64,000 nt of DNA, taken from contig JAWMAR010000647.1 in NCBI GenBank assembly GCA_036785375.1, positions 372,001 to 436,000 on the forward strand. Reading direction: 5' to 3'. Within the stretch, counting starts at the first letter, position 1, and the number at the start of each line of letters is the position of its first letter. Below are positions 1-64,000 of the stretch, piece by piece. Below the pieces are notes generated by a model that saw nothing but the letters and a program-made list of their open reading frames with translations, was not told where the DNA came from and made no database searches. The DNA is from Leucoraja ocellata (taxonomy: Eukaryota). Position numbers and translations under genes: made by a program.

Positions 1-23764: not shown

Positions 23765-24002
23765 TACTGAGAAGAATCGTGAAGGAGAAATGCTATTTGA
23801 GTGGGTAAATTACCACGGTAACTAAAGGTCAGGAACTAGAAATTAGCTTGATCCCCAACTGTCTACCCCACCAAGTGTCGGGAAATGGACAAATGCCAGA
23901 TTTGGAATTTAGAAACATAGAAACATAGAAAATAGGTGCAGGAGTTGGCCATTGGGCCCTTCGAGCCTGCACCGCCATTCAATATGATCATGGCTGGGGC
24001 TG

Positions 24003-24658
24003 GTGAGTACCCCGGTGGCTGTACACCTTGAAAATAAGTACTCATGTTTGAGTAAGGGTGGGGGAGACATCCAACCTGGGGGCAGCGACAGTGGCCGGGC
24101 CTCTGGCACAAAGACCGGTCCTGTTGCTCAGAAGGGTAAGGAAAAGAAGAGGAGGACAATTGTAATAGGGGACTCTATAGTCAGGGGGTCGGATAGGCGA
24201 TTCTGTGGACGCAGACAGGAGACCCGGATGGTAGTTTGCCTCCCTGGTGCCAGGGTCAGGGATGTGTCTGAACGTGTCCAAGAAATCCTGAAATGGGAGG
24301 GAGAGGAGCCTGAGGTTGTGGTGCATATAGGTACCAACGACACAGGTAAAAAAAGAGAAGAGGTCCTGAAAGAAGAATTTAGGGAGTTAGGTAGAGAGTT
24401 AAGGAGAAGGACTGCAAAGGTAACAATCTCAGGATTACTGCCTGTGCCACGCGACAGTGAGAGTAGGAATGGAGCGAGGTGGAGGATAAATGAGTGGATG
24501 AGGGACTGGTGCAGTGGGTATGGATTCCAGTTTCTGGATCATTGGGATCTCTTTTAGGGAAGGTGCGACCTGTACAGAAAGGAAGGGTTGCACTTGAACT
24601 CGAGGGGGACCAATATCCTGGCGGGGAGATTTGCAAGGGCTACTGGGGAGACTTTAAA
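24003..24658 (+). pseudogene. CR1 ORF1 esterase domain with a premature TAG at 24555
   Basis: GDS and GxND blocks; GLHLN continues in frame after the stop. Confidence 0.8.
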
Positions 24659-25143
24659 CTAGTATGGTTGGGGGGAGGGACTCAAATTGGGAAAGCTAGC
24701 AGTCAGTGTGTGAGGCAGGAGGCAGAGAAGGGTAGCACTCTGACCCAAAATGTAGGGGAGAGAGAAGAAAAAGAAAATAATCAGAGAATAAGAGAGGGTG
24801 GGTTTCTTAAATGTGTACATTTTAATGCTAGGAGCATTGTAAGAAAAGTGGATGAACTTACAGCCTGGATTGACACCTGGAAGTATTATGTTGTGGCGAT
24901 CAGTGAAACATGGTTGCAGGAGGGCTGTGATTGGAAACAAATATTCCAGGATTTTGTTGCTTCAGGTGTGATAGAATTGGTGGGGCAAGAGGTGGAGGTG
25001 TTGTATTGCTTATCAGGGAAGATATTACAGCAGTGCTTAGGCAGGATAGATTAGAGGGCTCGTCTAGGGAGGCTATTTGGGTGGAAGTGAAATGGGAAAG
25101 TGGTAGCAACACTTATAGGGGTGTATTATATGGGGAGTGAGAA

Positions 25144-26175
25144 TTGGAAGAGCAAATATGTAAGGAGATTACAGATATTAGTAGTAAGCACAAGGTAGTG
25201 ATTGTGGGAGATTTCAATTTTCCACACATAGACTGGGAAACACATTCTGTAAATGGGCTGGATGGGTTGGAGTTTGTAAAATGTGTGCAGGACAGTTTTT
25301 TGCAGCAATACATAGAAATACCTACTAGAGAAGGGGCGGTGCTGGACCTCCTGTTAGGAAATGAGACGGGTCAGGTGGCAGAGGTATGCGTTGGGGATCA
25401 GTTCGGGACCAGTGATCACAATACCATTAGTTTCAATACAATTATTGAGAGGGTCAGAACTAGACCTAGGGTTGAGATTTTTGATTGGAGAAAGGCTAAC
25501 TTTGAGGAGATGCGAAAGGATTTAAAAGGAGTAAATTGGGACAGTTTGTTTTATGGGAAAGATGTGGAAGGGAAATGGAGGACATTTAAAGGTGAAATTT
25601 TAAGAGTACAGAATCTATATGTCCCTGTTCGATTGAAAGGAAATAGTAAAAATTGGAAAGAGCCATGGTTTTCAAGGGAAATTGGACACTTGGTTCGGAA
25701 AAAGAGAGAGATCTACAATAATTATAGGCAGCATGGAGTAAATGAGGTGCTTGAGGAGTATAAAGAATGTAAAAAGAATCTTAGGAAAGAAATTAGAAAA
25801 GCTAAAAGAAGATATGAGGTTGCTTTGGCAAGTAAGGTGAAAGTAAATCCAAAGGGTTTCTACAGCTATATTAATAGCAAAAGGATAACGAGGGATAAAA
25901 TTGGTCCATTAGAGAGTCAGAGTGGACAGCTATCTGCAGAGCCAAAAGAGATGGGGGAGATATTGAACAATTTATTTTCTTCAGTATTCACCAAGGAGAA
26001 GGATATTGAATTATGTGAGGTAAGGGAAACAAGTAGAGTAGCTATGGAAACTATGAGATTCAAAGAAGAGGAAGTACTGACACTTTTGAGAAATATAAAA
26101 GTGGATAAGTCTCCAGGTCCGGACAGGATATTCCCTAGGACATTGAGGGAAGTTAGTGTAGAAATAGCAGGGGCA
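25144..26175 (+). pseudogene. CR1 ORF2 fragment (APE endonuclease C-part and linker)
   Basis: GDFN, SDH, PWFS, FSSVFT and KSPGPD motifs. Confidence 0.88.
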
Positions 26176-28206
26176 ATTTCCTCGCACACTCCAAAGACAT
26201 GCTGGCTTGTAGGTTAATTAGCTTCTGTTAATAACCCCTTGTGTGTAGGGTGCAAAACTGGATTAACATAGAACTAGTGTATGAGAAATCGAAGGTTGGC
26301 ATAGAGTGAAGGGCCTGTCTCTGAGTTGTATCTCTAAACTAAACTAAACTAGTAGATTCTCAACTTTCTTTCTAAGATACCTGCAGCACCTCATGATTTG
26401 CATTGGAATAACAATTAATACAGCAGAAAGCGTAGATGTGTATTGCAAAAGTAGAAATGAAATTGGAAGTGAGATTAGGAAAATAAAGAAAATAAATAAG
26501 CAATGCTGTTGTGTAATAGCAAAGAAAATCCAAAGATGTTTTAGAAGTAAAAAAAAAAGGGGTTACTAAGGAATGAGTAGGGCCTCTTGAGGACCCAGGA
26601 CATTCAAGGAACTGCAGATTTTGGTTTACAAAAAAGACACAAATTGCTGGAGTGACTCAGCAATTCAGGCAGCATCTCTGGAAAACTTGGATAGGTGACG
26701 TTTCAGGTCGGGACCCTTCTAAGACGCGTAAACCACCTGTTGAACCTGATGTGAAAGGTTCCTATTGCAAATCTTGCAGTTATCTTCACAAAAAGGGAAT
26801 AGTGCCAGTGCTGTCGTTAAAGGGGAAAGTGTGAAATGCTAGCCAGATTAGACATAGTAAAGGGAAAACATTGACGGGTTTATTTAGCATGTTTTACAAT
26901 GGATAAATTGCCAGGCCCAGATGAAATATTCCTGGTTGTTAAAACAAATGAGAAAAAAAATGGTGCTCCTATATTTTTACAATTTGCCTGGCAATTGGAG
27001 AGGTGCCAGCAAATTTGAGGTCTATTAATATTTTATTGATGTAAAAGAAAAGAGGAAAAGATGAATTGGTAGGGACCGTATAAACCTTCTTCTAGAAAGG
27101 CACAGATTAATCAGCGACTAGTTAATACATGATGAGTCTTGAAGCACATGGCCAGGATGTAGTGGGATAACCCTGTTTTGTTGTATGTTGCTTCTGTTGC
27201 TCAGGGTGGATGTTGTCAGATACGACGGCACCTTTCTTCACAGTTATTCCAAGTTCTTTGCAATTGGATTGGATTGGTCCCTGGTCATAAAGTCATGGGC
27301 TGGATCGCACAGAAAAAGCTTCATCAGCCCACCATGTTCATGTCTTTTACCCATCCCATTAGCCTGCACTAGCTCAGTCTCTTCTGTGCCTTGCCTATTC
27401 AAGTGCTTGGCCAAATGCCTCTTAAATGTAAAATTATATATTTGATTCCATCATCTGGCAATGAGTTTTACAGTAGATATCAAACACACAAATCTTGCCC
27501 CTTATGTTTACATCCAAGGCGTCAATGTGCAAGAATCACAAGGGTCCTGGCATCATCCCTGTGATACAACGTTGGTCACAGATAGCTGTGGTAAAGATAT
27601 GTTCGGCAGTGAGACTACATATTGTGATCGAATACAATGTTGTTGTTACTGCTATTGTGTCAATGTCCAGTACATAGTAACAATAGCAAAAGTGTATTTC
27701 ATTAAACTATATTTTCTGTCAGGCTGGTGTATTTTTACCAGCTTTAGGTTTTTACAAATTAGCCTTATTTAGGTCCTAGATTTAATCCCCATTATACCAT
27801 GGAAGATGTCAACTATAATGAAGGCTGGACCTTGCGTTCACTTCTACCAATGCTGCCATGGGCAGGTGCATATACACAGGTAGCTCGGCAAGGACGATAT
27901 TGATTTCGTCGTGACTGTGTGCGGACCCAGATCCTCCTGAGCAATCTTAACAGTTTGGGCAATAGTTGTGCCACTCAGCAATCACTGTTATGGGCAATGA
28001 AATCTCCCACCTTTTGTACAATCTGCTTCTAAATATGTTCAGCAAGGGAAAATACTGATACGTCAGCTGTAAGTAGGTAATAGTGATAACAGCAGGAGTT
28101 CTTTGTGTTCAAGAAGGAGCTGCAGATGCTGGAAGATCGAAGGTACACAAAATTGCTGGAGAAACTCAGCGGGTGCAGCAGCATCTATGAAGCGAAGAAA
28201 ATAGGC

Positions 28207-28234
28207 GACGTTTCGGGCCGAAACCCTTCTTCAG
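28207..28234 (-). ncRNA. Predicted minimal type I hammerhead core (unit 1)
   Basis: CUGAAGA, stem II GGG/CCC, GAAA, palindromic ACGU stem III, GUC triplet. Stem I is only about 2 bp. Confidence 0.55.
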
Positions 28235-28302
28235 ACTGATCCACAAAATTGCTGGAGAAACTCAGCGGGTGCAGCAGCATCTATGGAGCGAAGAAAATAG
28301 GC

Positions 28303-28330
28303 GACGTTTCGGGCCGAAACCCTTCTTCAG
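28303..28330 (-). ncRNA. Predicted minimal type I hammerhead core (unit 2)
   Basis: Identical core 96 nt from unit 1. Confidence 0.55.
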
Positions 28331-29207
28331 ACTGATCGAAGTTCTTTGTTTTTGTTTGAAAGGAGTTCTTTGTTTTTGTTTGACCTAATGCCTTGAGACT
28401 TTGAAGTCTGAAGCAAACTGAGAACTCACGTTGCTACAATCTTACAACTATTTTTTACCACCTCTGGTGGGCCTGTTCCTCTCATGGGGCAGGATGATAA
28501 TCACGGATAGAGATAAATGAGTCTCAGATGTTAACTGAAAGATAAAATCAACCAGTTGTGGGTGAATACACTATTCTGTCACAAACAGTTAGTGAAGAAA
28601 ACATTGTAGAATTGACTGGGATAAACTATTGTAACTGGCGACAACTATGTTAATACTTGACAAATGCAGTTTAGTTTATTATCACATGTACTGTGGTACG
28701 GTGAAAAGTTTTTGTTATGTGCTATCCAGGCAGCAGAAAGATAATACATGATTACAATCGAACCATTTACAGTGTAAAGATACATAAGGGAATAACGTTT
28801 GGTGCTGGGTAAAGCCAGCAAAGTCCGATCAAGGATAGTCTGAGGGTCACCAAAGATAGTAGTTTAGCACTGGTAGGATGATTCAGTTGCAAGTTACAAA
28901 AAATGATTGCTTTTCTCTTAATGCTTTTTGCTGCATTTTCTGAGCTGATTTGCATGTACGTTATGTTTTCCAGCTTATGTACTTGTGCTAGGAATATCTG
29001 GTTCACTAATGAACAATATATCCCTTTTAACAGTGAACAGATAAATAGAGCGGTGACTTGTTTTACATCCTGACATCTTTGATAATTTTGAGTTGATCAG
29101 TAAAAATTATTATCAAACATTGCAATAACTGAATGTTATGTAAGAATTTTAAAGCAGATTTTGACTATAATAAATAATAACGGATGTTTTTTTGCTCTTC
29201 CCAAAAG

Positions 29208-29345
29208 GTGACACTGAATTTAAGACCCATTTTCTCCATTGACATCCATCAAAAGCCTTTGGTATTTGTGCTGAATTCCCCAAGACCTGTGGTTTGGATT
29301 ATAAAGGCAAAGCAATTGGCACCAGGAGTACAACGTTTGTTCCAT
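29208..29345 (+). CDS. TGFBR3: TGF-beta receptor type 3 (betaglycan) internal exon, 138 nt, phase 0/0
   Basis: Acceptor ttgctcttcccaaaAG, donor GTAAGT. Translates VTLNLRPIFSIDIHQKPLVFVLNSPRPVVWIIKAKQLAPGVQRLFH, matching betaglycan VTLHLNPISSVHIHHKSVVFLLNSPHPLVWHLK...GVSRLF (recalled). Could be a paralogue. Confidence 0.9.
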
Positions 29346-31444
29346 GTAAGTTGAATTAATTGAGTAATTTAGTCGGCACATCAGTGTAAACATGTTTCAG
29401 GAAGAAAACACGCTAGTGTAATACAGGAGAGTTAATTAAAAACATGTTAATACTTTCATTATTTTTGAACATTCTTTTAAAGAAATGGGGACCTTAATTT
29501 AGAGTAGCCATACATTTTTTTTGTGTGGTTAAGGAAATATTTTTTGACTGTTGTTCAGATCAGCTTTTTTAGCAGGTGTGATGGTAGGGGCTTGCCCATC
29601 GTGATCTGTCATCTTTGGGCAGTTTGACTGATTTTTAAGTTCTTTCCAATGCAAAATTCCAAACTATTGATCGAAACAAAAAGTAAATTGTCCCTGTTGT
29701 TTTTCAAATAGTAGTGTAGACAAAGTTGGCTTCCCACATTTCTTTATCCCTCCGCAAGGTTGTTTGAATTTTACCTGCTATAATATTTTTTATTTATTTG
29801 ACTATTAACTTTAAACTATTTCAAAAACCTCAAAAATATAAGCCCAAGGTGTAGCTTAGTTCAGTAATAATAATGCTTCTCCTTGAACAAGTAAAATATA
29901 CTTGAGAGAATCCAATCCTTCACCCTATTATTTATTGATCTCAAGGCTAGGTCCAAGATTTTCTGATGTTCAAAACAGAATTAATAGATCTTCAGGGAAG
30001 ACAGTTTCGATTCATGGATGTTTTTGGATAGTATACTTGTGAGGCATGCTTTGGAGAGTGAGCATCTGCCATTGGATTCTGGAGCCAATACAGATTAATA
30101 CACTATATTGCCAGGTGCAAGATTTTAAAATGATAAAGTTTTAGAGACAAAATTATTGACCCACCTGAATTATTAAAATTTAAAGTTAAAAATATGTAGT
30201 TAATGAAAAATAAAAACCCAATTTATATATCACCTTATTACTCGGAATGTTTAAACACAATTCATATCTACAAAGGTGCTTTGAAATGTGCTTTCTGTGC
30301 GTGCAAATTTTTATTTTGCAAACAAAGATTTCGATCATTTTTTCTTTTGCAAACAAAGATGTAATGAGATAACATTTGAGTAGTCAATCTGTTTTTTGGT
30401 GTTCAAGAGAAAAGCATTATTGAAGTGATAAGTAGATCACTTTTTTAAAAATAGTCGTTTTAGGATCTGTAATGTCTGCGCAAAATTGGTACAGCACAAA
30501 GTATATGTCTAGACGATGTCCACAACCAAGACTGGAAAATGCAACTTTATGACTTCAAGAAACAAAAATGCTACCAACTTAGCCAAATTGAGTAGGTGCA
30601 CTTCCAGATGTTTGTGAGACTATAATAAACTTCATTCTCTGCCTCGCAGTGATAGATGCTGAAATTGGACGCCAAAAGTAGAAAAAGTGACCTTTCGTTA
30701 TTCAGCCTCACTTTATGGAGAGATAAACAAATATAGCAGATCTATGTTCAAGTGAGCAGCTTCAACTAAGTACATTTTAAATGGCATCAGTACTGAAAGG
30801 ACATAAGTTTTCTCGATTTGACATTGAATTGCAGACATTTGACTTTCATGTGTTGGTAAGTAGTTATATGGAGATCAAGAAGGAAAAGAGTTCACAAATA
30901 AAAATAAGACCACTATTTTGCATTAAATGCTTTGCATTGTCTACATTATAAAATAAATTCAGTTGATAAGGAACATTTTTAACATTATTCCGAGGTTCTC
31001 AGATGACATACATGGACATTCACACATATTTTACTTTTATCAGTTTGCTAATTTTGCAACCATGCATCAGAGCAATAATCTCATGCATGCATGCACATGC
31101 ACACACATATCTCTGCATGCAAGCAATTAGAATCAGGTGCAGGTTAATTTATTCAACAACTAAATGTCTATATTCTTTGTATGTGGATTTAATTTGATTA
31201 AACCAATGTTGGAAACGTTTCTATTGATGCAAAATTGTACGCACAAGAGAAGGGTTCTCGGAAAGGAAGGTTAAGGCAGACACATTGCCCACAATCTTTT
31301 GGGCAGTTTGCCCAAAGGACTGGTGTGGAATCACAGAAGTAAAAGACTGGTTCTTTTAGCTGCGCTCATGTAAGAGCCACAAAGTAAGGTTCCAGACAGT
31401 GACCATGTTATTCCAGTGCAGGATATCTGCCTTCATTTCCAGTC

Positions 31445-31745
31445 TTTAGACTTTTTAGGCTTTAGAGAGAGAGAGCGCAGGAATACCACCAAGTACGCGC
31501 CGATTAACGATCCCCGTGCACTAGCACTATCCTACACACTAGGGACAATTTACAATTTTACCGAAACCAATTAACCTACAAACATGCACATCTTTGGAGT
31601 GAGGGAGGAAACTGGAGCACCCAAAGAAAGCCCACATGGTCACTGGGAGAATGTACAAGCTTCGTACAAACAGCACGTGTAGTCAAGATCCAACCCAGGT
31701 CTCTGGTGCTGTAAGGCGTCAACTGTATGGCTGTGTCACTGTAGT
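31445..31745 (-). mobile_element. tRNA-derived V-SINE
   Basis: Reverse complement of the SINE consensus seen at 8211 and 15787. Confidence 0.8.
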
Positions 31746-32445
31746 GCTCGTTTTAGCCCTTCTTTAGATTTCTTTAAAGTGAGATGATGCACACCTGAAC
31801 CCGATGGACTGTATCTCTACCCTTTCCAGACAACAGCAGATGGGAACATGCAGAGAGCAGCCAGTAAAACTATGTAATAGACTATGTTTTCAGACTTTTG
31901 AGCCTTTCAATAAACATGGAAAATTTCCAAATAGAACCTTTCTCACTACATCAACTCAATAAGAGTCGTGATCCAGACAGTTCCAGAATTAGACTCCTCG
32001 CCAACTAGTTACTTGGCATTCAAAAAACAGATGGCATCTTTGCTGTCATTTTTGTAGAAGTACTGGAAAACTTCTTGGATATTGGGTTGATGTGGCATTT
32101 ATGACTATCCTTTCCTTTCCTTGTAAATAACTACCTTATACCTAACCTCTCCAAGAAACCTGAAAAATAGTTTACTAAGCTACCCGTCCCAATATCAGTA
32201 GTTATTGATCAAAATTTCTGTTAAGATCATCCAAGAATGCAATACAACAAGTACTGCCTCTTCTGTGTCTTCCTTGATATCCATCTGATCATATAGAATA
32301 GGTATCTTGTTTGATGCAAAGGGTGCTGAATGTGTGGAATAGTCACTCCCTCTAAACCTTTCCGAACTGACCACATGTCCCAATGTCTTTTAAATGTTGT
32401 TATAGTACTTATCTCAACCACTTCCTCTGGCAGCGTGTTCCATAT

Positions 32446-35305
32446 ACCATATAACCATATAACAATTACAGCACGGAAACAGGCCATCTCGACCCTTCTA
32501 GTCCGTGCCGAACACGTATTCTCCCCTAGTCCCATATACCTGCACTCAGACCATAACCCTCCATTCCTTTCCCGTCCATATAACTATCCAATTTATTTTT
32601 AAATGATAAAAACGAACCTGCCTCCACCACCGTCACTGGAAGCTCATACCACTCTCTGAGTAAAGAAGTTCCCCCTCATGTTACCCCTAAACTTCTGTCC
32701 CCTTAATTCTCATGTCATGTCCTCTTGTTTGAATCTTCCCTACTCTCAATGGGAAAAGCTTATCCACATCAACTCTGTCTATCCCTCTCATCATTTTAAA
32801 GACCTCTATCAAGTCCCCCCTTAACCTTCTGCGCTCCAAAGAATAAAGCCCTAACTTGTTCAACCTTTCTCTGTAACTTAGTTGCTGAAACCCAGGCAAC
32901 ATTCTAGTAAATCTCCTCTGTACTCTCTCTATTTTGTTGACATCCTTCCTATAATTAGGCAACCAAAATTGTACACCATACTCCAGAATTGGCCTCACCA
33001 ATGCCTTGTACAATTTTAACATTACATCCCAACTTCAATACTCAATGCTCTGATTTATAAAGGCCAGCGCACCAAAAGCTTTCTTTACCACCCTATCTAC
33101 ATGAGATTCCACTTTCAGGGAACTGTGCACAGTTATTCCCAGATCCCTCTGTTCACCTACATTCTTCAATTCCCTACCATTTACCATGTACGTCCTATTT
33201 TGATTTGTCCTGCCAAGATGTAGCACCTCACACTTATCAGCATTAAACTCCACCTGCCATCTTTCAGCCCACTCTTCCAACTGGCATAAATCTCTCTGTA
33301 GACTTTGAAAATCTACTTCATTATCCACAACCCCACCTATCTTAGTATCATCTGCATACTTACTAATCCAATTTACCACACCATCATCCAGATCATTGAT
33401 GTACATGACAAACAACAGTGGACCCAACACAGATCCCTGTGGCACCCCACTAGTCACTGGCCTCCAACCTGACAAACAACCATTCACCATTACTCTCTGG
33501 CATCTCCCATTCAGCCACTGTTGAATCCATCTTGCTACTCCACCATTAATACCCAACCATTGAACCTTCTTAACCAACCTTCCATGAGGAACCTTGTCAA
33601 AGGCCTTACTGAAGTCCATATATACAACATTCACTGCTTTACCCTCATCAATTTCCCGAGTAACCTCTTCAAAAAATTCAAGAAGATTAGTCAAACATGA
33701 CCTTCCAGGCACAAATCCATGTTGACTGTTCCTAATCAGACCCTGTTTATCCAGATGCTTATATATATGATCTCTAAGTAGCCTTTCCATTAATTTTCCC
33801 ACCACTGACGTCAAACTAACAGGTCTATAATTGCTAGGTTTACTCTTAGACCCCTTTTTAAACAACATGCGCAGTACGCCATTCCTCCGGTACTATTCCC
33901 GTTTCTAATGACATTTGAAATATTTCTGTCATAGCCCCTGCTATTTCTACACTAACTTCCCTCAATGTCCTAGGGAATATCCTGTCCGGACCTGGAGACT
34001 TATCCACTTTTATATTTCTCAAAAGTGTCAGTACTTCCTCTTCTTTGAATCTCATAGTTTCCATAGCTACTCTACTTGTTTCCCTTACCTCACATAATTC
34101 AATATCCTTCTCCTTGGTGAATACCGAAGAAAAGAAATTGTTCAATATCTCCCCCATCTCTTTTGGCTCTGCAGATAGCTGTCCACTCTGACTCTCTAAT
34201 GGACCAATTTTATCCCTCGTTATCCTTTTGCTATTAATATAGCTGTAGAAACCCTTTGGATTTACTTTCACCTTACTTGCCAAAGCAACCTCATATCTTC
34301 TTTTAGCTTTTCTAATTTCTTTCTTAAGATTCTTTTTACATTCTTTATACTCCTCAAGCACCTCATTTACTCCATGCTGCCTATAATTATTGTAGATCTC
34401 CCTCTTTTTCTGAACCGTGTCCAATTTCCCTTGAAAACCATGGCTCTTTCCAATTTCTATTATTTCCTTTCAACCGAACAGGGACATAAAGATTCTGTAC
34501 TCCTTTAAATTTCACCTTTAAATGTACTCCATTTCTCTTCCACATCTTTCCCATAAAACAAACTGTCCCAATTTACTCCTTTTAAATCCTTTCGCATCTC
34601 CTCAAAGTTAGCCTTTCTCCAATCAAAAATCTCAACCCTAGGTCCAGTTCTGACCCTCTCCATAATTATATCGAAACTAATGGTATTGTGATCACTGGTC
34701 CCGAACTGTTCCCCAACGCATACCTCTACCACCTGACCCGTCTCATTTCCTAACAGGAGGTCCAGCACCGCCCCTTCTCCAGTAGGTACTTCTATGTATT
34801 GTTGCAAAAAACTATCCTGCACACATTTTACAAACTCCAACCCATCCAGCCCATTTACAGAATGTGTTTCCCAGTCTATGTGTGGAAAATTGAAATCTCC
34901 CACAATCACTACCTTGTGCTTACTACTAATATCTGCAATCTCCTTACATATTTGCTCTTCCAATTCTCGCTCCCCATTTGGCGGTCTATAATACACCTCT
35001 ATAAGTGTTGCTACCCCTTTCTCATTTCTCAGTTCCACCCAAATAGCCTCCCTAGACGAGCCCTCTAATCTATCCTGCCAAAGCACTGCTGTAATATCTT
35101 CCCTGATAAGCAATGCAACACCTCCACCTCTTGCCCCACCAATTCTATCACAACTGAAGCAACGAAATCCGGGAATATTTAGTTTCCAATCACAGCCCTC
35201 CTGTAACCATGTTTCACTGATCGCCACAACATCATACTTCCAGGTGTCAATCCAGGCTCTAAGTTCATCCACCTTTCTTACAATGCTCCTAGCATTAAAA
35301 TATAC
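32446..35305 (-). mobile_element. Young CR1 LINE, nearly complete but frameshifted ORF2 (endonuclease and RT) plus 3' UTR, nested in an older CR1 tail
   Basis: ORFs 34505-35365, 33858-34424, 33035-33868 (YRPVSL, QHGF, DFSKAFD, GVPQGSVLGP, YADD) and 32687-33022; ataaccat tail. Confidence 0.95.
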
Positions 35306-36519
35306 ACCATCTTCTTCATGAAAAAGCAGCCCCGTTGGATTCCTTTTAAATCTTTCCCCAATCATTCAGGTCTCAAAATGTAAGACCACTCAGTCAAGAG
35401 TCAAGAGCTGATTGAATCATATTTTTGCAGCCATGCACTTTTCTGTGCTGCTTCTGTACCCTTCATTGTATAATACATTGTTTTCAGCTTCTGCTTTTTG
35501 TCTGCAATACTTCAAAAATATTATCTATAATCATGGGTGATTTCTAACTTGACACCATCACCTACTTTCTACTGTTTTACTGTTTGTTTTCTGGAAGTGC
35601 AATCAGTTGTTGTGGTTTTATATTATACATAACAAATTGACGCTGTGATGAGCTGATACACCTTGCAGTTAAATGTTATTGAGGCTGCGTTGCTCAGCTT
35701 TCGGCATTATCTTGACGATGATTTTTATCAATTTGCCTGCTCCCACTCGGGCTGAACTTGCCTTGCTTATAATGTGTACTTAACACTGTCAAGGTTAATG
35801 CATGAAGAATAACCATTTGGATTGGCACCATGAAACTGTCAAAGAAGAACATCAATGGAAAGGACAGAAAATATTAAGCACATTTTAAAAAATCTGTTTG
35901 ATGTGACAATTTGAGAGACGGATTATAGAAGTATTTCCTTTTGAAAAATTGTGAATTAACATATCAACAGAGGTTATTACTTACTCTTTGATTCTCCCCT
36001 TTTGATTGAAATTTGCACTACTAGGTTAGGAACCCAAGCATATTGTGATTGATGACATTTAACACAAAATGAATCCAGAAGTATCTTAATTCACATACTG
36101 ATGCCATTGCAGCAATGTCCTTAATAATTGGTACACACATTGGACAACAGACACAATATGAAAACTTAGCAATATACATTTTAGTACAATTTCAAGTTGG
36201 AAATGAAATTGAATTAATATTAAGGATCAGTGATTTGTTTTTGCAACAACTTTCCAATGTAATACTTGCATTTTAAAAAGAAATATCCGCAGTTTTGAAA
36301 ATAAAATCATTCTCTGGGGCCAAGATCAAGAGCAACATTTATTGTTGATTCTTAATTGGACTTGAAGAGGTGACGCTTTGCTTCAGTTCAACTAGCGTAG
36401 GTAATAATCAGTGCGGTGAGTCTGTGTCAATTGAAGAACAATGACTTTCTGCTCAAGCGAGGACAGTGCATGACAAGTATACCATGCCAACTATTTGCCT
36501 AGCAAACCGCTTCCCACCC

Positions 36520-36732
36520 CTCACTTATGCCGACCTATTAGCTGCCACGCTTTCTCCTGCCTCTCCCCTTTCCAGCTTTCTTCTTTACCCTCTACAATCA
36601 GTCTGAAGAAGGGTCTCGACCTGAAACAATACCAATCCGTGTTCTCCATAGATGCTACCTGACCTGCTGAGTTACTCCAGCACTTTGCATCCTTTTGTGT
36701 ATTAACCAGCACCTGCAGTTCTTTGTTTCTAC
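36520..36732 (+). mobile_element. Longer, older Penelope-LTR-like copy with a degenerate hammerhead core
   Basis: caatcagtCTGAAGAagggtctcgacctGAAAc...gatgctacctgacctgctgagttactccagc. Further degenerate copies at about 5322, 7190, 16700, 26605, 38180, 39697, 43790, 47985, 50060 and 58980. Confidence 0.6.
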
Positions 36733-39089
36733 CTTTATTACAGGTAATGATGGCCGAGGGTTTGGGGGATACTGTCAGAGAAGCATTGCCAAGTTGGTGC
36801 AGTGCATCTCATAGTGTACACTGTAGCCATGTTTCTCTGCCGATGGGGGAAATTAATTTTCAAGATTATAAAATTGCCCGTCGAGTGAGATGCCTTGTTC
36901 TGAGTGTTGAGTTTCTTGTGTCTTGTGGATCTGCTCCCATCCAAGCGGGTGGACATCTTTAAGATGCCGTTCCCTGGATAGTGTTGAGTTTCTGGATCCA
37001 TGTTGGAACTCCTCCCATCCAGGAAAGTAGACATCCTTGAGACGCTTTGCAGATGGTGGAAAGGCTTTCCAGAGACAGGACATGACTAACCCACGACAGA
37101 ATACCAAAACCTGGCATCTGCTACAATAAGTAGCTGGTTGACTTTCCATTTGTAATGGGGGAGAAGTATGAGCAATAATAATACAAATAGTTATATGTGT
37201 AATGGATGATTATACGTTCTTTGGAATGGTCAGTGCCTGGGACTTGCATGGTGTGAACATAACTTGCTGATTTTCAGCCAGAGCTTGGTTGTTGTCCATG
37301 TCTTGCTGAGTTCTGCATGGGCTTTTCATTATCCACAGCTTTAAAATGTTCCCCTGGTCTTTTTAGCTTGCCAAAATCTAGTTGTTTTTTTCGTTATAAG
37401 ACTGCATAATGTCGACCTTCATTAAAGTGTGTCTAAAACCATTAAACCTGTGAGCACTGATTCTTCACACCAGACTTTTGGCTGCATGACAAAACCTGCT
37501 GAAACACCAGTGTTGTTTGTTTTCTTCAGCAAAGCATTTATCAGTAAATCAAAGGTGAGCTTTCCAGTTGTATTTTAAAGAGATAAAAAATGTAATTCCA
37601 CCAGAAAACATCATACAATAGAAACAATTATTTTATAAGTTACCTGTATAAAGATTTAATGATTCTTTTTAAACCCCAGTTTTATCTGAGAAGTACTACT
37701 TTGCTAAACTCATAAACTTGTGTTCCAGACTGGTTGGAAGGAGCTGGAACCATTTCAGCGTCGTCTTAGAATGAATAACAGATTTGTCTAACTGAGTCAA
37801 AATTTATATTAAATGTATTATATTTCAGACACGCAATCTAGTTATGTAAAATGCCTACACAAACAAGTGTCTGCTTTGCACATGCTGTTTATGAGCTAAA
37901 TAAATGATACAACTTAAAACAAATTAATCTTTATACGCCGTACTCTTTAAACAGCAAACTGTTGTGCACGGAACACAGAAAATAATAAGATAAAATTAAT
38001 ATTCTTCCATGAGGAAGAAATAATATTCCTTGCAAATGAAGAAAATAATGTTCTTTTATAAAATAATGAAAATAGTCATTGTGACAATGACTTAAATGAG
38101 TATTTACAGATTTTCCCCAATGCCTTGTGAATTGCGCAGCAGGTTTTCAGCTGTAAAGAACGACAAAACACTCATTTTAAGAGATGCTGCCTGGCCCGCA
38201 GCATCCAGCATTTTGTGCCTACCTTCCACCTATCACTTGCCAGGCTTTGTCCTACCCTTATCTCTCCTTTCCATCGTCAGCCCCCTGCTCCTGAAGAAAA
38301 GTATCACCCATTTCCCTCTAATTATACTGCCTGACCTGCTGAGTTACTCCAGCATATTTTTTGGACAATTGGCTTATTTACCTCTTTCTGTGTCATAGAG
38401 ATTCAATATCAGGCTATATGCTTATTTTATCTGTGCGCCCATTGCACGATTTTGACACATCTGCCCATAATTTATGTTACTAATTTTGTTTGCAGCTGTA
38501 CTTCTCACTGAACAATGAATTGTTATCCTATTCAGTCATCTTGTTATAATGTGGTTAAAACCGATGATCATGCCATATCTGTAATTTAAAATTGAGCATT
38601 GTTTACCGACATATTATGCCAATAATGTTAGCATTAGCAAAACAGTTCAAAAGGTTTACTCTGATGGCAGATATAATGGCAATCCATTTGAGCAGAAAAG
38701 TAATCTCGTTAATATACACAAAGTAACAAATATCTGTTTTTTATATAATGCATCAGAAGGGCCAAGCATAAAAAAGATTCAGCATCTATGACAATGCTGC
38801 CAAAAGGTTATTTCATACATTAAATCAGAAATCTTGACTTTGCAAAATCTAGCAATGTTGCCAAGAAATTGTTTTCTTCCAGAAAGATAAAAAAATCATT
38901 AACATAGTAACAGTAGTGGTATTGTTTAAGCTATGAAAAAGAAATAAACTATTAGTCACATATCTGAGACTTTAATAGGCCTGGAGAGAGAAATATTTCC
39001 ATGACCAATGTCAATGACTTGCATTTGTGTATTATCTGCAATGTATGAATGATCAATAAGCAACACTACAGCAATGGCCAAGGTAGATG

Positions 39090-39690
39090 TCATGTGACTG
39101 TCATACAGCATGCAAACAGGCCGTTTCGCCCAACTCATCCATGCCAACCAAGGTGCCACTACTAGTCCCATTTACCTGTGTTTGGCGCATTTCCTCATTA
39201 ACCGATCCTATTCATGTACCTGTCCAAATACATTTTAAATGTTACAGTACCTGCATCAACTAGTTATTTTGGCAGCTCATTCTATATACCCACAACTTCC
39301 ATAAACAAAAAAAAGTTGCCCAATTCCTATTAAATCTTTCCTCTTAGCTTAAACCTAGGCCCACTAATTCTTTATACCCCTATTCTAGGAAAAAGATTAT
39401 GTGCATTTGTCCTACCTGTTGCTGTCATGGTGGTATGCTGTTCACTCCTCAAGATCACTCCTCAGCCTCCTGTGCTCCACACAATAATATACTAACTAGC
39501 CTGTCCAAACTCTCCGTGTAGCTCAGGCCCTCGATTCCTGGCAACATCCTCGTAAGTTTTTACTTCACTCTTTCCAGCTTAATGACATCTTTCCCATAGC
39601 AGGGTGACCAAAACTAAACACAGTACTTCAACTGCATCCTTGCTAATGTCTGGTACAACTGTAACATAATGTCCCAACTTCTATACTTAT
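39090..39690 (-). mobile_element. Old CR1 3' fragment
   Basis: Degenerate version of 5468-5955. Confidence 0.7.
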
Positions 39691-39867
39691 TCATGTGGGA
39701 AGGAACTGCAGATGCTGTTTTTAAGATGGACACAAAATGCTGGAGAGGCTCGGCGGGGCAGGCAGCATCTCTGGAGAGCTGCCACCAATTTCTTTTCGCT
39801 CCAGATATGCTGCCTGTCCCACTGACTTACTCCAGCATTTTGTTTCTATCTTTTATACCTATTATAA

Positions 39868-41512
39868 ACAATAGACAGTAGGTGCAGCAGTAGGAACATT
39901 CAGCCCTTCGAGCCAGCCCCACTATCACTGTGATCATCCGCAATCAGTATCCCGTTTCTGCCTTCCCATATCACTTGACTCTACTATCTTTAAGAGTTCT
40001 ATCCAACTCGCTCTTGAAAGCATCCAGAGAATCAGCCCCCACTACCTTCTGAGGCAGAGAATTCCACAGATTCACAACTCTCTGGTTGAAAATGTCTTTC
40101 CTCATATCCGTTCTAAATTGCCTACCCCTTACTCTTAAACTGTAACCCCTAGTTCTACACTCCCCCAACATCGGGAAGATGTTTCCTGCCTCTAGCGTAT
40201 CCAATCCCTTAATAATCTTATGTTTCAATAAGATGCCCTCTCATCCTTCTAAATTCCAGTGTGTACAAGCCCAGTCGTTCCTTTCTTTCAACATATGACA
40301 GTCCAGCCATCCTGGGAATAAACCTCGTGAACCTACACTGCACTCCCTCAATAGCAAGAATGTCCTTCCTCAAATTTGGAGACCAAAACTACACACAATA
40401 CTCCAGGTGTGGTCTCACCAGGGCCTTATACAACTGCAGAAGGACCTCTTTGCTCCTATGCTCAACTCCTCTTGTTATGAAGGCCAACATGCCATTAGCT
40501 TTCTTCACTGCCTGCTGTACCTGCTTGCTTACTTTCAGTCGCTGATGTACAAGGGCACCCAGATCTCGTTGCACTTCCCCTTTTCCTAACTTGGCACCAT
40601 TCAGATAATAATCTGCCTTCCTGTTCTTGCCACCAAAGTGGATAACCTCACATTTATCCTTATTAAAATGCATCTCCCATGCATCTGCCCACTCACCCAA
40701 CCTGTCCAAGGCACCCTGCATCCTCATAGCATCTTCCTCCCAGTTTACGCTGCCACCCAGCTTTGTGTCATCTGCAAATTTGCTAATGTTACTTTTAATC
40801 TCTTCATCTAAACTTAATCATGAATGTATTTTGTAAATAGCTGCAGTCCCAGCACCAAGCCTTGCGGTAACCCACTAGTTACTGCTTGCTAGTTACTGAA
40901 AGGAACCCGTTAATCCCTAATCTTTGTTTCCTGGCTGCCAACCAATTTTCTATCCATGTCAATACCCGCCCCCTATACCATGTGTTCTAATTTTGCCCAC
41001 TAATCTCCTATGTGTAAACTTATCAAAGTATTTCTGAAAGTCTAGGTACACTACGTTCACTGGCTCTCCCTTGTCTATTTTCCTAGTTACATCCCCAGAG
41101 AATTCCAGAAGATTAGTCAAACATGATTTCCCCTTCGCAAATCCAAGATGACTCGGACCGATCCTGTTACTGGTATCCAAATGTCCCGCTATTTCATCTT
41201 TTATAATTGACTCCAGCATCTTCCCCACCACTGATTTCAGGCTAACTGGTCTATAATTCCCTGTTTTCTCTATCCCTCCTTTCTTAAAGAGTAGAATACT
41301 ATTAGCTTCCCTCCAATCCACAGGAACTGATCCTGAATCTATAGAACATTGGAAAATGATCACCAATGCATCCACGATTTCTAGAGCCACCTTCTTAAGT
41401 ACCCTGGGATGCAGACCACCAGGCCGTGGGGATGTATCAACCTTTAGTCCCATCAGTCTACCCAACACCATTTCCTGCCTAATGTGAATTTCCTTCAGTT
41501 CCTCCGTCACCT
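39868..41512 (-). mobile_element. Older CR1 LINE, RT region to 3' end
   Basis: NYRPVSL, KGKSCLTNLLEF, VYLDFQK.FDK, LYKALVRPHLEYC. Confidence 0.9.
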
Positions 41513-41714
41513 TAAACTTAAATTAAACAGGGCCAGGGCCTTCAGTGAAGGATAAGGCCCTGGGGAGTGTTGTAGACTGAAAGGATCGAGGAAAACAAGT
41601 ACATAGTTCCCTGAAAGTTGTGTAGCTGGTTGATAGAACGGTCAAGTGGACTTTCAGTACTTGGGCTTTCATCAGTCAGGGAATTCTATACTTGGGCCTT
41701 CATCAGTCTGGGAA

Positions 41715-42510
41715 TATGCAGGTAGACTGAGAGAATCAGGTTGGTACTGGACCCCAAGAAAGGGAGTTTGTGGAGTGCCTCCAAGATAGATTCTTAGAGC
41801 AGCTTCTACTGGAGCCTACCAGGGAGAAGGCAATTCTGGATTTAGTGTTGTGAAATGAACCTTATCAGATTTGATAAGGGAACTCGAGGTAAAGGAGCCA
41901 TTAGGAGGTAGTGACCATAATATGATCAGTTTTAATCAACAATTTGAGAGTGAGAGGGAAAATCCGAAGTGTCAGTATTCCAGTTGAGCAAAGGGGACTA
42001 TGGAGCCACGAGGGAGGAGCTGGCCAAAGTTGACTGGATAGAGACCCTAGCAGGGATGATGGTGGAACAACAATGGCAGGTATTTCTGGGAATAATACAA
42101 AGGTGCAGCATCAGTTCATTCCAAAGAGGAAGAAAGATTCCAAGGGGAGTAAGGGGCAACCGTGGCTGACGAGGGAAGTCAAGGGCTGTATAAAAATAAA
42201 AGTGAAAAAGTATAATGTAGCAAAGATGAGCCAGAAAGGAAGCCAGAGGATTCGGAAACTTTTAAAGAGCTTCAGAAGATAACTAAAAAGGCAATATGGG
42301 GAGAAACGATGAGGTACGAAGGTAAACTAGCCAAGAATATAAAGGAAGATAGTAAAAGCTTCTTTAGGTATGTGAAGAGGAAAAAAATAGTGAAGCCAAA
42401 TGTGGGTGTCTTGAAAACAGAAACGGATGAATTTATTATGGGGAACAAGGAATTGACAGACCAGTTGATCAGATACTTTGGATCTGTCTTCACTAGGGAA
42501 GACATAAACC
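41715..42510 (+). mobile_element. CR1 ORF2 endonuclease/linker fragment, inverted relative to 39868-41512
   Basis: Encodes GSDHN (ggtagtgaccataat), PWLT, IKEDSKSFFRYV and YFGSVFT. Confidence 0.85.
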
Positions 42511-45385
42511 TTTTGTCCAGCCAAAACTGGCATCAAGAAGAGTGGGCTTAATGTCAATCAAGGGGAAAACTCTGCTGCCTGAATCCTATTTCATACAAAG
42601 GAAGATGGTTATGGTTTTTGGAGGCCGATTATTTTGGCCCCAAGACATAATTGATGGGGGGTCTGCGGCCCATCTCATTTCTTGCTTCACCGTTGACCAT
42701 CCTTTCATCATTATGTCAGATGTGCCTGTAAGCAAATTGGGGTGCTTTACAATCAACATGTTCTTTATTATGTTTTTTTCTAAGTTGAAGCTGAAACTAA
42801 TTGTCCTAGATTTATCATGTTTTCATAAGTTTGAAGTTTAAGTTTGTAGGCAGTTTAGTGTTGTTAATCACAGGAAATTTGTTTATACATAGAAACCCTG
42901 TAATTACATTGCACCATATTTCCATCGTGTGTCATTATGGAAAAATGTGGTGCTGTAATTCAAAATTAGTTATCACGCTGTGTTTAAAATTGTTTTGTTT
43001 TTCCACATTGAAGTGTAAACCTCCAATTTCAGGGGCAGCATGAACTGTGAATTACCTGCTCACCCTCCAAGGCAATTTGTTCCCCATTTTCTTGGAAGAC
43101 ACATACATGCACCAGTTCTACTGAATTTCTAATTTACATTTATAATCTCCAAGCAGGCCAATTAAACATTCTGTATATTAAAACTGTCCTGTTTCTAAAA
43201 AACAAGTTACAATATTGCTTTATTATCATATCAACATTATCAATATTAAATAACATGAGGATGCAAATAGGATTGCCTTAGCAATCAAATGTGCATGATA
43301 CAATTAGTACTTCCCTAAAATAATAATTTAATCATTCCAGTTTAAATGCCAAAGTAATGCTTTAATCCTGAAACGTGGAATTTGGCCTTCATTCTTGTGC
43401 TTATGATTCTCAAATGAACAATCTATTTTCAAATTTATCACATGGCTGTGAACAAAAAATTATTTCAGAACTTAGAACAGCAAAGCACAGAATGGCTCTT
43501 TAGGCCCACAATATTTATGCCGAACATGATGCCAAGTTAAAATGGGTGCAAATGTAGTAAAATATTGTGCTGAGAAATGTATTTTTCTGTCCCTGTGGAG
43601 TTTGCGTTTCCTTCAGGTGCTCCGGTTTCCTTCCGCATCCTAAAGACTTGTAGGTTAATTGTCCTTGGTATGTAGAAGTGGATGAGAAAGAGGGGTAACA
43701 GAGATCGATGCCCAGTGTGGACTTAGTGAGTCCAATGTGATCGATGCCCAGTGTGGGATTTGCTGAGTTGAATTTCCTGTACGAAGTAAGGCAAGTTCCC
43801 AACCTGAAACTTTGTCTGTTCGTACCCTCCACAGATGCTGTCTGACCTTCTGAGGTCCTCCAGCACTTTATGTTTTGCTCAGTTCAGTGTGTTCAGGTAC
43901 AAGTCAGTCATGGTCTGCCTGGGTGATGAAATGCATTTGGGAGTCTGAATCAAATGGCCTCTGAATTGCCTGTGTCGCAAGTTCACACAAAAGCAGGTGG
44001 TTGTCTGTTACTTCAGCTCTCCCCGTACTCCAGTGCTGCATCTCCCTCGCATCTGTAACTGATTCCCAATACTGTTCCTTTGTGCATTCTGACTTATTTC
44101 ACTCCACTCTACGTTGACGTTTAGTCACTGGAGTTTTTTTTAAGCCACAGTCTCCCACACAAAGCTTTTGGTCACTGCGACTTAATGTTCTGCATTCCTG
44201 GACACTCCCAAATGCTAAAGGCACTAAATAAATACATATTGTTGTTGTTGATACCAAGACGGGCCTTAATTATGGCTTTTTTACTTGGTGCTAAACTAAA
44301 CCATGCATTTGTTACTTTGTTTTATTGCACTAACAAAAAAAAATTCCAAAGGATTATTTCTAAAGGTCGAACAGCTGGCTGTCTCTATAACTTTTTGGCT
44401 CTAATCAGTGGAGCGTCAGACTCCAACCCATCTGCATTAAATTTGTGCTGTAGGATGTAGGTATCAGAAAACTAGAAGGGAATACATACAGTACCGTGAA
44501 AGTAGCCTACTTATGACACTGGAGGTCGGAAAGAATATGTTGCATTATGGTTGGAGCATTGGTGGTTAAGATAAAGTAATAAGTATATGAAATAAATCCT
44601 GTTGGAAGTTATTCTCCTCCTACATTGTCGCATGTTTTTGTGCAGCAAAATTAATTCCACATAAACTGTCTAGACCAGAAAGTAACTGGGCACATATTAT
44701 TTATCACTCAAGCCCTAAATGTACTGGACCGGCTACAATACAGCCAGTTGTGGGCCAAGTTTTAATCGATGTTATGTTTAACAATAGTAAACATTGTAGT
44801 AGTATTATCATTCATTACTGCATTACTGCAGAACTGTTGCCTATAGAACTCTTTAAACATTTCAAAGACTATGTTTCAACAAGTTCAGCTTTTCAAGTTA
44901 TGGAGGCAATAGCCATGGCTTCTTAGTAGATCGAATTTGAGCCTGGATTTTGTAGGCCACGGTTTGTTGCACATGCACTAATTCGGAATCCCCCTGGGCC
45001 CGTGCATTTGAATTTACAGCAATCTTGGTACGCTGCTGTCTAAATCTCCAACATTAATTAAAATCTAGAGGATTACTGATACAATAATTTACTGATACGT
45101 TAGGTTTGAATGCCAGGAAGATTAATTGGCACTATTTAGGATTTATTGGACTGTAGATGTGTTTACTTACTGTGCTTTTAACCCAGAATTGTACAATTCG
45201 TACACATTTATCTCTGCCTTAGCACCATGAATTTGGACTCATTTTTTCAGAGGCACTTCCTCTGACATAAGAACTAATGAGTCCCGGCAATATAAAATGT
45301 CACCCAGGAGTGACAAATATTAAGCAATATTTTTTTACGTACATGAATGGGTTTAACAAAATGCTTTTATTCTTCTTAATTTTAG

Positions 45386-45569
45386 GTGTCTACGAATTCT
45401 ACAGTTCAGTTTCCATCAGCAAACTTTACCTCATCAAAATCATTGGAAGAGCATGCACTGCCTCAAGGTAGTAAACACTTACTGCAGTGGACCCAGAGAA
45501 AATATGGGTTCGTAACATCTTTTACTGAACTGAATAAGGTGAATAATATTTACATCAAAGTGGGTGAAG
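45386..45569 (+). CDS. TGFBR3: TGFBR3 internal exon, 184 nt, phase 0/1
   Basis: ttcttaattttAG / GTGAGT. VSTNSTVQFPSANFTSSKSLEEHALPQGSKHLLQWTQRKYGFVTSFTELNKVNNIYIKVGE matches betaglycan ...HLLNWARKEYGAVTSFTELKIARNIYIKVGE. Confidence 0.93.
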
Positions 45570-45886
45570 GTGAGTCCCTCTTACATCGCGATTGCCGTAA
45601 GTTGTCTCTTATCTGTAATGATCAGTGTGAATTGTTCATTATTGGCAGTTATTTAGTTATAGGTATGTTAGTATAATTATTTGAAATTAGTTCTTGCAGG
45701 TAGCTGGGGTTTCATTTTGTAAAGTGTTTTGCTGTTTATTATCTCAACATATAATATTGATTATCATAAGGTTTGGTAAAATTAGGACCTCAGATATTTG
45801 TTTGCCAGTTAAACTGAACAGATCTTAAGACAATATTTCGATGTTGGTTTGTGAACAAACCATGACACTGTTTCTAACTTTTCTAG

Positions 45887-46055
45887 ATCCTGCATTGTCA
45901 CCGACGTGCATAATAAAGAAAAACTTTCTGTCTCAGAATTATCTGGGAGCCTATTTAAAAATGCAACCTGCACAGGGTTGTACAACTTCATACCCAGCCG
46001 AAGAAAAAGAGGTTCATGTTATTGAACTTGAATCCCCAAGTTCTAGTACTTACAG
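45887..46055 (+). CDS. TGFBR3: TGFBR3 internal exon, 169 nt, phase 1/2
   Basis: ctaacttttctAG / GTAATT. DPALSPTCIIKKNFLSQNYLGAYLKMQPAQGCTTSYPAEEKEVHVIELESPSSSTY matches betaglycan CNIGKNFLSLNYLAEYL...EVHIIEL. The preceding intron is 317 nt. Confidence 0.93.
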
Positions 46056-46362
46056 GTAATTCAGAATTTCAGTATTGTTCGAGTATTTGATTCCTTTCAA
46101 AATGCTGAATTGCTGTGTGATAAGGGGTAAACAATGACCGTGTTGTTTAGAATATGGTGTTATGACGAGCAACAGGTGTCGAAACATTAGTATAATTTAC
46201 GCTTTAGAACAGAAGGCAGCCTTTTTGTGCAAAGGTCAATTTGTGGCAGGAGGATTCCAGGTAAGTACTTGGAATGGAATGAATGCTCTCCATCAAGCCC
46301 TCCATTGCAGCCAAATGCCCCTTCCAGACATAAACGCATAAGTTGCATTGATCAAAGATTTA

Positions 46363-46727
46363 AGGGCCTGTCCCACTTACGCGACCTTTACAGGCGATTG
46401 TCAGCACCCGTGATAGGTCGCCAAAATTTTCAACATGTTGAAAATTCAGCAGTGACCAGAAAGATGCTACGACTCTTTGGAGACCTCTCACGACCATAGG
46501 AGACCTCCCACAACCTTACAGGCTGTATGGTCGTGAGAGGTCACCCGCGACATGTCGCCAGGAGTTGCCTGTATGGTCGTGAGAAGTCTCCTATGGTCGT
46601 GAGAGGTCTCCAAAGAGTCGTAGCGTCTTTCTGGTTGCCGCTGAATTTTCAACATGTTGAAAATTTTAGCGACCTATAACGGGTGCAGGCAGTCGCCTGT
46701 AAAGGTCGTGTAAGTGGGACAGGCCCT
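46363..46727. mobile_element. PIF/Harbinger-type MITE, third subfamily, almost fully palindromic
   Basis: TIR agggcctgtcccacttac; TTA TSD at 46360-46362 and 46728-46730. Internal ttttcaacatgttgaaaa also occurs near 18300. Confidence 0.9.
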
Positions 46728-46844
46728 TTAAGGTTCCACGCTTCAGCCGGAGAGCTCCTATGCACTTCTGCAATGCAGCAGATTATCAAATGCAGAGGCA
46801 GGTTACAAGGATCCTGAGGCTAGTGTTTTGAGAGGAAGAATTCA

Positions 46845-47090
46845 GTGGCTCAGCTGGTGGAGCTGCTGCCTCGTAGCGCCAGAGAACCAGTTTCGATCCT
46901 GACCTCGGCTGTTGTCTGTGAAGTTTGCACGTTCTCCCACGGATCGCGTTGGTTTTCCCTGGGTGCTCCGGTTTCCTCCCACATCCCAAAGACGTGTGGG
47001 TTTTTAGGTTGATTGACCTCATTAAATGTCCCCGAGTGTTTAGCGAGTGGTTGTGATAGTGGGATAACAAAGAACGTCTGGTAAGGGGCG
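46845..47090 (+). mobile_element. tRNA-derived V-SINE
   Basis: gtggctcagctgg head, ttcgatcc B box, V-domain. Confidence 0.8.
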
Positions 47091-49333
47091 ATTAATTTTT
47101 GACTTTTAAAAGCAGTGTAATTACTTATCTGAACCATTAAACAAGATTTTCAAAGGTTTCAAGTGTGAGGAAGGGCTAACTTTTGGGAGGGTAGCATGCA
47201 TAGAAATAGTTCTGATAGGATGTATTGATTAAGATTTATTTTTTTTTGTTTCACATCTTTTGTGAATTGTCTATGTTTTCACTTTTTTAACCTGGTGACA
47301 TGGGCTGCTTATTATTTTTATTTGATTTTTATTGGCATTTCTGGCCAGTTAATTTTGAGGGACACCAGCTGGTTATCGTTGCTGGGATCTTCCAGTTTGG
47401 GTCAATGTACTTGAGGTTGGTCTTGCAGAGAGTTGTACAGGGCACTGCCTTTGACTACAATTTAATTACATTCAGTTTGGGCCTTCACTGTTACGAAAAG
47501 CTGCTTTATTTACAAATGAACAGTGCCAAAGTATTGCTAAAACCAATATTGTGCAAACTCTCACCAGATTTTGGTCATTGTTCTGCCAGTGGTTTTACAC
47601 CAACTAGATACCAGGAAAACAGCTCCAGAGTTCTCGAAAGTATTTCCCACCATGTCCATACCTATTAACAACTAGCATTAAGTCTCCCAAAAACTTGCTC
47701 AAAATTGGTTATTGTCACATTTCTTCCACATCACACAGATAAACTTCTAGGATAATGACTAGTTGCATTTTGTTAAATTTCCCTGACTTGCTATAACTAA
47801 CTACTTCCAGATGACTCACCCGGTAACGGTTTTAATGGGGCATCACTATTTCACCTTGCAGGATTCTTGGAATGCCCCATCTAACCTCAGGAAATAGTTC
47901 CTGATGACGCCTAGCGACATTTTAACTGGATCCAATTGTTTCCATGACTCCTTCACCCCTCTTACGTTTTCCAAGTTTTCTAAAAGAAAGACACAAAATT
48001 CTGGAGTAACTCAGTGGGTCAGGCAGTATCTCTGAAGAAAATGGATAGGTGATGTTTCGGGTCAGAACCATTTCTCAGGCCTAATTTTCCAAAATAAAAT
48101 TCAATTTATTAAGCTCTAAGTTTAATGTTATCTGATTCGCATTTTGTACTAACATTGTATTTCTAAAAAAAAAAAGCTGGCATTAAAATGATAGGATTTC
48201 AAAATGAGAGTACTTTTTTATTTTCAGTCATTGTTTTTTGTTAGTTATTTTTACCTGAAAAATGTACTTGAGTTGCCAGTTGCGGTGTTTATCCTTTCTG
48301 GTACAAATGCTACCTCCTCTAGCCCTCTAAGGTATTATTTCTGTTCTCATGCATTTTCCATTGAAATTATCCTTTAATGCTTTTATGATGAAGTCAGTAC
48401 AGTTACATTTCCTGATCATAACATCTGACCAATCACCCGTCATTGCTGAATCAAACTTAACAGTAAACAGAATATGTTTCTCAATCACCTGGCATGCATC
48501 ACAATAAAAGCAATTCAAAGGATAATATAGTTGTGTGCTACAACAAAGTTGTCAGACCATTTGCTCGGCTGGCACAGATTTTTACAGCTTGCTTACTCTG
48601 TTATAATACGCATGCAATGGACCTTTAGAACTTTTCTCTTGTGGATTCCCATTTTAACAACATTTTTCTATCCTACATAACAATGCAATAAATGCAGAAT
48701 GTTGGATATGACTCATTTATTTTGTCCTGTTTTGTATACCTATGGTCTAAAATGTCTATTCCAACATTCAATATGGTAGTCAGCTTTGCCCTGATGAATA
48801 AAGCTGCCTGGACACTGGAGAGATATGTCTAGCAAAGATCAGAGTTGGGCCTCTGTAATTGCCTCTGCTCCACATAATATAGGCCTACGAGTAGGCTAAT
48901 TGACATCCTGATCATACATGATTGTATAAACATAAGAGCAAATAATAAGAAAACTATCATCATTAATAAAAAACACTCCACTAAATCATGGCTGTCATTG
49001 AGATGGACAAATAAAACTAATTTGTCTGTGCAAGTTAAACTGTCATTGAGAGAAAAGTGTTAATGGTCAAATTCCAACCTCAAAAGTCTGACCTTTTAAC
49101 TACTTCTGGAAAAAGCGTGTAGCCTAATTTTGAGTGAATATTACTATGAATCATTTTATAATGCATATTGCACTATGGCCTGTTTTGCACATGTTCTATT
49201 GTCTGGGATTAATTCCAGCATTTTAATCAACTGGCCAGACACTAGAGACATGTTCAGCTGGAAAAGATTGAGTGTAAGTAAAAGTTTTGGCGCACATACA
49301 ATTTTAATTTTTTTTTATACTGTCCCACAGCAG

Positions 49334-49481
49334 GATTTTCAAAGTGGACATTGTTGTCGACATACGACCAATGCATGCAGACACCGTGCTCTCCAGAAAT
49401 ATTTTGCTGATCCTCAAATGTGAGAAAGCAGTCAATTGGGTAATTCAGTCCCATGGTGTCAGTGGAAAGCTCGAAGTAATT
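49334..49481 (+). CDS. TGFBR3: TGFBR3 internal exon, 148 nt (151 nt if the proximal CAG is used), phase 2/0
   Basis: tgtccCACAGCAG / GTAAGT. RIFKVDIVVDIRPMHADTVLSRNILLILKCEKAVNWVIQSHGVSGKLEVI matches betaglycan FQVDITIDIRP...NLILILKCKKSVNWVIKS. Confidence 0.9.
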
Positions 49482-50597
49482 GTAAGTATTTGAGTATTTA
49501 CCTCTGTTAACTAATTGTTATTAACTAAAAATCAAAATACTGTAACTAAGTTTGTTGTGGTATGAGAGTGTGAAACACTTTTGATGACTTAGCAAGTGGA
49601 TGGCTTTTAAAAAAGTATTGTGAAGAATTGCCCTTCCAAAAGCTACGAAAAGCTTAACCTAGTGATATATATATTGCTTTCGTTCATGTATGAGTTATTG
49701 AAAGAATGAATATACTGTTTTTGTTGGGGATTACAATTTATCAGAAAAGGAAGTTGATCCTTTGCAAAAGTTTTGACTCCACATCTTTGCATAGTAAAAC
49801 AGGTTAGGGGCACTTAAGAGTGTAATGTGAGACTCAGTACTGAGAATGCATTTTTCTGCTGGTTCCCTCAGGCTCTTAGCTGTTGAGTTCTGTGCTTGCC
49901 CAAAATCTTCAAAAACTAACTGCAGTTTCAAGTGCCATACTCTCAGGAGCAGAAAATATTATTTCTATTCTGACTTCAACACAGTTCTCAATATTTGTTG
50001 CTGCATATTTCCATGCTTTTCTTCTTCTACAAGCCAGGAGCAACTTAATGGATACACAAACAATTGCAGATGCTGGAATCTTGAGCCAAACACAAAGTGG
50101 TAGAAGAACTCAGCAGGTCAGGCAGCATCTCAATTCAATTCAATTCAACTTTAATGTCATTGCACAAATACGAGTATGGGTACAACAAAATGCAGTTTAG
50201 CGTCAGTGGAGGGAATGGACAGGTGACGTCTGAAGAAGGGTACCAACCCAAAATGCATAATTCTCTTCATGGATGCTGCCTGACCCACTGAGTTTCTCCA
50301 GCACTTAGTGTTTTACTCAGATCCTATTTAAGATTGGGAACATTTCAGCACGCTCTTTCAGTTTCTTCAAAAAAGTTATTTTCTCGATTTATTAAACACT
50401 CCAGTTAGGCACTGAATCTGCCCATCCTTTGCTTACATCACACACTCTGTTACACTAGCCATTTGTGGCTGCATAGCTCCTAACAACCTCTTGGTCTGAA
50501 AAGGGCATGTGAGTGCCAATTAGGCCACAGGTGGTGAAAACTAAGAGCCTGCCTATGGAACGTCCTGAAGGCCTTCCTGCAGTTCAAGGTTTTCTCT

Positions 50598-50870
50598 GTT
50601 TTAGACTAGAGATACAGTGTGGAAACAGGCCCTCTGTCCCACTGAGTCCACACCAACCAGCTAGTCACCCCCGTATACTAGCACTAGGGGCAATTTACAA
50701 TTTTTTACCAAAGCCAATTAACCTACAAACCTGTACGTCTTTGGCCGAGCACTGGAGAAAACCCACATGATCACGGGGAGAATGTATAGACAGCACCCGT
50801 AGTTAGGATTGAACCCGGATCTCTGGCGCTGTAAGGTAGTCACTCTACCGCTGCTGCCACTGTACCGCCA
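50598..50870 (-). mobile_element. V-SINE, head-to-head with a + strand V-SINE at about 50960-51235
   Basis: Matches the SINE consensus. Confidence 0.75.
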
Positions 50871-51681
50871 TTCTTTTCATTTCTTATGATTATGGCCATT
50901 TAGCTTAAATAATTTACTATTAAAATATTAACAGCAACACCAAAAAAAATCCACTCGAAGCACAGTTTTGCAGCTGGTAGAGCCTCTGCCTCAAAGTGCC
51001 TGAACCCCTGCTTTGCTACTGGCCTTGGGTGCTGCCTGTGTGGAGTTTGCATATTTTCCCTGTGACTGGGTTTCCTCTGGGTGCTTCCTCCCACATCCCA
51101 ATAACGTATGGGTCTGTAGGTTAATTGTACTCTGTCAATTGCCCCGAGTGTGTAAGGAAGTGGATGCGAAAGTGGGATAACATAGAACCAGTGTGTATTA
51201 TCAGCATGGACTTACGATGAGCCAGTTTCAATACGTTACTGTATCTTCCAATTAAATGTTTTACTGAAAATATCAGTATTAATTAAAGCGGAAAATATTT
51301 TCATGTATATTTTAAGTGACAGTTGGCAGCCTCCTTCAATTGAATGGGGCAGGGCTTGATGCACTCGCCAACTCTGACTGGTGTGGTGCTGAGGGGCCAG
51401 AAACCTGGTATACCCTCCCTCTCGGCTCGGAATGTTACAAGTCCTCTGGACTTGAAGATGAATCCTCACAACAGTTCACCATTGGCATTTCTCTCCTTTC
51501 TCGCCAGATTAAACATAAATAATCCTTTCATTGAAAGATAGGTGAGCTTTAGATAAAAGAGCAATTTTGGAATAAGCTGGAATAACATTATCTGTTCTGT
51601 TATGGTTCAAAATTGTATCACAAGTAAAATGTTCTGTTTATTTTCTTTCCTACATTCATTCATGGGAATCACCAATAAGTA

Positions 51682-52897
51682 CAGGTGCACAACCTTTTAT
51701 CCGAAAGCCTTGGGACCAGACACTTGTCGGATTTCGGACTTTTTCGGATTTCAGAATGGAAGATTTTTAGCGTAGATTAGGTAGGTAGCGCGGGCGGTTT
51801 GAAAAGTCTGGAGCAGCTGCCTCCTACTCGGAGACCGGGAGAATCATTGCATAAATGTTAGTCAGTTAGTTTGGAGGGATTTTATGTGGTGGTGGTGGGG
51901 TGGGTGGGTGAAGGGGGAAACTTTAATTCTTAGTCCCCTACCTACCTGGTCGGCGACTCCCAACCTCGCGGAGCTGGGGGCTCCGTCCGGCCGCGGGCGG
52001 CGCCGGTTGTAGCTCCGACCCCGGCAACTCTACCCCTGGCTGCGAGGCGCTCCAAATCCAGCGCGGCCCGCGGCCGGACGTCCCAGCTCCGCGAATGTCG
52101 GGAGTCGGCGACGTCGCAGCGCTGGGATACCAGCGGGGAGCGAGCAATGCCTTACCGGGTCGCCGTGCGGCAAGCTCCGGAGCGCTGTGGCCGCCTTCTT
52201 CCAACATTCGCGGAGCGTCGCTGGATTTGGAGCCGCGGAGCTGGGGGCTCCGTCCGGCCGCGGGCGGCGCCGGTTGGAGCTCCGACCCCGGCAACTTTAC
52301 CCCTGGCTGCGCGGCTCCAAATCCAGCGACGCTCCGCGATGTTGTGTGTCGGCGGCCACGGCGCTCCGGAGCTTGCCGCACGGCGACCCGGTAAGGCATT
52401 GCGCTGCGACGCCGCCGACTTCCGACATTTGCGGAGCTGGGGCGTCCGGCCGCGGGCCGCGCTGGATTTGGAGCGCCTCGCAGCCAGGGGTAGAGTTGCC
52501 GGGGTCGGAGCTACAACCTGCGCCGCCCGCGGCCCCACCGGCCACAGCGCTGCGGAGCTTACTGCACGGCGACCCGGTAAGGCATTGACCGCTCCCCGCC
52601 TCTCCGACCAGGTAGGGGACTAAGAATTAAAGTTTACCCCTTCACCCCCCTTCACATAAAAGCCCTCCAAACTAACTGACTAACATTTAAGCAATGATTT
52701 ACAGATGTTTAAGCGTCTCCCGGTCTCCAGGGAGGAGGCAGCCGCTACAGTAGTACAGACCTGGGTTGACCGTGGGTCGTTTTGGGTCAGGTTTGGCGCC
52801 AAACGCGAGCTTTGGTGCGCAGACGACATCTGGAAAAAATGGCCGGTTTTCGGAGCTTTTCGGTTTCTGGAACACCGGATAAAAGGTTGTGCACCTG
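51682..52897. mobile_element. Non-autonomous Tc1/mariner (Tigger/pogo-like) DNA transposon with a GC-rich palindromic interior
   Basis: TIR CAGGTGCACAACCTTTTATCCG, TA on both sides; no transposase ORF. Confidence 0.88.
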
Positions 52898-53399
52898 TAT
52901 ATGTTTCTGGCAATATATCATTCTGCTTGAGTGGGTGATGGTGATTCTCTTTCATGTACTACTGTAGACTTCATAATGAAATACTTCCAGCATGCTGCTT
53001 ACGAAGGTAGTTTTATCATTTTAGCCATTCAATAGTAAAGATGGCAAAGTATTTCTATGTTGGGATTGGATGCGACATGCAGGGGAACTTGCAAAGGTGG
53101 CGCTGCCATGAATCAACTGCTCTTGAGTTTCTTCACGATAGAAGTTTAGAAATACAGTATGGAAGCAGGCTTTTCTGCTCATCGAGTTCATGCTGTCCAT
53201 TAATCACTAGTTCACACTAGTTCTATGTTATATCACTTTTGTGTTCACTCTCTGTACGTTAATGGCAATTTACAGAGGCCAATTAACCTACAAACCCGCA
53301 CGTCTTTGGGACGCCTTCCTTCCATCATTAGATCAAAAGTGGTGATTATTGTATTCAAATTTCAATTTCAATTATATAGGACCAGGACAACATTTAGGC

Positions 53400-53878
53400 A
53401 TGGGCTGATGAATGTAAGGTAGTATTCACAGCTATGCTAGCCAAGCTATGGTGAGTTACTGACTTCCTAACACCCCAAAGCCTTTCCACCAGATGCGAGG
53501 CATGAGTCCAGACAGTGATGGAGTATACAGCTCCAACCTCACTCAAGATGTGCAACACTATCCTGGGAAAAAAAAGCTTACTTTGTCAACACCCCAATTG
53601 TTGCCACCACTGGCGCACAATGGTTCTAACACTTTGTAACACCATCACCTCTAGTGTCTTGTCCAAGATGCACAACATCCTAGTGCCAGTCCTGCATTAC
53701 AAGGACTCAATCCTGGACCTCACTGCCTGACATTACTGTGGGAGCACCTCCACCAGAAGGACTGCAATTGTTCAAAGGGGCAGCTCACCGCCACCTTCTC
53801 AATCGTAATTAGGGATGAGCAATAAACGCTGGCCTTGTTAATGACTCCCCCATCTTGAAAAAATGAATAAATAAAAAA
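53400..53878 (+). mobile_element. Ancient L2/CR1-clade LINE 3' end
   Basis: gcagctcaccgccaccttctc...ttagggatgagcaataaacgctggcctt followed by an A-rich tail. Confidence 0.5.
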
Positions 53879-55803
53879 TCCTATTTTCACCACCCTAACA
53901 CTGATGAGTTCCAGATTATGACTGCCCTCTCCAGAAAATTGTTTTCCTACGCATCCCCAGTGATGGTATTTCCTCTGAATTTTGCATCTGCAGTCCTTTG
54001 TCTTTGAACCATCTGCTAATGGGAATAGCTTCTCTCTATTTACTCCATGCAAATCATTTGTAATCTTGTGCATTTGTCAAATCACCTTTTGGCCTTCTTT
54101 GTTCCAAGAAGAATATTCTCATCTTAATTCTAACCTTAAGCTTGAACTTTTCATTCCTTGGGATCTTTGGAAGCACACATTTTGTATAGTTGCGTGATTA
54201 TTCATACTAATCACATTGTTTTCTATTGCTGTTAAATGTTATTTGCCAAATGCAGATTCACCCCATTTGAAGAACGTTTGTTTCTGAAAGGTTTTACCAA
54301 TGGAAACACTTTGGAGCTTAATATTGTTCTTTAGATGGAGTATGAAGAAAGTAGTGTGGCAGTGTTATAACTAAATTGGCCTTTTTAAATTGAAATGGAG
54401 AATGTGTTAGTCATGATAATGCAGTTCTGTACTAAGTATTTGTTCAGCTGTCAACCCAGAGCGTGAAATCGGTAAGATTGTGGAGAAGGGGAAATCAGGC
54501 AAGCTTTATACTGAACCACATTATAGCCAATGTAAATTATTTCCTGGACAGCACATAAGTGCTTATCTGAGTAACTGTGCAACTTATTACAAGTATGTAG
54601 AGCAAAAATAAATGATTCTTGCAATTGACACAGTGGTACTTTGTAGGACATTTAAAAATTGTTTTAAGCTATTTAGTAAATTGAAACAAATGCATTAAAG
54701 CATTAAATGCTCTGGTTGTCAGAGCAATCAAATGAAGATGCAACTAATGAAAATAAATCTAATTACCATATATAATTACCTATGAGAGCCTTAAAAAAAA
54801 AGAGTTTCTGCCCAATCAAGGATTAGTGGTAGTTGAAGGTATTGTATTGATGATGTATGGAGTGGTAATTTACTGGCCTCTGGGAAGAAATACTCAATCA
54901 GTCGAATAATTATGTGTGGCTTTTTTGTGCATTGGTAGCAAAGCATAACAAAAAAGAAATGTTCCTAAAAACAATACGACTGTAGTGGAACGCAGTTGAG
55001 TATTGATGAATTCGTGGGAATTTTCAGTGGGAAAGGATTAGCATTTGGACACAATAAGGGCAAATAGAATGAGGAACAAATGGGGAATTTAGAAGGGATA
55101 CACTGCATTATGTCTGTGAAGTGATCAGACGTTTCAATGGAAAACATTATTTAAACCATGAAATCCATTTAATGTGTGTATTCTGGTCACAAAATGGATA
55201 GACGACTGAAAGGTCTAGCGGATTTAGTTAAATATAATATTCCCTTTGACAAGTTTATTTTACTTAATGTTATCAACACGTTTCAAAATATATTTAGCTT
55301 GCCATAAACCCAGTTGCCTTCAAACAGAAAATGACGCACATATCATGTACATTTGTATAATGAGTTTCAAACGTTAACCTCACCACCCTTTCACACTGCT
55401 TACTCTTATTCCAATTGTGAGAGTGGCTCTCACCATTCTCCCTCCTTTTTAACATGAATGCTATAAAATTAATTTGATTTCCGAAACCAATTGTAAAATG
55501 TTTTAAAGAAATGGAAATATAAATTATTTATTCCTGCAGACTTAGGCAATAGTGACTTTTAATCAAGAGAAAATGTTTTCACCATCTACATTCATACAAC
55601 AAAAGAAAGTACTCACCATGGTCTATATTGCCAATAGATAATGGATCTGTGCCTAAAAGTTTGTTTGATTTTTTTACCAAGCCAAGATTGGAGGATTTTT
55701 AGTTATGAGTATAGGTTGCTCAGGCTGTGTTTGTCTTCTTTAGAATAGAAGAGATTGAGGAAAGATTCAATGGAGGTGTATAAAATTCAAAGGACCCTTA
55801 GAG

Positions 55804-55857
55804 AGGGTGGGAGATTGCAACCATCACATGGTCTGCCCTGTTTTGACGAATGCAATC
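55804..55857 (+). ncRNA. Degenerate HDV/CPEB3-like ribozyme (copy 3)
   Basis: P1 AGGGTGG/CTGCCCT, P2 and P3 intact, L3 mutated to ATCACAT, J4/2 CGAA. Confidence 0.6.
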
Positions 55858-55944
55858 GACTTGGCATGCACAATCAAATAAGGTCAAATAGAACAAGTTG
55901 TCCTACAACTTTAGGCTGTGCACGCCATACGCATGAAGAAGAAG
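55804..55944 (+). mobile_element. Short ribozyme-headed (GAA)n-tailed retroelement, copy 3
   Basis: Same body and gaagaagaag tail. Degenerate TSD cccttagagag / cccacagagag. Confidence 0.8.
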
Positions 55945-56499
55945 CCCACAGAGAGTAGAAAGGAAGCATCTATTCCCCATGCCAAAGGCAGAACTAAGTT
56001 CATAGATTTAAGGGAATTGTTGGAAAGGTTATACGTGAATAGAATTTTCAGTTAAAAATCCCTGGAACTTACTATCTGAATGAACAAGTTTAAGAATAAG
56101 CCCAAGAACATTAAGAAAGAGCAGGATTAGAACATTTTTCCCCTCAGCATGCTCCCCATTTCAACTTGATTTATGAATGATTTGCCCCAGGCCTCTATTC
56201 CTCTTCTCCGGTTCCCTATTGCCCTCAGTTTCTTGATCTTTCAAAAGTGTATGTATTTCCTCTCTCCAAATACCCACAAATCTTGTCACCACTTTCTCCA
56301 CCTCATAAGTGGAGAAAGACGGAGATTCACCACTCTCTGTTAGAAGGTGGTCTACGTACCTCAGCTTCCAAAGTCCTCAAGATTGAGATCCTTCTCCAAG
56401 TGGAAACATCTCGACCTCTACCTTGAATAAGAGGAAATACATACACTTTTGAAAGATCAAGAAACTGAGGGCAATAGGGAACCGGAGAGCCTTGAATAA

Positions 56500-57987
56500 C
56501 CAACCATATAACAACCATATAACAATTACAGCACGGAAACAGGCCATCTCGGCCCTACAAGTCCATGCCGAACAAATTTTTTTCCCCTTAGTCCCACCTG
56601 CCTGCACTCGTACCATAATCCTCCATTCCCTTCTCATCCATATGCCTATCCAATTTATTTTTAAATGATACCAATGAACCTGCCTCCACCACTTCCACTG
56701 GGAGCTCATTCCACACCGCCACCACTCTCTGCGTAAAGAAGTTCCCCCTCATATTACCCCTAAACTTCTGTCCCTTAATTCTGAAGTCATGTCCTCTTGT
56801 TTGAATCTTCCCTATTCTCAAAGGGAAAAGCTTGTCCACATCAACTCTGTCTATCCCTCTCATCATTTTAAAAACCTCTATCAGGTCCCCCCTTAACCTT
56901 CTGCGCTCCAGAGAATAAAGACCTAACTTATTCAACCTATCTCTGTAACTTAGTTGTTGAAACCCAGGCAACATTCTAGTAAATCTCGTCTGTACTCTCT
57001 CTATTTTGTTGACATCCTTCCTATAATTTGGCGACCAAAATTGTACCCCATACTCCAGATTTGGTCTCACCAATGCCTTGTACAATTTTAACATTACATC
57101 CCAGCTTCTATACTCAATGCTCTGATTTATAAAGGCTAGCATACCAAAAGCTTTCTTTACCACCCTATCTACATGAGATTCCACCTTCAAGGAACTATGC
57201 ACGGTTATACCCAGATCCCTCTGTTCAACTGTATTCTTCAATTCCCTACCATTTACCATGTACGTCCTATTTTGATTTGTCCTGCCAAGGTGTAGCACCT
57301 CACATTTATCAGCATTAAACTCCATCTGCCATCTTTCAGCCCATTTTTCCAAATGGCCTAAATCACTCTGTAGACTTTGGAAATCCTCTTCATTATCCAC
57401 AACACCCCCTATCTTGGTATCATCTGCATACTTACTAATCCAATTTACCACACCTTCATCCAGATCATTGATGTACATGACAAACAACAAAGGACCCAAC
57501 ACAGATCCCTGAGGCACCCCATTAGTCACCTGCCTCCAACCCGATAAACAGCCATCCACCATTACCCTCTGGCTACTCCCATTCAGCCACTGTTGAATCC
57601 ATCTTGCTATTCCTGCATTTATACCCAACAGTTGAACCTTCTTAACCAACCTTCCATGAGGAACCTTGTCAAAGGCCTTACTAAAGTCCATATAGACAAC
57701 ATCCACTGCTTTACCCTCGTCAATTTCCCTAGTAACCTCTTCAAAAAATTCAAGAAGATTAGTCAAACATGACCTTCCAGGCACAAATCCATGTTGACTG
57801 TTCCTAATCAGACCCTGTTTATCTAGATGATTATATATATTGTCTCTAAGTATCTTTTCCATTAATTTGCCCACCACTGAAGTCAAACTAACAGGTCTAT
57901 AATTGCTAGGTTTACTCTTAGAACCCTTTTTAAACAATGGAACAACATGCGCAGTACGCCAATCCTCGGGGACTATTCCCATTTCTA
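56500..57987 (-). mobile_element. Young CR1 LINE, 5'-truncated, with an uninterrupted RT-to-C-terminus ORF
   Basis: 464-aa ORF, 3' UTR and aaccatat tail. Confidence 0.95.
56588..57982 (-). CDS. CR1 ORF2 reverse transcriptase domain (5'-truncated, open)
   Basis: SNYRPVSLTS, QHGF, YMDFSKAFDKV, GVPQGSVLGPLLF, KYADDTKI. Confidence 0.85.
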   Translation of the reverse strand: MGIVPEDWRTAHVVPLFKKGSKSKPSNYRPVSLTSVVGKLMEKILRDNIYNHLDKQGLIRNSQHGFVPGRSCLTNLLEFFEEVTREIDEGKAVDVVYMDFSKAFDKVPHGRLVKKVQLLGINAGIARWIQQWLNGSSQRVMVDGCLSGWRQVTNGVPQGSVLGPLLFVMYINDLDEGVVNWISKYADDTKIGGVVDNEEDFQSLQSDLGHLEKWAERWQMEFNADKCEVLHLGRTNQNRTYMVNGRELKNTVEQRDLGITVHSSLKVESHVDRVVKKAFGMLAFINQSIEYRSWDVMLKLYKALVRPNLEYGVQFWSPNYRKDVNKIERVQTRFTRMLPGFQQLSYRDRLNKLGLYSLERRRLRGDLIEVFKMMRGIDRVDVDKLFPLRIGKIQTRGHDFRIKGQKFRGNMRGNFFTQRVVAVWNELPVEVVEAGSLVSFKNKLDRHMDEKGMEDYGTSAGRWD

Positions 57988-59177
57988 ATAAGTCTACTGG
58001 TTTCAGTCACTTTCAAAGGAGAGAAATCATGAATTCAATTAAAATGTATTTGCGTATGCAATGGCGGTGTCATAACTATGAATTCATAACTGCGAGGTAA
58101 TTTGGCCATATATCTTCTTCTTTGCCTGTGGTGACTGAGCTAGAAGGTTTCCCATGCCATTACCTTCCATATTCCACTGTTATAACCTCTTTTTCTCTAA
58201 GTTTTAATTTTTTTAATACAATATCCCCTGTTGTAGGAGCCTTTTGGCTGCTTGTGGGGCACCTTTACTCGCTAGGAGATATCATTCTACCTTTCCGTCA
58301 GCTGCCACAAGGCATCATTTGCCTGTTCCTACCTGATCCTGCATTGAACATCAATTACAATCCTTGTGCATTTTATTTAAATTTTCACAATCTTTGCAGC
58401 AGAGACACACAGCAACATTTTCAAAAGAGAACCAAAGAGATTTCCAGTGTCGGGAAATGTAGGGCAATGTAAAACTAGATCTGATGTAACATGGTAATAA
58501 TATGTTTGTAAATTTTTTTTTAGACTTTGAAGGATGTAAAGGTGTTTTCTTAACTGCATTCCAGATGTAGAACAAACTTCAATTTCACAAGGTCAATTGC
58601 GTCAGCATGCATAATTTCTGATATGTTATGGTGAAAATTGCCCTTGCTTACTTTCCTTTTGAAACAAATATCCAACCAGTACCAGAGGTTTTTCATGGAT
58701 GCAAGTCATGCATGATGTTACTGCAGTCTCTGTCCTTTTGCAACTTAGTAAATAGTTTTATGCCACTCTTTTGGTGATCCTGTATTCCACACATCATTCG
58801 CCAGTTAGAACGGTTTATGGGTCTGTCTCTTTTCTCTCTCCCATTAAAATGTCTGTACTGCAGGTTATGCCTGTTAGACTTAGAAACCAGAACGCTGAAT
58901 TCAGTTTTGATTCTGTTAGGAAGCAACTGGAAGAATAAAGTCTACACATTCTGAAGCCTATGATTTCACTTGATGAGGAAAGACGCAAAATGCTGGAGTA
59001 AGTCAATGTGTCAGGCAGCATCCCTAGAGAGCATGGATAGGGTACATTTTGGGTCGGGACGTTTCTCAAAACTGAATTACTCCAACATTTTGTGTCTTTG
59101 CTTGGGAAACCAGCATCTGCAGTCCCTTGTTTCTACACCCTAATTTTACTTGATGTCCATTCTTTTATGAAAACACA

Positions 59178-59656
59178 AATTCACCAGGTTAATTCCCGGG
59201 ATGGTGGGACTGACATGTGATGAAAGAATGGGTCGACTGGGCTTGCATTCACTGGAATTTAGAAGGATGAGAACGGATGTTATGGATACATATAAAATTC
59301 TTAAAGGATTGGACAGGCTAGATGCAGGTTAAATGTTCCCAATGTTGGGGGAGTCCAGAATCAGGGGTCACTGCTGAAGAATACGGGGTAGGCCATTTAG
59401 GACTGAGATGAGGAAACAGTTTTTCACCCAGATAGTTGTGAATCTGTGGAATTCTCTGCCACAGGCAGTGGAGGCCAATTCACTGGAATTTTTCAAGAGA
59501 GTTAGATTTAGCTCTTAGGGCTAAGGGAATCAAGGGATAGTGGTAAATAGCAGGAATAGGGTACTGATTTAAGATGATCAGCCATGATCATATTGAATGG
59601 TGGTCCTGGAAGGGCCGAATGGCCTATTCCTGCACCCATTTTCTATGTTTCTATGT
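59178..59656 (+). mobile_element. CR1 3' end
   Basis: ctggaatttagaaggatgaga...gtgaatctgtggaattctctgcc and ttctatgtttctatg tail. Confidence 0.85.
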
Positions 59657-60632
59657 CTTCCAAATATTTTGGTAAATCATGTTAGCGACTTCCACTACTA
59701 AAACTTGCTATGTGTTGTTTACCAATGGGTAAATCTAGCTTTTTGCCAGACCCTCTGACAAATGTATTCTTGTTGCAAATGTGTGCAGAGCAGTGGTTTT
59801 TCATCAATTATCTCCTGGATTGGCGATCGGAGCTAGTCGAGGAATTCAGTTGATCAACAGGGAGATTATGTGGGGCAAAAGAGCAAATCATGAAGAGAAA
59901 ACCATAGCAACTTACCTGGAAAATTGTGGCCAACTCAAGCTCACCGCCAGTGGCCATGTTTGGCTCAGATTTTATTTAGTTTAGTTTAGACGTACAGTGT
60001 GGAGAGGGGCCCTTTCGCCCACTGAAAAGCCACGTGGTTATAGGGAGAATGTACAAACTCCATACAAACAGCACACGTAGTCCGGATCAAACCCAGGTCT
60101 CTGCCGCTGTAATGCACCACCTTGCCACTGTATGTAATGTGCATTATCTACACCTTTCTAGTGTAGTATACTTAACTCTTCTGTTGAGATATTTTCTGAA
60201 TTTGAGATGCTCTCTCCATAGCTATAATGTATTTTGGAATGAAAACATAATGAGATCAATGCCAAATTCCATAGTAAGAATGAGCTGGGCATATGAAGTA
60301 ACATTTTGCCCTGGCAAATGCAATTAATTTCAATCTTATTACCTTGAAAATACAGTTTGTGCCACTGAGTTTGTAATACATTTGATGTGGTGGCAAATTG
60401 TTGATCTGTAAGCTATATTAAGCAAACCAAAATAAAGATATAATGTTTTAGTGGTATTTTAATTACCACATTCTGACAATCCAAAAGTATATACACAGTA
60501 TAAGCACTTAACATAACTGACGTTAAAGAAGTTAAAGATAGGTCTCTGCATGTGCTTTTTAGGTTGATTGTGAGTGTTTAATTTTAATTGTATGGATTTC
60601 TCAAATTGGGATAAAAAAGAACAAATTAAGTA

Positions 60633-60903
60633 TGGACGGCACAGCTGGTAGAGCCATTGCCTCACAGCACCAGGGACCTGAGTTTAATCCTGACCTCATG
60701 TTATTTGTGTGGCGCTTGTACGTTCTCCCTGTGATCACGTGGGTTTCCTTCGGGTGCTCTGGTTTCTTCCCACAAATTGCGTAATTGCCCCTAATATGGA
60801 AGGTGTGGATGTGACTGGGAAAAATAGAACTTGTGCGTACGGGTGATCTATGGTCGGTGGGTCAAAAGGCCTATTTCAATGCTGCATCTCTAAACATAAC
60901 TAA
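60633..60903 (+). mobile_element. V-SINE ending about 55 nt upstream of the last TGFBR3 exon
   Basis: SINE consensus; another SINE fragment lies on the minus strand at 59975-60130. Confidence 0.75.
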
Positions 60904-60959
60904 GTAATGATCCTTAACTGAATAGATTTGTTATTAACATTTATCTCTATCTCATCAAG

Positions 60960-61155
60960 ATCTCTGACAGGGACAGTATTAAATTTAGTCGCGAGACAGA
61001 AGCATCCATGGCTGTGGTGAAGAAAACCTCATCTAATCTGACGACCGCCAAGCTTGACCTTATGCGTTGGGTTCGAGAACGAGGTCACAGCACGATCACT
61101 TCATATACAAAGGCCTCGGTTGCCAACCACATTCATTTAAGGCTTCAGGAAACTG
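60960..61155 (+). CDS. TGFBR3: TGFBR3 internal exon, about 196 nt, phase 0/1
   Basis: In-frame acceptor ctcatcaAG, donor GTAAGT. ISDRDSIKFSRETEASMAVVKK...LMRWVRERGHSTITSYTKASVANHIHLRLQET matches betaglycan SIGFGKESERSM...ITSYTMAPVANRFHLRLEN. The exact start is less certain. Confidence 0.85.
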
Positions 61156-61339
61156 GTAAGTGTTCAAGAATGTGTATCTTCAGTGGGAGTTAGAACTGAA
61201 TTATAATCTGATCACAGCTATATATCAGCATCTTTAATCCCAACAGCAATGAATGTCCATCATATATAAACAATGTCTCAAAACAAATTGGAAGGGCTCA
61301 GAAGTTATATAGTTATCTACAAGTATTTAAAATAGACTA

Positions 61340-62738
61340 CAGGTGCACAACCTTTTATCCGAAGATCCAAATAACGAAAACCTCCGAATAGCGACATTTT
61401 TTCGGTCCTTGAAGAAAGGTCCTTGAAAACGTTCACCGAGGGCGGCCCGCAGAGGTGACAGCGGAACCTCCGGTCGGTCCTCGAAGAAAGGGGAACTAAA
61501 TCCCCATTCATAAAAGAGAAGGTGAGGGTATATTGCGCGGGAGGGTTAATAATTGACAATATGCTGCTACCTGCCAGCTTAGTTAAAAAGTTCCCACGGT
61601 AGACTCACGATACACAGTGTATCGTGAGTCTTGCGTGGGAACTTTTTAACTCAGCGTGCAGGCAGCAGTAGATTGTCGCTCCCTTCTGTTTCACCCCACC
61701 TACACCCCTCTGCTTCCCGGCCATGTGTGTGACCCCTTCCCTCCCCTCTCCAGCTCCCCGCTCATTGCACCGGCGCGGGGGCTTTGTACTGTCTTCACGT
61801 CGCGATGCTAGCAGCACAGTGCCAGTCACCGGAGACGTCAGGACCAAGGGACACCGACCCCCAGGCCCACTGCAAGCACAGAGATCGCAGAGACCCACAG
61901 CCAGCAGCAGCCCAGCCCCGCTCCAACTACAGAGGAACCTGGGTTGCAGATGACGGGGCGCAGCTCGGGGCGTCGGGGAGTGGGTTCCTGTTGGTCCTGA
62001 CGTCTATGGCCACCTGCTATCCTCCGGGAACTGTACCGCCCTTGCAGGAGAGTGGGGTTGTTTGCAGTTGCAGAGGGAGGGGGCAAGGGCGGTACAGTTC
62101 CCAGTCTCAGCTCCAGTCCAGGGGGGTGGCCGGAGACGTCAGGACCAACGGGACAGCGACCCCCAGGCCCGCTGCAAGCACGGAGATCCCAGAGACCCAC
62201 AGCCAGCAGCAACTCCAGCCCAGCCCCGCTCCAACTCCAGAGGAACACGTAGGGGCAGAAGCGGATGGTGTGCAAGGTGTTCTTGGGGTGGCGCAGCTCG
62301 GGCTGTGGGCAAACTGCCACTTGTCGCCGTAGCGGCCCATCGGGGAGCGGATTCCTCTGGAGTTGGAGGGGGAGGGGGGTATTGTGCTGTTTGATCGCCC
62401 CCTACTATCCCAGGGACAGGGAGACACAGCGGCTTTTTAGACTGGTGGGCAATCACTTCCAAAGTTCTGCCCACACAGTCAGCACACCTCTCCTACATTG
62501 CATTTCATACAAACATTTATTCTGCAAGAAAAAACGACATTGAAGACTCAAACTCGCGACCGAGTAACTGCCGGGATCAAGGCACAAACACGCGACCTTG
62601 CGGATATGAGCCGAGCACTCTACCACTGAGCCAGCCATTAAAATCTACGCTAAAAAATTTCCATTCCGAAGACCGACAAATTCTGAATTACGAAAAGTGT
62701 CTGGTCGCAAGGCTTTCGGATAAAAGGTTGTGCACCTG
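61340..62738. mobile_element. Second Tigger/pogo-like non-autonomous element: same TIR, opposite orientation, different interior
   Basis: TIR CAGGTGCACAACCTTTTATCCGAA, TA TSD. The right end is the reverse complement of the left end of 51682-52897. Confidence 0.88.
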
Positions 62739-63159
62739 TACAATAATTCCAGCTCGTGGACATTTTTACATTGTGTAAAATAAATTATTTTAAGTTTAGT
62801 TATAAGTAGTCAACACAGTGAGTTATACATCACTGAAACAGGCCCTTCAGCTCACAATTGGACTTCATCATCCATCCAGCTTATGCAGTAAGTAGGTTAA
62901 TTTGTCTTTATAAGTGTGGTAACGCAAAAATAGGGTAGAATTTGCCAAAAAAAAGGTAGAATTTGCAATGTTAATCTTGATGCCAAATATTGTTTATTCA
63001 GCAACATGGTTATGAATGAAGTTAGTATGAAGAATGGTTAATATCAAGTCCCTTTAATTATTGTTGGGACTTTACTTATGAACACTATTTGTGACCAGGA
63101 ACCACATTTGCTACCGCCCTGGCTGTGTAGCAATAGTTTTTCCATAGTTGCTGCAGATT

Positions 63160-63336
63160 ATCCTTAATCGGACTTTATTGAACTTTATCTTGCGCTAAAT
63201 GTTATTCTCTTTATCGTGTCTCTGTACTCAGTGGATGGTTCGATTGTAATCATGCGTCGTCTTTCCACTGTCTGGTTAGTACGCATCAAAAGCTTTTCAC
63301 CATACCTCGGTTCACGTGACAATAAACTAAACTCAA
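63160..63336 (+). mobile_element. L2/Rex-type 3' UTR fragment
   Basis: cttttcac...cctcgg.tcacgtgacaataaactaaac, as at 17255-17417 and 21870-22000. Confidence 0.65.
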
Positions 63337-64000
63337 ATGTGAACTTCTGAGTTTTGCTTGAGGATAAGGATGGTGAGGAACTTAGTGGAGGTATCATTGA
63401 AAATATTGGAGATGATTGAGCACTTTATCCGGGAAGCAACCTGGCACTTGCCCCAAATACCCGGATATTATCCAAGTATTGGAGTTGCTGCGAGAGGTTT
63501 AAGAATTTGAGTTTCTGCAAACCTCTCAAAAATTGTGAATTGCAATCTTCAAATTTCCGTGGAGGCAAAACGTGAAAATAAAGCATTCTCACATTGGGAC
63601 GCACGAGTTGACAAAGTAATTCCAAACATATCACTTTATACATGCAGCAGAAGATAAAAGCCAGGCATCAGCAAGGTTCCAGCTGTGAGAATGAAAAGTG
63701 ATTCTTTGTGATTTCTGAATGAAGTAAAATTTTCAATTCCAACAATGTGTTGAAGAGAACAAGGAACAGAATGAGGTGACTTCAACTGGGGTGGACTTGT
63801 GACGCTATCTGTTCGTGGAATTAAGTTATTTGATTATTCTTGCATGCTTTCAATCGTTTACCATTACCCAGTTAGAGTTGTAATTTACTTTCTCTTTTTT
63901 GGAAGTTGAAAACCGTAAAATTTGTGGTCTTTTTGAAAGTGAAATACTGGAAGTGATTCAGAAATTCTTAAGGGAGACAAGAGATGTGCTGCAGCTGCTA

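Follow-up and report, generated by a model that had tools for sequence, protein, structure and literature searches.

The locus and its host gene

The insertion considered here lies about 0.8 kb upstream of an internal exon of TGFBR3 (betaglycan), which occupies 29208-29345 on the plus strand of the 64-kb window, that is, of the whole stretch of Leucoraja ocellata DNA that was analysed. The translation of this exon matches TGFBR3 entries of the PDB with E values of 5e-18 to 5e-12. In a protein search, all 10 named sequences among the 11 matches were TGFBR3 of cartilaginous fishes, the best being those of two batoids, Pristis pectinata (91%) and Narcine bancroftii (87%). With these two proteins as queries, tblastn places more exons near 45380, 45886, 49323 and 60954, all on the plus strand, and finds none in the window for residues 1-92; a motif scan for TGFBR3 located no further exons. 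Since the exon at 29208 is internal, the element should sit in the intron that precedes it. The TGFBR3 exons are on the plus strand and the hammerheads on the minus strand, so that the hammerhead strand is antisense to TGFBR3, as the initial annotation of this DNA had placed it. Because the copy is antisense, no hammerhead is present in the TGFBR3 pre-mRNA; a scan of 28094-28383 for CUGANGA boxes found none on the plus strand.

The insertion consists of two 96-nt units in direct tandem, read on the minus strand, which Tandem Repeats Finder reports as a repeat of period 96 in 2.0 copies over 28146-28337. Both are fragments of a pseudo-LTR (pLTR) with the same 5' end. The downstream unit, 28146-28241, runs on into a 40-nt tail (28106-28145, minus strand) that forms the 3' end of the insertion, belongs to this unit only and supplies the 3' arm of a hairpin common to the family; the upstream unit, 28242-28337, is tail-less. 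The two units are identical at 95 of 96 positions, with a single mismatch. The whole is enclosed by a 13-bp target-site duplication, whose left copy (28094-28106, plus strand) shares its final T with the end of the element and matches the right copy (28361-28373) exactly. At the 5' junction of the element, a 23-nt templated filler (28338-28360, plus strand) copies adjacent target DNA, with 21 of its 23 nt identical to 28362-28384 at the right. The repetition of the target flank had already been noticed: the 10-mer at 28097 is found again at 28340 and within 28361-28373. The span that was then assigned to the feature, 28094-28383, also covers the tail, which was not named. The target flanks are 59-62% AT, and the local background is no poorer in AT.

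The hammerhead motifs

Judged by the established hammerhead numbering and core consensus, each unit begins with a minimal type I hammerhead on the minus strand: hammerhead B in the downstream unit (28200-28241, with C3 at 28234 and C17 at 28207) and hammerhead A in the upstream one (28296-28337, with C3 at 28330 and C17 at 28303). In each unit 7 nt precede the CUGAAGA box, which is followed by a bulged A, by a 4-bp stem II (GGGU/GCCC) closed by a UUCG loop, and then by GAAA-CGU-C17. In hammerhead B, the 5' strand of stem I, the CUGAAGA box and the 3' strand of stem I occupy 28241-28235, 28234-28228 and 28206-28200, respectively. The core boxes (C3-U4-G5-A6-N7-G8-A9, G12-A13-A14-A15.1, U16.1 and H17) are perfect in both units, helix II has its G10.1-C11.1 pair, the extra base between 9 and 10.1 is present, and a palindromic ACGU (15.1-16.1) replaces helix III in a manner that permits dimers. 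A 28-nt core pattern matches 28207-28234 and 28303-28330 on the minus strand without mismatch and is found a third time in the 64-kb window, at 21829-21856, with one mismatch; 100 shuffles of the sequence lead one to expect 0.00 such matches by chance.

Two near-identical 96-nt units with hammerheads, of the minimal type I with ACGU standing in for stem III, are thus what the initial annotation had described, and period, identity and core pattern bear it out. Its estimate of about 2 bp for stem I holds for the pairs beside the core (U-G and G-C) and falls short beyond them, where three further pairs are possible past a 2x2 internal loop. With C17 at 28207 and 28303, cleavage would fall, as was then proposed, at 28207/28206 and 28303/28302, and the predicted cut-to-cut piece would be 96 nt long.

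Pairing was also counted across a 16-row alignment that includes both focal units and the flank columns of truncated copies. In this alignment 75.6% of helix I cells are paired, the fourth pair of stem II is U-A in 11 rows and U-G in 4, and the whole structure is 77.7% paired, a value reached by 17 of 500 shuffles; slid controls of the pair counts gave 18-47%. Rfam returned no hammerhead at its gathering threshold in the whole 64 kb, and the five sub-threshold matches at E<=10 are unrelated, none of them a hammerhead; the motif call therefore rests on the core consensus and not on a covariance model. A degenerate form of the core pattern had no match in prokaryotic genome contigs.

A dispersed family with two kinds of 3' end

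Iterated nhmmer searching of the 64-kb window (E<=0.01) places the tandem in a dense dispersed family, whose 23 matches had gone unreported in the initial annotation. These 23 arms lie at 15 loci: 7 single copies, 6 head-to-head inverted pairs and 2 direct pairs, the last being the focal locus and a decayed locus at 38136-38362. Arm ends were taken from nhmmer together with a tail-box test, pairwise end-mapping having overshot into the flanks for several arms. The 3' ends so defined are bimodal, with 13 arms ending at model positions 94-111, 10 at 124-135 and none between, a separation of about 30-40 nt. In the tail-box test the longer class (10 of the 23 arms) contains a second CAGCA-CUGCA box, which pairs with the upstream AGAUGCUG as an 8-bp helix; of 9 tailed arms, 8-9 retain any given pair of this helix, with no compensatory change. 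Exactly one arm is tailed at 7 of the 8 two-armed loci (P 0.03) and at all 6 inverted pairs (P 0.014), both values being conditional on independent arms; at the remaining two-armed locus, 38136-38362, both arms are tail-less.

The 5' ends have a different distribution. Of the 23 arms, a single one has its start close to the cleavage site, and 16 begin upstream of it, at model positions 1-11, a count that is limited by the edge of the model. The junction between the two focal units, 28242/28241, occurs at 1 of the 15 loci in the window. Target duplications accompany three of the eight loci examined, their length being 13 bp at the focal copy and 12 bp at each of two further young ones; the other five loci had none of at least 9 bp. 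A pyrimidine-rich upstream part of the repeat is preserved at 36520-36597 and 38225-38290 and is absent from the focal copy. From an ATG at 28184 a frame of 27 codons extends up to the end of the tail, with a spacing that varies among old copies; in rotifer Penelope-like elements, similarly, the pLTR plus tail contain the first 22 codons (PMC3846280).

Comparison of subfamilies indicates how the motif has fared over time. A young subfamily, represented by 2 copies, was set against the majority sequence of 10 old copies: of the positions scored, 0 of 14 in the core and 11 of 53 downstream have changed (Fisher P 0.059); the two changes that fall in stems are both A to G opposite U, so that pairing is retained. 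An unchanged core is what selection on the source element would predict, and the hammerhead motif looks to have been maintained in source elements. Among the 14 window copies taken together, core conservation is 0.79 and downstream conservation 0.80, an equality that is as expected for neutral decay; this comparison among dead copies is confounded by such decay and by 5' truncation. On the preferential conservation of the core boxes, which the initial annotation had named as a test, the two comparisons thus point in different directions at the scale of the window.

A probable Penelope-like insertion

The hallmarks of Penelope-like elements (PLEs) include partial tandems, inverted 5'-truncated copies, and a tail of 30-40 bp that is often present at a single end (PMC8557442, PMC3846280). 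The family described here has 5'-truncated members, six inverted and two direct two-armed loci among its 15, bimodal 3' ends with one tail (40 nt at the focal locus) at nearly every two-armed locus, a hammerhead within the pLTR, and a target duplication that, at 13 bp, lies within the variable range of about 8-13 bp described for PLEs in AT-rich DNA. The Penelope-like origin that had been suggested from the focal sequence is accordingly upheld by one-sided tails, inverted pairs, 5' truncation and the features of the minimal hammerhead itself. In metazoan PLEs such hammerheads are of type I, lack helix III, have a palindrome at 15.2-16.2 (ACGU, as here), an extra base between 9 and 10.1, G10.1-C11.1 and a short helix I, of 2-5 bp (PMC4209133); like the present family, they occur mostly in dispersed truncated copies, some of them in close opposite-strand pairs, and their design is dimer-dependent (PMC4209133, PMC6765202). 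The focal motifs differ in their helix II, which has 4 bp where the Schistosoma families have 7-8 bp, and in forming a direct tandem with a spacing of 96 nt, instead of the distance of about 3 kb seen for PLE minimal hammerheads (PMC4209133).

Partner proteins were sought in the window. Of its 44 ORFs of at least 120 aa, 16 were scanned with Pfam, and neither a PLE reverse transcriptase nor a GIY-YIG domain turned up in them; 7 of the 16 had a Pfam match, to domains of APE-type LINE pieces (RVT_1, Exo_endo_phos, GDSL esterase). Scanning the window with PLE motifs gave chance matches only, and a 40-aa query from the frame of ATG 28184 (27 element and 13 flank codons, a weak test) retained none of 8 candidates at E<=10. 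The autonomous GIY-YIG reverse transcriptase partner that the initial annotation had suggested looking for was thus absent from what was scanned of the window, so that the family is tied to an autonomous PLE, and to a clade, by architecture only.

A close parallel is the Poseidon element PAc of Anolis carolinensis, in which a hammerhead likewise lies about 100 nt upstream of two reverse transcription start sites, the tail (30-40 nt) is the stretch between these two internal sites, insertion takes place without need of hammerhead cleavage, and uncleaved RNA is the main template (PMC11167929). The comparison is one of architecture: the skate family has neither an ORF nor a protein partner in the window, its start sites are those suggested by genomic ends, and its clade may be Poseidon or Neptune.

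These observations are probably best explained by a young, 5'-truncated insertion of a PLE pseudo-LTR end in a miniature partial-tandem form, generated by a re-start of reverse transcription and most likely inert. The tandem most likely corresponds, in direct orientation, to the six inverted pairs, composed as they are of a tail-less and a tailed unit; the existence of the two classes, their pairing, the target duplication and the filler together make a single insertion from uncleaved RNA the most likely source. A PLE protein would nick the target and start reverse transcription at the site that marks the end of the tail. A first round of copying would cover 136 nt of uncleaved RNA and stop 7 nt before the hammerhead core, either because the RNA had its 5' end there or because copying broke off; a re-start at the second start site, at the tail boundary, would then copy 96 nt up to the identical point, and the 5' base common to both units would be the trace of this shared stop. 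The far side of the break would finally be joined through the 23-nt templated patch, leaving the 13-bp duplication behind. An 8-mer over the 5' junction (28334-28341) that is identical to 28135-28142 in the tail may be the record of another brief re-priming, or of a single substitution in the filler. The two hammerheads would be passengers in all of this, intact because the copy is young. Both units have private variants in common relative to the copies at 21764 and 15464, which implies one template or one source for both.

One source is also what would be expected if a single 136-nt PLE copy had been inserted and had later been duplicated by replication slippage or unequal exchange: the near-identity of the units, their common 5' base and their shared private variants would fit, and the filler, as a second local duplication, marks the site as duplication-prone. 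The breakpoints speak against such a history. The 96-nt duplication amounts to exactly 2.0 copies without flanking microhomology, one of its breakpoints is precisely the 5' junction of the insertion, and the other is the tail boundary, where tail-less copies end (+89 nt from C3, in the RNA sense, for the upstream unit, and +93 for its sister copy at 21764). The recurrence of the same tailed and tail-less asymmetry in every inverted pair also counts against it. Later duplication of a single copy is unlikely.

Cleavage and possible function

The initial annotation had proposed that the tandem supplies both partners of a hammerhead dimer in cis. Geometrically this is possible: the double-hammerhead fold is nested, has no pseudoknot, and can be enforced on the predicted structure. 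As an account of why there are two units it finds no support in the window, where the direct junction is confined to a single locus and where the inverted pairs, for which a cis dimer is impossible, show the same combination of a tailed and a tail-less arm.

That the double hammerhead nonetheless functions, an antisense transcript of the TGFBR3 intron being cut twice to give a linear or circular RNA of 96 nt or a terminated antisense RNA, is improbable. Both cores are perfect, both core boxes are intact in 4 of the 23 arms in the window and all 4 of these are antisense to TGFBR3, dimer-dependent cleavage of PLE minimal hammerheads has been documented (PMC4209133, PMC6765202), and strong in vitro cleavage was seen for one of nine Xenopus dimers (bioRxiv 10.64898/2026.07.22.740005). 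Against this, the other eight Xenopus dimers are reported in that preprint as showing no cleavage, Schistosoma minimal hammerheads are uncleaved as monomers and cleave weakly as dimers (PMC4209133), and the anole PLE ribozyme cuts only with the PLE protein, no RNA-seq reads being reported to end at its cut site (PMC11167929). The focal copy, moreover, has no upstream pLTR part. It is in this part of the repeat that the pLTR promoter is expected (PMC6765202), and the copy would consequently depend on read-through antisense transcription.

Folding says little in either direction. With ViennaRNA, the enforced double hammerhead comes to -36.4 kcal/mol and the minimum to -66.6 kcal/mol, a gap of about 30 kcal/mol; the preferred fold contains a 14-bp inter-unit helix formed through stem II and GAAAC (probability 0.95-0.99), and for two separate strands the gap is 18.3 kcal/mol. 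Gaps as large arose in 350 of 500 shuffled-stem controls, in a comparison that had no known-cleaving ribozyme as positive control. They are generic, whether through the weakness of the minimal architecture or through the energy model, and were dropped as evidence against activity. On balance the focal copy is most likely inert; detectable in vitro cleavage of the focal dimer would be possible, with failure the likelier result, and a biological role is in our judgement improbable. Slightly less probable than function as such is the more elaborate proposal that one PLE insertion made a cis-cleaving 96-nt pair from which antisense read-through would release a circularisable RNA, the birth of a tiny retrozyme that might also influence antisense transcription at TGFBR3.

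Assembly artefact and retrozymes

It is very unlikely that the tandem is an artefact of assembly in which two alleles, or overlapping contig ends, were placed one behind the other. The units do differ at one site, four N gaps of 132-214 nt in the window are typical of a short-read scaffold, and PLE tandems are known to trouble assemblies (PMC8557442); the nearest gap, for its part, is some 10 kb away, and the duplication ends at biologically meaningful boundaries inside a clean target duplication.

Least probable is that the 96-nt unit is a non-LTR retrozyme, replicating as a circular RNA of its own and integrated in the form of a rolling-circle multimer: it answers to the operational definition of a 2026 preprint (a tandem with a complete canonical or minimal hammerhead in two consecutive units), its size is in keeping with the 51-972 bp of the families given there, which are present in the one chondrichthyan species sampled, and its core fold of -5.1 kcal/mol falls barely beyond the cut-off of -5 (bioRxiv 10.64898/2026.07.22.740005), and yet the downstream unit runs into the family tail rather than into another unit, tailed copies elsewhere in the window do likewise so that no monomer recurs within it, and classical retrozymes have canonical hammerheads with loop 1-loop 2 contacts, repeats of 150-450 bp and RNAs of 170-400 nt (PMC7229834), against a minimal hammerhead in 96 bp here.

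The genomic unit had been called retrozyme-like in the initial annotation, and this is not supported by the mapping of its ends: neither is a cut site, one being the tail boundary and the other the point, 7 nt before C3, at which the insertion is truncated on its 5' side. Since the genomic unit differs from the cut-to-cut unit, since the junction is private to this locus among the 15 of the window and since the downstream unit continues into the tail, the tandem is, as far as its sequence can tell, neither a rolling-circle product nor a selected dimer. What it does have in common with non-LTR animal retrozymes is short non-coding tandem units with a type I hammerhead, a relation to the PLE pLTR and a large target duplication; it differs in consisting of two units only, in its asymmetric tail and in its minimal hammerheads (PMC7229834; bioRxiv 10.64898/2026.07.22.740005).

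Significance

The focal tandem is probably the ordinary footprint of a PLE-type insertion, from a minimal-hammerhead family of known type. By itself it matters little, in that other non-mammalian vertebrates carry thousands of such scraps per genome; minimal-hammerhead pLTR fragments number about 4,000 in the coelacanth and about 9,000 in Xenopus (PMC4209133). Nothing here shows that the tandem does anything for its host. The hosts of PLE minimal hammerheads named in the available parts of PMC4209133 and PMC6765202 are fish, coelacanth, Xenopus and reptiles, with no cartilaginous fish among them, and in that of PMC6155905 a shark appears only in connection with the name of the ribozyme. A search of the literature found no description of this chondrichthyan family, which the supplementary lists of the 2026 preprint may include.

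The locus does have a modest value. The window shows neatly how one insertion can use both PLE start sites, a pattern repeated at seven of its eight two-armed loci, and the tandem offers a natural test case, being a cis dimer that is young, compact and perfect in sequence. Were it to be cleaved efficiently and to yield a 96-nt circle, it would provide a concrete route from the end of a PLE to a retrozyme, a route that has been proposed, there by way of later local amplification (bioRxiv 10.64898/2026.07.22.740005).

Pairing of arms in the pLTR-like family

The arms of the dispersed family resembling Penelope-like element pLTRs fall into two 3' classes, tailed (with an additional 30-40 nt) and tail-less, and all six of its head-to-head inverted pairs in the window (5319-5454, 15464-15658, 16694-16905, 39698-39849, 50056-50318 and 58979-59130) join one arm of each class. 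The arm junction of the pair at 15464 lies within the self-complementary stem II/GAAAC region, generating a near-perfect 200-bp palindrome. Besides the tandem of 96-nt units at 28094-28373, there is a second, decayed direct pair at 38136-38362, in which two tail-less arms are separated by a pyrimidine-rich spacer of ~65 nt resembling the sequence upstream of the 36598 copy; the hammerhead of the second arm is partly deleted.

Both core boxes (CUGANGA and GAAA) are intact in 4 of the 23 arms, those at 28330, 28234, 21856 and 7269. All four are antisense to TGFBR3, a number too small for testing selection against sense intronic ribozymes. The 36603 copy lies on the sense strand relative to TGFBR3, and its palindromic ACGU is broken.

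Genomic setting

The TGFBR3 exon encoding residues 1-92 (of the Pristis and Narcine proteins) was not found in window positions 1-29200; it appears either that the intron harboring the tandem exceeds 29 kb or that the missing exon has diverged or lies within a gap. The four N gaps (2075-2214, 3140-3271, 3398-3544 and 18036-18249; 633 bases in all) point to a scaffolded short-read assembly.

Fragments of APE-type LINEs with RVT_1 and Exo_endo_phos domains, presumably CR1-like, lie at 23988-26217 (where the endonuclease is preceded by an ORF for a GDSL/SGNH esterase), 33035-35365, 40389-41522 and 56588-58006. Perfect pentanucleotide microsatellites (AATCT, TAAAC, AGTTT) at 11383-11416, 17372-17418 and 17794-17819 are likely LINE or SINE 3' tails. 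Two small families of 20-nt tandem units occupy two loci each (9458-9522, 11800-11839, 16379-16428 and 18948-19018). Two stretches are G+C-rich (52-53% in 2-kb windows): 10863-11104 carries periodic repeats of 19-21 and 127 nt, and in 51927-52623 both strands carry long open frames, of which the single one scanned against Pfam gave no match.

Ribozyme structure, 5' truncation and the tail

The youngest family copies are truncated 5' at 28337, 28241, 21858, 12693 and 15568-15584, in every case within ~20 nt of the hammerhead 5' edge or in stem II, although the edge of the model partly limits this mapping. Their clustering, subject to that same partial limit, suggests that the ribozyme structure is a drop-off point for reverse transcription. 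At the tandem, the tail end CCUUCUU (28111-28117, minus strand) is complementary to AAGAAGG of the core (28321-28327, minus strand), and the two pair with a probability of 0.92 in the predicted fold of the locus. Pairing of tail with core, as modeled, might be a means of holding tailed templates uncleaved.
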